Positions 1 through 64,000 of a stretch of DNA of 64,000 nucleotides are shown piece after piece. Position numbers and translations under genes: made by a program. Every line of letters begins with the position of its first letter. The stretch's first letter is position 1. The stretch lies in contig JAWMAR010000102.1 of assembly GCA_036785375.1 (NCBI GenBank), positions 4,278,001 to 4,342,000 of the forward strand, given 5' to 3'. The notes under the pieces were generated by a model. The model saw nothing but the letters and a program-made list of their open reading frames with translations. It searched no databases and had not been told where the DNA came from. Origin of the DNA: Leucoraja ocellata. Its lineage: Eukaryota.

Positions 1-6
1 CCTGAC

Positions 7-142
7 CTGTCCATCCCTTGGCATTCTCCTTGACGACAGAAGCATTGTTTTGAAGCAGCACTTCCACACATTCCAAGTGTCCAAGAGAGACGGCGAGGTG
101 CAATGGTGTCCGGCCCCGTGGATCAACTGTTTCAACGTCATG
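7..142 (-). CDS. ANKRD13A: ANKRD13A coding exon 2 (ankyrin repeats)
   Basis: Minus strand reads tccaacag|[45 protein letters not shown]+G|gtcagg. This matches the ANKRD13 N-terminal ankyrin repeat (human [23 protein letters not shown]). 136 nt. Confidence 0.93.
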
Positions 143-224
143 CTGTTGGAGAAAAGTGATGATTAATCCACATGAAGTACGAAAAAATCCATTTTGAAAA
201 TGGCTCGGTATGTCTCATCAGATG

Positions 225-531
225 GTCATCAGGAATAGCAGTAGAATTAGGCCATTCGGCCCATCAAGTCTACTCCCCCATTCAATCATGGCTGATCTAT
301 CCCTCCCTCCTAACCCCATTCTCCTGCCTTCTCCCCATAACCTCCGACACCTGCAGTAATCAAGAATCTATCTTGGCCTTAAAAATATCAATTGACGGCC
401 TCCACAGCCTTCTGTAGCAAATTCCACAGATTCATCACCCTCTGACTAAATAAATTTCTCCTCCTCCCCTTCCTAAAAGCACGTCCTTTAATTCTGAGGC
501 TATGACCTCTAGTCGTAGACTCTCCCAACAG
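225..531 (-). mobile_element. CR1/HER1-type LINE 3' fragment
   Basis: gaattaggccattcggccc...ttcaatcatggctgatcta...attccacagattc; same 3' end as the 6325-7260 copy. Confidence 0.8.
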
Positions 532-550
532 GAACACGAGATGAAACTAT

Positions 551-856
551 AGTTTAGTTTAGGGATACAGCACAGAAACAGAGTTTTCAGCCCACCGAGC
601 CAGTGTGGACCAGTGATCCCTGTGCACTAGCACTATTCTACACACTCGGGGCAATTTACAATGTTTACCGAATCCAATTAAGCTACAAACTGTATGTCTT
701 TGAAGTGTGGAGGAAACTGGAGCACCTGGAGAAAACCCATGCAGTCACGTGGAGAACATACAAACTCCGTACGGACAGCACCCGTAGTCAGGATCGAATC
801 TGGGTCTCTGGCGCAGAGAGGCAGCAACTCTACCGCTGCTGCCACCGTGCCGCCCC
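551..856 (-). mobile_element. tRNA-derived V-SINE (HE1-like), near full length
   Basis: Reverse strand: ggcggcacggtggcagcagcggtagagttgctgcc head with A/B-box-like motifs, central ggtgctccagtttcctccacac V-domain, and ctaaactaaa tail. Confidence 0.85.
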
Positions 857-1239
857 AACAGATCTGGAATGTTTTGGTTTCAATACATTATCCATGGCTA
901 TTTAGGAGATGTTAAATAAGACAATAGTATCTCCTTTGTGGGAGACAGGAACACAATTTACTGCTCCAAGCAAGGATATTTAAAGCGAAAATCCAAAAGT
1001 TCTGTTTTGATCCCTGCTCTGTTGATCTTGTTCAAAAAAGCCTGTTGACCATGTTTTGGCACAAGTCCCTTCACTGATCAATACTGTGCTGCTACTCACT
1101 GCTTTAACCCATGTACAAAATAACTCTTTGGGATATACTTGAGAGTCAAAGGTTTCAAAACATTGAATAGGAAATATCTTATATTATTGAGGGGAGCAAG
1201 ACTAGTAATGGTGGAGATCAGCTTCATTTTTATAGACCA

Positions 1240-1384
1240 TAGACACAAAATGTTGGTCTATCGAAGGGCTCCAACCCAAAACGCCATTCTTTTCTTTCCC
1301 CGGAAATGCTGCCTGTCCCACTGAGACACTCCAGCATTTTGCATCTATATTCGGTATTAACCAGTATTTACAGTTCCTTCCTAC
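1240..1384 (+). mobile_element. Penelope-like terminal repeat fragment
   Basis: gaagggctccaacccaaaacgcc...tgctgcctgtcccactgag...ctccagcattttg, shared with many copies in the window. Confidence 0.7.
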
Positions 1385-1534
1385 CTATTCATTCTTACAG
1401 TTCTTCTTGGAGATGAGTGTTGCTTGAATGCAGGAGGATTGAAAATTTACGCACATTTGATTTGTGCATTTTAGAAATAACACCTCCGTTTTCTTTTTGA
1501 CCAAATTTACAACCTCTTTGGTCATTTTACCTTT

Positions 1535-1752
1535 GTTCCGTAACATATTTGTTTTACGAGACAGGGTTGCTAGCCCTGTGCTCAACCTCCAACTTGGAGG
1601 ACCAGTGGATCGCTCTTCGTCTCGCCTCTACCCTTCGCCCTGTCCAGCATGGAACACCCTAACAGGAGACGAATCTCCCGCTGGCAAAGCTCTAGGGGCA
1701 CTGAGACACACAAGCTCCCTGACCACAACAAGGTTGCAATCCAACAGGGAGT
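1535..1752 (-). mobile_element. RTE-clade retroelement 5' region or RTE-derived SINE
   Basis: Reverse strand ggattgcaaccttgttgtggtcagggagcttgtgtgtctcagtg...ggtcctccaagttggaggttgag...gggctagcaaccctgtctcgtaaaa resembles RTE (BovB/Expander) 5' UTRs as I recall them. Confidence 0.6.
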
Positions 1753-2104
1753 CTCTCTCTCTCTCTATTACATCTCAAATTGAAACCCTGGAACAGTGAA
1801 CTGTCTGTCATGTTGCTCTTGTAACCACATTTCCATCATGGCCACAACATCGCAGTCCCAAGCACCGTTCCTGGGTCGACGTTCATGTGCTTTCTTCACA
1901 ATACTCCTTGCATTGAAATAAACTCACTTCAGGCCATCAGCTTCACCATATTCTTTCGCCTCTCCCTGCATGAAACATACTGGTCCTAATCTCTACTTTC
2001 CCCATCACTAGTTCCAATTGCTGACCTACTACTCTGGCACCCACCCTGGTCTCCCTAGTTTAAATCCTCCCGAGGGGTGGGGCAAGAGCTGGCAAGTGAT
2101 TCAA

Positions 2105-2400
2105 GGAACAACACAGAGTGCTGTAGTAACTCAGAGGGTCATGCAGCTTCTCTGGAGAGCATCGATAGGTGACATTTCAGGTCAGACTGATGGATGGATC
2201 CAGGTAAGGAGTGATTAGGTGGCAGATAATCAGGGGAGGAGTAGAAGGGTGGAGATAGAAGCCAAGACTGGAGGCAATAAGAGGAGAAGATAAAAATGAT
2301 GTAAATGGTGGAATCTGAAGGTGGGGAATGAATGCAGGCAAGGATAGTGGGTAGAAGGAAAGGGGGGGGGAGATAAAAATGGGGTGAATGCAAAGTAATG
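2105..2400 (-). mobile_element. Penelope-like 3' end fragment
   Basis: acacagagtgctgtagtaactcag...gataggtgacatttcaggtcagact followed by a purine-rich UTR complement. Confidence 0.65.
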
Positions 2401-3149
2401 TGAAGCAAAGTGTATTTTAAGGTAAATTAACTGCTTACATTCAAAATACAACAATGGGACTGTATTTTAAGACACACATTTTTTGAAAGTGACTATATTA
2501 AAATAATTGTTAAAAATGGTCAACTTTATAGATCGCAAAGCTTTTACAAAATACCTGTTTAGGAACAGCTGAAACAATATTTTTAATTCTGTGCACTGCA
2601 TTTCAGGATGTCAAGTGCTTTCCAGGCAAGAGTCATTAGGATACTAATAGGCATGAAGGACTGAAGAGACCAGAGTTGTTTTCCATAGAGAAAAGGGACT
2701 CAATTAAGGAGACAGTAGGAAGAAATTGTTTCCATTCCAAGGGATTTCCTTAACTAGATGATGCAAACTGTGAAAGCAGTTAGAAAAACCCAGGGGGTGA
2801 TTGATTTGCAAAGATTGAAACAGCAAAATTGTAGCATTCTGTGATGTAATACCTGCAAGTGTAGTTTAACAGTGGCTTTTAACGTGGAAATGGATATAAA
2901 GTTGAATGGGAACATTTACATGGCATTTGGGAAAATGGAGTGAAAATTTGGCACAGCCACAAAAGACAGAATGTGCAACTTCCGTGCTGAATCATAACTT
3001 ATCATAACTATATATTTTTGTTTTGTTTCCCCCCCCACTTAATTCCAAAAGGTCTTGCTTAAACCATCAATTAAGTTGTTAATCACGGTAACCTTGGTGA
3101 CTAATTATGAACTCGCATCAGTATCCAGCATGATGAATACATTAGCAAA

Positions 3150-3865
3150 ACCAGACTGCTGGAGGGACTCAATGGTCAGGCAGCATCGGTGATGGGAAAT
3201 GGACAGCTGATATTTTGAGATGGGACCTTCCTTCAGACTAGAGTAGAATGAGATAGCTAGTAGAGACAAGATGGGTAGAGGTGGGGCAAGAACTGCCAAT
3301 GTGATAGGTGGATCCAGGTGGAGGGTCTCGGCCCGAAACATCACCCATTTCTTCTCTCCAGAGTTACTCTCTCCCGCTGAGTTACTCCGGCATTTTGTGT
3401 CTATCTTCTGGAAGGGTTGGTTGCCAGACAGGTCAGGTGGTGGAGATAGCAATCATCGCGGGTGATGATGAGCGAAGACAAAAGGGTACAAATTGTGGAA
3501 CCTAAGAAGAAAGGAAGGACAGGTGGAGTACAAAGACAAATCCCAACCACAAATGATGTCTGACCATTTCCCTCAGATGCTACATAACCCCGAGTTCTAC
3601 CGGCAGCCTGATTTATTGCTCAAGATTCCAGCATCTGCATTCTCTCGTGTCCCCATCATGAATATTTATTCACCCCATGTTTTGATTATTCATCCCCAGC
3701 ATCTTAACCAGGTATCAAAACATAAGGACCCTACTAGTCTGAAGAACTGAGAACATTTTCTCCTGATACGTCACTCTTATCCATTCCCTCCACAGATGCT
3801 GCATGACCCGTTGAGTTACTCCAGCACTTTGTTTTGCCCAAGATTCCAGCATCTGCAATTCCTTG
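3150..3865. mobile_element. Cluster of Penelope-like terminal repeats in both orientations
   Basis: Copies at about 3150-3245 (-), 3320-3410 (+), 3560-3645 (+) and 3735-3865 (+). Confidence 0.65.
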
Positions 3866-3997
3866 TATCTCCATTTATTAACTTTGAATTGTTTTCTCAT
3901 ACGAACACCACAGGTTAGCGCTTTGATTAACAGTGATCAATTCAGCTTCAACTGTATTCACTCAGAATCTGTCCCTACCAGAGTGATGACTGGAAAT

Positions 3998-4043
3998 TCA
4001 GGCCTTGGCTAGGATCAGTGATCAGGCCTTGGCTAGGATCAGT
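3998..4043. repeat. 24-bp-period tandem duplication
   Basis: tcaggccttggctaggatcagt occurs twice, separated by ga. Confidence 0.85.
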
Positions 4044-4216
4044 AATTTAGGTAAGCAACTGGGAGAGTTTAATTTTATAATGTAGCTACCTCAAAATTAG
4101 TTAAAACAATCCAGGAAGTTGTTGGGATTTCCCTAACAACAACTGTAAAGGCGACTTCCGTTCGTTCTGATGAGCCGACATGGTATAAATGGAGACTTTC
4201 TCTGGCAGTAACTCAC

Positions 4217-4309
4217 CTGCTTCAGTTCCTTCTCGACCTCTCTGTACCGGTTGTGCCAAACGAGCAGATGGAGCCTGTATTTGTTCCTGATGTCTTCCAA
4301 TGTACACAT
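4217..4309 (-). CDS. ANKRD13A: ANKRD13A coding exon 1
   Basis: ATG at 4309 gives MCTLEDIRNKYRLHLLVWHNRYREVEKELKQ|gtgagt (human YPLHLLVWKNDYRQLEKEL). Phase 0 joins exon 2. Head-to-head with GIT2, as in human. Confidence 0.92.
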
Positions 4310-4479
4310 CCTAGCCTCACCATCCATACAGGGAGGGGTGGGGTGGGAGGGGAAACAAACCTCCCCTTCGTTCGTCTCCTCTACAACGAGGTGCAGCAAG
4401 GGTGGAGAGGGGAGAGCGGGGGAGAATAAAAACTTTCAAACTTTCCGAAAACTTCACAGGGGATGAATTCCCCGCACAA

Positions 4480-5260
4480 CAACAACAAGGAAATGCTGCC
4501 GCACAACTGGAGGAGAGGGCGGGCGGGCGCCTCGACGCCCCTTCCAGCCGCCGCTAGCGACCTAGGCGTCCACAAAGAAACAAATCATAAAATACCCCCA
4601 CCCTTGGCTCCTTGAGGGGCCCAGAAACGTTGATTTGATGATTTGAAACGGCGATTATGTGGAAACCATCGCCGCCCCCTCTCCTCCCTGTTGCTGTGGT
4701 TAGTTCCACGTTGGTCGCATGTGTCCACAGCAGGGAACATGGGTGGCATCTAACAATTTCCACCCAGGGTGAAATCAACCTCGCCTGTGTTTTTTTGGAT
4801 TGAAAGTAGATAAATTCTGTATTTTTCCCTCACATGGTCAACAACCACCGGTGTTTCAAAGGCCCAGCGTCGTAATTGAGACTTATTATTGGCAGTGACT
4901 CCCCCTCCGGTGGTGGTAGGGCTGGGAGTAGGCGCATGCGCAGGTGGGTCCCGCCGCGCCTGGCGGTCCTCCGGTATCCCGGCATCCCGCTCGGCGTCTC
5001 CAGGCAGCCGGAGGCCGGGCTCGAGCGAGCGCGCCGACAACTCCGCTCCCGCTCCCGCTCCCCAGCCCGGCGCTTGATGGCGGCTCCCCGCTAACCTCGA
5101 GCTTTACACCGCACCATCTCTCGACGGAAACACCCCCCCCCCCCGCCAAAACAACAACAAAAAACTAACTCTGAACTTGGGGCGCGATCTTACCGGCTGT
5201 CCATGTCGAAGAGGTTAAGGAGCATCGACGTCTGCGCTGACTGCAGTGTCGCCGGTAAGT
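4480..5260. promoter_or_regulatory. CpG-island bidirectional promoter between ANKRD13A and GIT2
   Basis: GC/CpG-rich stretch between divergent ATGs at 4309 and 5203. NRF1-type palindrome GCGCATGCGC at 4932-4941, reverse CCAAT (ATTGG) at 4888-4892, GC boxes (GGGCGG) near 4517-4527. Confidence 0.8.
5203..5254 (+). CDS. GIT2: GIT2 exon 1 (ArfGAP zinc finger start)
   Basis: MSKRLRSIDVCADCSVA+G|gtaagt (human GIT2 MSKRLRSSEVCADCSGP). 52 nt. Confidence 0.96.
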
Positions 5261-6324
5261 GGAGGCGAACAGTGTGTGGGGAAGGGAAGGGAAGGGGAGC
5301 AGGGTCTCTAGAAAGATCTAACTCCTCTCAAACGTTAGTGCTGCGCCGTGCCTGGCACTCTCAAACATGTCGGGCAACTGAGAGAGGAAATGCAAGCGAG
5401 ATCACAGAGGAAGTGAGGGAAGTTCAACATAACATAACATGAATTCCAACTTACTTCTGCTGTTTATCTTCACTTCCAGTGCAGCTGTAACACTATATCC
5501 TATGTCGCGTGGAACTATTCACTCACTTCTATCCCCAGCCAGTCTTTTGTTACTCACTGATTTCTCTACCACCCTATTTCTGGTACTACATCAACTCTCA
5601 TTTCTTCTACCATCAATCACCCATTTGCTGTGGGGTAATATTCGTTCAAGTAGCACCAGATGAGTTGTATAAACATGCGGGTTGCATGCATCCAGAGAGC
5701 GTAAATCAAACACTCCAACACTTCACCATTTCCTGTTATTTATGGACATGGGTTAACAAAGTCCTGTGGAGCATGGAGCCCACGGGCGAATGACAGGAAA
5801 GAAACAGGAAATGCTGGAGGTACTCACCAGACCAAACAGTGTCAATGGAGGGAGTGTTAAACTTTCATTGAAACTGGGAAAAGTTAAATGGTAAAACAGA
5901 CAGGGCAATACTTGAAAGTACCAGGAAAGAGGCACTAAACATATTTTTGTGTAACAAAAGATTGGAAGGGGAGAAATGAGAGATCAAATGAAATCATTTG
6001 GCAAAAACAATGATGGAAATGGTAAAGCTGTTTATTTGAAATGGAATCTGGATGTCCATCAGATGGACGGTTGTTCTCGAGTTTAGTTTGAAGATTGTTG
6101 AAATGATGCTAGTGAAAGTTCTCAGTCACGTTTACAAACTGAATGGAGTCTTTTCTGCAGACAGCCAGTCTGTGTGTTTGCCCGTTTATTGGTTTATTAT
6201 TGTCATGTGTACTGAGATACAGGATTTAACTTTTGTGATATCCAGACAAATCAAACCGTACATGCAAAAGAGAAGATAATTAGAATATGGTGTTACAACT
6301 ACAGTGGAAGTGAAGCCAAAAGAC

Positions 6325-7260
6325 AATAGGTGCAGGAGTAGGCCATTCGGCCCTTCGAGCCAGCACCGCCATTCACTGTGATTGTGGCTGATCATCCATA
6401 ATCGGTACCCCGTTCCTGCCCTCCCCCACATCCCCTGACTCTGCTATCTTTAAAGCTCTATCTAACTCTCTCTTGAAAGCATCCAGAGAATTGGCCTCCA
6501 CTTCCTTCTGAGGCAGAGAATTCCACAGATTCACAACCCTCTGCGTGAAAAGGTTTTGCCTCATCTCTGTTCTAAATGGCTCACCACTTATTCTTAAACT
6601 GTGGCCCCTGGTTCTGGACTCCCCCAACATCGGGGAACATGTTTCCTGCCTCTAGCGTGTCCAAACCCTTAATAGTCTTATACGTTTCAATAAGATCTCC
6701 TCTCATCCTTCTAAATTCCAGAGTATGCAAGCCCAGTTGCTCCGTTCTATCAACATATGACAGTCCCGCCATCCTGAGAATTAACCTCGTGAACCTACGT
6801 TGCACTCCCTCAAAAGCAAGAATGTCTTTCCTCAAATTTGGAGACCAATACTCAATAGGGCCCTGTACAACTGCAGAAGGACCTCTTTGCTACTATACTC
6901 AACTCCTCTTGTAATGAAGGCCAACATGCCATTTGCTTTCTTCACTGCCTGCTGTACCTGCATACTTACTTTCAGTGACTGATGAACAAGGACCCCCAGA
7001 TCTCATTGCACTTCCCCTTTTCCCAACTTGACTCTATTCAAATAATAATCTGCCTTCCTGTTTTTGCCACCAAAGTGGATAACCTCACACTTATCCACAT
7101 TAAACTGCATCTGCCATGCATCTGTCCACTCACCCAACCTGTCCATGTCACCCTACATCCTCATAGCATCCTCCTCGCAGTTCACACTGCCACCCACCTT
7201 TGTGTCATCTGCAAATTTGCTAATGCTACTTTTAATCCCTTCATCTAAATCATTAATGTA
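6325..7260 (-). mobile_element. CR1/HER1-type LINE, 5'-truncated, with RT C-terminus
   Basis: Minus strand encodes the ISKFADDTK RT motif (about 7195-7230) and EGVQRRFTRLI...LEFRRMRGDLIETYK and FTQRVVNLWNSLPQ, typical of CR1 ORF2. Has an internal deletion. Confidence 0.92.
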
Positions 7261-7324
7261 TATCTATGAAGATTTAAAAAAGTGCAAGGGCAGTAGTGAG
7301 GTAAGTTTGAAGATAGTGAATGAT

Positions 7325-7780
7325 AGATAAGAAGGGTCCATTCTAGAGTGTGATGACAGTGGGGAAGAAGCTGTTCTTGAAGCTTTTATATCTTCTACCT
7401 GAAGAAGAGAGAATGGCCTGCGTGTAAGTGATAATGATTGACTGTTCCCGACAGCATGAAGTATAGATGCAGTCTATAGGCAAAGTGGGGGAGGCTGGTT
7501 TGTGTGATGGCCTGGGCTGCGTTCACAATACTCTGCAATTGTTTTGCGATCTTGGGAAAAGCAATTGCTGTACCAAGCTGTGATGCATCTCAATAGGGTT
7601 CTTTCTTTGGTGCATCTGTAAAAAATTAGTAAGAGTTTTTGGATACATGTTGAATTTCCTTAAATCTTCTGAGGAAGTAAAGACGTTGGTGTATTTTTGG
7701 TCATAGTGTCAATGTGGTTAGACCAGAACGAATTGTTGGTGATATTTACATTAGAAACTTGAAGCTCTCAACCAATATGA
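7325..7780 (-). mobile_element. Rex1/Babar-type LINE 3' fragment
   Basis: Reverse strand contains QRLYFLRRFKE-like coding and an aacagcttcttccccactgtcatc 3' motif. Confidence 0.7.
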
Positions 7781-8174
7781 GTGAAATTGGTAGAAAGATT
7801 CAGCCGGTTGGGCAGCATTAGAGCTCGGATCTTCAACTGAAATGTTTCCAAAATGTTAAATGCTAAGATTTAAGTCTGACAAAAGATCTTTGACCTATAA
7901 TGTTAACTCTACGTATTCCACTGGTGCTGCCTGACCGTTCCAGGTTTCCATCATTTACAGTTTGTTGATTTTCACATCCTATGTGGTGCTATGTACTGTT
8001 TGTTGTGAGTGATACAATGCATATTCTATTATTGATGGTCCTTCCAATATAAATGGACATAACTGATATTAATGTTGCCTTATATTAAGAAAATAGATTT
8101 TCTTACAGAAAATGAATGTATCTCCTTATTGTAGTTGATACTACTTTTTAGATGCGAGAGATGTAGAAAAATTA

Positions 8175-8464
8175 AGGGCCTGTTCCACTGTACGAGGTAA
8201 TTCAAGAGGTCTCCCGAGTTTCCCCTGATTTGAATTCGGAGAATTACGGTATTAGCCGCTCGTAGGTACTCGGGCCTCTCGTGGACATTTTTAGACATGT
8301 TGAAAAAACTTCACGAGCTTACCTGCCATTAACGTTACGAGCTGCTAAGAGACGTCCCGAGCTCCGACGTACCCGCTACGTACATTCTACGTACTCTACG
8401 AGTTTGATTTTTTTTTTAAACTCTGGAGAGCTCTTGGGTAAACTCGTATAGTGGGACAGGCCCT
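8175..8464. mobile_element. Non-autonomous DNA transposon (MITE), TIR AGGGCCTGTCCCACT
   Basis: ttaagggcctgttccactgtacgag ... ctcgtatagtgggacaggcccttaa; CpG-rich interior. Confidence 0.85.
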
Positions 8465-9809
8465 TAACAAATGCTGGTTTTGTGCAACATGTAACAAATA
8501 TTAGTAATTATAAATACCACATGATATAAATTGCATCGCTCTGAATAATGCTTTGGAAAGAATTTACCCAAGTCAATGAAACATTGTCAATGTTTTGGTT
8601 GACAAGTTTTTTTTTAAATAAATCTATTGTAATTTGCAAAGCGCTTGCTTAATTTTCAGCATCTTGTCTGTCAGTGCCACATACCAACAATAGCACTAAC
8701 AATATCGTGCCATTGTGTAGTTAGGTATCTATGCTCAAATACTTGCAAAATCTCAAGGAAGTGCTTAGTTACAAAATAAACTTGGGTGCAATGAAGAGTC
8801 TGGGGAGAAAGACTTAATTATAATATATTATCTTTTATGAAGTTTCTTTCATTTGGACAAAAGATAATTAGATTTTCTGCACTTTTAATCACAATATTAA
8901 ATAACTTTGTACTCTGAATTTTTGAATCCACCATGATTAGCTGCAGTGCATTTTGATTTTTGGGATCATTTACTGTGGTTGCCTTCAGTGTTGAGGCATC
9001 ACCATTATATAACAATGATTATCTTCAGGCTGTTTGGAAGGGAATGAAACAAAATTGCTTTTGGGAGCTGAAAAAAAATCCTGTAATCAATTTATAAGAC
9101 TGCCACTGGCAAAGGGCAAGAGTTGAAGTATAAACTCGTCTTGGTGTTTGTTGCACAAATTAAATCAAAGGATTTACTTCCAGCAAACATTGTGCTGATT
9201 AAATATGTATTTATTTTCTTTTGCATTGTGTAAAAATTAAAAATATATGCTCTTTTCAATTCTGTTTCTAGTGGGATACATCATAATAATCCATGTAATA
9301 TTATTAGTTAATTTTGAGTATCTTCCTGTGTATCATTTGTATCATTTCTATTCTGCTTATTAATTAGTTCATTAGTACTACTGCTACTCCAGTGTTTCAT
9401 TCCTTCTATGTGCGTTTGAATATATGAACTTTATGCACCATATGCCTGTATTGTGAAATAACTTAAGCAATAGTTATCTACATCTATCAAGAAGTTGCTC
9501 AGATGGAGGGAGTGATTGTAATTTAACAAGAGATATTTGTTAGTAAGAAATCTATCATTATAATTGTTGGAAATATTTTGAAGCTGTGAATTGTTTTCCA
9601 CAAATATAAATTTGAACATTGAGTATATATCTTCCCTTTGAGTCATTTATTTCATTCAGAAAACTCTGCTGCTTAGTTGCACTGTACTAAATAATCCCAT
9701 TGACAACATTACCACCTGGACTCTTGGAAACTTTTAATGGCAGCAACAAATTTAGAGGAAGCAAATAACATCTGGTGTCCTCATAGTTGGTATAACATCA
9801 AGAATTGCA

Positions 9810-10685
9810 CTTGGTGAGGGAGGAGGTATAGGGAGAGGTGTTGCAAGGGTAAATACCTGGGGAGGGGGTGGTTTGGGCGAGAGGGGATGAGTGAACCAAG
9901 GAGTTCTCTATGGAGGGTGGAAGCAGTGGGGATGGGAATATGCAATTGCTGGTGGTCCCTAGCAGTCCTTCCAGGTGAGACAGAGTTTCACATGCACCTC
10001 TAACTTTGTCTACTGCATTTAGTTTTCTCGATGTGGCTTCCCCAAACTCGGCGAGACCGAGAATAGACTAGCCGACCCTTTCGGCGAATAGTTGCACTCG
10101 GTCCACCAAGGCCTGTTGGATCTCCTGGAGTTAACCATTTTAACTCCCAATTTCCAAATTACCCTGGCTGCCCTGGGTAACCTCCATTGCTAGAGGGAGG
10201 CCTCATGTAACCTAGAGAATTGGCACCTCGTATTCCGCTTGGGTAGCTTACAGCCTAATGGTATGAATAATGATTCCTCCAATTATAGGTGACTAATCTG
10301 CAAACAACCCTACACTCAACCCCCCCCCCCCCCTTTTTTTTTCCATCCCCCTCTTCCTTGTGCACCACCTTGATTCACATTCATTTATCCCCTTGTCCCC
10401 TTCCATTTATATTTCGGCCTCTCACTTCACAATTTACATGTCTATCCTTATCTCACACTTTGTTTTTTAATCTCTGGCCCTAGTCCAATCAATCAAAGAC
10501 CTCCCTCACCCGTATCTACCTATCATTTGCCAGGCTGTGTCTTTCCACCACCTCATCCAGCTTTCTCCTCCCCCTTCCCGCACCCCCACCCCATCACAAT
10601 CACACTGGAGAAATGTGCTGATCCAAAATGTCACCTTTCCATTTTCTCCAGAGATGCTGCTTGGCCCGCTGAGTTATTCCAGCTC
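9810..10685 (+). mobile_element. Penelope-like element: decayed GIY-YIG endonuclease, 3' UTR and terminal repeat
   Basis: FQVRQSFTCTSNFVYCI*FSRCG...GETENRLADPFGE and HLVFRLGSLQPNGMN, then the terminal repeat at 10605-10683. An apparently inverted 5' piece lies at about 9810-9955. Confidence 0.85.
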
Positions 10686-11559
10686 TCAGTAGTACTCTTA
10701 TAGTCTTTTAGATTCAGAAAGAGCAAACCATCTTGAACAATGACAAAAGTGTTATTCTTCTGATGGATGAAAGTGGCTGGGTAAATTGAACAACTGGGCA
10801 ATTTGTGACCATTTGTGTATTTCGCAAAAAGTGTTATATCTGGTACTCTTTAGAAAATATTTTGACTTGAAAAAATGAACCCTTTACATCAGTAAATTAA
10901 TTTCAAAAGGGGTATTGCCTCATCACTAGTTCTAGTTTCTAAATTCTATTTTGCTGTTGTTGATCAAACTACATAAAATCTTTCAAAAATATAGAAAAGC
11001 ACGTTGATTTATTGATTTGTTGCGGCCATTGGTGTATAATCAATGTTATTGTGCTGTGGCTAGAAAGGTAATCAAACACAATGTGAGCCGCACGCAATAT
11101 TTACATTACCAGTTCTCTCGAAAGTCGTCTTGTAACCAAGATGCTGTGTTTATGTTGTAATGTATTTATATCAAAGGTGGCCTTGTTTATTTTTAAACAT
11201 ATTAAGGAGTTTATTTAACCATGGATGTAAATAGTTTTAATGACTAGTGCTATGAGCTGCTATTCAAATATTCTGCACTTAATTACTGTTGCAAATTTGA
11301 TCTGTAATTCAAATTAAAGATTTGAAATTGAATTTGTAATTTCAGATTCAGATAAAGATGTGATTATAAGAATAATGAGCTTTCAAAATGGGAAATATCT
11401 TTGTATAAGCCATTCAAGATATACAACATATACTCTTAGTTTCCTACTGCCTACATAAGCTGTAGCCAGCGAACTGAGTACTGGGGAAATTTTGTATTCA
11501 AACTATGATATGCTGATATGTTTGGAGGGAAAAAGGACCTTGTATTGCATGTCCAGAGA

Positions 11560-12060
11560 TCCTTGAATAAAGAAGACGGATAAATATGTTGAGGGAGCAT
11601 AGCATTGTTCTCTTGGCCTGAGTTTTATAATCCAAGAGCAGGAATGCTGTGCTTGAACTGTTTAATATGTTAGCCCAGAGCTGAAATATTGTCATGCATT
11701 GGCTTTCTGCTCACTGGTTAGCACGCAACACAAGCTTTTCCCTGTACCTCGGTACATGACAATAAACGAAACTGTAATATGGCATACAGTTCCAGTGCTA
11801 TAGTACTAAAGAGTGTACAGTTGAGATTTGAGGGAGTTGGGGCTGGAGAAATACAATTGTGAATAAAGATTGGGTCTATATTTTGTAAAACGTATTAAGC
11901 TGAGGGAAGGAATAATTGATTATAACAGCGAGAGCTTTGGGATGACTTAATGATGGAGGTATTTAATGCAGCAGAGACATCAGTAATTGGGGGTTAGATT
12001 TAAGGTATTTGGGAATTTAGAGTGTTGACCTTTCACTCAAAACGGGTTTGGAACTCCTGT
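11560..12060 (+). mobile_element. Old CR1-type LINE fragment
   Basis: Degenerate match to CR1 ORF2 3' half (ctgaaatattgt, ctttcactcaaa...tggaactcc). Confidence 0.5.
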
Positions 12061-14049
12061 GTTTTTCAAGATTAATATTTTAGACCTTGGCTTGAAGATC
12101 CAGAATTTATTTTTATTGTAAATCCAAACGGTACCAGTAAATTGTTTTCTTTGTTTTCAAATGATCTGGTAATTCATGAGTGCAAATGTTAAATACAACT
12201 GCAGATGATTGAGATCTGAAATGAAAACAGACAATGCCGGAAACACTAGGACCAGGCAGCGTTTCTGGAAAGAGAGTTTATTTCAGATTGACGACAGTTT
12301 ATTTCAGATGCTGCCTGCCCTGTCCCATAATCATAAATAAATTATGCCGGGGGTCTTTAAAAATGCATCATGTGCCTCCTCGTTACAAGACTACTCAAGA
12401 AACATGTTGAGCCTTGGAGACAAGAGATGATAAAAATACTGAATTACACTCATATAAATATGTGATTATTTTCTAAACTTGCAAAGCCAAAACATATATT
12501 GAACATTAACCATATTAACAAACTTTATTGGAAGATGATTACGTTTTTGTAATGTCTAGGTCAAGTGGTTTCATTAACTGACAGAAATCAACAAGTAATC
12601 AACGAGAAATCAACTGTATTTTTGAATTATTTTTTTAATCGATAGTCTAATCAACATTTTCTGTTCTTTATTTAAGTAAATTGTTTGATTGTCTGAAGTA
12701 AACTGGTTTCCTTCCTTTAGTCTAATGCAGCTGTTCTGGACTAACTTGCACTGATCAAAATGTACCGTACTGGATGTTCAACAAAAATGTCAATATATTC
12801 GACGGGGTATGGTTTCTAACTCTCTGCCAAATTGCTGTAGGCATATCAGTGCATCAAATGAGATTGCATTTAATACCATACAGATTTGGAAAGATTGCTA
12901 TTTTAGAAGTGGCGTGTTGTGGGGAAATGAGGTACTTCGACTGAATCCATAATCATGATATAACTATATATGGTAGTAAATCTTTGCCTATCCTCAGCCT
13001 ATATAACAAATGTGTCCCCGAACATTTAATAGATATTGATGCTTTTTGAATTATAAGCATGTTTATCCTGTACAGAGATTTTACTGCTGTATATCAAATA
13101 GCCAGAAACAAGTAAAAATAGTGATCTGTCTCAATGGCGGTGTGTTTTGTGAGTGACTGTTGATTGTGCAGTTGGATTGCCCATCTGTTCTTTTTTTGCT
13201 GCCTGATCTACCAGGAAAACTGTTAGTTTAAATCATTACTGTCCACAATCATGCACATTTTAGACACCTAAAACTGCTAATTAACACTGGTTGAATGCCT
13301 CTTTGTTAGGCGGCAGATCTGATAGGAGTTAGCATGTCAGCGGTGGGGCATTGACCAAGGAAGAAAATGACTAAAGATTACAGGTGAAAATGTATGTCAG
13401 TAGACCGGAGCTACAGTAGGGCTGTAAAGTTACATAAGTAGGTCCCGGTGTTTGTCCGTCAATGATTATGACTTAATTTAGAACCTTTCATGTTGCTTGA
13501 AAATTGTTCCCAAAGTGTTAGTTTTTAAATGTAATATGAGCACTAAACATGGCTGTGGAAATCTGTCCTATTTCACATTTAGAAATAATGAATCCAATGA
13601 AAGAGAGATTTTGCTCTGGAACATCCCCACCCCACCCTTACTGACATTACATGGGTGGTTATTTTTCATTTGACATTGTGGAAAAACTTGAGGCCAGTCT
13701 TCACATGCCTACTGATGACACCCAACCTGAAGCTTGTTGCTTTGTTGGTGCACATTAAATTGTTGATGAGTCTTTTTTTTGTTGCAATTTACATTGGCAA
13801 CATCAAAGCCATCTGTTGCCTTCTGCTGGCAACTTGGTATCATAGCCAACAGCTTCATCCCCATTCATCTCTTTCCAATCTGGAAGTGCACAAACTCCAT
13901 ATCCCCTTTTAAATCTGAAAGCTATTTAATTTTACATCCAACCCCAGCGTGAACTTTTCAACATCTACCTCAAAAACACCTTTTACCTCATATTTTACTT
14001 CCACTGAAAGCAAAACCCTAATTTGTGATAATTATTTATATTTGCTGCA

Positions 14050-14545
14050 TAGCGAGCGGCAGCTTCGCCAGCAGCGTGTTCATCCTTTCAACTTTTCATT
14101 TTTTGGTATGTCTAAATATGTTTTAGTGGGGGGGGGGGGTTGGTTGGGGAGATAAGGGGAAACCGTTTCAAACACTTACCTCAACGGAGATGCGACTTTT
14201 CTCTTTGTCGAATCTTCGCACCCCTCGAGGCCTAACAACTGGATTCCTTGTCAGAGATCTCTAGAAGAAGTGCTCCGACCACCGGCCTGCCGACTATAAC
14301 ATCGTGAAGCCGCGGTCTGCAGAGCTTCTAGCGGTGAGCGCGTCGTGGACTTTCCATCGCGGAGCCTGGGATCCCTTGCCGAGGATCGCCAGAAGAAGTG
14401 CTCCGAACCGCCGGCCTGCGGCCTATAACATTGTGAAGCTGTGGTCTCCGGTAAGAAAGTGGCCGATTCGGGAACTCCCGACGCCAGAGTTTCGATCATC
14501 CCGACGAGAGGGCTTGTACATCGGGCCGTCCACAGCAATACAGTG
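14050..14545 (+). repeat. Unclassified CpG-rich interspersed repeat, copy 1
   Basis: Shares G-run + ggaaaccgtttcaaacacttacctcaacggagatgcgactttt with the reverse complement of about 40150-40250. Has an internal tandem unit agaagaagtgctccga...ctataacat..tgaagc. Confidence 0.7.
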
Positions 14546-17042
14546 GGAGTGGCTTCACTGGCAGGTCAACACTGATTCAAGGTGTTGTCTTAAAAACTAT
14601 CACCTTGAGGACAATCTGGGCCGAGCATTGGCCAATAAATTAACAAGAAGACCGTCCAAATACAAATTGTGTGATGGAACCAAGAGAGGTGGGCAGAGCA
14701 GTTAAGTTGGATTGAAAATCCACCAAGAAGTAAAGTGTTTGGGCCAAGGAAGAATACCATCACAGAAGGAAAAGAAAGTGAAATTAAGGGAAATGTGTGA
14801 GCTGTGCATTTCCTGAGTCTATAGCTAGGAATGAGGTGTGCTGAAATGTATTTTCTGTAGGGAACCATATGATGTAATTATGTGATTGCATTGCAATTCC
14901 TTGCATGTAATTCATTGGGTTTTTTTCTAAGGTCATGCTTTAATTTGACGTTCAGACAGTTAAGAAAAAGGCCACTATTTGCAAATAATTCATGTCCCTA
15001 AAAGGTCTCTATACTTCAGCACTGTCAGTATTTGCTTTATGGTTACTATATTTCAAAGTACAGGTCCACCACCAACTTTCTGGCAACTGGGGGTCTCTTG
15101 CCCCCCCCCGGGAAGTCCCCCAGAAAATGTCGTGAGATGAGGCGGCCGATCTTGACCTCAACGGGACTTCAGCGCCGAAAGCCAGGTCGAATCTTTCTGG
15201 ATCCTGGTTCCGTGGAGCTGGCAGATCGGTTCCCAGAGATTACTTCCCGGTCGATCAGCAGGTCACTCTCAAGCCAACAAAAGCATTGATGGCAATTTCA
15301 GCCGTAGTCAAGCTGAAGTAGAATTAAACAATGATAGCAATGTTTGGATTCCTTGCTTTGAAATCCCGTTGTCACTAGTTTTAGACAATTCATTTAATGT
15401 ATTAACATGTTTTTGTCATGTAATGTTTACTTTTTCACAGCTTAATGCTGCACTTCTTTGTGCTATTGACAAATTTTGGATATATGGCTTCCTGTTTCGT
15501 CATCTAGATCATTGAGGTCTCTAACACAACGGTCACTTGTAAGAACCTGTCAATTTTACTACATGATGCAATCATAAAGAAAGCCCATCAATGCCTCAAC
15601 TTCCTTAACAGATTGAGGAGATTCAATATGTTGATGAATATTCTCTTACTAAACTAAAACTAAACTACAAACTGCACAAGGAACTTTGGGCTTTGTTTTG
15701 TTTTTGTATTATATTGGGATTTTTAATTATTTAACCTTTTTGTTTGTTCATTATGTGATTTATTGTTTAAAAACCTGTGGTGGTGCTGCTGCAGGTAGGA
15801 TTGTTCCATTTCGGAACATATCACAATAAAATACTTTTAACAATCGTACCTTGTCTTACCATTCAGCCACTTTGTTAAACTAATCGATGATTTGCATGAG
15901 AAAATAGAAGACTGAAATAGTGAGACTGGTTGGGGAAGGAATCTCCGCCACATATCTAACACACAGCTTCCCACTAAAATTGGAAAATACATCAATAGCC
16001 TTCCACCCTAACTGCTCCTCTTTCCCCCCCCCCATCTAAAAGCATTAAAATAAGATGAATTAAGGAAACAGTTATAATTCAAAACAACAGATTTTCTTAT
16101 TCATTTGATCTTCACAGCTTTTTTTTAAATTAGAGATCAATTTTGTAAATGAGTTATGTTTCAATTAAACTTGTCTCTCTGTAATCTGATATTAAGCGCA
16201 ATGTTAAATGTAATGTTCACTTGGTGCTTAGGGTAAATAAAGACGTTGACATGTGCCAGTTAAAATGTTTTTTTTAATTACAGTTGTGCATGCATGCACT
16301 TCCTGTTCAGCTTCCTGCTTTCATGTTTTTCGCATAAGCACTCATGGTAATAATTTCAATAGAAATGGAAGAATGGTTGCAAATTATTTTTAAATTCTTA
16401 ATTTCCTTTATGGTTCCACTCTTGCGTGATGGGTTGTCTAGAACTTGCAATGTTACAGGCTACATTTTAAGTCAACATAATCAAGGAACATTTACACCCC
16501 CGGTCATTCCCTCTCCCCCACCCCCTATCCCATTAGGTAAAAGAAACAAAACATTGATAACACATATCAACAGATTCAATGTTTCAGATCAAGTCTCTTT
16601 AGACTGAACCGCCTGGCCCACTGAGTTCCTCTTGCATCTTTTTTTGTACAGTGGCTTGATTGTACTTGACTGGATAGAAAATCGTTTTTCACTGTTTTAC
16701 ATGTGACAATGAAAAACCAATTCCAAGTGCATTGACAGGCAGGCAGCATGAAAATTGAGAAGAAAATCCAATTTACATCAGTTCGTAAACAGCAATATTA
16801 ATTGCTTGATGTTGAAGTAGATTAATTAGCACTAAAGAATAAGAAGATTTAATATTTGTAAAAATCCCAGTTTTTGATACATTGGCTGTTTTGGGAGCAT
16901 GGTGACAGCGGGCACCGAACAAGCCCTTGATTTTAATTAGAAAGCAGCAAGTTCTCTGGTTCATTGTTGATCCTTCATGCTAGTGACTACTTTATGATTT
17001 TCCCGGAATTGTGACCTGCCAAGACGGTTCCCTTTTAATGTC

Positions 17043-17170
17043 GGAAAGAACGGCAGATGCTGGTTTAAACTCGGTCTGAAGAAGGGTCTCGACCCGAAAT
17101 GTCACCCGTTCCTTCTCTCCAGAGCTGCTGCCTGTCCCGCTGAGTTACTCCAGCATTTTGTGTCTATCTT
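17043..17170 (+). mobile_element. Penelope-like terminus with minimal hammerhead core
   Basis: ggt-CTGAAGA-AGGGTCTCGACCC-GAAA-TGTC-acc, core at 17076-17103. Confidence 0.75.
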
Positions 17171-17884
17171 GAGCTTGAAAGTACATCTTGCCTGCTTTTT
17201 GTATGAACTGGAGACAGATGATTGGTATTGATGCTGGGCAGTGATCTGGCGTCTTTTGGCTCCCTTTAACAAACCAGTCTATGGTGTAAATTTGCTCAAC
17301 ACTTAAAGGTTTAGTAAGAGCTGCCAATGATCACGAGCGGATTCGCATCTGCTTTTGAATTAGAAAAAAAATGTTTTTGCCAAATGTGATAAAATCATAA
17401 ATGTGCTATATAATGGAGTGTTAGAAAGCAATCTAACTTTGTTGCTTATTTTTGACTGAAATAAATCCTAATTTTTTTTTTACAATGGTTGACAGAACAA
17501 CTTTTGAATCATTTCATCAATTCCACAGAGTGGGTCTGGATAATTAAAAATAAATCCCAAGTTGTGCTGTTTGTGCTATGCAATGTTGCTGGCTTTAAAA
17601 TGGTCCCTAAACACAGGTTATTGCAAAAACGTTTACAATCTTTTGCAGTACTGCACGTTAGTCTGTACATACATCATCGGGATCAAGTGAGACTGGAGTA
17701 AATGCTGCAAAAGAGATGTGCATATTTCTGCTCAACAGCTGAAATATGGGCCCACATTTTGTGGGGAAATAATACAATTAAATACAATCCCAAAAGAACA
17801 AAAAAGATTTATACAATTCTAAAATTAGGTATTGTAATTTAATTATAGATTTTGACGCCCAGCAGTGGGAGAAGGAACAGTAAG

Positions 17885-18345
17885 AAGATTTTTTTGTTGC
17901 GTGCTATCCAGTCAGCGGAAAGATTATTCATGATTTTAATCAAGCCGACACGGGTACAGGATAAAGGGAATGTTTAGTGCACAGTAAAGTCCAATTAAAG
18001 ATTCTCTGAGGGTCTTCAATGAGGTAGATGGTAGCTCGGGACCTCTCCTGATAACAGCTGGGAAGAAACTGTCCCTTAATTTGGAGGTTAGCGTTTTCAC
18101 ACTTCTGAACCTCTTGCCTGATGGGAGAGGGGAGAAGAGGGGGTGTCCAGGGTGAAACTCGATGTTGATTATGCTGATGACCTTGCCGAGGCAGAGTGAA
18201 ATGTAGATGGAGTCAAAGGAAGGGGGGTTGGTTTGCATGATGGTCTGGTCTGAGCTGCGTCCACAATTCTCTGCAATTTCTTGCGGTCTTTGATGGACCA
18301 TGCAGTGATGCGTCCCAATAAAATGCTTTCTACACAGCATGCTTT
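17885..18345 (-). mobile_element. Rex1/Babar-type LINE 3' fragment
   Basis: Minus ORF ends HPGHPLFSPLPSGKRFRSVKTLTSKLRDSFFPAVIR, characteristic of the Rex1/Babar ORF2 C-terminus. Confidence 0.85.
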
Positions 18346-18428
18346 TCCTTCTCAATATTTGTTCTGAGGCAGATTAAGTGCACTGAAAATAGTTTTAAAA
18401 AACAAAATGTGCATTTTATTTGTTCCAG

Positions 18429-18562
18429 ATCCTCGCTGGGCATCGATAAACAGGGGTGTTTTGATGTGTGATGACTGCGGCAGTGTGCACCGCAGTTTGG
18501 GGCGACATATCTCTCAGGTACGGCACCTGACGCACACACCCTGGCCTCCTACACTGTTACAG
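18429..18562 (+). CDS. GIT2: GIT2 exon 2 (ArfGAP)
   Basis: ccag|DPRWASINRGVLMCDDCGSVHRSLGRHISQVRHLTHTPWPPTLLQ|gtaaga. 134 nt. Confidence 0.97.
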
Positions 18563-19398
18563 GTAAGACATACTTTGTTTGTAGTAATAACTTTTAACAA
18601 GTTCAGATATGTCGCAAGGGTTTAAAAGTTCCCGGTTAAGGGCTAGTGTCAAAGGGTCCAAGATGGAGTATTTGATGGTGTGCTGGTACTCATTAATGTC
18701 TGCCTTGGTCAGGGAGAAATGTCCCAATATTGGCACAGTTCTTTCAAATTGCACTTGTGATTATTTAGCTTGTAAAGCATGGAGAGCGTTGAGAGTTACA
18801 ATTTGATTCTGCAGCATTGGGTTCATGGACCTGCTTTCTTTAACCCCAATTGTTTTGCATGTTCATGTCATTGGAAATATAAATGTATTCCTTAATCCCC
18901 AATAAAATGTGATGTGGTTTTATCCTTCTGAAAACAATTCCTTCTTATAGTACCTAATGGATGTATTGTACGTTATTACTCCATTTTAGAAGGTTCTTTG
19001 TTGTTCAAATTAAATAGACAAAAAAACCCGTTGAGAGATTTCTGGGTGTGCAGCCCTTTCTTGCACTGTTTTGAACAACTTGCCACTTAAGTAAAGATAA
19101 AATGTGATCACACTTATTAACTTCACTACAGTTTGTAGGAAGGATAGCTACGGAAAAGGTGGAAGGTCGATCAGCATTTTGTGTGAGATTATTGTCACAT
19201 TCGTATTGGTTGAAACACGCCTACTTCAGGAGATAACCATTTAATTAGTAGCATTGCAAAGGCTATGGACTGATCTATTGCCGAGTGGTCACATGCACCT
19301 TCGAGAACCTGGGAATCCCAATTCTTCATCCTATTAGTATTAATGTTTTCATTTTAACCATTTAGGAAAAAGCGGGTCTCTGGTAAATAAAACTCTTA

Positions 19399-19795
19399 AG
19401 GGCCTGTCCCACGAGCATGCGACTGCGTGCTGCAAGCGCGACCTAACGTGGTCGCTTGAACCGTACGGCCTAGCGGGTCCGGTCCCACTTTGATCGCCGG
19501 AGCCGTATGGAGTTGTGGGTAGCTGGTCCCGACATCGCGCGGGGCTCCGAAAAACTGACACTGTCCAAAAGTGCCGCGTGGTAACGGCCTGCCGGCCCGC
19601 AGCCGCATTGAGGCCGTACACAACGCCTTGACGGATGTGCGCAGTGTCTCAACGCCGTGTGCAACATCTTGAAGCCGTATGCCTTCGCTCGAACTTCATG
19701 TCAACTCGTACGGGATCACTCGACCTCCACGCAGCCCCTGCTTCCGGTTTGGTCGCGCTTGCCGCATGCAGGCGCATGCTTGTGGGACAGGCCCT
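19399..19795. mobile_element. MITE with long TIRs (AGGGCCTGTCCCAC...), TTA flanks, Harbinger-like
   Basis: tta|agggcctgtcccacgagcatgcgactgcgtgctgcaagcgcgacc ... ggtcgcgcttgccgcatgcaggcgcatgcttgtgggacaggccct|tta. Confidence 0.85.
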
Positions 19796-20524
19796 TTAAT
19801 GATTAACTTGAGGTGCATGACAACTAACTGAAACATCATGTAAACTTTATATGATTCCTTGGACATCACTGTTGATATCTATAGGCTAAAGAGAAAAATT
19901 AGGTACCAATATAGACAAAAAAAAAAGGGTTCATGAAAAATAAAAAGTCAATTTGAACTGTAGTAAACTTCCTTTTGCTCCCCATCGTTTAGTGTGCTTT
20001 GATTATTTGACACCCAAGAGTGATAAAAATAGAAATGTTTTCCAATGCCTGGCTTTCATTTCAGCTCTGGAATGACAATATTTTTACCTTGCGTGTGTGA
20101 GCACCTTTTGGAGAGTCCAAGATCACTGGGCCGCTGGACTACTTTAGACTTGATTTATAAACAGTCATAGGGTCTGAAACCAACAACATGCACGATTGCT
20201 GTGATTCTCGATTAAATTACTATCAACCCACATTCATACTATTATGTGAAAAGGGTTTTTTCATTTAAAAAAAATCTCTTCTGTATTTACTTGTAAATCT
20301 TCCCATTGTTGTGCAAGTTGTACTTCTTGTATCTTGACCTTTGGATGATGCTTAATTTAGTTGTGGCCCCTTCTTAACCGATGTGATCATAAAACAATCT
20401 GACTAAAGTTTTAAGTCTCCAGAAAAGATGCAAATGCCCAAGGCAGGATCTATATCAGTTATCAAAGTGACAATACCAAAATACAAGTACCGTTCTTACA
20501 GCTCAAACTTGTTTTTAATTTTAG

Positions 20525-20634
20525 ATGGTACAAATGCTTGTTGCCAATGGGGCAAATTCAATCTGGGAGCACACCCTGCTGGATCCTACATCAGTGAGTG
20601 GAAAGCGTAAGGCCAGCCCTCAGGATAAATTACA
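20525..20634 (+). CDS. GIT2: GIT2 exon 3
   Basis: ttag|MVQMLVANGANSIWEHTLLDPTSVSGKRKASPQDKL+CA|gtgagt. 110 nt. Confidence 0.96.
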
Positions 20635-21654
20635 GTGAGTATACCCGATTCTGGTTGGAGCATGTATTACATACACAATCGCACCGATGTAACAAGTAGA
20701 TTTGAGACCCAAAACACCACCCATTCCTTCTCTCCAGAGATGCTGCCTGTCCCGCTGAGTTACTTCAGCATTTTGAGTCTATCTTCGGTTTAAACCAGCA
20801 TTTGCAGTTCCTTCCTACACATGCTTTACTTCCTCTTTTACCCAGCCTACAATTTAAATATTTATTTTACTGCTTCCATGCTTTGTCCACTTTTGCTTTA
20901 ACCAACCGTACCCAATAACTCCCAGTTGACCTATATTCTTGGCTCCCACCTTTCTGGATGGCCAGCAGGGATGGATCACCCTCTTTGTCACCCACCGGCT
21001 ACTATTCCACTATGCCCGTAGCGTTTGAGGTATTTAGAGAGGCACATGAAGATACAGGCAATGGGAGGACATGAATCATATGCAGGCTGATGGGGTTAGT
21101 TTAATTTGGCTTAGTTGTTAGCACAGGTATCATGGGTCGAAAGGCCTGTTGCTTTGCAATGCTGTTCTATTTTGTGGAACAGTTTATGTGGAGACTGATT
21201 AAGGTCCCACAGCTCCAGCAACTCTCATTCAATCCTGCCCTCAAACTGTCTGCATGGTTTTCCTGTGACCCTGTTGATTCCCCCCAGGTGTTCAGTTTCT
21301 CTCCGATGCTCCAGAGATAATTGGCTACTGCAAATTGTCCTTCGTGTGTAGGTGAATGCTGGGGGGAGTTGATAGGGATGAGGGGAGATAAAAAGAACAG
21401 GTGCTATAATAGGATTAGTGAAAGATTTGTAAATAAGTGCCTGATGTTGGCATAGACTCTGTAGACTGAAGGGCCTACTTCTATGCTCGCTGTTCTTGCC
21501 ATTGCTCTAACGTTTCTATATGGGTGCCTGACATAGGAATGTGTTCCATCTTTCCCCCACAGTTACGAACCATCATTAACCATAATCTGCCTCTCAGTTA
21601 TTTTTTGACGTTCCCAATATTTTCAAATGCAGTATAGTTTTAAAAGCACAATGT

Positions 21655-21848
21655 AGAAACAAAGACCTACAGATGCTGGTTAATACACAAAGCGGCTTTA
21701 AGTGCTGGAGTATCTCTGAAGATCAGGCAGCATCTCTGGAGAACGTGGATAGGTGACATTTCGAGACGGGACCCTTCTGCTGACCCGAAACGTCACCTAT
21801 CCAGAGATGCTTCCTGACCTGCTCAGTTACTCCAGCACTTTGTGTTGT
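21655..21848. mobile_element. Fold-back Penelope-like terminal element
   Basis: aagtgctggagta...ggataggtgacatttcg / cgaaacgtcacctatcc...ttactccagcactt inverted arms. Confidence 0.75.
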
Positions 21849-21914
21849 TTAAAGTTTAAAACGCATGCTTACTTCCTTGATTGTATGGTTAACTTTTTCA
21901 TTTTCATCATTCAG

Positions 21915-22020
21915 TCCAAATAAAGCAGAATTCATCCGAGCCAAATATTCGATGCTGGCATTTGTCCATCGTTTGCCTTGCCGTGAGGATGACAGTGTTG
22001 CAGCCAAAGACCTGAGCAAA
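21915..22020 (+). CDS. GIT2: GIT2 exon 4
   Basis: tcag|PNKAEFIRAKYSMLAFVHRLPCREDDSVAAKDLSK|gtaagc. 106 nt. Confidence 0.97.
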
Positions 22021-22656
22021 GTAAGCATCATTGCAGAAGACGTTAACTAATAAAAGACTGGTGCTATTCCTTTGCAGAACTATGCAAATGTATTTTTGTT
22101 GTGATATTTTATTTAAAGTGCAGCTATTGCAACCCTTCGGTCTTGCAATGAAATCATTCATCTATTTTCAGTGCTTATGCATATGCCTCCATTTGGCAAT
22201 GTTGCTTTTAATGGTATGATAATGAATTTCTATTTTTCACTGACGTTGTCAAATGTGAAAATTATAATTAAAACTATTAAGCTAATGGACTTCAGTTCTT
22301 TCATCACAGAGTCAAAATTATCTTTTTTCGTCCGCAATTATCTGTTTCATGACTTAAGAATTTGACTTCAGTGTGGTAGTAAATTTTATATCATGTTTAA
22401 AGTAAAGGCATAACATTAAGATTAAAATGGGGTAGAACATAAATGGGGATGACGTTTGGATTTTCACAATTGTGTACAATGGAGGTTAATATACATGTAT
22501 TCAAGCTAGGGTGCGGGAACTACAGTACACATTCAATGGTGAATGAGAAATTGAACAATGTTTTACTATACTGCTTCTTTCATATTAGTTAGAGCTGTGG
22601 AAGAGGAGATGGCATTGAAATTTAGAGGAATTGGCTTTATTTGGTCATTATAATGG

Positions 22657-22843
22657 GGAGTGGTGTAGCTGGTAGAGCTGCTGCCTCACAGCACCAGAGA
22701 CCCAGATTGCTGTCTGTGTGGAGTTTGTACCTTCCCCCTGTGACCGTGTTGCTTTGCTCCCACGTCCCAAAGACATGTGGGTTTGTAATTGTAAATTGTC
22801 TGTGGGTCAAAGTGCCTGTTTCTATGCTGCATTCCTGAACTAA
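22657..22843 (+). mobile_element. Internally deleted V-SINE (HE1-like)
   Basis: ggtagagctgctgcctcacagcaccagagaccc...tcccacgtcccaaagac...cctgtttctatgctg. Confidence 0.7.
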
Positions 22844-24617
22844 ATTATTATGCTTCAAAATGTGCTTTCTTGATTTGATGTTTTTTAGTGGGTTAATAGA
22901 GTTGGGAATTTATTATATCAGCAAATGAATCAATATTTCGACCTGTCCTGACAAGCCAGTAGACAAATGTTATGCGAGAATAAAGTTCCTCTTGTGCAAT
23001 GATTTTTTTTAAAATGAAGCCCATCATTCACTGAGTGCGTAAAAGGGAAATTGTTAGTTTATTTCCTAATAGAAATGTGTAAATTAAATACTTAGTTTTG
23101 CTACCAGAGTTCATTAGAAATTAATGCTTTTATCACATGGCATAGAATCTCCCAATCCTCAACAATTGGGATTGGGGGGAAAAGGGAGAAATTTAGGAAC
23201 TGAACCCCCAAATATTGTTTTTTTGAAAAAAGATGAAAATGTAATATGGTCATTTTCTTCTTGCATTCGATTTGGATTAAAATTGAATTGAGTGGCATGC
23301 TGCACACCTTCCTCTGTTGCGTCAGTCTTTGACTTTATGGTCTTCGACAATGATAGTCAATAGCATAAAAGAGAACAACAGAGGTTATTGAGCTCCTGTG
23401 CTGTGCCTTTTTCTATGGCAATTCCCATTTTTTCTGTGTCATCATTTACTCTGCAGTCTGATGGCTAAGGTTCTTCAATTCATCTTTGAGAAGGTATTTT
23501 GGAGCTTTTTTTAAAATGAAAAAAAATGTTTATACCTTGTAATTCCCATGTAAATTTTCATGCAAATAAAGCTTCTAAGAATGTTTCTTTTCATGTCCTG
23601 ACTTAGATATTGCACAATAGATTGCAGCTGAGCTGATTTCTTAACTTGATATTTATGCGCAAGCACAGGCTTGCACACTTTCCTTTTAGTAGAGGTTATT
23701 TGTCTAATAAATTAATTCCAAAAGGATGTTCTTTCCAAGTGAGAGAAAAGTCTAATTGATGTATTGTCAACTAAAAGGATGGAAGAAAGATCTAAGTGTG
23801 TATTGCCCTTCACAATTCATCACTTTGCAAATGCTTTGGTGCCAATGAAGTACTTTTGGTGTGTAGTCAGATATAATGTAGAAGATTATTAAAATACCCT
23901 TTTAATTGGATGATGAAAAGGAAATAAAAACTGAATGCACTAAATTTGTTGTACTAGTATGGACCTAAAAGCTCCTTATGTGGTCTGTCTGCAAAATTAA
24001 AATATATTAAATCATTTTCAAAAATGCGTCTTGCTGAGGAAATGCAGCAGGAAAAGTGTTCTTAACGTCTGTCAAATGCACAGGAGAAATTTGATTTTTT
24101 TTCCTACTTTATTAATAGATTTGTTAAAATAAAACAGCAATTAATTATGGCAGTCTGACGCAGATTTTAATGTGGCAATAAGAAATCCTGATCTCTTGGT
24201 ATTGCTTCCATTGTCTGCCCAAATCTGTGTGAGAAATTCTATTAAAGTGGGATTTAAAAAGAGCACCTGTTCTTCTTAAATCAACCCATAATGAGGAATG
24301 TCCATAACTTTATTTTTGGCAACAGTGGATTAATGAGCTTCCACTATTGGGTATGAGGAGGTGAATATCAGATGGTCTTCTGTAATATGTAATGTAATTC
24401 AAAATATCTCGTGACTACATTGAAAAAGCAGCTCATCACAAAGCAGACTGGCCTCGCCCATTTGATTTCAGGGATTAAATGACTCAAATAACCAATCCAA
24501 AGATCAGCTACATATAATATACTTATCTTGAGGCTTTTTATGTGTTTATAAATGACACAGTTAATTTAGTGTTACCTGTTATATGAGTGAGTTTCTGATA
24601 TTTTCTTTTTATTTCAG

Positions 24618-24704
24618 CAATTACACTCAAGTGTGCGGACGGGGAATTTGGAGACCTGCTTACGACTCCTCTCGTTAGGAGCCCAAGCAAATTTCTTTCA
24701 CCCT
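24618..24704 (+). CDS. GIT2: GIT2 exon 5 (ankyrin)
   Basis: tcag|QLHSSVRTGNLETCLRLLSLGAQANFFHP|gtaagt. 87 nt. Confidence 0.97.
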
Positions 24705-26029
24705 GTAAGTGTTCAGTGTAACTGTTCTTAGTTACCATTATTGGGTCTTTGGCCTAAATTGTTAATTTTATTTCTCTTCACACAGATGCGGTCAGATCTG
24801 CCGTGTATGTCCAGCATTGTCTGATTTTATTGTACCATTAATGGTTTTGTATATGATTTGGATAACTCAGCATTTGATATTGAAATCATAATATAACACA
24901 GCATGGAAACAGTGGGGCCCCTTTTCACACTGTAATCGTTGCCCAGCTCATGGTCCATAGCCCACTGTGTCTAAGCGATTCAAGTGTTCATCTAGACACC
25001 TAAATGGTGTCAACAACCCAGCTTCAACCGCTCTGTGGGTGAAGAATGGCCCCTCAGATTCTCCTCTGAATCTCTTTTTCTCCCTTAAACATTTCTATCA
25101 AACTTAGCTGTGGGAAAATTCCTGACGTCTACCCTATCCATACTCAGAAATGTATATACCCAAATCATTTCTCCCCCTTAACCTCTGCTCCCCAGTGAGA
25201 AGAGAACTAGAGTTGTTGCATAACTGACCTGCTCTATCCCAGGCAACATTCTAGTGATTTTTTTTGCACCCTCTCCTTCACAGACGCACCCCTCTTAAAC
25301 CTTGGTGACCAGAACTGCACAAGATACTCCAGCTGTTGTCTGACCAAGTTGAAGCATAACCTCCCTACTTCTGTATTTACATACCCGTCTTATGAAGAAC
25401 ATTATCCCATATGCTTTCCCACCTATGTTGTTTACGTTTGTTGCCATCTTCAAGGATGTAAGGTAATCCAAGATCCAATCAAGCGCTTGTGCATTATTGA
25501 ATTAAAGTAACATCCTAAATTGTGATATGGTATGAGGAAGTGAATTGCAAAATACCAAACCTACACTTAAAAGGTCAACTCTCACGTATCTCTGAAGGGA
25601 GAAAGTTTTCCCCACACCCATTTTGAACTGAGTGGTTCATTCTTCATATCCATTGAATTGGGTTGAGAAGCTATTCCATTGACTTTAATCTTGTGCTTAC
25701 TAAGTATGTGCAATAAAAGCAGCTTTGCCAATATCACCCTCTGTATTGTATAGAAGTTATTTTTGTAAGAACTATATCTATTGTTCGAGAAAGAACTGCA
25801 ATGCTAGATAAAATCCAAGATAGACACAAAATGCTGGAGTAACTCAGCGGATGAAGCTAAAGAAGGGTATCGATCCGAAATGTCACCCATTTCTTCTCTC
25901 CATAGATGCTGCCTCATCGCTGAGTTACTCCAGCTTTTTATGTCTACCTGATACCTTTTGTTGGACATAAACTTAATAAATAACTGAAACTGTTTCAATG
26001 CTTTTTTTTAAATTCCTGTTGCATTTTAG

Positions 26030-26160
26030 GAGAAAGGAAACACTCCTCTTCATGTAGCAAGCAAAGGAGGACAGATTCTACAGGCAGAGCTGCTAGCAGT
26101 ATATGGTGCTGATCCCGGTGCCCCTGATGCCAATGGCAAGACTCCAAGCGACAATGCAAG
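26030..26160 (+). CDS. GIT2: GIT2 exon 6 (ankyrin)
   Basis: ttag|EKGNTPLHVASKGGQILQAELLAVYGADPGAPDANGKTPSDNA+AG|gttagc. 131 nt. Confidence 0.97.
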
Positions 26161-26569
26161 GTTAGCTAACTGAGAAACCCCTAGAAGTTCCCTCTCTTTT
26201 TGGCAGAGAAAACGTTACCCAACCTCACTGTCAAATGAATTGTTTTCCGGGATGCATTGTTATGAAATATTGAAGGCCATCTTGTACAACATTGGATCCA
26301 TTACCATTTAAAAAAATGTTGGGTTAATAATCATCTTTATGAACTTTCGAATGATTTCTAATTCAAATTCTGCAGATTTATTTGTTTCGAAGTCAGATCT
26401 TTCATGGTGAAGTAAAGCTTTTGAGTTGAAATACAAATGATTTGATTGAAGTTATTTAGAGTTTAATAGTTTATATTTAAATATTTTTGAGTTTGATTGT
26501 TTACTGAAAAAATATTTCAGGCTCACATTGAGTGTTATCTGAAGACTTTATGACATCAAGCTGTTGTTA

Positions 26570-27620
26570 AATCAACTACAGCTCGGCATTCAACACCACC
26601 ACCGCTAAACTCCTTATCAAACTTGGAAAACTGGGTCTCTGCACATCCCAATGTAATTGAATCCTCGACCTCCCAATCGAAAAACCACTATTAGTACAAA
26701 TTGGGAACAACAGGTCCTCCTTAATAACCATTAATGCAGGACCATCTCAAGGTTAAGTGTGCTCAGCTCCTTTCTCCAGTCTCTATGCCATTGACTGTAG
26801 CCATATTGAATAAATAATAGGCCATAGTGAGTCAGAGTACACGAGAGTGATCGATGGTCTGAATAGTGCTAGAACAACAATCTTGCTCTCAAAGGTAGAC
26901 AAAAGTGCTGGAGAAACTCAGCGGGTGCGGCAGCATCTATGGAGCGAAAGAAATAGGCAACGTTTCGCCCCGAAACGTTGCCTATTTCCTTCGCTCCACA
27001 GATGCTGCCGCATCCGCTGAGTTTCTCCAGCACTTTTGTCTACATTCGATTTTTCCAGCATCTGCAGTTCCTTCTTAAAAATCTTGCTCTCAATGTTAGC
27101 AAAATCAAGTTGCTCATTGTTTAGTTCAGGAAAGGAAAACAGAGGGTCCATAATCTATTTATTCATTCATAGACGGGACAGCAGCGGAGAATGTCATCTG
27201 CTTCATGTTTCTGGATGTACATATTCTGAAGATCTGTTCTGGGTTCAGTGCATTTGATGCAATCACACAAAAAGCTCACCAATGCCTCTACTTCCTTAAA
27301 AGGTTGAGGAGATTTGGTATGTCGCTAAATGCTCTATCGAACTTCTGCAGATGTACACTAGAGAGTACACTGGCTGCATCATGGTCTGGTTCGGGAATGA
27401 AGGGAATGAACTGGTAGACATCCTTCCCACCATCAAAGGGATCTACAGAAAGCGCTGCCTCAAAGGCAGGCAATAACATCAAAGATCAACACCAACCATG
27501 GCCACTCTCTTATCTCGCCACTTCCATTAGGAGGAAAGCACTGGAGCCTGAAAACCGTGACCACTAAGTTCAGGAACAGTTTCTTGCCAGCAACTATCAG
27601 TCACTTAAATACTGCATCAT
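26570..27620 (+). mobile_element. Rex1/Babar-type LINE fragment interrupted by a fold-back Penelope element
   Basis: DYSSAFNT RT motif (actacagctcggcattcaacacc), KAHQCLYFLKRLRRFGMS, and aacagtttcttgccagcaactatcag 3' motif. Confidence 0.85.
26895..27078. mobile_element. Near-perfect palindromic Penelope-terminus element
   Basis: gtagacaaaagtgctggagaaactcagcgg...aacgtttcg|ccc|cgaaacgtt...ccgctgagtttctccagcacttttgtctac. Confidence 0.85.
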
Positions 27621-28443
27621 GAAAGACTACCTCAGCAACTGATCTTCAATGGAGTTTGTTTTGGTTGCACTAAGGATGTGGGTTTTGTACTGGTATGACT
27701 AGAATTACTGATTATTAATTTATTGAATTATAAATATATTTCTGTGTTAAATGGCCTGTTAGGATGCAGCAAATAATAATTTCAGTGTTCTGTTGCCCTT
27801 ACCTATGAAAATTAAACACTTGACTATTGAAATGACAATAAACATTTGTGTCATAATCTTTGAAATAATTCAAATCAAATATGTTTTTGATGACATTTAT
27901 TCTGTGGAGTACAGGAAGAAAAGCAAGGATATGTAGTTCAAGTATCCAGTCCTGGTGTGAATCTTGACAAATTATTTCTGCATTTACATTTCTAAGATAA
28001 CATAAAGATGTACGGCAAAGGAGAGACTATGTTAACCAATGTGTGAGTTCTTTCAAAGACCTGTCCACTTAGTGACAATAACATGCTCATTTGCTCAGTC
28101 CATAAAAAATAAATCCTAATCTTCTGTCATCATTTAAATCCTGGGGGAAACCATTTCACCTTGACCACCATCTTAAAACCCCTCGTAACTTTTAACAACT
28201 GATAATTATAGGATAAAATAGGTTTTGTTAGTAATAGTCTCAGTTCACGGAAGAATGTGATTTATCTGTTTTAGCACCTGTTAATGTGGTATGCAAGTTA
28301 CTGTTTTAGTAATGACGATATATAATTGCATTGATCCTGCAAATTTTGATTATATCTACCTTTTTGTGATTGAAACATGGACATTCAAATTTAAATCGTA
28401 CTCTTTCTGCTGTGACTGACAAAATGATGTCTTTATTTTGTAG

Positions 28444-28538
28444 GCAAGCAGGACACCATGAGCTCGCAGATCGTTTGGTAGAAATCCAGTACGAACTCAC
28501 CGATAGACTAGCCTTCTTTCTCTGTGGAAGGAAACCAG
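28444..28538 (+). CDS. GIT2: GIT2 exon 7
   Basis: tag|QAGHHELADRLVEIQYELTDRLAFFLCGRKP+G|gtaggt. 95 nt. Confidence 0.97.
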
Positions 28539-28549
28539 GTAGGTTATAA

Positions 28550-28730
28550 ACACGAAAAGCTGGAGTAACTCAGTGGGATAGGCAGCATCTCTGGAGAGAA
28601 GGAATGGGCCTAGGTCTCAACCCAAAACGTCACCCATTCCTTCTCACCAGAGATGCTGCCTGTCCCGCTGAGTTACTCCAGCTTTTTGTGTCTACCGTTT
28701 AAATCAGCATCTGCAGTTCCTTCTTACACG
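28550..28730. mobile_element. Fold-back Penelope-like terminal element just after GIT2 exon 7
   Basis: aaaagctggagtaactcag...aaggaatggg / cccattccttc...ctgagttactccagctttt. Confidence 0.8.
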
Positions 28731-29225
28731 GGTAGGTATAAAAGTGCTTTGGAGAATCCTGATGGATTTTCTCACAGTTTATAGAAAAATGCAATTCTAA
28801 CCAATATTTGCCCAAGGGCTCCTCTGCAGAATGCAGTTTGACGTACCATGGAATGCGGGATGCAAGCCTGCACCTGTGTTTCTAGTGCATCAAACAACTA
28901 ATTATATAATACAGCAGTGTTTACAAAATATAGGCCAAGCATATCCTCCACAGAAATAATTTATGATTCTAGCAAATAATTCCACCCCTTTTCTGTGTGA
29001 TAAGAGCAAAGGGCGCATTAGGGGCAAGTGGGCAGAAATTAGAAGACAAATAAGATAAGGTGGGGAAGAAAATTTACATGTTGAGGAATGTTTTGAAACA
29101 AGAAGAGAAAGGACACAGTGCATTTATAGGCTGTGTTAAATTGACTGCAGCAAACGTTTTGATATGTCTTGCACTCATTTTTTCATGGTAAGATTTTTCT
29201 ACTAAATAATCTATTTGGAAGTTCG

Positions 29226-29532
29226 AAGAGCAGAATTAGGCCATTCGGCCCATCAAGTCTACTCCCCCATTCAATCATGGCTGATCTATCCTTCCCTCTC
29301 AGCCCCATTCTCCTGTCTTCTCCCATAACCCTTGACACCCATGCTAATCAAGAATCTGTCAGCCTCTGCCTTAAAATTAGCCAATGACTTGGCCTCCGCA
29401 ATCGCCTGAGGCAATGAATTCCACAGATTCGCCACCCTCTGACAAAAGAAATCCGTCCACATCTCCTTTTATTCTGAGGCCATGGCCTCTGGTCCTAGAC
29501 CCTCTCACTAGTGGAAGCATCCTCTCCACATC
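29226..29532 (-). mobile_element. CR1/HER1-type LINE 3' fragment
   Basis: gcagaattaggccattcggccc...gaattccacagattc. Confidence 0.8.
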
Positions 29533-29777
29533 CTGGTATCCACTCCACATCCACGGGTACCATTGGTTACAGCATAGAAACAGTGCACAACGAGGACTCT
29601 TAGCTATTTAAAGTTGCTACGTTTGCACGCACTAGCTGATTCATGCTGGTGCGATTGGCAGCTTCTGATTTGGTTTCTTGTTGTTTATCATAATTTTGCA
29701 CATGTATACAGTTTCATCATGCCCACTCTGCTTTTATTTAAAACGTAGCACTATTCAAGTATCTTGTTCCATTCCAG

Positions 29778-29823
29778 ATCACAAAAATGGACAGCACTTC
29801 ATAATTCCACAGATGGCTGAGAG
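29778..29823 (+). CDS. GIT2: GIT2 exon 8
   Basis: ccag|DHKNGQHFIIPQMAE+AG|gtgagc. 46 nt. Confidence 0.96.
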
Positions 29824-31419
29824 GTGAGCCAAAGTGTTTTATTGTGGCAAAGTATGAATTGGTGCTTGACTGTTATTGTGTGTGCGTGCGTGTCCACCGC
29901 TCACTACTGTCAGCTGTTGAGTTTGCAAGTGTGGTTCTGGAATCCCTGCAAGATGATCACTACCCACTGCTAATCTTGTTGAGACATGCACCTCCATTTT
30001 AAGCTGTGGCACTTGTGGTATAAGGAGTGCAGCTGCCTGGCTTTGGAATAATGTCTTGCAACAAGCAGTGAAACATGAACACAAAACACCATTGTTTTTT
30101 AAATGCTGTCTCTATGTATGTACGCTTATTTTCCTGTTTTAAATTCCTATATCCACGTTTAGGCATGAGAGGTGATGATTCAACCCAATTACTCTAATTA
30201 TATTGTTCCTGGTCAATCGCAAACCATTATTTATTGTACATCACCTTTCTCATATTCTCCCACCATCTGTTTATCATTTTTAACTCCACAAGTGTCAGTT
30301 TTTGTTTTGGTGAATATTGTCATGTAAATATGATGCATTGTTCATTTTTTGTTAGGTTATAACCTAACTTGGGATAAATATTTGGCAAACCTTATTTATC
30401 CCTTGACTTGTCATTGCTCTAATTTGTATTTAATTAACTGCTGCCCATACCCAATAACTTTTGAACCTCGCTTTTTACTAATTTAATTTCACAGTCAACA
30501 CTTTTCTCAATTTTATAAAGAAACTTAATAAAGCACTGAGAAACACAAGACAATATAAGTTACCTTTTTGTTTTGTGCACTTTAGATCAACTTTTGTAAC
30601 TATGGTATGACTAAATTATAATATCAAGATGATAAAATAATAACTGTGCATATTATTGCAGAAGTAGTGTTTGTATTTGCAGTGCTAGTTCCACACTACT
30701 AGGAAGTGAGATGGAGCATGGCCTGGAGCTCTCAAATGCAGCTTTTGCTTTTGCATACCTCCAAACCTGTCCTATCCATGTATCAGTCTAACTTTTTCTT
30801 AAATGTTGCGATGGTCCCTGCCTCAACTACCTCCTCTGGCAGCTTGTTCCATACACCCATCACCCTTTGTGTGGATAAAGTTACCCCTTAAAAAGTTACC
30901 TCTTAAAAATACATCATACAAAAAACATTGAAATCATACTCCTACAGTGCACTAAAACCTTAATATTTGAACATTTGTTCAGTATATCTTTTTACTTTAA
31001 ATGACATGCAATATATTCCCTTTGAACATAAAGGTGCAGCCCACTTAATTACAGCAATGGCTTTTGTTCTTTGGGTGCGGCATTGATCCAATTATTTCAA
31101 TGAATAAAATAGACCAAAGATAGACACAAAATGCTGGAGTAACTCAGCGGGTCAGGTAGCATCTCTGAAGAAAATGGATAGGTGGCGTTTGGGGTTGTGA
31201 CCCTTCTTCTGACATAGAAATGGAATGAAATAGACCAGTTGCTGCCATCTGCTGGATCAATGAGTTTGTGCAGCTTAGTTATAAAACTGAAAAGGAAACT
31301 GCCAAATACATAACAAGGGAGTTTTGTGCTACAAATAATTAAATGTGGATTGAGAATTGAATTCAATTGAAGTTTCCACGTGAAAATCGCAGTCATCTTG
31401 GATTACAGAATTTGAGGAT

Positions 31420-31960
31420 ACAGGTGCAAGGATCTTCCCCATTTTGAATTTTATACACTTTTGGTCATCTTGCACGGAAGGATATTGTTGATGTGGAGAG
31501 AAATCAATGAATATTTACTGGACTATTTAACAGGATGGGAAAGCGGAGGTTCATGGAGCGATCGGATTGGTCAGGGTTATAATTAACAGTGTATAGAAAA
31601 ATGTATACAGAATATATCATAGAAACCTATAAAATTCTAACAGCACTAAAATGACTAGTTGCAGGGAGGATGCTCCAGGTCTCTGGAGTGTCGGGATCCA
31701 GGGGTCACAGCCTAGGGAAACAGGCAAGCCATTTAGAATTATCATCGAGAGAAACCTCCACTCGGAGCGTGGTGAATCTGTGGAATTCTCTGCCACGCCA
31801 GCAACAGAGGATATTCATGAAGGAGTTGATATATTTCTTAATGTCAGAGGGATATTGGGGATAAGGTGGTGAGGAGTATTAAAGTGGATGATCAACCATG
31901 ATCTTGTTGAGTGGAGGAGCAGACCCAAAGTGATTAATGGTGCTCTTATTTTCCAAGTTT
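31420..31960 (+). mobile_element. Old CR1-type LINE 3' fragment
   Basis: tagaaacctataaaattct and gtggtgaatctgtggaattctctgcc (VVNLWNSLP). Confidence 0.7.
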
Positions 31961-33769
31961 CTATCCCCCGAAAAGTTGTCTTTAAAGGCATAGGTCACAG
32001 TTCACTCTGGATGTGACACAATCTCCTGGTCCTCTTTCACCTATTTCTCCCTCTTCACATTTTGCTCCCCTTCCACCTTATCTTACATTCTTCTGACAGA
32101 TGGGTGGACAAAGGCCAGAGATAAAAAAGGGACAACCAAATGTCCTCCTCACCTGTATCCACATCCTATCACTTACACGGGCTTTCGCCAACACCACCTC
32201 TTATCCAACCCCCTCGCCCCCCCCCCCCTCCCAACTATCCATCTGAAGAAGTATTCCAACCCAAAACATCACCAATCAGTGTCCTCCAGCGATGCTGCCT
32301 GACTTGCTGAGTTACTCCAAAACGTTTTTTATAAACCGGCATCTGCAGCTCCTTGTGTCATTATTAAATGGATCTGTCCTCCAATTCTGTTTTATTTTGT
32401 TTATCCATGAAAAGTTCTTTGTGCAGGATGGAACTGCAGATGCTGGTTTAAACTGAAGATGGACACAAAATGCTGGAGTAACTCAGTGGGCCAGGCAACA
32501 TCTCTGGAGAGAAGGAATGGGTGACGTTTTGGGTCAGGCTAGTCTGAAGAAGTGTCTCTCTATCCAAAACATCACCCAAACGTTCTTTGGGTTCTATGTA
32601 ATTGAAACATGTAGGATTTTGAGAGGACATTACAGGGTAAACGTTGAAAGCTTTTTTTGCTTCATAAGGGGAATTCGGAATTATTGGGTGTGGACAACAA
32701 GCTGCCTCCCATTCAAGCTGGCAATGATGTCATTTCCTATCATAGAAGATCGTCAATATTTGAAATCCTCTCACCAGAAAGCAGTGGAGGTTGAGTCATT
32801 GAACATATTCAGAGCCAAGATAGAAATTGTTCTGTGCAAGGGAGTCGAGAGGTATGGGAAAAACACAGAGAAGTAGAGCTGAGGCCAAAATCAGATTTCA
32901 TGATTTTAATGAATTGCACTGTCTGCTCAATGGTTCTTGTCTCGATTTTGCTGCTTAATGGCTGTTTGACTGACTCACAATTGTTTGTGCGCTGATACGG
33001 AGATTTTCAGTGACATCCAATGCCTTAATGGAATTAATCACAGGTTTATCAGAGAAAAATACAAACAAGAGGACCAAGCAAACACTGCTATCTCTGTCCC
33101 TGAAGTACAATAATGCTTCATTATTTTCCATTCTATCAATTGCCTTCTTCAATGATTTTTCAATCAGCATGTGGCATCTGAATCAATTGGCTATATTCCA
33201 AGCATAGATTCAAGTGTGCCTTGTGAATGTACTTTTACATTGCGCAGAAAGGATTGGAAGTGAAGAAAACAAAAGATCTACAGTAAGGTAGACTTCTCTG
33301 CAATGTAAAACCTGAACCATTTCTAACTGATCAGTACTAATGAAAGGTCATTAGTCAGAGATTTAGTTCTGTTTCTCTCCATAGACATCGCTGAGAATTT
33401 TCAGCTTATAATTGTAGAATTCAAGCACCTGCAGCATTTTGGTCTGAAGAAGGGTCCTGACCTGAAACATCACCGATCCTCTTTCTCCAGCGATGCCGCC
33501 TGACCAGCTGAGTTACTCCATTATCTGTGTCTACCTTTGGTATGAACTAGCGTCTGCAGTTCTTTTTTTCTGCTGTATTCTTCATCAGTAAGTCCCGTCA
33601 CTGATCTTGAGAGATGATGTGGCTGCTGAAAGCACCATGGGCAATCTTGAGCTTGCCATTGCATGCGGCCCACCAGATTATCACTGGCTGATAGCTGAAT
33701 CTTTCAGAGCAATAGCAGAATTTTACCTTGATCAGATTGCTGTGTATAGGTATATGATCAAAGATTGTG

Positions 33770-34272
33770 GAGGAAGGAACTGCAGATGTTGATTTACACC
33801 GAAGATGGACACAAAGTGCTGGAGTAACTCAATGGGACAGGCAGCATCTCTGGAGAGAAGCAGTGGATGATGTTTCGGGTCGATCATATTTTGCTTGGGC
33901 AGCTTACAACCCAGCAGTATGAATATTGATTTCTCTAACTTCAAGTAACCCTTGCTTTCTCTCGCTCTCTCTTTCCCTCTCTCTCTGTCTCTCCCTCACC
34001 CTAGTTCTCTGACTATTTCACTGTTCTGATTAATTACAATTATATTTTACTAATATTATGCCTTGTCACCTTCACCATAGCTAACAATGTACCATGTCCT
34101 TATCACTGTCTGCTTTGATCTATAGTTTTCACACCTTACCCTACCATGTCTCTAGTCTCCCCCTCCCCTGACTCTTAGTCTGAAGAAGGATCTCGACCTG
34201 AAACGTCGCCCATTCTTTCTCGAGAGATGCTGCCTGTCCGGTTGAGTTGCTGCAGCTTTTTATGTTTATCTA
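33770..34272 (+). mobile_element. 5'-truncated Penelope-like element with inverted 5' terminus
   Basis: Inverted terminal copy, then HIFCLGSLQPSSMNIDFSNFK* ORF end, then 3' terminus CTGAAGAAGGATCTCGACCTGAAACGTC at 34180-34207. Confidence 0.85.
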
Positions 34273-35114
34273 TGGTCAAAGATTGTTGACCTCCTAGATC
34301 AGCGTTTCTCCTTTCCGTTAGAATGAAATGTGCGTGCATTGTATGCAGGAATTAATCAAAGTATTAATCAGTGTGTGAATTGATTTCACGCAGTTTATGC
34401 TTCTGTCATATTGTAAATGTTGGTAATGTTATTGCATAAACTCAATAAATATCTTTCCACTTATTTCTTGAATGCAACCCTTTGGAATAAAGGCACCTGT
34501 AAGTAATACATAACTATATAATTACTAGGTCCAATAGCTGATGATGATCAGTTTAATGTCAACAAAGATACTTGTATTAAAGTCCATGTGTGTTGTGATC
34601 CTTATCTTTAATGGAAAAACATAAGTCTGTGATTCTCATCCCAGATTGTGTCTCTGATGATCAAATTCTCGGGGGAGAGATTTGAATCAAGATAATATTA
34701 TTAGTGATGTTTCAGTGCTCGCTCTGTTTGCGTATTTTGAAATAACTTGACCATGACCACGTTTTTTTTTAATTAAGAATCAACTATGCATGCAATGCGG
34801 TAAATAGTCACTTCGTATTATGATATGTTCAATGTTGTTGCTATGATGCACCTTCAATTACTGGGATGAACTGTTACAGTAAACACAAACACAATACATT
34901 CCTCCAAATGTGTTGGGTTGGTTCTTATTTGAATGAGGCTGTCTAATAATGTAACAATACATAGTATAAGTACAAAGCCCATTCTCAGCAATGCTGCAGC
35001 CCAGAATAGGGGCTATACCAATTGGAAATAAGTATAACAGAAAAACTAAAAATAATAACAAATAGTGTTTATCTTACTTCATTAACACTGATATTCTTTA
35101 TAATTTGTCTTCAG

Positions 35115-35166
35115 TAGTTTGGACTTGTCAGAATTAGCAAAGGCAGCAAAGAAAAAACTTCAATCG
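35115..35166 (+). CDS. GIT2: GIT2 exon 9 (NAGNAG acceptor)
   Basis: ttcag|tag tandem acceptor, then SLDLSELAKAAKKKLQS|gtaagt. 52 or 49 nt. Confidence 0.96.
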
Positions 35167-35394
35167 GTAAGTTTTCTTTGATTTTGACACTGATGTGGTT
35201 TGCGGCGGAAAATGATCGTCATACAGCATTGAGCTTGAAACCAAGGCCTAGTCTTAATTTGTTCTCTTTTGCACACAATCCAAGAACATTGGTTTCCTTG
35301 TCAACTCGTCAAAACCGCCATCTCTTCTCAGCTTATCTTTACAGCCTGGTCATTCCTCCTCTTCCCCTCTCACATCAGGCAGAATATACAAAAT

Positions 35395-35710
35395 CTTAAA
35401 AGCACATACCTTTCAATTCAGGAACAGCTTCTTCCCTGCTGTTAACAGACTACTGAATGGTCCTTCCATAAGCCAGTGTGTAGTCCCGATCTCCCACGCT
35501 ACCTCTTTGAGGACCTTGCACTTGTTTTTATTTGCACTTTCTCTGTAACGGCAACACTATTAAGCTGTAACACTATATTTTACCATGTGACATTTTTCTC
35601 TTTGCCTACATGTTGTAATGTGAAGGGCATCATTGCACGAGTACAGTTTGATTTGACTGGATAGCACACTAACCTTTTCACTGTATCTTGATACATATGA
35701 CAATATAACA
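35395..35710 (+). mobile_element. Rex1/Babar-type LINE 3' end
   Basis: ttcaggaacagcttcttccctgctgttaacagac...cttttcactgtatcttgatacatatgacaata. Confidence 0.65.
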
Positions 35711-36419
35711 ATACAATTACCATTTTACAGCTGCATTTACTATTTGGCTTGCTTGGTTGGCCTTTTGATGCAGTAACCCCATTCACCAGATCATTACATA
35801 ATTGCTCTTTGAGGTTTGAAAGCAAGTAAGAATTGTTTTCCTAATTTGCAACCAGAGCTACAAGAAAGGAGGTGTAGCCTTTCACAAGAAGCTAAAAATG
35901 GCTATGTCTATGCATGTTGCATATGCAGAACAGAAAGTAGGCATGTTTTGCATGTACCTTCCTTCCCACCCACCTACTTTGGTGTCATCCTCAGCTCTTG
36001 GTGACCCTTCCCTTATCCTTCCACGACAAAGCCCACCCTTCCCATCGCTTCTCCACACCATCCTATCTCTGCGAGCTGATTCCTCTCCCCCTCCCCCTTG
36101 CTCTCACAACCACCTTGTTCTTATATAGACCTGTTAGCATGTTTGTGAGTGGTGACAGATAACCTCCAGAGTATTACTATTCTGTTTGTGAGGCATTCAA
36201 ACTCCTTCTTTTTCTTTGTACTGTACATAAGAAAGTAGAAGGAAGGAATTGAGGATTTTGCTGAGAGTCAAGATAGATACATTTATTTTTGACTGCTAAT
36301 TTTCAGAAACAGGAACTTGGTGTCAAACCTGCAGTTTTTTAAAAATCTATTACATGCAACTTATTTTTGTTTTAGTTACATTTTATACTCTATTTTTCAA
36401 ACTATCCCAATTTAATTTG

Positions 36420-36625
36420 AAGACACAAAGGGCTAGAGTAACTCAGTGGGCCGGGCAGCATCCCTGACGAATATGGATAGGTGACGTTTCTGAGGTCCGA
36501 AGAAGGGTCCTGACCCGAAATGTCACCTATCCATGTTTGCCAGAGATGCTGCCAGATCCGCTGAGTCATTCAGCCCTTTGTGTCTTTTCTATTTAAACCA
36601 ACATCAGCAGTTCCTTGCTTCTCCA
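36420..36625. mobile_element. Fold-back Penelope-like terminal element
   Basis: agacacaaagggct...atggataggtgacgtttc / gaagaagggtcctgacccgaaatgtcacctatccat...agccctttgtgtct. Confidence 0.8.
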
Positions 36626-36719
36626 ATTTTATTAAATGTTATTTTTAAGTGGGTTCTCAGAGTTTATGTAGTTGCATTTTAATTTATCTCAGCAGTACAA
36701 TAATTCTTTTTCTTTCTAG

Positions 36720-36792
36720 TTAAGTAATCACTTATTTGAGGAGCTAGCTATGGATGTATATGATGAAGTAGATCGTAGAGAAACCGATGCAG
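36720..36792 (+). CDS. GIT2: GIT2 exon 10 (Spa2 homology domain)
   Basis: ctag|LSNHLFEELAMDVYDEVDRRETDA+G|gtgagg. 73 nt. Confidence 0.97.
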
Positions 36793-37266
36793 GTGAGGCT
36801 TCTGCTGTAAACTTTGTCTTAATATTGTAATGCTGCTTTTCTGAAATAATGAACATACCTGTTAGATAACCTGTTTGGAATTCCCTATGGATTTTTTGAA
36901 TTCATTTTAATATGCACAAGTTGTTCTCATTAATCAGCTTGTTTTCCCAGAACAGTTTTTCTAAATTAATGAAATTGCCCAAAAGCAGTGATTTCACTGT
37001 AGGGGTGAAAATACAAATAGTTTTGAAAAATTCATTGATCATTTTGAACAGTTTACTTGACTTCCTGTTATACTGCAGGAGGATGAAAAGGGAAAGCATG
37101 AATTTGAAATAATTTTTTTACGATAATGGAAAGGTCATAAAATGGCCCTGAAGTTATTATTTGTCATTTCTTCGAATCATTGATCAATATAGGCTAGAAT
37201 GATTGCTTTGAACTTCGATGTTTTGTCCAGTGCTGCAATAAAATTAAATGATATTTCTATGCACAG

Positions 37267-37364
37267 TTTGGCTAACGACTCAAAATCACAGCACCCTGGT
37301 CACAGAAACAACGGTCATTCCCTTCCTTCCTGTGAATCCAGAGTATTCCTCAACTAGAAATCAG
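37267..37364 (+). CDS. GIT2: GIT2 exon 11
   Basis: acag|WLTTQNHSTLVTETTVIPFLPVNPEYSSTRNQ|gtgagt. 98 nt. Confidence 0.97.
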
Positions 37365-37524
37365 GTGAGTCTTATTTATGTGTAAACTTGTTAAAAGTGA
37401 GGGACATGTCAAATGAATGATCACATTTTCAAATTGTTGTTTACATTGGTTGAAGAATGGACAGTCAATGCCACTTGAATAAATCCACAGAAATCTCCAT
37501 TAGATTTTCAGAATTGTTTGGTTA

Positions 37525-37816
37525 AGAGTGTAGAGAAACAGGCCCTTCGACCAACCGAGTCCACACCGACCATCGATCACCCGTACACTATGTTATCCCA
37601 CTTTCGCACCCTACACTTTAGGGAGCATTTACAGAAGCCAATTAACTCACAACCCTGCATGACTTTTGAATTTTGGAAGGAACCAGAGCACCCGGAGAAA
37701 ATCCATATGGTCACAGGGAGAACGAACAAACTCCATAGTCAGTACCCGTAGACAGGATTGAACCTGGGTCTCTGGCGCTGTGAGGCAGCAGCTCTACTGC
37801 TGCCGCACGGTGCCAC
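37525..37816 (-). mobile_element. V-SINE (HE1-like)
   Basis: Same consensus as 551-856. Confidence 0.85.
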
Positions 37817-38024
37817 TTTTATCTTTAATTTAGGTTTAGTTGTTTTCTGTTGCTAGATTTCATACTTGTTACCGTGAGAAAAGAAATCTGAAGCTGATAT
37901 TGCATGTCATGAAGTTCACTTATTTAATTTTTTTCTTGTTCTTTCATGAATAAGATGCTTGCTACTAAGATCGTGTACGTAATTTCGTGTATATCTCTTT
38001 TGTTTTGACTTGTTTTGATTGCAG

Positions 38025-38136
38025 GGGAGGCAAAAGCTGGCACGGTTTAATGCTCATGAGTTTGCCACTCTCGTCATTGACATTTTAAGCGATGCTAAGC
38101 GGAGACAACTTGGAAATCCTGTCACCAGTCCAAAAG
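38025..38136 (+). CDS. GIT2: GIT2 exon 12 (Spa2 homology repeat 2)
   Basis: gcag|GRQKLARFNAHEFATLVIDILSDAKRRQLGNPVTSPK+G|gtgtgt. 112 nt. Confidence 0.97.
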
Positions 38137-39914
38137 GTGTGTGTGGGTTAATCTGTTGCTTGTATTTAAGAATACATGAGGTTTTGTCTTTTGAATTGAG
38201 TTTAAAGAGTAGAATTCCTTTAAAAAATATATTTTTGCTGTGATGTTGGGTAATCACTGGAGAATGGTTACCGTGTGTGAACATTGGCCGCCTAGTATAT
38301 CCAAGTTACACAAAATTGCTGGAGAAACTCAGCGGATGCAGCAGCATCTATGGAGCGAAGGAAATAGGCGACGTTTTTTTCCCACTTTTCTGGCCTACAT
38401 TGAAAATACTGACTTTTGACGAAGTTGGGGGTAATATAATTAGCATGGATGGACAATTTAATATCCATTCCTTACATGATATGCAGGGAATGGAGGGATA
38501 TGGATCACATGCAGGCAGAGAATATGTGTTTAACTTGGTCATGTTTTGCATGGACATTGTGTGCCGAAGGGCCTACTCTTGTGTTGAAATGTTTTTGTTC
38601 AAAGGCTGACAGTAGTAGGAATAAACTGGCCAATTTCAAACTGGCAAACTGCTGCTTGTCATTCGCCACAAATCATCTCCGGGCACTCATCTATTCGCAA
38701 TTTATATTAAGAACAAGGATAAGCTATAAGTGAAGTTTCATCTAAGTTTCATGATACAAGCTAGAAAACAGTGTTGAGGAGGATGCAAATGCTTTGCCAT
38801 GGGCTACGAATAGGTTAAGGGAATGGTGACAGTGTATCAGATACTATAATGAAATTTCACTTTAGTAAAACAAGAGATATATTTTTAAAGGTAAAAAATA
38901 AATGTGGGTGTAAAGCAGCATCTTGGTGTGCTGGTTCATGAAGCTAACAGGCAATGAAACGGGTGATTAGAAAGACAAACGATGAGATCACAGAACTGAG
39001 GGAATAAAATAGAATATGTTGGAAACACAGCCGGACAGAGTTAATATTAACTTTGTCTCCGTTTCCACAGATATTCTCTGACCTAATAGATTCCAGCATT
39101 TCCTGTTTTTGTTTTCTAGCATGCAAAGAAAAGAAAAAAATTACTACTAAAGTAAGGAAGTCTCACCACAGATATGCAGGGCTTTGGTGAGACACTCTTA
39201 GAGATAATGAGTGCAGATTTTCAAAGCTTCATTAGTAAAGGTTTTCGCCTGTCCTGGAACTATTATAGCCTAAGTATACAGGATCGATGCCAAGGTTAGG
39301 TATTTATGCCCTAAAAATACATTGGCCTGCACTTCCTGGAATTTGGAAAAATATGTGATGATCTCATCCAATTCCAGGAAGGATTGACAAAGTAGATTTT
39401 GAGAACCTGTTTAGTCTAGTGGAACTGTCTGATGACTGATTTTCATACTGGTACTTCATTTTACTGAACGATTCATGTAGCTGCTTATAAGCCAGATGCT
39501 GTTGGAACTTTTCTCTGTATATTTCTTACAACTTTTCGTGTTCTCGGGAAACTTTATAAGTAGTTTAAGGTGGGGCCAAATAAATTGTACGGTATTATTA
39601 GGGTAGTGTGTGAGGTGTGCAGTGAAATAGTAATTGTATGTTCTTCTGTGCAGGTTCTGTTATCCACTAATGTATTAGAGAGATCAATGGGGTGTAAAAG
39701 CAAAATATTCCATCATAGGTCAACAGGAACAATCTTGTCCCAAGTCATAATGGATGAACTCCAATGAAAAATAATAGCCTGAAGAATGGGATTCAGGGTG
39801 GATCAGATCTAAATGTATACAAATCTGAAAAAGTTCATAGATACAAGATACAAAGAATTTATTATCAAAGTATTTAAGAACATACAAGGAATTTGAATTG
39901 CCATACAGTCTATA

Positions 39915-40360
39915 CCAAAAAAGCAGCAAGATAGACAACAACATAAAAATTAACATAAACATCCACCACAGTGCACTGTGATGGAAGGCAATAATGTATT
40001 ATCTTCTTCCCTCCTTTTCTCCCGCGGTCTGGGCAGTCGAACCATCCCGAGTTGGGCGATCGAAGCTCCCACGATCGGGGCGGTTGTAGCTTCCGCTGTT
40101 GTAGCTCCCGAAGTCGATCCCTAACCAAGCTCTACGATGGTAGACCACAGTGCGGACAGAGATACGATACGGGAAAAAGTCGCATCTCCGTCGAGGCAAG
40201 CGGTTTAAAAGGTTTCCCTCCACCCCACCCCCCACCCCCCCCACATAATACAAAACTAACGATGCACTAAAACATACATTAACAACAAACTAAAACCAAC
40301 AAAAGAAGAAAAGGACGAGACAGACTGTTGGCGAGGCTACCATTGGTCAGCACCACCTGG
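39915..40360 (-). repeat. Unclassified CpG-rich interspersed repeat, copy 2
   Basis: Reverse complement homologous to 14050-14250. Confidence 0.7.
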
Positions 40361-40620
40361 AACAATAGTTTCTTGGTAGAACCAGTGCATCACAATTTAT
40401 ATCATTATCTTCTCAACCATGAGGATAATTATTTGCAATGGTTCACATGCTACAGGCAAGAATATTTCAAAGTGCTACTGGATTATAGACTGGTATCAAT
40501 GAGGTGCTGGGGAGATGGACTTTGTTTCATACCCTTTGGTCATTCACAGCTACCATTACAATGATGGCATCCCATGGAAAGAACTGTTGTGGGTAGCATT
40601 TTAAATAAATGTACATTTTA

Positions 40621-40901
40621 GGATGACATGATGGCACAGTAGTAGAGTTGCTGCCTTAAACCGCCAAAGACCCGGGTTCGATCCTGACCACTGGTGCTGC
40701 CTGTACAGAATTTGTACGTTCTCTCCGAGATCTTCGGGTTCCTCCCACACTTCAAAGATGTACAGGTTTGTAGGTTAATTGGCTGGGTATAAATGTACGC
40801 TGTCCTTAGCGTGTGTTGGATAGTGTTGGTGTGCAGGGGTCGGTGTGGACTGGGTGGGTTGAAGGGCCTGTTTCCGTACTGTATCTCAAAACCAAACTAA
40901 A
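40621..40901 (+). mobile_element. V-SINE (HE1-like)
   Basis: agtagagttgctgcc...gacccgggttcgatcctgac...tcctcccacac...gaagggcctgtttcc...aaactaaa. Confidence 0.87.
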
Positions 40902-41140
40902 TCGTGGACAAAGGTGACCTTAAAAAGAAAAAAAAAGACTTTTTTTGATGCACCAAACTGCTGTTAATTTTGTTAATGTATGATAAAATAATAGGCACTT
41001 TAGAGCACATTTTTCTGATTTTAAAAATATATATATATATCCCAAACGTACTTTGTAGCTATGTGATGACTGGTGCCATGCGTGTGTTTTCCGTAATTTT
41101 ATTGACCGATTCAGTTTCTTAATTTTTACATAATTCTAAA

Positions 41141-41420
41141 GTTTTTAGTTTAGAGATACAGCGTGGAAGCAGGCCCTATGGCCCACCAAGTCCACACCAA
41201 CCAGCGAGCACCCCATACACTAGCACTACGGACAATTTTCAAAAGCCAATTAACCTACAAGCCTGTACATCATTTGAGTGTGGGAGGAAACGGGAGCACC
41301 CGGAGAAAGCCCACGTGGTCACAGTGAGAATGTACAAACTCCATGTGACTGCACCCATAGTGAGGGTCAAACCCAGGTCTTTGGCGCTGTAAGGCTGACC
41401 GCTGCGCCATTGTGCCGCCC
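41141..41420 (-). mobile_element. V-SINE (HE1-like)
   Basis: Inverted relative to the 40621-40901 copy; ends 53 nt before exon 13. Confidence 0.85.
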
Positions 41421-41473
41421 TAGTCGTCTAATCTTTTTGGAAAGTGCTCATTTTTATTTTTTGTTCACATTAG

Positions 41474-41607
41474 ATAATGTGGAGCTTGTACTGAAGAGCA
41501 TTAATGATCGTCATGGATGCCATGACAATGATCAGCCTGATTATGACAGCGTTGCTTCAGATGAAGATACGGATCAGGAACCAGCAACTAAAGCAAACAG
41601 AGCAAAG
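41474..41607 (+). CDS. GIT2: GIT2 exon 13
   Basis: ttag|NVELVLKSINDRHGCHDNDQPDYDSVASDEDTDQEPATKANRAK|gtatgt. 134 nt. Confidence 0.96.
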
Positions 41608-42804
41608 GTATGTCTATTGTTTAATCTTAACTTAGTCGGTGCCTGATGCCAATTGTAGAAATCTGTTCATTTTGGAAAAGGTTTTGTTCTGGTTAATTTC
41701 TATCTGGTACTGAAGTAATACATTTTGTCTACCTAACACATTTTGCCATTTGTGTTCGTGAAAATTTGCCCAAAGAAAGCTGTGAACTAAGTGCTTTAAA
41801 GTTCAGATCACTTCAGATAAAGTTCAGATAAAACCAAAGAACTCTTCCAGAATAATTTTTCAAAATTTATCTCGTCATCCAGGGCGATTCCAAGGTTATG
41901 TATCTACCCTTGCTAGCTTCAGTTGTTGGGAATGACCCATTGCTTCTAATTGCAACTAATTTACTGTTAGCAAAGGGGCCGTTTCCATTGTATGAGAGAG
42001 CCACTTCAAAGTCATCCAGCCGCAAGAAATTGCATTTTGATACTACACATACCTGTTGGCCCCCCCTCGGTCATAACTGATCATGGATGATGCATCGTAA
42101 TTGTTGGCCGCTTGCTCCAAACCTCGGTCTTGAGTTTCATGTAACTTAAGACATTATTATTAACCTGTTTGATTATAAACAAGTGCTGTAGAGGAATTGC
42201 ATGCATTATTTCAAAATTGATAAATGGAATCAAAACACAAATAGCTGGAGTAACTCAGCAGGTCTGGCAGCATCTGTGGAGGGAATGGATAGATGACGTT
42301 TCTTCAGTCTGATTGTAATGGGGAGAAAAGGGGTGGGGGTGGGACAAAACTAAGTGATAGGTAAATGCAGGTGGGTGTAGTAAGTGACAATGGTTAGACA
42401 TGAAAAGAAGACAAAAGGTGTCGGATAAGGAGATAAATGGGAGGACTGCAATCTCAAAAAGATTTGCTTCTGTGGTCAAATCCTTGTCACAATTTGCCCA
42501 TTCATTCCGACAGGATTGAATTGGATTGAAAAACAATTCAGGTTTTTCAGGCATTGTTTAAAAACATTCTAAATACTAACTTCTATTTGGAAATATTGGT
42601 TGAAATATAACGTGTATATAATGACCCAAATAAATGTTGATACCTGTTTGTCTGGGCTGTGAAGAACAATGGTGAAGTATTGTTATTGTAATCACAGAGA
42701 ACTTTCAGAAGAAGGCACTGTGGGCTTTGACCTCTTAAAATTTGATATTTGGAACTCTATCTGCGAAGGACGAGAGTTTTGTTCATATTTACCCCTTGTT
42801 GTAG

Positions 42805-42954
42805 AGCATGCACTCTGATCTGTCAGGTGGCCCAATTACCTTGCAGGAATACATGGAGGTGAAAAACGCCCTCAGTGCTTCCGAGGCAAAGGTGCAGCAG
42901 CTGATGAAAGTGAACAGCAACCTGAGCGATGAGCTGCGTCTGATGCAGAAGAAA
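42805..42954 (+). CDS. GIT2: GIT2 exon 14 (coiled coil)
   Basis: gtag|SMHSDLSGGPITLQEYMEVKNALSASEAKVQQLMKVNSNLSDELRLMQKK|gtaaga. 150 nt. Confidence 0.96.
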
Positions 42955-43404
42955 GTAAGAGACCTTTTTAGCCTCTCCTTGTAGAACTCGATAATATCCA
43001 GTTAGAACTCAGGAGTAACTTCCGTGAGTTTATATTCCTATATGGATCATTTTAACAAAAAAATTCCCATTATTAAATCTACATTTTGGAGAAGTCGGGA
43101 GGGCAGGATAGAAATTGGAGTGCTTTTTTCCAAGCACAGCTTCAGATATTAAGTCTGCATGTAGTATTTCACTGCCCTTCACATTTCTCATTGTTTTTCT
43201 GCTTTTTTTGGCTTGGTCCCTTGGCCTGCTACTCTTAAAACTCTATTCCTTTTGTTTAAACTTGCTGCTTCATTGCTGCACTCCATCCTTGGCATTGCCC
43301 AATAGTTAATGTAGGTTCAAACAGATCAAAGTTTTGTGTATGTTGTAAGATTAAATTGAAGTTGGGGCTGTTTCAATTAATTTTGAAACAATGGTACGAG
43401 TACT

Positions 43405-43565
43405 GGGGAATAAGGTCATAAGTGATAGGAGAAGAATTAGGCCATTCGGCCCATCAGATCTGCTCCACCATTCAATCATGGCTGATCTATCTCTCCATTC
43501 TTCTGCCTTCTCCCCATAACACCTGACACCCATACTAATCAAGAATCTCTATCTCTGCCTTAAAA
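43405..43565 (-). mobile_element. CR1/HER1 LINE 3' tail
   Basis: taaggtcataagtgataggagaagaattaggccattcggccc. Confidence 0.8.
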
Positions 43566-44199
43566 ATAAGGGTGCTATTCTGTTGGGATGGACTCCATGG
43601 AAACCAGTTGAATGGGAAACCATGCAGTATATGGAGATTTCAACTAAGAGAAGTGGACATGGCTCAAGTGAGGATAATGTAAACTTAAAATGATAACCCA
43701 AAGTGTAAAATAACAATTTGGGTAATAGGCAGGGTGCGGCAAGCAAGGAAGTGAGTTTCAGTCATAGTTTGGAAAGCAAAATTGCATCGAGGAACAATGG
43801 CATTGGGTTAGTGTAGGAAGGAGCTGCAGATGCTGCCATTTGGTTATATTGATGAGGCTTATCATAATGCATGAAGCTTTCATAGCTCGATGACTTAATG
43901 GCACAAATAGAGATTAATGACTGATTCATTAAATACCTATTATTGTGACATAGTTGAATGCTGACCAAGGTTGGCAGGCATATTTTCCAGTGTGTCTGAC
44001 ATTTAGAAAGGACAAATAAAATGGAAAGGCACTGGAAAGGGGTGGGGCATGTATAGCCCTGAATGTAAGGAATGACACGGTAGCAGGAGTGATGATGAAT
44101 GATCATGGTTTTAAAAAAAAAGACAAGGCACAAACCAGTAGGAGTAGGGGTTCTGTATCAATAGGACATGAGCTTGTACCAAAGAGAATATACACGTAC

Positions 44200-44467
44200 C
44201 TTTCAAAAGGTGACGAGGAGGAAATTATTTAGTCAAGAGGGCGGTGAATCTGTGGAATTCATTGCCACAGACAGCTGTGGAGACCAAGTCGTTGGGTATT
44301 TTTAAGGCAGAGATCGACAGATTATTGATGAATAAGGGTGTCAAGGGTTATGGGGAGAAGGTAAGAGAATTGGGTTGAGAGGAATAGATAGATCAGCCGT
44401 GATTGAATGGCGGAGTAGTTTCGATGGGCCGAATGACCTAATTCTCCTCCTGACTTAGGAACTTATG
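44200..44467 (+). mobile_element. CR1/HER1 LINE 3' end
   Basis: gtgaatctgtggaattcattgcc...gatgggccgaatgacctaattctcctcc. Confidence 0.82.
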
Positions 44468-44767
44468 GATAGTTATTATGGGTGTCTTTCATCTGGACTA
44501 GGAAAAAAAGATAACCTCGTCAAAAAGTGTTAGATGCTCATAGAAGATTCAGACTTTTTCTGGAGCAGTATGTCGTGGAAACAGCAAGGAACAGGCTATT
44601 TTAAATATTGTATCATATAAAGTAAGACAAAATTACTTAGTAAACCCATGGTAAGAGCTCCTCTTTTTTAATGATTCTATTGTGGGATACCAAATTGGAA
44701 AATTACAAAGAGATATGGGTGGGAAGGAGTAAAAAAGTATTTGCCTTTTTATGATTAGAACATAGTT

Positions 44768-45081
44768 GGGCGGCTTAGAGGCCCAGCGGTAGAGTTGCTG
44801 CCTTGCACCTCTTGCAGCACCGGAAACCAGGGTTCAATCCTGACTACGGGTGTTGTCTGTACGGGGTTTGCATGTTCTCCCCGTGACCTGTGTGGGTTTT
44901 CTCCAAGATCTTCAGTTTCCTCCCACACTCCAAAGATGTACAGGTTTGTAGGTTAATTGGCTTGATATATGTATAAATTGTCCCCAGTGTGTGTGAGTAC
45001 GATAGTATTAAAGTGCGGGGATTGTTGATCGGTGTGGGCCGAATGGCCTGTTTCCACGCTGTATCTCTAAACTAAACTAAA
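44768..45081 (+). mobile_element. V-SINE (HE1-like), full length
   Basis: tRNA-like head, V-domain, ctaaactaaactaaa tail. Confidence 0.88.
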
Positions 45082-46945
45082 CAACATGATGATGGGGAGA
45101 GGGATAGCTGAAGGTTTTATATTAAGTAAGATGGTTCTCCGATGTGAAAAGATGAATCGTGTGTTATGCATATTTAAATATTGATTGATCCAACTGAATT
45201 TGTTTGTAGCTCTTTGCCTGTAATTTATTTGTTGCATAGTAAAACTGCTTGAGATGTTATGGTTATTATGGAGATTCTAATCACTCCGAGAAGGCAGATC
45301 AGGAAGTGAAATCTCAGAAGTGATAATTCAGTGTGTGTTTAATAATTAATTTTGGTCTGACCCAGATATAATCTGTTCAGTAGCCTGTAGCTCAGTAAAG
45401 GAAGTAATTCAATAACCATTTTACAATGGCTGTCGGATAGTAGCAAGATCTTAAATTACTCCATGTGCAGTTGATGCTAGTAACGGAAGCTGTTTGCAGT
45501 CTCTCTGAAGAGTAGAGGGAAGAAACTTGATCAGTTTGGCTCAGTGATTCATGAAAATGGCAGGGTAGTTTAAAGGGAATAGAATGACATTTCCAATCTG
45601 ATCTGCAGTTTAAAAAAAAAAAAGAAATTAGCATATAACAGTTAACCTTGATGATTTCCTTTCCCTTGTTACAAATACGTTGTTGTAATTTCATTTTCAG
45701 TTGTGTCAGCAATCAAAAATTAACACAGCAAGAATTATCATTAAATTTAACTTTTATCTGCCTTATTTGGTCCCATTAACAAACTAATAAGGACGCAAAG
45801 TGCTGGAGTAACTTGGCGAGTCAAGCAGCATGTCTGTAGAACATGGCAGGTGATGTTTCATGTCAGGAAGTTTTGTCTAATAAGTTGTAACTGAAAGATC
45901 TTTAAATTTTTTTTTAAAAGTGTGAAATATTTGAATAAGAGTTGAACAATCTACACAATTATTTAGAAGTGAAGTAGATCCTTCAAGGCACAAAATAATC
46001 CTTGATTATATTTATTAATTTATTATAATGTACTGGAAAATAAAAGACCTCTAAAGTGCAAAATCATCTTTTTAATTGGACCAAGATGCCATATCCCAAC
46101 ACAATCTCTGCCTAAATTGAAAAAAACTTTTTTTGTCATTAATTGAATCTATTTATCTGTAATCTATAATCTATTGTATCTGCAAAAGTTATTTGGGTGA
46201 CAGCTGAAATAGTTTGTATTTAAATAGTGTCTCTTATCCCCTCGCACAGTGCAAAGCACATCACTGAATTTTAAATATAAACAGTGGGTGGATTGTGTAA
46301 CCTTGCCCAAATGGCCATATAGTCTACTTGCATAGAAATAAACTGCCAATGCTGCTTTATATCAAAGTTAGACACAAAGTGCTGGAGTAACTCAGTGGGT
46401 CAGGCAGCATCTCTGAAGTAAAAGGATGGGTGACATTTTGGGTCGTGACCCTTCTCTTGACTGTGTGACATTTCGGGTTGGGGCCTTTCTTCAGACTACC
46501 ATGACGTTTCGGGTCGAGGCCCTTCGTGATCCCTTTTCTCCAGAGATGCTGGAACCTGTGAAACCTGTAACTTATCAATACCTAATAAACCATTATCAGC
46601 TTTGTATATTCTAGATGCCTTTTGTATCTGTATCTTTATATATCAAGATGTAAGCAGCTCTCTACACAGCAGTAAGAAATGCTGTCATTTAATCCAGTCC
46701 CGTTGCCGTTGCATGGGCAGAGTAAAGAGCAAACCATTCCACGAATTATTGCTTTCACCAATTCAGCTTCCTTGCATAACATGTGCTTTAAGGAGTAAAA
46801 GGGCTTAGTACAATTTATGCTACTGTAGTTAATATTCTGCACATGTTTATTATTTCAGAATGCCTCTTGTCCAAATTATTACACTATATTTGGCACTTTT
46901 AATGGAGGTTTTTTTTATTGAAGGTATCCATTTATCTCAGTTCCA

Positions 46946-46946
<1 letters not shown>

Positions 46947-46978
<32 letters not shown>

Positions 46979-47243
46979 CTCTACATATATACTCTACAGT
47001 ATCTTTTTGTGACTTGCATTAAATTCTCAATACATGTAAATAGCTGTCTGCATACACACCTCCACAAATATATATATATATATATATATATGTATAATAT
47101 ATATATATATTTGTTTGTTTGTTTAAATAGATCAGAATCTTGATGTATTGAGAATAAAGAAAGATATACTGTGGAGGTGTGTATGCAGACAGCTATTTAC
47201 ATGTATTGAGAATTTAATGCAAGTCACAAAAAGATACTGTAGA
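46947..47243. repeat. (TA)n microsatellites plus a perfect 74-bp inverted repeat
   Basis: 46993-47066 is the exact reverse complement of 47170-47243. TA runs at about 46953-46978 and 47068-47110. Confidence 0.93.
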
Positions 47244-47355
47244 ATAATTAATGCTGCAGCTTCACATTTATTCATTTGATGACTATAAATTGCTGCTTTT
47301 AAACTGTGCTCTTTAATGTTATCTTGCTCTTTTTTTAATTGTATTGTACCTTCAG

Positions 47356-47367
47356 ACAGAATTCATG
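47356..47367 (+). CDS. GIT2: Candidate GIT2 12-nt microexon (TEFM)
   Basis: Pyrimidine-rich tract ending ttcag|ACA GAA TTC ATG|gtgagt. Phase 0-0 between exons 14 and 15. Confidence 0.6.
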
Positions 47368-47562
47368 GTGAGTGTAAGCAGATCAGTCCGTGCTTTTGCT
47401 CCGCCTGCCTAATTGTGCATCTCCTCTATCTGTGTCTGACTCGGTCGGTATAGGCCCATTTCCTTTATAACATGCACAGTCCACTTTGCGGAGATCACCA
47501 AAAAATATTCCAGCTTGATTTGATGTGAGAAAGGATGATTGGTTGAAAAACATTTCTTTCAG

Positions 47563-47811
47563 CTCCAAACGTTGCAGAGTGAAAACACCACCCTCAGGCG
47601 GCAGGTCACTACGAATATCTATCAAGTTCCCACCTGTCCAGAGTACCCAGGTCCCTCCAATCCTTCATCCTTAAAACGGCGCCCGTCCGCACGTGGCAGC
47701 CGGCCTATGTCCATGTACGAAACTGGCTCTGGTCAAAAACCCTATCTCCCACTGGGGGACGTCACCTACACAAAGGACAGTATTGCAGGACTTCAGCCCT
47801 TCCCACAACAT
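47563..47811 (+). CDS. GIT2: GIT2 exon 15
   Basis: tcag|LQTLQSENTTLRRQVTTNIYQV...SLKRRPSARGSRPMSMYETGSGQKPYLPLG...LQPFPQH|gtaagt. 249 nt. Confidence 0.97.
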
Positions 47812-48886
47812 GTAAGTAATTCACCATCAGCTCTGGTAAGCAACTCGTGCTTTTGTTCTTCCTTCTCCTTTTGTGCTAAGTTCTGACCTTTCCTTTGCAG
47901 CTTGCCAAATGCTGTCTTGATGTCTTCATACCTTTCTCCTACTACTATTTCAGTTTAGTGCAAAGCTAAGATTTTTTTTAATGAAAAATGTCTGGAAGAA
48001 TAAAAATGACACCTAGGTCATGTTAACCTTTTTGTCCTAAACCTTTTTCCATTTTATTATTTCAGGACTTGTGCTAACATACTCATTGTAATTTCAAGAA
48101 ATTAAAGACTGATAGACCTTCAACTAACTTGATTCGACCAGATGCTAACAGAGGGGGAAAAAAGAAAATGTCTGCTTGAACCACTAAATGGCATACAAGT
48201 ATTATAAAACCGTGTTCTTAAAACAAGCAGATTACCTACAGCAGAGTAAAGTTAAATTTTGTCATGTTTCATTTTGTGTGTACACCACGAATGGCAACAT
48301 TGACCGTGTAAGACCAGGTGCATCTCGATGCCTTGCCTGGTCTATGGCAATTTATCAGCTGGATTGTTGGAATTCAACTATCCCTTGGCTGGGGGAATGT
48401 GGGGTGAGGGTTACTGTCTCATCCTGTTGAGCACTGATGCTGGAGGCTCTGTACATTTTTTTTTTTTTTTTTTAGGTGAGGATTGAATTGGGCTTGGCTA
48501 TTCTGCTCTCTGTGATTCCAATCATTGCAGATAATCTGGCTCACACCTTGAGTATGTTCCTGCACTATTTCCACAGCCATAGCTTCCAAAATCAGACATG
48601 CCTCGCTGCTATGGGCAACTTTCAAAGCAAGGTGGCCTCAAGTTAGAACAAAGTGTTGGCATAACTTTTTATTTCTGTAAAGTTAGTCCAGCACTTTTCC
48701 TTGTCTTTTTTTTGTGGAGTTACACCAGCACTTTATCTTTTTTTTGTAAACCAGCATCTGCAGTTCTTTGCTTTTACGTTGATCCGCGAGTTGCCATGTT
48801 CTGAGGCCCAGTCCCCATATGATTCTGATGGCCTTTTGAAAGTTTTTTTTAATCATTGTTTCCATCTCGGATCATATGAGACATTT

Positions 48887-49205
48887 GGGGCGGAACAATG
48901 GTAAAGCTGCTGTCTTACAGAGCTAGAGATCCGGGTTTGATCCTGACTACGGGTGCTGTCTGTACAGAGTTTGTACGTTCTCCCTGTGATCGCGTGGGTT
49001 TTTTCCCGGGTGCCCTGGTTTACTCCCACACTCCAAAGATGTACAGGTTTGTAGGTTAATTGACTTCGCTAACCAAAAATTGTAAATTGTCCCTAGTGTG
49101 TAGGATAGTGTTAATGTACGGGATAATTGCTGGCCAGCGTGGACTCTGTGGGGCTGAAGAGCCCGTTTCCGTGCTGTGTCTCTACAGTCTAAACTAAAGT
49201 CTAAA
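48887..49205 (+). mobile_element. V-SINE (HE1-like), full length
   Basis: Same consensus as the other copies. Confidence 0.87.
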
Positions 49206-50679
49206 AATGTAAAAGCAGTTGAGGTATATCTTAATTTTTTTTAATGAATAAATTATAAGTTAAAATAACTTTGAAAAGCACATTTATTTGGTGTAAATTT
49301 TAAGATATTAATTAAAATAAAGAAATGGACCAAACTATTTACTTTCATTTATCTGTTCAATGCAGGTGAGTGATCGTGTTCAAAGTGACTGCTAGGTACA
49401 CTGGCTATGGCTAGCATGGAGTTGAGGTGTAGGGTACGAAGTATATCTGCCCCTTAGCTTAGTGTGATCGTGGAATAGCCACTGGACTTGGCAATGTGCA
49501 GGCACTGAAGCCCAATGACCCCATAATTCATAATCTTAAATTACGTTTTAAATTTGCAGAATCAAGTGACCTTGCCGGCAGTTCTCTTCCAAACCATTTG
49601 GAAAATGCAAGTACCTTTCAACCTCTCAGCAATAATTATTTGGGCAAGGTTCCAGAATCAGTGCTCAGGAAGGTGGGCACAGAAATGGAGATGGCTGTAG
49701 ATGTGAAAATATATTTTGCACAGCTTCAATTTTATCAATTTAAACATTTTGAAAGTAATATTGCACCTGAAACAAAATCCATCCCTTGAATTGCCTTATT
49801 AAATCACTTAATTGGAGTTTTTTTCATTTAGTATCTCAAAAATACACAGTTATTCTTTCAATCTCAAACTTTGGAAAATATTTCCAATTTGTCCAGTTAT
49901 GTAATTATACCAAAGATGTATTTGGAGGTTTAAGATCTTCTAGGTGTCAGTTTTATTGGTGCCACTGTTCATTCCATTATGTTACAGGTTGGATTCCTTC
50001 CACACATCGGCTTTGTTAGACTCATTATATCAGTGTTTAAACAAGAAAATCAATGTGTATATATTGGTGATTTTACTCTTTTTGCATGGTCAATTTTTTT
50101 TTTACATTTTTAACCTGAGTTTTAGAATTTCAAAAATGGATACCATTTTGTTTGTTTTTAGATTTGCCTTTTAGAGTATAGTAGTGCAAAGGAGGAGTTG
50201 GTAGTGTGAAAGAGGTGTTTATCTTAAAATATCTTGATAATACTGCCTGCCTTTTTCCTTATCTGCTGAAAGACATGCTCTCTCATACAACATAACTCTG
50301 TCCTCCCTGTACAGAGTAAGAACATTGTTCCCCTAAATCTGACCCAAGCAAAATTTAGCTGTTTCAGTCATTGTTCAGATTCTAGTTTTAATTGCTAACC
50401 AGTTACAGAATTTATTTTCCACGGAAAGGTTGGAGTCTCAACAAACTTTGAATTTAAACAATGAACACCCCCTCTCCCCTCCCACATTTAGCAATGTTGG
50501 AAATTTTACTTTGCAGAATTCTGTACCAATTTCAAATAATTATGAGACCATCTGGTCTTGGGGGTGGGATGGTGAGAACATTTGGCCCATTTAGACCATG
50601 TATGATCTTTGAGTGAATTTGATGTCCCTGCATTTGCACCACAATTTTCTCTACCATATGCCAAATTGGGGTAAGGATA

Positions 50680-51165
50680 GAAACCTAAGAAATTGAAGCA
50701 GGAACAGGCTATTTGGCCTCTTGTGCCTGCTCTTCCATGCTGTGGGTCACAGGTGATCTTTTATCCCAGTACCACAATACTGCACCAACTCCATATCCCC
50801 AATTTCCCTGATATCTAAAAATAAATGGATGTCTTGCTTAAATAGGTGGGCTGTTTGTCCCGCTTAGGGAAAGAATTCCAGAGATTCTTTACTCTTTGGG
50901 TGTAAAACTTTCTTCTCATTGTAGTAGTGAATGGCAATTTTTCAGATTGTGGCCCTTGGTTATAGACACCCCAACCAGGGGAACTAACAGCCCTGCATCT
51001 GTTAGGCTCAAAACAATAGTTCCTGTGCCTCTCATTCCTGCAAATGGCAGAACAATGTAGGTCCGTTGAACTCACAGGACAATTCCTCCATCCCAGGACT
51101 CAATGACGTAATCCTTTGTGTCCCCATTGCAAAAATGTCACTCCATAGATGGGAAGACTAAAACA
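50680..51165 (-). mobile_element. Old CR1-type LINE 3' fragment
   Basis: Minus ORF MRRKFYTQRVKNLWNSFPK. Confidence 0.75.
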
Positions 51166-52914
51166 AAACTGAGTTTTTGTATATTTAAATATTTTTACGT
51201 TCCTAAAATAGAAAGTTCCATTGGCATTGTTGGGTAAAATTAAGTTAGCATGGGCAATCTCTTCCAAATTATTACTAAAATTGAATGCTTCACTTGAACC
51301 TGTCTGAACTAGAGGTAAATATATTTAAATGACTGAACCTATCCTCCTGATTTTTACTTAGTAAAATATATTTTTGTTGGTTTATTAAATAACAATTCAA
51401 TGTAAATGGCCAAATGTGTGTCTGCCTTAGTCATAAGTTTAATTTTACAAGTTGCACATAGGATTATTTTTCCATGAAGTCTTGTTACTTTTAAATATTG
51501 ACTTGTTAACTTATTTTCTGTGTAGGTATGCCAAGTAACAACCTTAAAACAAGAATTGTACTAAACATGATATTTGAATATGAACATTGAAAAAAATGTA
51601 CCTTGTAAAGTAGAATTAGTTCTATTGGTCATTGTTCCTTTACATCTATTCATCTAATATCTATTCATTAAGCTGCATATCAAATTTGCTTTTCTTGATA
51701 CTTCACTAGTTCAGGATCGTCCTGCAAGTAATGAAAATCCTTAGTTCTTCTTTAACACAATCTACCTTCTTTAACCTCTGTCCTGCTTCCTGGTCTTGCA
51801 TCTCCAAAAATGGACCAGTGTCTTTTGATGGGTCTGAGGCAGTTATTTCTATTAGAACCAGGACATATAGGCATTTTTTTTTTTTTACAGGTAGAAGGTG
51901 CACTTAGGTCAGGCCTGTCTTTCAGTCGGAATCCCTTTGTTCCAACAGCGGCCTCCACTGTGATATTTGCGTTCTCCAAAGACCTCTGGGTCCTGAGATA
52001 ATTTGCAGACCCTCCCATTCAGTAACTGGATCACCGAAACCCAGATTCGTACAAGAACAATTGTCTTGTGTCTGAACAAGAAGCTTGGATTTTGTTCTCT
52101 GGATTTTATTATCCAAAGAAATGACAGCAAACAAGAGGAGGTTTCTCCAGGATTAACTGAAAATGAATCGGAATGAATTGTTGCATTGGAACAGACATAG
52201 GATGCATGATATAAATTCTTCATATTTTTAGATCCAGTCGCTTTGATTTCACAACATTAAATTACTGCATTGATTTATGCTGGAAAACCACCTTCTGAGT
52301 CAGGTGTTTAGGTTTCCCTTGCAGCACTAACCACATTCTTTGTCACTTGTAGAGTTATGGAGCAACACTGGTCCTTCCGTCCAACAATTGTCAACCACCT
52401 ATTTAAAATAATCCTGCATTAATCCCATTTTTAATTCTTCCCACATTCTCATCAACTTCCCACACTATCCTACTAAGGACAATTTACAGTAGCCAATTAG
52501 CCAACCAACAACATATCGGTTTGTAGGTTAATTGGCTTTGGTTTAAAAAATCTTAAATTGCCCCAAGTGTGTAGGATAGTGCTAGTGTACAGGTGATCAC
52601 TGGTAGACAGAGACTTTGGTGGGTCGAAGGACCTGTTTCTGCACTATATCTCTCAAATCTAAAGTAAAATCTAAACAGTCCTCCAGTCACAGCCATTTTT
52701 GGTTTGAATTTATCTTTTCCCCCTGGGATCCCATGGGATTAAACCTTTTGACCAGCCGACCCCATGAAATCTTGTTAAAATCCCCGTAGTCTATCTCAAA
52801 CATCGTGTCCACTGACTTTCCTTGTTACTTCCTTTAAAAAGAATACAGCTGTTAGTTAAATATAACCATCCATGCCAACCTATGGAAATGAATTGCCTAT
52901 CATATTTCCAAGTT

Positions 52915-53800
52915 TTCTGATGCAACAAGACTAGTAGAATTCTGAGTAGAGAGGGCAACGTTACAGAGGCATCGAGGGGATATAGGCATGCGATGCAGGT
53001 GGGCAAGAAAGTGACAGATGCATTACAGTGTAGAAAAATATGAGGTCATTCACTTGATCACAAAAGCAATTTTTTAATTAAAATTTTTTTTTTTAATGGT
53101 GAACGATAGGAAATGTCTAAAGGGAATCTCGGCATCCTGTATATATTCTAGGTTTCAGTAACTCGTTGGCGCACCAAGCAATTAAGAAAGCAAATGTTGG
53201 CCTTTGTTACTAGTGGATTTGACTTCAAGAGTAAAGTGTCTTGCACCCTGCATAATTGCTTTGAAACTCCACCCAGAACTATATTGTGCAACTTTGATCT
53301 CCTTACCTACAATATATATATACTTGCCATAAGTATATAGGTAAAAGATTCACTAGGCTGGTTCCTGGGAATGCATACTTGCCACAGGAGAACAGATTGA
53401 GCAAGAGGATTTGGCTCGAAGGCCATTCGGCTTGAAGGGCCGAACGGCCTACTCCTGCACCTATTTTCTATGTTTCTAGGATGAAAGGGGATTTTATTGA
53501 CTCAAACAGAATCATTCAGGGCTCGATAGATTGGATGCAAGATGGATAATCATCACAGATCAGTCTCGGGGTAAAGAGTGGGCCATTTTGTACACTCAGA
53601 AGATGATTAATTTTTTGAAATTACTGACCTGTGAAAACATTGAGTGCATTACAAACAAATAATACGTTTCTGTTGAAAGGAAATGAGGGACCTGTGGATA
53701 GTTTAAGGAAATGGTGCTGAGATACAAGAGAAGCATGATCGTGCATGATTGGTAGAGCAGACGATAGTTTTGAAGGACTAGATGGCCTATTCACATTAAG
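52915..53800 (+). mobile_element. Old CR1-type LINE ORF2 3' region
   Basis: Decayed FADD..K region (ttctgatgcaacaagactag), atgaggtcattcactt, aaaagattcactaggctggttcctggga. Confidence 0.7.
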
Positions 53801-55244
53801 TACATAGTTCCCCTTATTTATGAAGATCGCTGCAAACTATCCATCAAAGAACTTTCCTGTATCCTTCATCTCTCCACATAGCTAACCTTTTGTCCTTCAC
53901 AGACCTTTCCTCCATTATCTTCTTACTTATTGTGTACTTGCAAAAGCATCTTTGGGAATTTCTGCGATTCACTTGTGGACATTCACGCCCTCTCTTTGCT
54001 TTTTTTAATTTGACCACTGCATTTTTCACAAACTTGGTCCTCATCATCTGGACTCGGGCTTCCTCTGGATAGCAAAATACAAGTGCAGATGCCTCTGTGG
54101 CCCTCTCCCTTGCACTCAGTACACTGCCCAAATAAAGATAATTAAGCACTTGTAATGTTCTAAAACCATTAACGCAATAAAGTATCTACGAGGAAATGGC
54201 ATTGGCTCCTAGTTCTGTTGAATGTTTGAAAGTTATTAGCGCGCCTCAGTTTTGAAAGCACGAGGTACTCCCACGATCACAAAGGTCATTCCCTACAAAA
54301 GTCACTTGAGACAAGTGGTCTGGAAACTGATTGCCATATTTATATAGACAATGATTGACTCATTGATGTGTACATGTATATAGATATATTTGAAAAGAAT
54401 TTCAAGATTGGATCTGGGTAATCGGTGGATGAAGAGGATTGAGTGTACTGTTGTAGGCTTTTTGTAGTGTCATTATTGCTTTTTTTGTTCATCCCAAAAG
54501 TACAAATAAACTGCAATCTAATCACTCCTGTATCAGAATTCCTGGTTTCTAATTTGTTTCATTTTATTTTTTTTGAAATCATGTTTAATGAACATTTTAT
54601 AGAATCCTTTCCTAGATATTTACCAAGACCTTCCTCATCAGTGAAATTATACTTTCAACCATGGTCATTTGGGAAAAAAAGTTGCAAGTGAAATGCTGGT
54701 TGGGAAGAGATCACCCGGGCTTGAAGGGCATTCCAAAGATGTGCAGGTTTGTAGGTGAATTGGCTTCTATAAATTGTCCCTGGTTTGTAGGATAGAAAGA
54801 ACTAGTGCACAGGTCGACACGGACTTGGGGGCCCTGAAGGGCCTGTTTCCACGCTGTATGAACTAAACTAAAGGTGCATGCTCTTTGAGTTAATTAATAA
54901 ATAAGAATGTACTTCATTTTAGTGCATCTGTTGGACATAAACTTGGTCAAGATGAAATAATTTCATTTTTTTCATTCAGCGCTGTGTTCATAACTTTACA
55001 ATATTACCAATTCTACTTGTTACCATACTGATATAGTTTTCTATTCAACTCTTAAGTCTTGTTGGTTGCTTTGACGTATTTTTGCACTAACTTTCTAAAG
55101 TGCACGTTTTACAGTATTAAGCAATGTCTGTGTGCAAAAACTTGGCATACCTATAAGTTTATAGTCTGTGGACTCATTCTCTCTCATTGTGTTTATCTTG
55201 TGTTTGATTTTTTTGCCCGAGTGTTTTCTTCTTTCCCCTTTCAG

Positions 55245-55334
55245 ATTGGGAGGAGTGCCTTTGTGACCTCCTCTTCATCTTTACCCTCCTTCCCTTCCAC
55301 GCTTTCATGGTCCCGGGATGAGAACACTCGAAGG
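55245..55334 (+). CDS. GIT2: GIT2 exon 16 (frame-preserving cassette exon)
   Basis: tcag|IGRSAFVTSSSSLPSFPSTLSWSRDENTRR|gttaag (human IGRSALVTSSSSLPSFPSTLSWSRDESARR). 90 nt. Confidence 0.95.
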
Positions 55335-57884
55335 GTTAAGTACCTTCTCAGCAAGTCTGCACTGTGGAGGAGGCAGTGACACCGGCAGTGCCTGTTGCAC
55401 CTTTTCCCTCCTTTTCCCACTTCTCTTTTTGCTTCTGCATGTATAGTCCCTTCCACCGGATTATCGACTGCATACCGAGTTGCATATTCCTGATTGTCTT
55501 TTCTATCTTTCACTTTTTATTTTTCAGTTTATTAATCCTGCTTGCTCCCAACCACGGGACACATGGCACACTTAACAATTAGCTCTACAGCCATCAAAGC
55601 TTGATCCTTTGCTACAGCACAGCTTCTGCATAGCTTTCTGTTCAAAACATACACATGTTGCTCTAATCATCAGCAGGTGAATCATTGCCCAGTGCTATAC
55701 TGAGCATTGTGGAGTAGGCATGTTTGCAGGTTCAATCTATGGATTAGCCGATTTCAGCCAGAATTCCCCGACGATTTTCTCTTCACTGGTCCCGGAGACA
55801 AGGATTCATGTCATATCGCCTGAGCACAATCGGTTTTTGAGTAACTCATTTAGCCGTGATACATGTGTAAGCCACGACAACGATCACTGACAAACCATCC
55901 AACCAAGCTGGACAGCCCTTGCCCAAAGTCCATACTTCAAACGTAGATTTAGCTGACAAGAAGCAAAAACATTTATAAGCACCCAGTTTCCAGAGTGCCT
56001 GAGGTTAACTAAATCATAGGCAAGAGAAAGACCTTTGGCAAAGTGTTTGTCAGCATGTCTCCACTTGGGATTAGATTAAAACACACACATAGCCATCATG
56101 GGACCTTGGCTATAATGGTTTACTCTTGCACTGAATGACACACAAGGTGAATTGACATAAATTAATGGGCGAGAATAGTGCGTTTTAAAAATTGAGGAAT
56201 AAATGTACATGCACTACTCAATTATTGAGGCATATATCTAAAACTAATGCAAGTTGTGTAATGTTTAACATTTCTTTCTGAATCCCACAATCTAACATGG
56301 AAACCAGGCATGCTTTTCACTGGATTAAAATTAGAAGAATGCTCAGAGTTCTTTAAGTGCTTTTGTAGTCTGTGTGAATATGAATTGGGATCGCCATGTA
56401 ATTTGGTTGCTATACCATGAGTTGAAAGCTTTCATAAGTACGGCATTGACTTCAAATGTTTGCTCCATCCCCTAAAAAATGCTTCAGTTGCAAATACATT
56501 TTCAGACTTTAATGGAGCTTTAAATGAAGTGTGACTGGTGCTGGCTAAACTGAGCTCCTGTAGAGCTCCCCGGTGGCATAGACCTGGAATAATGTCACAG
56601 TTTATCCACTAGAAATCTCATGATCCCATTACCAGCACTGAAGATGGGACATGTTAAATTACATGGATAACTATTTTTGGTGCTGGACTTAATGGGAGGA
56701 GACTGACTATACTTGATTTGGAATTGGGTATTAGGAACCATTTTAATAATCAGTCGAAACTAATTGGCATCTTGCCTTTTGTAAGATATAATCCGCCTAG
56801 ACAAATAATTTTTCAGCACACCATCATTACACAAGTGATACCAGCCAACCTGCAGCACAGTTTCATTAGCATCTTGCTTTGTGCATGGTCTGATTTATTG
56901 CCTATTGAAGCATGTACTCGCTTTTAAGATGACTGCTTTTGAAACAAAAAATAACTCTTTTCTCCAAAGTCGGATATGTCTGATGTTATCTGAATAAAAA
57001 GCTGATTTGTGTTGAATGTGTTTCTTTGTCATGGTGCCAAATGAAAGCCAGCTAATATTGTGGAATTGCTTGACTTCCATATAAGACTTTGGTATTTACA
57101 AACGTTGAGAAACATGAATATAAGTTGCTAGCAGTCCAAATATTAATATCTACCATTAATTATTCATGCCCTTCAAAAAAAATGTTTAAAGGTAGTTTTA
57201 ATTCGGCTAAAATGAGAAAGCCACTTCAATGTACTGAACACAGCTAATTTGTAAATATTTATTTTTAAATGTATCCTTGGTTAAAAGTGCGAGGTATCTC
57301 TAAATCTTGACAAATCGCATCCATATAAATTTAGGATTACATTTTGAGACATGGTTAGACTTTGTTCTTAAAATTGATCCATTCCTCAAGGATAATGTCC
57401 AAACTAAGACTTTTTTGTATTTGATGACTGATTGTTTCGTAACGGGCTTGCACTGTGATAACTTGTGCTTTCCAACGTATATTCTTTATCCAAATTTGAG
57501 TTAAATATCCCACGCACTAAATATTTCCGTATTGATGTACAAGAGGTAGTCCATGGAGTGCAGTGGAAAAGCAAACTCCTTTATGTAGCATCATGTCCCT
57601 TCTCCCCCACCTCAGTCTTTCCAATGTGACACTTTATAATTTATCTCAAAAGATGCAAATTCTGCTGCAAATTCTTACCGTTAGCTTGAAAAATAGATAC
57701 ATTTATGCATTATTGCATTAGTTCAAACGTTTCATGATTTTAATTACTACCCAAAAATTTTCTGCTACCGACTCTAGTTTGCATGCATTTTTTGGTTTCT
57801 GTTTGGGTTCGGGTTGTATTTCATCTAATAATTGTGAACATACTGTATTGTTTGCATCTTGGTGTTTGTTTTAATTTCTTTTAG

Positions 57885-57967
57885 GCATCAAAACTTGAGA
57901 AACAAAACAGCATGCCAGATAGTGACTACGATAATGCAGCAAATAACTTGGAACTGGATGAGACAGG
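57885..57967 (+). CDS. GIT2: GIT2 exon 17
   Basis: ttag|ASKLEKQNSMPDSDYDNAANNLELDET+GG|gtatgg. 83 nt. Confidence 0.95.
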
Positions 57968-58869
57968 GTATGGATTAAATTTACCAGAATAAGGCACACA
58001 GAAGATTCACATGGTTATTTATATAAAATAGTCATCTGCCAAGAAATAGTTTCCAAGCTAGTCTTTACTGCTTTCAAATTCACCATAAGTAACATTTATT
58101 ATCCCAGTAATAGCTCTGATCCCAAATTTCTTGCTGACTGTGGGAACCATGCTCTTAGCTTGCAAAGTTATTATAGGAGTGATAGTATGAACTTCCTATG
58201 GTTACTACAATAAACTTGTGGTTAGACTAGTGAGGAATTACACTCTGCCATTTTTCATGTCCTTCCAATTTGTTTTAAAGATTGATTATGGATTAATAGT
58301 TTAAATAAAATATGCTGAATGCATATCCACAGGATGTTTGCAATGATAAAATGAATGATGTTCTGGTGATGAGTGGGATGCACTGTAGAATGAGCTACAA
58401 ATAGTCAAAGGAAATTATAGGAAATGATAGGGGTTCTTCTTTAACAAACATACACATTACAATCAGTAGTATGCTACTTGGCCCCTCAAACGTTCCCCGC
58501 CATTCAATAAATTATATTCTAATAGTGACCTCAACTTGGCAATCTCATTTAGCCTCAGTAGTTAATTTACTCTTACTCCTTCCAAGTATCTGTCTATTTG
58601 CAGTATTATGGCATTCAAGTTCACTTCTTCCGCTGATCAGTTCAAAAAATGTTCAATCCTCCAAAAGAGAATCTTTCCCATTTTAAATGGGGAATTCTTT
58701 ATTACAAAATAATAATCATTGGTTATCCCATAGGTGGAATTACCACTTGAAATCTCTTGTTTCAATTATTTTTCACTGAATTCTTCCGAATGCTAGCCTA
58801 GCCTGTGCAACCTTTCATCATCCATTCAGGACAAATCACCCATTCCAGATATCAACCTAATGAACATAG

Positions 58870-60895
58870 CACATTTAAATTGAACACTTCATTCGATTCC
58901 AGCCCCTTCCTCCACATCAACCATATAGCTATGGGAACTTGGATAAGCCCAAGCTATGCCAGAAATGCAGCCAAAACCACAGAGTTACTCCAGTACTTCT
59001 GTGTGTTTGTTATAAGAAGGAGCATGGTTCATGGGGACAAAAAGCACACAATGAAACCAAAAGAAACAGTCAAACTGAAAGGCTGAAAGGGGAAGGGAAG
59101 ATGTCTCAAGATACACAACCTTGCAGTACATCTGTAACTGCCTGTTATTTTCCATTTCTATCCTGCATTATACTTCACATAATCCCTTCCCTTTCTGCTT
59201 ATCTTCTGTCTCCATGTCAGAGAGAATAATATTAAGAAACATCCATTACAAGTCATCTCAACAAAATTTCCCACCTGGAATGTTCCCACCTCTCTGGTTC
59301 CTGTTCCCCCCCCCCCCCAGTTTACTTGCTCCAATGATTTCCATGCGTGCGCCTCCGAGATGTTTCCCTTCCTGAATTGTGACGTTGCCTACACTTTGTT
59401 GGTAACATGAGTCTTGATTGTATCTTATTTATTCCCAGCACCTTTGGCTTCACCCCCTCTCCCAAACCAATAGAGAATAAAACTGCTCCGGTCCTTACCT
59501 TGCAAGCAATCAACCAATCATCCTTTGCAATTTCTGCCAGCTTTGACTAGATTCCACCACCAGGGACATCTTCTCTTATCCTTTAGCATTTCAGTTGAAC
59601 TGTTTCTTTAGGATTCCATATTGTGCTTTTTGTCCCCATCAATGGCATGATAGCGCAATGGTAGAGTTGCTGCTTTACAACTCCAGAGACCTGTGTTTGA
59701 TCCTGACTACGGGTGCTGACTATATGGATTTGGTACGTTCCCCCCCGTGACCCGCTTGAGTTTTCCCCGGGTGCTCTGGTTTCCTCCGACACTCCAAAGA
59801 TGTACAAGTTTGTAGGTTAATTGGCTTCGGTAAAATTGTAAATTGTCCCTAGTGTGTGTAAGATAGTGTGCGGGGATCGCTGGTCGGCGTGGACTTGGTG
59901 GGCCAAAGGGTCTGTTTCTGCACTGTATTTCTAAAACTAAACCATTTATTTTGGGTTCCACAGTGTGCTCTTTGGTCCCCATCAGCAATTCACCTTCCTA
60001 TAGCATAAAGCGCAAAGTGCTGGTGTAACTCTGCGGGACTAGCAAAACCTCTGGAGACATGGATAGGTGACATTTCGGATCTGGAGGCTTCTTCAGCACT
60101 TTCCCACACAACCTGTCCTTTTTAAACTCTTCCCTTTGCACCGTCCAGAGACCCAGACATGTCTTCTGGAATGGCAGGCGCTTGCACGTCCAACCTAGTG
60201 TACTGTATACGATGTTCACATTGTGGACTCTAGTACATTGGAGAAGCCAAATGGGGATTGGTAACCACTTTGCGAAACACCCGCAGTCAATCTGCAGCGG
60301 TGGATCGAATCTCCCTTCTATCCACCAGTTTAATTCTCTGACCAATCTGCCTCTAGCCTTCCACACTTACAATGAAGTTTTATTTCCATCTTCCACCTAA
60401 ACAGGCTGCAGCCTTCTGGACTCTATATCAAATTCTACAGCTTCAGTTAACTTGCTTTCTCTGTATCAGAACTGACATTAATTCTGTGGATCATCCATCT
60501 GTGATAATGATTTTTTATTTTTTTATTTTTGCATTAGCAGAGTCCAGCCTGCTGGGCATTTCATACAGCTCTGCATTTCACAGCGTTCATGTTCCTCTTT
60601 TTGTACTCTCTCTCGAATTCCCCTAATTTTTTTTCGTCATTTGCTTTTTTCCCCCCCTCTCTCTCCCTCCAATTATTGACCTATTGACTGGATGATCTTT
60701 ACAACTTGCTTCATTCTCTCAACAATTCCCACCCAACATTACCCCGCATTTAAAATTAACTTGATTTGTCTCTTTCTCAGTTCTAACGGAGGGTTTCTTG
60801 ATGTGAAATGTTAAATGTTTCTCTCTCCACAGATGCTGTCCGACCTGAATGGTCTCAGTATTTTCTATTTCAGATCTCCAACATTTGTGGATTTT
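58870..60895 (+). mobile_element. Fragmented old Penelope-like element(s) with nested SINE
   Basis: RT motif LNTSFDSSPFLHINHIAMGTWISPSYA (58880-58960), GIY-YIG NLVYCIRCSHCGL*YIGEAK (60190-60250), terminal repeat at about 60780-60895. Confidence 0.75.
59642..59941 (+). mobile_element. V-SINE (HE1-like), full length, nested in the Penelope remnant
   Basis: ggtagagttgctgc...tttgatcctgactacggg...ggtgctctggtttcctcc...aaactaa. Confidence 0.87.
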
Positions 60896-61154
60896 AATTT
60901 GCGCTTGCATCCATCCTCAAGGAGACCAGTACTCTACACAGTACTCTAGCTGTGGTCTCACAGACACTCTGTATAACGGAAGCATAACCTGCTTTTATAT
61001 GCTATTTCCCCTGGCAGTTAGTAATAACATTAGCAATCAGCTTTCCTAATTATTGGCTTTGCCTTTGTTCTAGACTTTGTTGAACTTTGAGCACTAGGGA
61101 TACAATTCTCACTTAAAATATTGACCTGTTTTCTTTCTTTCTGCCCAATACAAG

Positions 61155-61343
61155 CTCTTGCCGAAAGGGTAAGCCTAAGAGCATAGGGCGGCACGGGGAG
61201 AACCCTATTCTGGAAGCGGATGACCCAGATGTGGAACCAGATTCCACGCTCCCTAGTACGGAGGATGTCATTCGGAAAACCGAGCAAATCACAAAAAATA
61301 TTCAGGAGCTGTTGCGTGCTGCACAAGAAAACAAGCATGAGAG
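61155..61343 (+). CDS. GIT2: GIT2 exon 18 (start of paxillin-binding domain)
   Basis: caag|SCRKGKPKSIGRHGENPILEADDPDVEPDSTLPSTEDVIRKTEQITKNIQELLRAAQENKHE+AG|gtgaaa. 189 nt. Confidence 0.95.
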
Positions 61344-63149
61344 GTGAAATATTTACTGTTGGGTTTTTTGACTGATGTAATCAACTACAACTACTCCAGG
61401 AGTTATAAGGTGATGAAGATGTGGAGCAGGTTGTCATTAATGCTCTTGTGCTAGCTCCCTGCAGTTCATCTTAATGTCAAAACAGAGGATGGACCAATTG
61501 TCCTCCATGTGGGCGATGGGTGATATTGGGGTATTGTGTAATAGTGGTGGCACAGCTGGTAGTGCTGCAGCCTCACAGCTCCAGAGACCCTGGTTCGATC
61601 GTGACCTCGGGTACTATCTGTGTAAGTTTGCACGTTCTTGCATAGCATTGTAAAAAATGCAAATTATTTTGATTGTGTGCACTCAGTTTCAGCTCTGTAA
61701 TTTCCCATTTTACAATGTTATTTAAAAAGATCTCACCTCATTTTCCTCGTCCAATACGGCCTATGGTGGCAATTCTTTTGTATCTCCCATTTTTTTTCCC
61801 ACCCATTTCAGTGAAGCTTCATCCAACATTGGCAACCAACCAACTTTTTTCATCCTAAGCATGTTCTTCTACTTTGCAATCTCTGTGGGTGCTCCTGACC
61901 TTTCATCTTTTATTTTTTAAATCATTTTTTTTTAAACTTTGAAACCTAGATTCCAATTTGATTACAGAAGGGACATTAAACTGGTATATATGTAATTGCA
62001 GCAGTGCTTTGATATCTGTTTGCTATTCTTTTCCGCTCTACGAAACGGTGGTGTCTTTAAACATACAATTAGTTGGATGGTGAAAGTACACAGAGCAGTC
62101 TTGAAAGTGGGAATTGTTGGGAAATTTGGCCACTTGTGCCAACTCTGCTTACTGTTGAACTAATAAGAAAATGAATTTCTTATTCTTGAGGATTAAACCT
62201 GGGATTTCCTTGGACTCTCTAAGTTAATATAACTCTAATATCCAGTGAACGTCCAATTCCTGCAAGCTTATTTTCTTTTTTGCAAAAAAGGATAGCAGCA
62301 GGAGGAACTCAGCATGTCAGGCAGCATCTGTGGAGGAAGATGGATGTAACGTCAAGACCCTTCATCTCAACTGGGGACTTTTTTTTTAACTACGATTTCA
62401 CAATCTGCAGTCTCTAGTGCCTTCATTTTCTTTTCTTTTATGAATCCAGCAATTAATTTGTGGTTTTCTGAATAATGCTCCACTAGGGATTAATGCAAAA
62501 CAGATAAGCATGCAAATTGGAGATATTCCTGATCTAATTGGATTATTTCAATACCAGGCGATGGTAATGTAGTAAATCAAAGAATATTGACAATAATATC
62601 AAAGATGATGGCTTGGTAGAGTTCCTTAAGTCTGTAGTCTGCAGGAATTTGTATTGACACTGGCTTGAATCATTAAATCCAACTGTCCATGTTGGTCCAT
62701 TTTTAGAACAATACCCTTGCAAACCTCAATAGTAACAACCAAGTACTTTCTTTAAATTCATCCCTACCAGGCAATCTAACTGGAATCATTTCAGAAAGTG
62801 TGTGGTTACATGCACTCACTGGTGAGTCTTGTGTCTTTGCAGTGTTGTCTTAACTTCCGCAAGAAGTCCACTCCTCCACAGTCATTAGACATTAAATTTG
62901 TTTCGACTTTAAATAAACAAACCAATTGTGCGATGCACGTATATCGGAACTGTTGTTCTCGTCAGCTATTTGCTGTAACCCATGCTGTTTTTATTTTGTC
63001 TTTTTTTAACTTTGATTTGATTTTCGCTTTGCAATCTGAATTCATTTGTGCGATCTCTTCTTTCTCTTCTTCCTCTCCCCTCCTCTCTCTCTTTCCCTCC
63101 CCTCCCTCACCCATTTTTGCTTCCAACCCCTGCCTTCCCTACGATCCAG

Positions 63150-63284
63150 CCGGCAGATTGAACGCGAGAGCCTGCGCAAGTTGAGGCACAGCCTTGGCTG
63201 TTTCAGTACGTTGGTTCTGCGGGCCGACAAATCTTCCCTTCAGCCTCTGACCCTGCAGCAGCAGCGGCCTGACCCTGCCACCTG
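63150..63284 (+). CDS. GIT2: Candidate extra GIT2 cassette exon (45 codons) in the paxillin-binding domain
   Basis: About 100-nt pyrimidine tract ending ccag|, open frame RQIERESLRKLRHSLGCFSTLVLRADKSSLQPLTLQQQRPDPAT, then TG|gtactc. Phase 2-2, 135 nt, GC-rich and exon-like. Confidence 0.7.
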
Positions 63285-63762
63285 GTACTCTGACCTCTGT
63301 CTCTGCCTCCCAGGCACTCCACCTTTTCTCTTCTTCCCTGCATGATTGTCACTGTGGTTTGTTAAAAGTATCAAACTTTGTGGAAATAATTGATTTAGTA
63401 CCAAAAAAAACTATTGCATAGAGACCAATGGCTAAATTGCAGAATAATATATCTCAATTCCACTTATGTAATCTGAATTGATGTATGTTAAAAATTGTGG
63501 TGGATGTATACTTTATAATGCCTGCCAGGGTGTCCCTTTTTGCCTCCACTTTGGTCTGGTTTGCTTCATAAATGCAGTAACTAATTTTCATGTAAGCAAA
63601 ACAATTGCATATCTCTGGTGTGTGCACGCTGAACTGATTTAACCTGAAATGAATGTCTGTGCTTTATGCCAGAAAATAGCCAAGGGATTATTCTTAACTG
63701 TATCTAATGCCCTCGTATGGAAGATGCCTCTGTGCGGGCATGCAACGAGGACAGGATTAGAG

Positions 63763-63860
63763 CAAAACACAAACTGCTGGAGGAACTCAGCAGGTTAGGC
63801 AGCATCTGGTGAGGGAATGGACAGGCAACGTTTTGGGTTGAGACCCTTCTTCAAACTCTG
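63763..63860 (-). mobile_element. Penelope-like terminal repeat
   Basis: aactgctggaggaactcagcaggttaggcagcatct...aacgttttgggttgagacccttcttcaaact. Confidence 0.75.
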
Positions 63861-64000
63861 GACAGGGTTAGACTCAGTTCTGATATTTGTGCCTACTGCC
63901 ACCCACTGTAAAAGTATCAATGCCAACTCTATTAAGCTACAGTAATTCTGGTATATTGCTCTCTTCTAAAGAGTAGGAAAGGTCATTTTAAATCTAACAT

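What the first reader, a model, noticed from the sequence alone, without database searches (positions are those of the whole stretch)
47356..47367. In-frame 12-nt microexon (TEFM) in the GIT2 coiled coil
Seen: an AG-free upstream tract with several TGC motifs (tgctgct, tgtgct, ttgct) and a T-run, then ttcag|ACAGAATTCATG|gtgagt with a consensus donor. It converts MQKK|LQTLQ to MQKK-TEFM-LQTLQ. Established: SRRM3/4-dependent neural microexons have upstream UGC motifs, and this region is the GIT dimerisation coiled coil. I do not recall this insert in canonical human GIT2. Inference: a 4-residue heptad stutter could retune dimerisation and GIT-PIX assembly.
Basis: partly seen in the sequence, partly recalled or inferred. 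Interest (0 to 1): 0.7.

Follow-up and report, generated by a model that had tools for sequence, protein, structure and literature searches.

The report
Unproven GIT2 microexon candidate in skate
A 12-base stretch in a skate GIT2 intron has the sequence signs of a tiny nerve-cell exon, but every transcript and annotated protein that could be checked here skips it, so it is likely a normally unused look-alike, and brain RNA would be needed to settle it.

Summary
The motif is real: ttcag|47356-47367|gtgagt, in frame, behind a 94-nt AG-free tract with four TGC, 195 nt upstream of exon 15 of a skate GIT2, inside the coiled coil. It is the only hit of its kind in the window (loose rule about 1 per 59 kb by chance, AG-free >=80 nt rule about 0.06). 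Use as an exon is not shown. Five of 7 runs laid join exon 14 straight to exon 15 and none shows inclusion (tissues unknown). 0 of 284 GIT2 proteins with the exon 14-15 junction carry an insert, while 49 of 370 carry GIT2's known 6-nt neural microexon (window 34493-34498). One low-depth contig of a related species has donor +5 G>T. For it: the intron just downstream is conserved in a shark, and 8 YGCY motifs flank it. Mouse brain mostly skips exon 14, so a neural exon here might join exon 13 instead, which my surveys barely sampled. Verdict: about 55% skipped look-alike in a regulatory stretch, about 40% real tissue-specific microexon; at best a new member of a known class. The scan's earlier notes held nothing on it.

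The parts
47356..47367 (+). Candidate 12-nt in-frame microexon (TEFM); inclusion not observed
   Evidence: skipped
47356..47373 (+). Alternative 18-nt in-frame form ending at a second, weaker donor (AGT|GTAAGC)
47260..47353 (+). 94-nt AG-free tract with four TGCT, a T-run and yUnAy branch-point candidates (A at -18, -40, -77, -82, -86, -92)
47291..47409 (+). Cluster of 8 YGCY motifs (4 upstream, 4 downstream of the candidate); MBNL-type by motif only
   Evidence: 8 in 141 nt against mean 1.6, reached by 0.3% of 5600 background windows; window chosen after the fact, 5 motifs tried
47390..47562 (+). Intron segment between candidate and exon 15, alignable to a shark read-through peptide (P0371)
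42805..42954 (+). GIT2 exon 14 (first part of the coiled coil), with an internal acceptor at 42847 that drops 14 residues
   Evidence: RNA contigs of X1, X6, X7 use 42847
47563..47811 (+). GIT2 exon 15 (end of the coiled coil, LQTLQ...)
34493..34498 (+). 6-nt microexon (RHL), likely orthologue of the known neural GIT2 microexon; internal positive control
   Evidence: zebrafish DreEX0034907 / human HsaEX0027514 in PMC12626424 supplement

Best explanation
The 12 nt are likely a normally skipped splice-site look-alike (a silent or barely used pseudo-microexon) lying in a conserved, probably regulatory stretch of GIT2 intron 14 just ahead of the alternatively spliced exon 15. Shown: the acceptor, donor, AG-free tract and YGCY cluster exist; the transcripts seen join exon 14 directly to exon 15. 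Inferred: the spliceosome fails to define so short an exon without a dedicated activator; the TGCT/YGCY cluster and the conserved intron segment serve control of the exon 14-16 cassette region (MBNL-type) rather than inclusion of TEFM; the coiled coil is tuned by the known route, namely exon 14 skipping or shortening and early terminal exons.
For: RNA: X1, X7 (contiguous contig coordinates) and X2, X5, X14 (loose end equals the exon 14 tail) all skip it: 5 of 7 runs laid, 2 organisms, 3 studies; none shows inclusion. Proteins: 118 of 118 cartilaginous-fish and 166 of 166 other proteins that hold both exon 14 end and exon 15 start join them directly, while 21 of 175 and 28 of 195 carry the 6-nt microexon, so the annotations do catch tiny neural exons in this gene; the longest Amblyraja radiata isoform (X1, 801 aa) has the 6-nt exon and no TEFM. 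Two exon-14-less proteins (P0346, P0378) also have no insert. A contig of related organism B has donor +5 G>T, TT>AA in the T-run and a change in the -40 branch candidate. The zebrafish list of neural exons has one git2a entry, the 6-nt exon. 1138 nt upstream of exon 15 in a teleost-like contig hold no GTRAG donor; the skate GIT1 intron has no counterpart. Nearest TGC is at -31, upstream of the T-run, whereas the 6-nt exon has it at -20. GIT2 E16 splicing changes in myotonic dystrophy samples (PMC7181699 figure legend).
Against: The motif is rare by chance (0.003-0.06 per gene length under the tighter rules), on the sense strand, in frame, with an AG-free zone (94 nt) like that of the true 6-nt exon (97 nt). 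Tissues of the runs are unknown and all include exon 14, so they may all be non-neural; contigs drop rare forms, and one search's tables were cut. The protein searches were seeded with exon 14 or the direct junction, so inserts and exon-14-less forms are under-sampled. The organism-B contig has depth 4.8 (may hold errors) and leaves the 12 nt, AG, GT and all 8 YGCY unchanged. Shark conservation reaches to about 22 nt from the donor. An X1 intronic contig begins at 47367, one base from the donor.
Confidence: 0.55

Rival explanations
1. It is a real SRRM3/4-dependent neural microexon of skates or elasmobranchs, missed by annotation. In neurons SRRM3/4 would bind the TGC motifs and switch it on; with exon 14 present the four residues would make a heptad stutter near the end of the dimer coil, and with exon 14 skipped (as in mouse brain) they would be a short linker between exon 13 and exon 15 in a monomeric GIT2.
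For: Architecture; rarity; branch candidate at -40 against a median of 45-47 nt for neural microexons (PMC12871342 section 20); three SRRM_C matches in the genome; conserved downstream intron; T and M would fall on a and d; lineage-specific microexons are common in zebrafish (PMC12626424 passage).
Against: No inclusion in 7 runs or 284 junction-spanning proteins although 49 proteins carry the neural 6-nt exon; donor +5 change in organism B; TGC not between the T-run and the AG.
Confidence: 0.28
2. It is a real but non-neural or low-level exon (for example MBNL-activated in muscle or heart, possibly as the 18-nt form), or a young exon that gained its strong donor only in this skate lineage.
For: YGCY on both sides; the second donor GTAAGC is unchanged in organism B while the first is weakened; both genomic copies keep the site.
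Against: Annotations of many cartilaginous fishes show no such insert; YGCY enrichment was found after the fact; direction of the +5 change cannot be polarised.
Confidence: 0.12
3. The acceptor at 47355 serves as an upstream alternative 3' splice site of exon 15 (207-nt extension), or the AG at 47259 opens a 108-nt exon; both carry in-frame stops and would yield truncated or decay-targeted transcripts.
For: Both readings contain stops; intron-14 end sequence is present in contigs of X1 and X2 and at the front of the spliced shark protein P0371.
Against: The X2 contig runs on upstream of the acceptor (47275), as unspliced RNA or DNA would; no joint from exon 14 to either acceptor was seen; P0371's start may be a gene-model artefact.
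Confidence: 0.05

Closest known systems
GIT2 6-nt neural microexon (zebrafish DreEX0034907, human HsaEX0027514)
   Same: Same gene; tiny, frame-preserving; long AG-free zone and TGC upstream in the skate copy (97 nt, -20).
   Different: It lies 13 kb upstream, before the Spa2 domain, is annotated in 49 of 370 proteins and has measured neural inclusion (PSI 88) and srrm3/4 dependence (PMC12626424 and PMC9303857 supplement rows). The 12-nt candidate has none of this evidence.
GIT1 27-nt microexon (exon 8, GIT1-A)
   Same: SRRM4-bound microexon in the paralogous ArfGAP scaffold (PMC6317919 passages).
   Different: Different gene and position; not in the coiled coil (position recalled, not tested); the skate GIT1 intron after the coiled-coil exon has no counterpart of the candidate.
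GIT2 delta-BC / delta-BCE splice variants
   Same: Alternative splicing of the same exon 14-16 region controls dimerisation and GIT-PIX assembly (bioRxiv 10.1101/538223, abstract and passages); the region-B acceptor is used in skate RNA.
   Different: These remove coil residues wholesale and are documented; the candidate would add four residues and is undocumented.
Coiled-coil stutter (4-residue insertion in a heptad repeat)
   Same: Insert length 4 at a g/a boundary, T on a and M on d.
   Different: Definition recalled, not from a call; only a register count was made, no structure of the insert form.

Membership tests
SRRM3/4-dependent neural microexon | 3-27 nt, AG/GT bounded, usually frame-preserving | tested here: met
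   12 nt (or 18 nt), phase 0, no stop
SRRM3/4-dependent neural microexon | Long branch-point-to-AG distance / AG-free zone | tested here: met
   94-nt AG-free zone, yUnAy at -40 and -77; motif scan only, no branch-point predictor
SRRM3/4-dependent neural microexon | UGC between branch point / pyrimidine tract and the AG | tested here: inconclusive
   Nearest TGC at -31: downstream of the -40 branch candidate but upstream of the T-run; UGC is present in 74-79% of such exons and not strictly needed (bioRxiv 2024.09.17.613571 section 10)
SRRM3/4-dependent neural microexon | Strong 5' splice site | tested here: inconclusive
   ATG|GTGAGT in both genomic copies, but +5 G>T in a depth-4.8 contig of organism B; no MaxEnt model available
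SRRM3/4-dependent neural microexon | Included in neurons, skipped elsewhere | tested here: inconclusive
   Skipped in 5 of 7 runs, 1 junction not shown, 1 without any read; tissues unknown
SRRM3/4-dependent neural microexon | Dependence on SRRM3/4 | not testable with these tools
   Only the regulator domain was looked for: 3 SRRM_C matches in the genome
SRRM3/4-dependent neural microexon | Conserved across jawed vertebrates (typical, not obligatory) | tested here: not met
   0 of 284 junction-spanning proteins; only the 6-nt git2a entry in the zebrafish table; no GTRAG in 1138 nt of a teleost-like intron end, which is not the whole intron. The exon site itself could not be read in sharks or rays.
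GIT2 (ArfGAP, GIT family) host gene | ArfGAP, ankyrin, Spa2, coiled-coil and C-terminal domains in order | tested here: met
   Exons mapped by tblastn of P0128; Pfam on P0128; exon 14 98% identical to Amblyraja GIT2
Coiled-coil stutter | Four-residue insertion within a continuous heptad repeat that stays helical | tested here: inconclusive
   Register fits but the protein form is unobserved and was not folded
MBNL-regulated exon / element | Clustered YGCY near the exon and response to MBNL | tested here: inconclusive
   Cluster present; YGCY as MBNL motif from abstracts; response not testable

The most novel reading that the evidence does not exclude
Cartilaginous fishes have a second, unannotated GIT2 microexon, lost or never gained in bony vertebrates, that neurons switch on to put a four-residue stutter into the dimer coil (or to bridge exon 13 to 15 when the coil exon is skipped), giving a microexon dial on GIT-PIX assembly.
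Probability: 0.3. Interest if true: 0.45.

Novelty: new member of a known kind. Interest (0 to 1): 0.2.

Why it matters
If silent, it matters little: a caution that microexon-like motifs arise by chance and that GIT2's real neural microexon is the 6-nt one. If real, it would add a lineage-specific microexon to a scaffold whose dimerisation is already known to be set by splicing in brain, and would be a clean natural test of how a four-residue stutter alters a two-stranded coil and GIT-PIX assembly. A search for microexon + coiled coil + stutter found 0 papers, and GIT2 + microexon found 2 papers, of which the one read in passages does not describe this exon; that is weak evidence of absence from print, as most subscription papers and VastDB itself were not searchable.

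Tried and rejected
No RNA holder on record was listed; runs are guessed RNA. The one raw-read run X21 laid 0 reads: no test. The first lay (8 kb) was swamped by repeats, most joint and loose-end rows were not shown, and X6's 30 letters before exon 15 were not displayed. Short-protein search with exon 15 gave 7 read-through ORFs, none reaching the candidate; the representatives search gave 36 hits, 27 inspected at the exon 15 start, none with an insert. The metagenome scan gave 1 locus, teleost-like, with no local similarity to the candidate above shuffles. Repeat origin: no other copy of 47200-47500 outside the duplicated gene (the search skips common words). Supplements of PMC7821500, PMC12626420 and PMC12868881 had no Git2 entry, but the first two had no Git1 entry either, so they are uninformative. 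The 77-bp hairpin upstream was considered as a regulator and set aside: 4 other such inverted repeats in 290 kb. Divergence between the two genomic copies around the site (2 changes in 303 nt against 1.35% in the rest of intron 14) is too little to test constraint. The likeness of TEFM to QEYM at the start of the coil was seen by eye, not tested, and set aside as probable chance. No structure or complex job was sent, since the insert form is not available as an observed sequence and the skip form is a solved fold. Five look-ups in the scan's earlier notes gave nothing relevant. The GIT review (PMC6518221) is not held.

Full report
Observation. Exon 14 (42805-42954) ends in phase 0 on MQKK and exon 15 (47563-47811) starts LQTLQ, so the 12 nt are in frame and read TEFM. 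A second donor six bases on allows an 18-nt form. The host gene is a skate GIT2: exon 14 is 98% identical to Amblyraja radiata GIT2 and that protein's exons map in order along the window. The junction lies inside the GIT coiled coil (Pfam GIT_CC 412-476 of P0128; solved GIT1 coil 2w6a matches 419-475).

Chance. Under a loose rule (YAG, 3-27 nt in multiples of 3, GTRAG, AG-free zone >=40, TGC, >=60% pyrimidine) this is the only site on the + strand and there is none on the - strand. The same rule gives 0.76 sites per 59 kb in 300 local Markov shuffles and 13 in 799,600 strand-bases of sampled own genome, 9 from one repeat family. With an AG-free zone >=80 nt the rate is 0.057 per 59 kb (0 in the 799,600; 1 in an earlier 240,000). 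The strictest rule, fitted after seeing the site, gives 0.003. The motif is uncommon, but a 3.4-Gb genome will hold many chance ones, so the motif alone leaves about even odds (my estimate).

RNA. 21 runs were listed, none on record as RNA except one raw-read run; 7 were laid. X1 and X7 have single contigs in which exon 14 is followed at once by exon 15. In X2, X5 and X14 the letters before 47563 are the exon 14 tail. X6's junction letters were not displayed, and X21 laid no read. An inclusion contig would have shown a different loose end; none did. Limits: contigs drop rare forms, tissues are unknown, the tool flags X2 as probably DNA although it holds spliced contigs, and one search's tables were cut. 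One X1 intronic contig (depth 4.9) spans 47367-47529, starting one base from the candidate donor; this is unexplained and may be coincidence.

Proteins. Of 370 GIT2 proteins held, 284 contain both the end of exon 14 and the start of exon 15, and all 284 join them directly (118 of 118 among 175 cartilaginous-fish proteins). As a positive control, 49 of the 370 (21 of 175) carry a 2-residue insert from a separate 6-nt exon, found in the window at 34493-34498. That exon matches in gene and length the known neural microexon git2a DreEX0034907 / human HsaEX0027514 (neural PSI 88, srrm3/4-dependent; supplement rows of PMC12626424 and PMC9303857); the orthology is my inference. It is the only git2a row in that paper's table of zebrafish neural exons (708 exons by the text). 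The protein set is biased: one search was seeded with exon 14, with the direct junction, only the best 120 of 2138 and of 4105 hits were listed, and isoforms of one species are not independent. Only two exon-14-less proteins were seen (P0346, P0378), both without insert.

Conservation. A depth-4.8 contig of related organism B covers 47275-47592 with 7 differences: the 12 nt, AG, GT and TGC motifs are unchanged, but donor +5 is T instead of G, two T of the T-run are A, and the -40 branch candidate is altered (the tool warns such a contig may hold errors). Against this, a shark-like protein (P0371, exon 15 identical to Stegostoma proteins) starts with 54 residues read from the intron end; as a back-translated profile its first 40 codons align to the skate intron downstream of the candidate with score 20.8 against 12.7 +/- 1.9 (0 of 300 controls), and its first 20 codons align near 47390-47445 with P about 0.03. 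So the intron between candidate and exon 15 is conserved in elasmobranchs, up to about 22 nt from the donor, but the exon site itself could not be read, and flanks of an alternative exon 15 would be conserved anyway. A teleost-like contig has no GTRAG donor in the 1138 nt before exon 15, and the skate GIT1 intron has no counterpart.

Regulatory reading. All four upstream TGC are TGCT, and four more YGCY follow the donor: 8 in 141 nt against a mean of 1.6 (0.3% of 5600 background windows; post hoc, five motifs tried). YGCY is the MBNL motif (abstracts), and GIT2 E16 splicing shifts in myotonic dystrophy samples (PMC7181699, figure legend). For SRRM3/4 the relevant UGC is sought between the pyrimidine tract and the AG (bioRxiv 2024.09.17.613571, passages and section 10); here the nearest TGC lies upstream of the T-run. 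Long branch-point distance is typical of neural microexons (PMC12871342 section 20) and is met. The genome has three SRRM_C matches.

Mechanism if included. The exon 14/15 boundary falls between heptad positions g and a; TEFM would put T on a and M on d and shift the rest by four, which is a stutter by the usual definition (recalled). But the main mouse-brain GIT2 lacks exon 14 and cannot dimerise or assemble with PIX (bioRxiv 10.1101/538223, abstract and passages). If skate brain does the same (untested), a neural exon here would join exon 13 to exon 15 and the stutter idea would not apply; it would also mean that the exon-14-containing runs I laid are non-neural and do not test the neural case.

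Verdict. Best explanation (0.55): a normally skipped look-alike within a conserved regulatory stretch before exon 15. Rivals: real neural microexon of skates or elasmobranchs (0.28), non-neural, low-level or young exon including the 18-nt form (0.12), stop-carrying alternative acceptor (0.05). These odds are my judgement. It is not filed as an SRRM3/4 microexon: inclusion is unshown and the conservation test was not met where it could be run. Even if real it is a new member of a well-known class. Interest 0.2.

Papers seen: PMC6724607 (passages), PMC6317919 (passages), PMC12626424 (passages, supplement rows), PMC12626420, PMC7821500, PMC12868881 (supplement searches, no hit), PMC9303857, PMC7935315 (supplement rows; the latter showed a 90-nt GIT2 exon in the 2 of 4 rows seen), PMC12871342 (abstract, one section), bioRxiv 2024.09.17.613571 (passages, one section), bioRxiv 538223 (abstract, passages), PMC7181699 (passages). 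Schlenker and Rittinger 2009 and Premont 2000 only as cited in bioRxiv 538223.

Noticed in passing
window 34493-34498: 6-nt microexon (RHL) with a 97-nt AG-free zone and TGC at -20; annotated in several sharks and skates; likely the orthologue of the known neural GIT2 microexon.
   Followed up: yes
window 42847: Internal acceptor in exon 14 removes 14 residues (region B); it is the form in RNA contigs of X1, X6, X7 and in 13 cartilaginous-fish isoforms. The skipped piece carries two skate-type residue changes against sharks (SMHSDLSGG versus SMDSDLSDG).
   Followed up: partly
window 46990-47066 and 47170-47246: 77-bp inverted repeat, 99% complementary, between (TA)n tracts, ending 109 nt before the candidate; folds as a long hairpin (z -19), present in both gene copies and nowhere else found; 4 other such repeats in 290 kb.
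   Followed up: partly
G000:C102 about 4,025,000-4,092,000 (L009-L015, L004): The whole GIT2 gene is repeated about 253 kb upstream on the same contig at about 98% identity: a haplotype duplicate in the assembly or a recent duplication.
   Followed up: partly
window 47812-47835: In-frame 24-nt 3' extension of exon 15 to a second GTAAGC donor; matching 8-residue inserts are annotated in Chiloscyllium and Carcharodon isoforms.
   Followed up: partly
window 48066-48764: Early terminal exon (DLC then stop), the GIT2-short type ending; transcribed in X6.
   Followed up: partly
window 47545-47562: The exon 15 acceptor is conserved far beyond skates: unnamed read-through proteins P0190, P0191, P0368, P0373 share the same last intronic codons.
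   Followed up: partly
window 35115-35117: Tandem (NAGNAG) acceptor giving the one-residue DS/DSS variants seen in many isoforms.
   Followed up: no
L052, - strand position 4954 (G000:C8 1.50-1.51 Mb): Another 9-nt microexon-like site (76-nt AG-free zone, TGC, GTAAGT) met in the background sample; and a repeat family that by itself fulfils the loose microexon rule with a 24-nt pseudo-exon.
   Followed up: no

What the first reader, a model, noticed from the sequence alone, without database searches (positions are those of the whole stretch)
63150..63284. Extra 45-codon exon inserted into the paxillin-binding four-helix bundle of GIT2
Seen: a very long CT tract (about 63050-63149), an open phase 2-2 exon with CpG-containing codons, a weak donor (TG|gtactc), then TGCATG 55 nt downstream (63339) and ACTAAT (63580), which are RBFOX and QKI motifs in enhancing positions. 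Established: canonical human GIT2 runs QENKHD-SYIPCSERI without this insert, and the junction follows helix 1 of the FAT-like domain. I recall similar LRHSLGCFSTLV peptides in fish GIT2 predictions, but this is unverified. Inference: a tissue-regulated switch modulating paxillin binding and focal-adhesion targeting.
Basis: partly seen in the sequence, partly recalled or inferred. Interest (0 to 1): 0.7.

Follow-up and report, generated by a model that had tools for sequence, protein, structure and literature searches.

The report
Ancient two-donor exon in GIT2
This skate gene for the cell-adhesion scaffold GIT2 carries an optional exon, also present in database gene models of sharks, bony fish, amphibians, reptiles and birds, that is predicted either to add a loop to the paxillin-binding domain or, through a second splice site, to cut most of that domain off, and so likely works as a tissue-controlled switch on where GIT2 goes in the cell.

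Summary
The exon is real: 63150-63284, 45 open codons, between helices 1 and 2 of the GIT2 FAT (paxillin-binding) domain. The peptide stands in annotated GIT2 models from chimaera to birds; its RHSLGCF core is as conserved as the folded domains (set found with this peptide, so biased). RNA of a near relative shows the skipped form (14 reads, one contig); inclusion rests on database models only. It shifts the frame, ends the protein without FAT helices 2-4, and stops 26 nt before the last junction, so it should escape nonsense-mediated decay. This form is annotated in 21 species. Two AlphaFold2 models keep the bundle intact with the insert as an unstructured loop, and the insert does not resemble helix 1, so a metavinculin-type helix swap is unsupported. 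No mammal appeared in three searches, but coverage was patchy. Tissue specificity and any effect on paxillin binding are inferred. Nine literature searches found no description. Verdict: a new variant of a known kind, already in databases, apparently unstudied.

The parts
61155..61343 (+). Upstream GIT2 exon encoding FAT helix 1 (ends ...QENKHE, phase 2); start read by eye
   Evidence: tblastn of annotated skate GIT2; donor confirmed by the RNA joint
62966..63149 (+). 182-nt AG-free zone with CU-rich polypyrimidine tract (63050-63147) and acceptor AG
   Evidence: 5 TCTT, 7 CTCT in the last 100 nt; repressor binding is inferred
63150..63284 (+). Cassette exon, donor 1 form: 135 nt, 45 codons in frame, inserted between FAT helices 1 and 2
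   Evidence: skipped form in RNA
63184..63216 (+). Conserved core of the insert (RHSLGCFSTLV), candidate docking or modification motif
   Evidence: per-column conservation in 87 sequences, motif census; function inferred
63285..63313 (+). 29-nt exon extension to donor 2 (CAG|GCACTC, a GC donor in both copies here); gives a frameshift and a stop in the next exon
   Evidence: in-silico splice reproduces the annotated tail WYSDLCLCLPALCPAQKGYMLL; same form in 25 fetched proteins of 21 species
63339..63344 (+). TGCATG, RBFOX-type motif, 55 nt after donor 1 and 26 nt after donor 2
   Evidence: present in both copies; motif name recalled; function untested
63580..63585 (+). ACTAAT, QKI-type motif; weak, compatible with chance
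   Evidence: 0.44 per kb in the gene; motif name recalled

Best explanation
This is an optional exon of skate GIT2 with two alternative ends, conserved in gene models across jawed vertebrates, and it likely works as a tissue-regulated three-way switch on the paxillin-binding FAT domain. Skipping (shown in RNA of a near relative) gives the standard four-helix bundle. Donor 1 (annotated, not seen in my reads) adds 45 residues between helices 1 and 2; the bundle is predicted to stay folded and the insert to form a flexible loop whose basic-hydrophobic core (K/R-L-R-H-S-L-G-C-F) likely adds a docking or modification site (a basophilic-kinase serine, or a cysteine for lipid attachment) that tunes targeting instead of abolishing paxillin binding. 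Donor 2 (annotated) shifts the frame and would give a stable GIT2 without helices 2-4, which could not bind paxillin but would keep the ArfGAP, PIX-binding and coiled-coil parts. Inclusion is most likely in neurons or muscle (inferred from the CU-rich tract upstream and the RBFOX-type motif downstream). The exon was probably lost in mammals (inferred, about 65%).
For: Open in-frame exon. Peptide in named GIT2 models of chimaera, sharks, rays, coelacanth, gar, sturgeons, teleosts, amphibians, turtles, lizards and birds. Core residues 675-690 have mean column identity 0.94 in 87 sequences, against 0.92 for the ArfGAP domain and 0.72 for linkers. Skipped and included models coexist in catshark, chimaera, axolotl, wall lizard, softshell turtle and medaka. 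Skip joint in RNA: 14 reads in run X24 and one contig in X5. Donor-2 form in 25 of 381 fetched proteins, 21 species, always ending 12 residues after the junction; read-through ORFs from unnamed contigs stay conserved to PGTV, that is just past donor 2, and then diverge. Stop lies 26 nt before the last junction (the 50-55 nt rule is recalled). Two AlphaFold2 models: FAT helices pLDDT about 75-94, insert under 50; Z 20.1, rmsd 2.0 over 126 of 127 residues to the GIT1-paxillin complex 6jmu_A. Paxillin LD4 binds between helices 1 and 4 (10.1101/2019.12.18.881771, passages), so loss of helices 2-4 removes the site. PAKs prefer Ser, basic residues at -2 and -3 and a hydrophobic +1 (PMC6445471, passages); S679 meets -2 and +1.
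Against: Inclusion and donor-2 use rest on automated gene models, not on junction reads seen here. Conservation figures are inflated because the proteins were found with the insert as query; one turtle (Carettochelys) has a changed core, LRDSLSCF. No tissue labels were available. S679 has Leu at -3, so it is only a partial PAK site. Low pLDDT does not prove disorder, and the alignments were shallow (87 and 68 rows). The 12-residue tail after donor 2 is not conserved in sequence. In this genome donor 2 is a GC site with only 5 of 9 consensus matches. The M-H-E codons that imply a TGCAYG motif downstream occur only in bird-like read-through ORFs (5 sequences). Zebrafish, chicken and crocodilians were also missing from the hit lists, so the absence of mammals is weak evidence.
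Confidence: 0.55

Rival explanations
1. The insert directly switches paxillin binding off, by folding back onto the helix 1/helix 4 groove or by replacing helix 1 as the metavinculin insert does in vinculin.
For: Same position as the metavinculin insert, between helices 1 and 2 of an adhesion-protein bundle (PMC2873289, abstract and passages). The core has some helical amphipathy (moment 0.50, shuffle p 0.07). One model extends helix 1 by about 13 residues into the insert, at low confidence. In metavinculin the insert was also assumed to loop out until crystals showed otherwise.
Against: Metavinculin H1' is 56% identical to H1; the GIT2 insert has at best 2-4 of 16 identities to helix 1, no better than shuffles (85-300 of 300 shuffles as good). 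Both models keep helix 1 in place and the insert undocked. The core is basic, whereas LD motifs are acidic (LD4 peptide).
Confidence: 0.15
2. The conservation is at the RNA level: the exon is mainly a dosage-control (poison-like) cassette, donor 2 lowers functional GIT2, and the peptide is incidental.
For: The 29 nt between the donors are nearly invariant from fish to birds (WYS(G/D)LC(P/L)C(L/F)P) although they are not in the main in-frame product. The tail after the frameshift is not conserved. The long last exon could still allow decay.
Against: Donor 1 keeps the frame in all lineages, with length changes of whole codons only (the second copy here has 138 nt). Conservation peaks in a short peptide core and falls in its flanks (0.94 against 0.70 and 0.69). 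The stop lies inside the zone expected to escape decay. No unusual RNA fold (z +1.2). Synonymous-site conservation could not be tested without other species' DNA.
Confidence: 0.15
3. The insert is a calcium-calmodulin binding segment that makes GIT2 targeting calcium-sensitive.
For: L/F-RHS-L-GC-F-STLVP-W fits the 1-5-8-14 hydrophobic spacing after basic residues in turtle, cichlid and chimaera; the pattern occurs only 2-3 times per protein (motif definition recalled).
Against: The pattern is loose; sharks and rays, including this genome, have Arg instead of Trp at position 14; a proline precedes the Trp in bony vertebrates.
Confidence: 0.08
4. Low-level splicing noise propagated by annotation pipelines.
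For: The only junction seen in my RNA lays was the skipped one; all included forms are predicted models.
Against: Sequence conservation from chimaera to birds equal to that of the catalytic domain, frame preservation, and conservation in unannotated contig ORFs that stops just after donor 2.
Confidence: 0.04

Closest known systems
GIT2 internal splice variants (regions A-E; GIT2-short; brain GIT2 delta-BCE)
   Same: Same gene, extensive tissue-specific splicing; GIT2-short also lacks the FAT domain and does not bind paxillin (10.1101/538223, passages).
   Different: Those events lie in the middle of the protein. The passages read mention no exon inside the FAT domain. Here one exon either inserts into or truncates the FAT domain, and the central regions are kept.
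Metavinculin (68-residue muscle-specific insert in the vinculin tail)
   Same: Alternatively spliced insert between helices 1 and 2 of a helical bundle in an adhesion protein (PMC2873289).
   Different: Metavinculin's insert holds a copy of helix 1 (56% identity) that replaces it; the GIT2 insert has no likeness to helix 1 and is predicted to loop out. Metavinculin has no second truncating donor in the passages read.
FAK+ (PWR exon 31) and other conserved FAK alternative exons
   Same: Vertebrate-conserved alternative exon next to a FAT domain; FAT-less FAK transcripts also reported (PMC1570463, passages).
   Different: Three residues placed before the domain, not 43-46 residues inside it.
RefSeq/UniRef predicted GIT2 and GIT2a isoforms
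   Same: Both included forms are already in these automated annotations, the donor-1 peptide at 100% identity in three skates.
   Different: Models only; no function, tissue or regulation attached in anything I could read.

Membership tests
GIT family ArfGAP (GIT2) | ArfGAP, ankyrin, Spa2-homology, coiled-coil and GIT1_C (FAT) domains in order | tested here: met
   Exons of the window map across annotated skate GIT2; Pfam on that protein gives all five domains over cut-off
GIT family ArfGAP (GIT2) | GIT2 and not GIT1 | tested here: met
   All named hits are GIT2/GIT2a or unnamed; a separate GIT1-like locus lies on contig C49 and lacks the exon
Alternative cassette exon | Skipped form exists in RNA | tested here: met
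   GT..AG joint across the exon: 14 reads in X24, one contig in X5 (a near relative, not this individual)
Alternative cassette exon | Included form exists in RNA | tested here: inconclusive
   Present in many annotated models; no inclusion joint among the rows listed
Alternative cassette exon | Frame-preserving, canonical AG..GT ends | tested here: met
   135 nt, phase 2-2
PTBP/RBFOX-regulated neural or muscle exon | CU-rich tract upstream and (U)GCAUG downstream | tested here: met
   motif presence only, TGCATG is frequent in this gene
PTBP/RBFOX-regulated neural or muscle exon | Tissue-biased inclusion and response to factor knockdown | not testable with these tools
   Runs carry no tissue labels; no knockdown data
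Metavinculin-type helix replacement | Insert lies between helices 1 and 2 of the bundle | tested here: met
Metavinculin-type helix replacement | Insert contains a helix homologous to helix 1 | tested here: not met
   Best 16-residue match no better than shuffles in 4 of 4 proteins
Metavinculin-type helix replacement | Insert helix occupies the helix 1 position in a structure | tested here: inconclusive
   Not seen in two AlphaFold2 models; no solved structure holds the insert
Poison (NMD-coupled) exon | Premature stop more than 50-55 nt upstream of the last junction | tested here: not met
   Donor 1 has no premature stop; the donor 2 stop ends 26 nt before the last coding junction. Absence of 3' UTR introns was not checked
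PAK phosphorylation site | Ser with basic residues at -2 and -3 and hydrophobic +1 | tested here: inconclusive
   R at -2, L at +1, but L at -3; phosphorylation untested

The most novel reading that the evidence does not exclude
One exon, at least as old as jawed vertebrates, sets three states of the GIT2 FAT domain (standard, loop-extended with a new kinase- or lipid-controlled motif, and FAT-less but decay-resistant), controls in neurons or muscle whether the GIT2-PIX-PAK module goes to paxillin adhesions or elsewhere, and was lost on the mammalian line, so fish, frog and chick GIT2 biology differs from mouse and human in a way not yet noticed.
Probability: 0.3. Interest if true: 0.68.

Novelty: new variant of a known kind. 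Interest (0 to 1): 0.45.

Why it matters
GIT2 reaches focal adhesions through its FAT domain. An exon that can extend or delete this domain would be a direct splicing control of where ArfGAP, PIX and PAK signalling is placed. It matters for anyone using zebrafish, Xenopus or chick to study GIT2, and, if the mammalian loss holds, it is a clear case of an ancient, strongly conserved coding exon discarded in one lineage. The conserved RHSLGCF core is an unexplained short motif with no Pfam match over cut-off.

Tried and rejected
RNA: no listed holder was on record as RNA in the run search. Of 8 runs laid, 0 showed an inclusion joint among listed rows: (4 runs) repeats crowded the tables (33 joint rows not shown) and two raw-read runs had only thin depth over the exon (mean 1.9 and 0.84 in one bin; 1-5% of each run read), 0 of 4 contig sets covered the exon. 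This is no evidence of absence. Complex prediction of the insert segment (662-697) with FAT helices 2-4 gave no verdict (0.23 against a mark of 0.34, alignment not used); not evidence either way. RNA structure around the donors: not better than shuffles. A seeming extra terminal exon in turtle and coelacanth models is the next exon read in the third frame, rejected. Homologous exon in the GIT1 intron: none by phmmer of the genome or by a 72-sequence profile. ESM Atlas: no usable hit for the insert, FAT-like clusters under 0.9 only for the domain. The top hit of the representative search, a 549-aa repeat protein at 41% over 31 residues (P0384), is taken as a chance likeness. Mammal test: 0 named mammals in 107 of 107 rows, 120 of 383 rows listed and 80 of 80 rows; the one mammalian protein met (macaque, 394 aa) ends before the FAT region. 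My first donor-2 coordinate (63312) was off by one and corrected. Earlier scan findings: none returned. A GIT review, a GIT1 FAT structure paper and an RBM20 paper were not held; GIT2 is listed as an RBM20 target in PMC8468976 (table passage) without saying which exon.

Full report
Observation. The window holds most of a GIT2 gene on the + strand; its exons map across an annotated skate GIT2 protein from residue 1 at 5203 to the last exon just beyond the window. At 63150-63284 there is a 135-nt stretch with an AG acceptor and a CTG|GTACTC donor. One of three frames is open, and spliced in silico between the helix 1 exon and the next exon it reads through to the normal C terminus. The upstream tract is 87% pyrimidine with a 182-nt AG-free zone. 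The peptide is 100% identical to models from three skates, so the genome is a skate's; I did not identify it further.

Distribution. Three word-based searches found the insert in named GIT2 or GIT2a models of chimaera, sharks, rays, coelacanth, gar, sturgeons and paddlefish, many teleosts, frogs, a caecilian, axolotl, turtles, lizards and birds. In an alignment of 87 of these proteins R677, H678, S679, L680, C682, F683 and V687 are invariant; the core 675-690 averages 0.94 column identity, the insert's flanks 0.70 and 0.69, the ArfGAP domain 0.92 and the linkers 0.72. The set was gathered with the insert as query, which inflates these values, and a pig-nosed turtle has a changed core. No named mammal was among 107 of 107, 120 of 383 and 80 of 80 listed rows. 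Zebrafish, chicken and crocodilians were missing too, and cluster representatives can hide members, so mammalian loss is likely (about 65%, helped by my recollection that human and mouse annotation lack it) but not shown. The GIT1-like gene of this genome has an intron at the same place without a homologous exon.

Alternative use. The skipped junction is seen directly: 14 reads in one raw RNA run and one contig in another run of a near relative. Skipped and included models coexist within single species: of 381 fetched proteins, 291 matched the in-frame pattern and 23 were skipped forms (25 by pattern, less two turtle proteins with a diverged insert, one read and one judged by length). Inclusion itself I did not see in reads; it rests on automated models, which as I recall are normally built on RNA-seq introns.

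The second donor. Twenty-nine bases past donor 1 lies CAG|GCACTC (63313|63314), the same in both copies in this assembly. Splicing here gives a 164-nt exon, a frameshift and the tail WYSDLCLCLPALCPAQKGYMLL, letter for letter the end of an annotated skate isoform (P0002). The stop ends 26 nt before the last coding junction, inside the zone that normally escapes nonsense-mediated decay (rule recalled; 3' UTR introns not checked). The same form occurs in 25 fetched proteins (21 by pattern, 4 by eye) from 21 species: chimaera, five sharks and rays, medaka, six amphibians, three turtles, a lizard and four birds. All end 12 residues after the junction. Unspliced read-through ORFs from unnamed contigs keep WYSG(L/F)C(P/L)CL(P/A/T)GT(V/L) and diverge immediately after, as expected if constraint ends at a working donor. 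Whether that donor is GT or GC in bony vertebrates cannot be told from protein. This product keeps helix 1 only; Pfam GIT1_C covers just positions 2-29 of 110.

Structure. Two AlphaFold2 models, skate (87 rows) and tailed frog (68 rows), fold the four FAT helices at pLDDT about 75-94 and leave the insert under 50. The skate model matches the GIT1-paxillin complex 6jmu_A at Z 20.1, rmsd 2.0, 126 of 127 residues. LD4 binds between helices 1 and 4 (10.1101/2019.12.18.881771, passages), so the site is predicted to survive the insert and to be lost in the donor-2 form. The position equals that of the metavinculin insert (PMC2873289, abstract and passages), but there the insert carries a 56% identical copy of helix 1, while here the likeness to helix 1 is no better than shuffles in 4 of 4 proteins. 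It may still act like metavinculin in the loose sense of an isoform switch in an adhesion bundle; it is not a member of that mechanism on the tested feature.

Mechanism. Shown: exon, frame, skip junction, second donor sequence, conservation. Annotated by others' pipelines: both included forms. Predicted: intact bundle with a flexible loop; FAT-less product. Inferred: tissue control by CU-binding repressors and RBFOX (architecture recalled from neural and muscle exons; five bird-like read-through ORFs carry M-H-E, whose codons must contain TGCAYG), and a role of the core as a docking or modification motif. S679 has Arg at -2 and Leu at +1, a partial fit to the PAK preference (PMC6445471, passages), attractive because GIT2 scaffolds PAK through PIX; C682 could be acylated. 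I put 0.55 on the three-state switch with a tuning loop, 0.15 on direct blocking or helix swap, 0.15 on RNA-level dosage control, 0.08 on calmodulin binding and 0.04 on noise.

What is known. Described GIT2 splicing concerns five internal regions, GIT2-short and the brain delta-BCE form (10.1101/538223, passages; PMC11963297 and PMC8456587, passages). FAK has a three-residue exon before its FAT domain (PMC1570463, passages). Nine full-text searches (the last for the peptide RHSLGCF, 0 papers) found no description of this exon; for most listed papers I saw only the listing. The library lacks most subscription papers, three papers I wanted were not held, no supplements were read, and splicing atlases could list the exon.

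Verdict. Observation confirmed, interpretation partly supported. A real, ancient, already annotated but apparently unstudied two-donor exon in the GIT2 FAT domain: new variant of a known kind, interest 0.45.

Noticed in passing
G000:C102:4021962-4106907 against window and downstream: The whole GIT2 gene is present a second time about 253 kb upstream on the same contig at about 98% identity, with one extra CAG codon in this exon. Paxillin is also doubled on two contigs at 98-99%, so this is probably an uncollapsed haplotype, not a true duplication. The GIT1-like locus appeared once.
   Followed up: partly
window 2-160, minus strand: Ankyrin-repeat coding exon of a neighbouring gene, head-to-head with GIT2; ANKRD13A by recalled human synteny, not tested.
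   Followed up: partly
window 63147-63152: Other species have paired models with and without one Ser at the start of the insert (HDSR and HDR), suggesting a tandem NAGNAG acceptor; this genome has CAG CCG there, so only one acceptor.
   Followed up: no
proteins P0060, P0268, P0358, P0362: Coelacanth, turtle and medaka models enter the penultimate exon in the third reading frame, hinting at further minor donors or acceptors in this intron.
   Followed up: no
G000:C49:1151698-1154423, minus strand: GIT1-like FAT exons with the same intron positions as GIT2 and no homologue of the insert exon.
   Followed up: yes
protein P0384 (unnamed, JGI/IMG): A 549-aa protein with about seven 48-residue repeats resembling the insert core weakly (LRQSNPCFGTL, 41% over 31 residues); taken as chance.
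   Followed up: no
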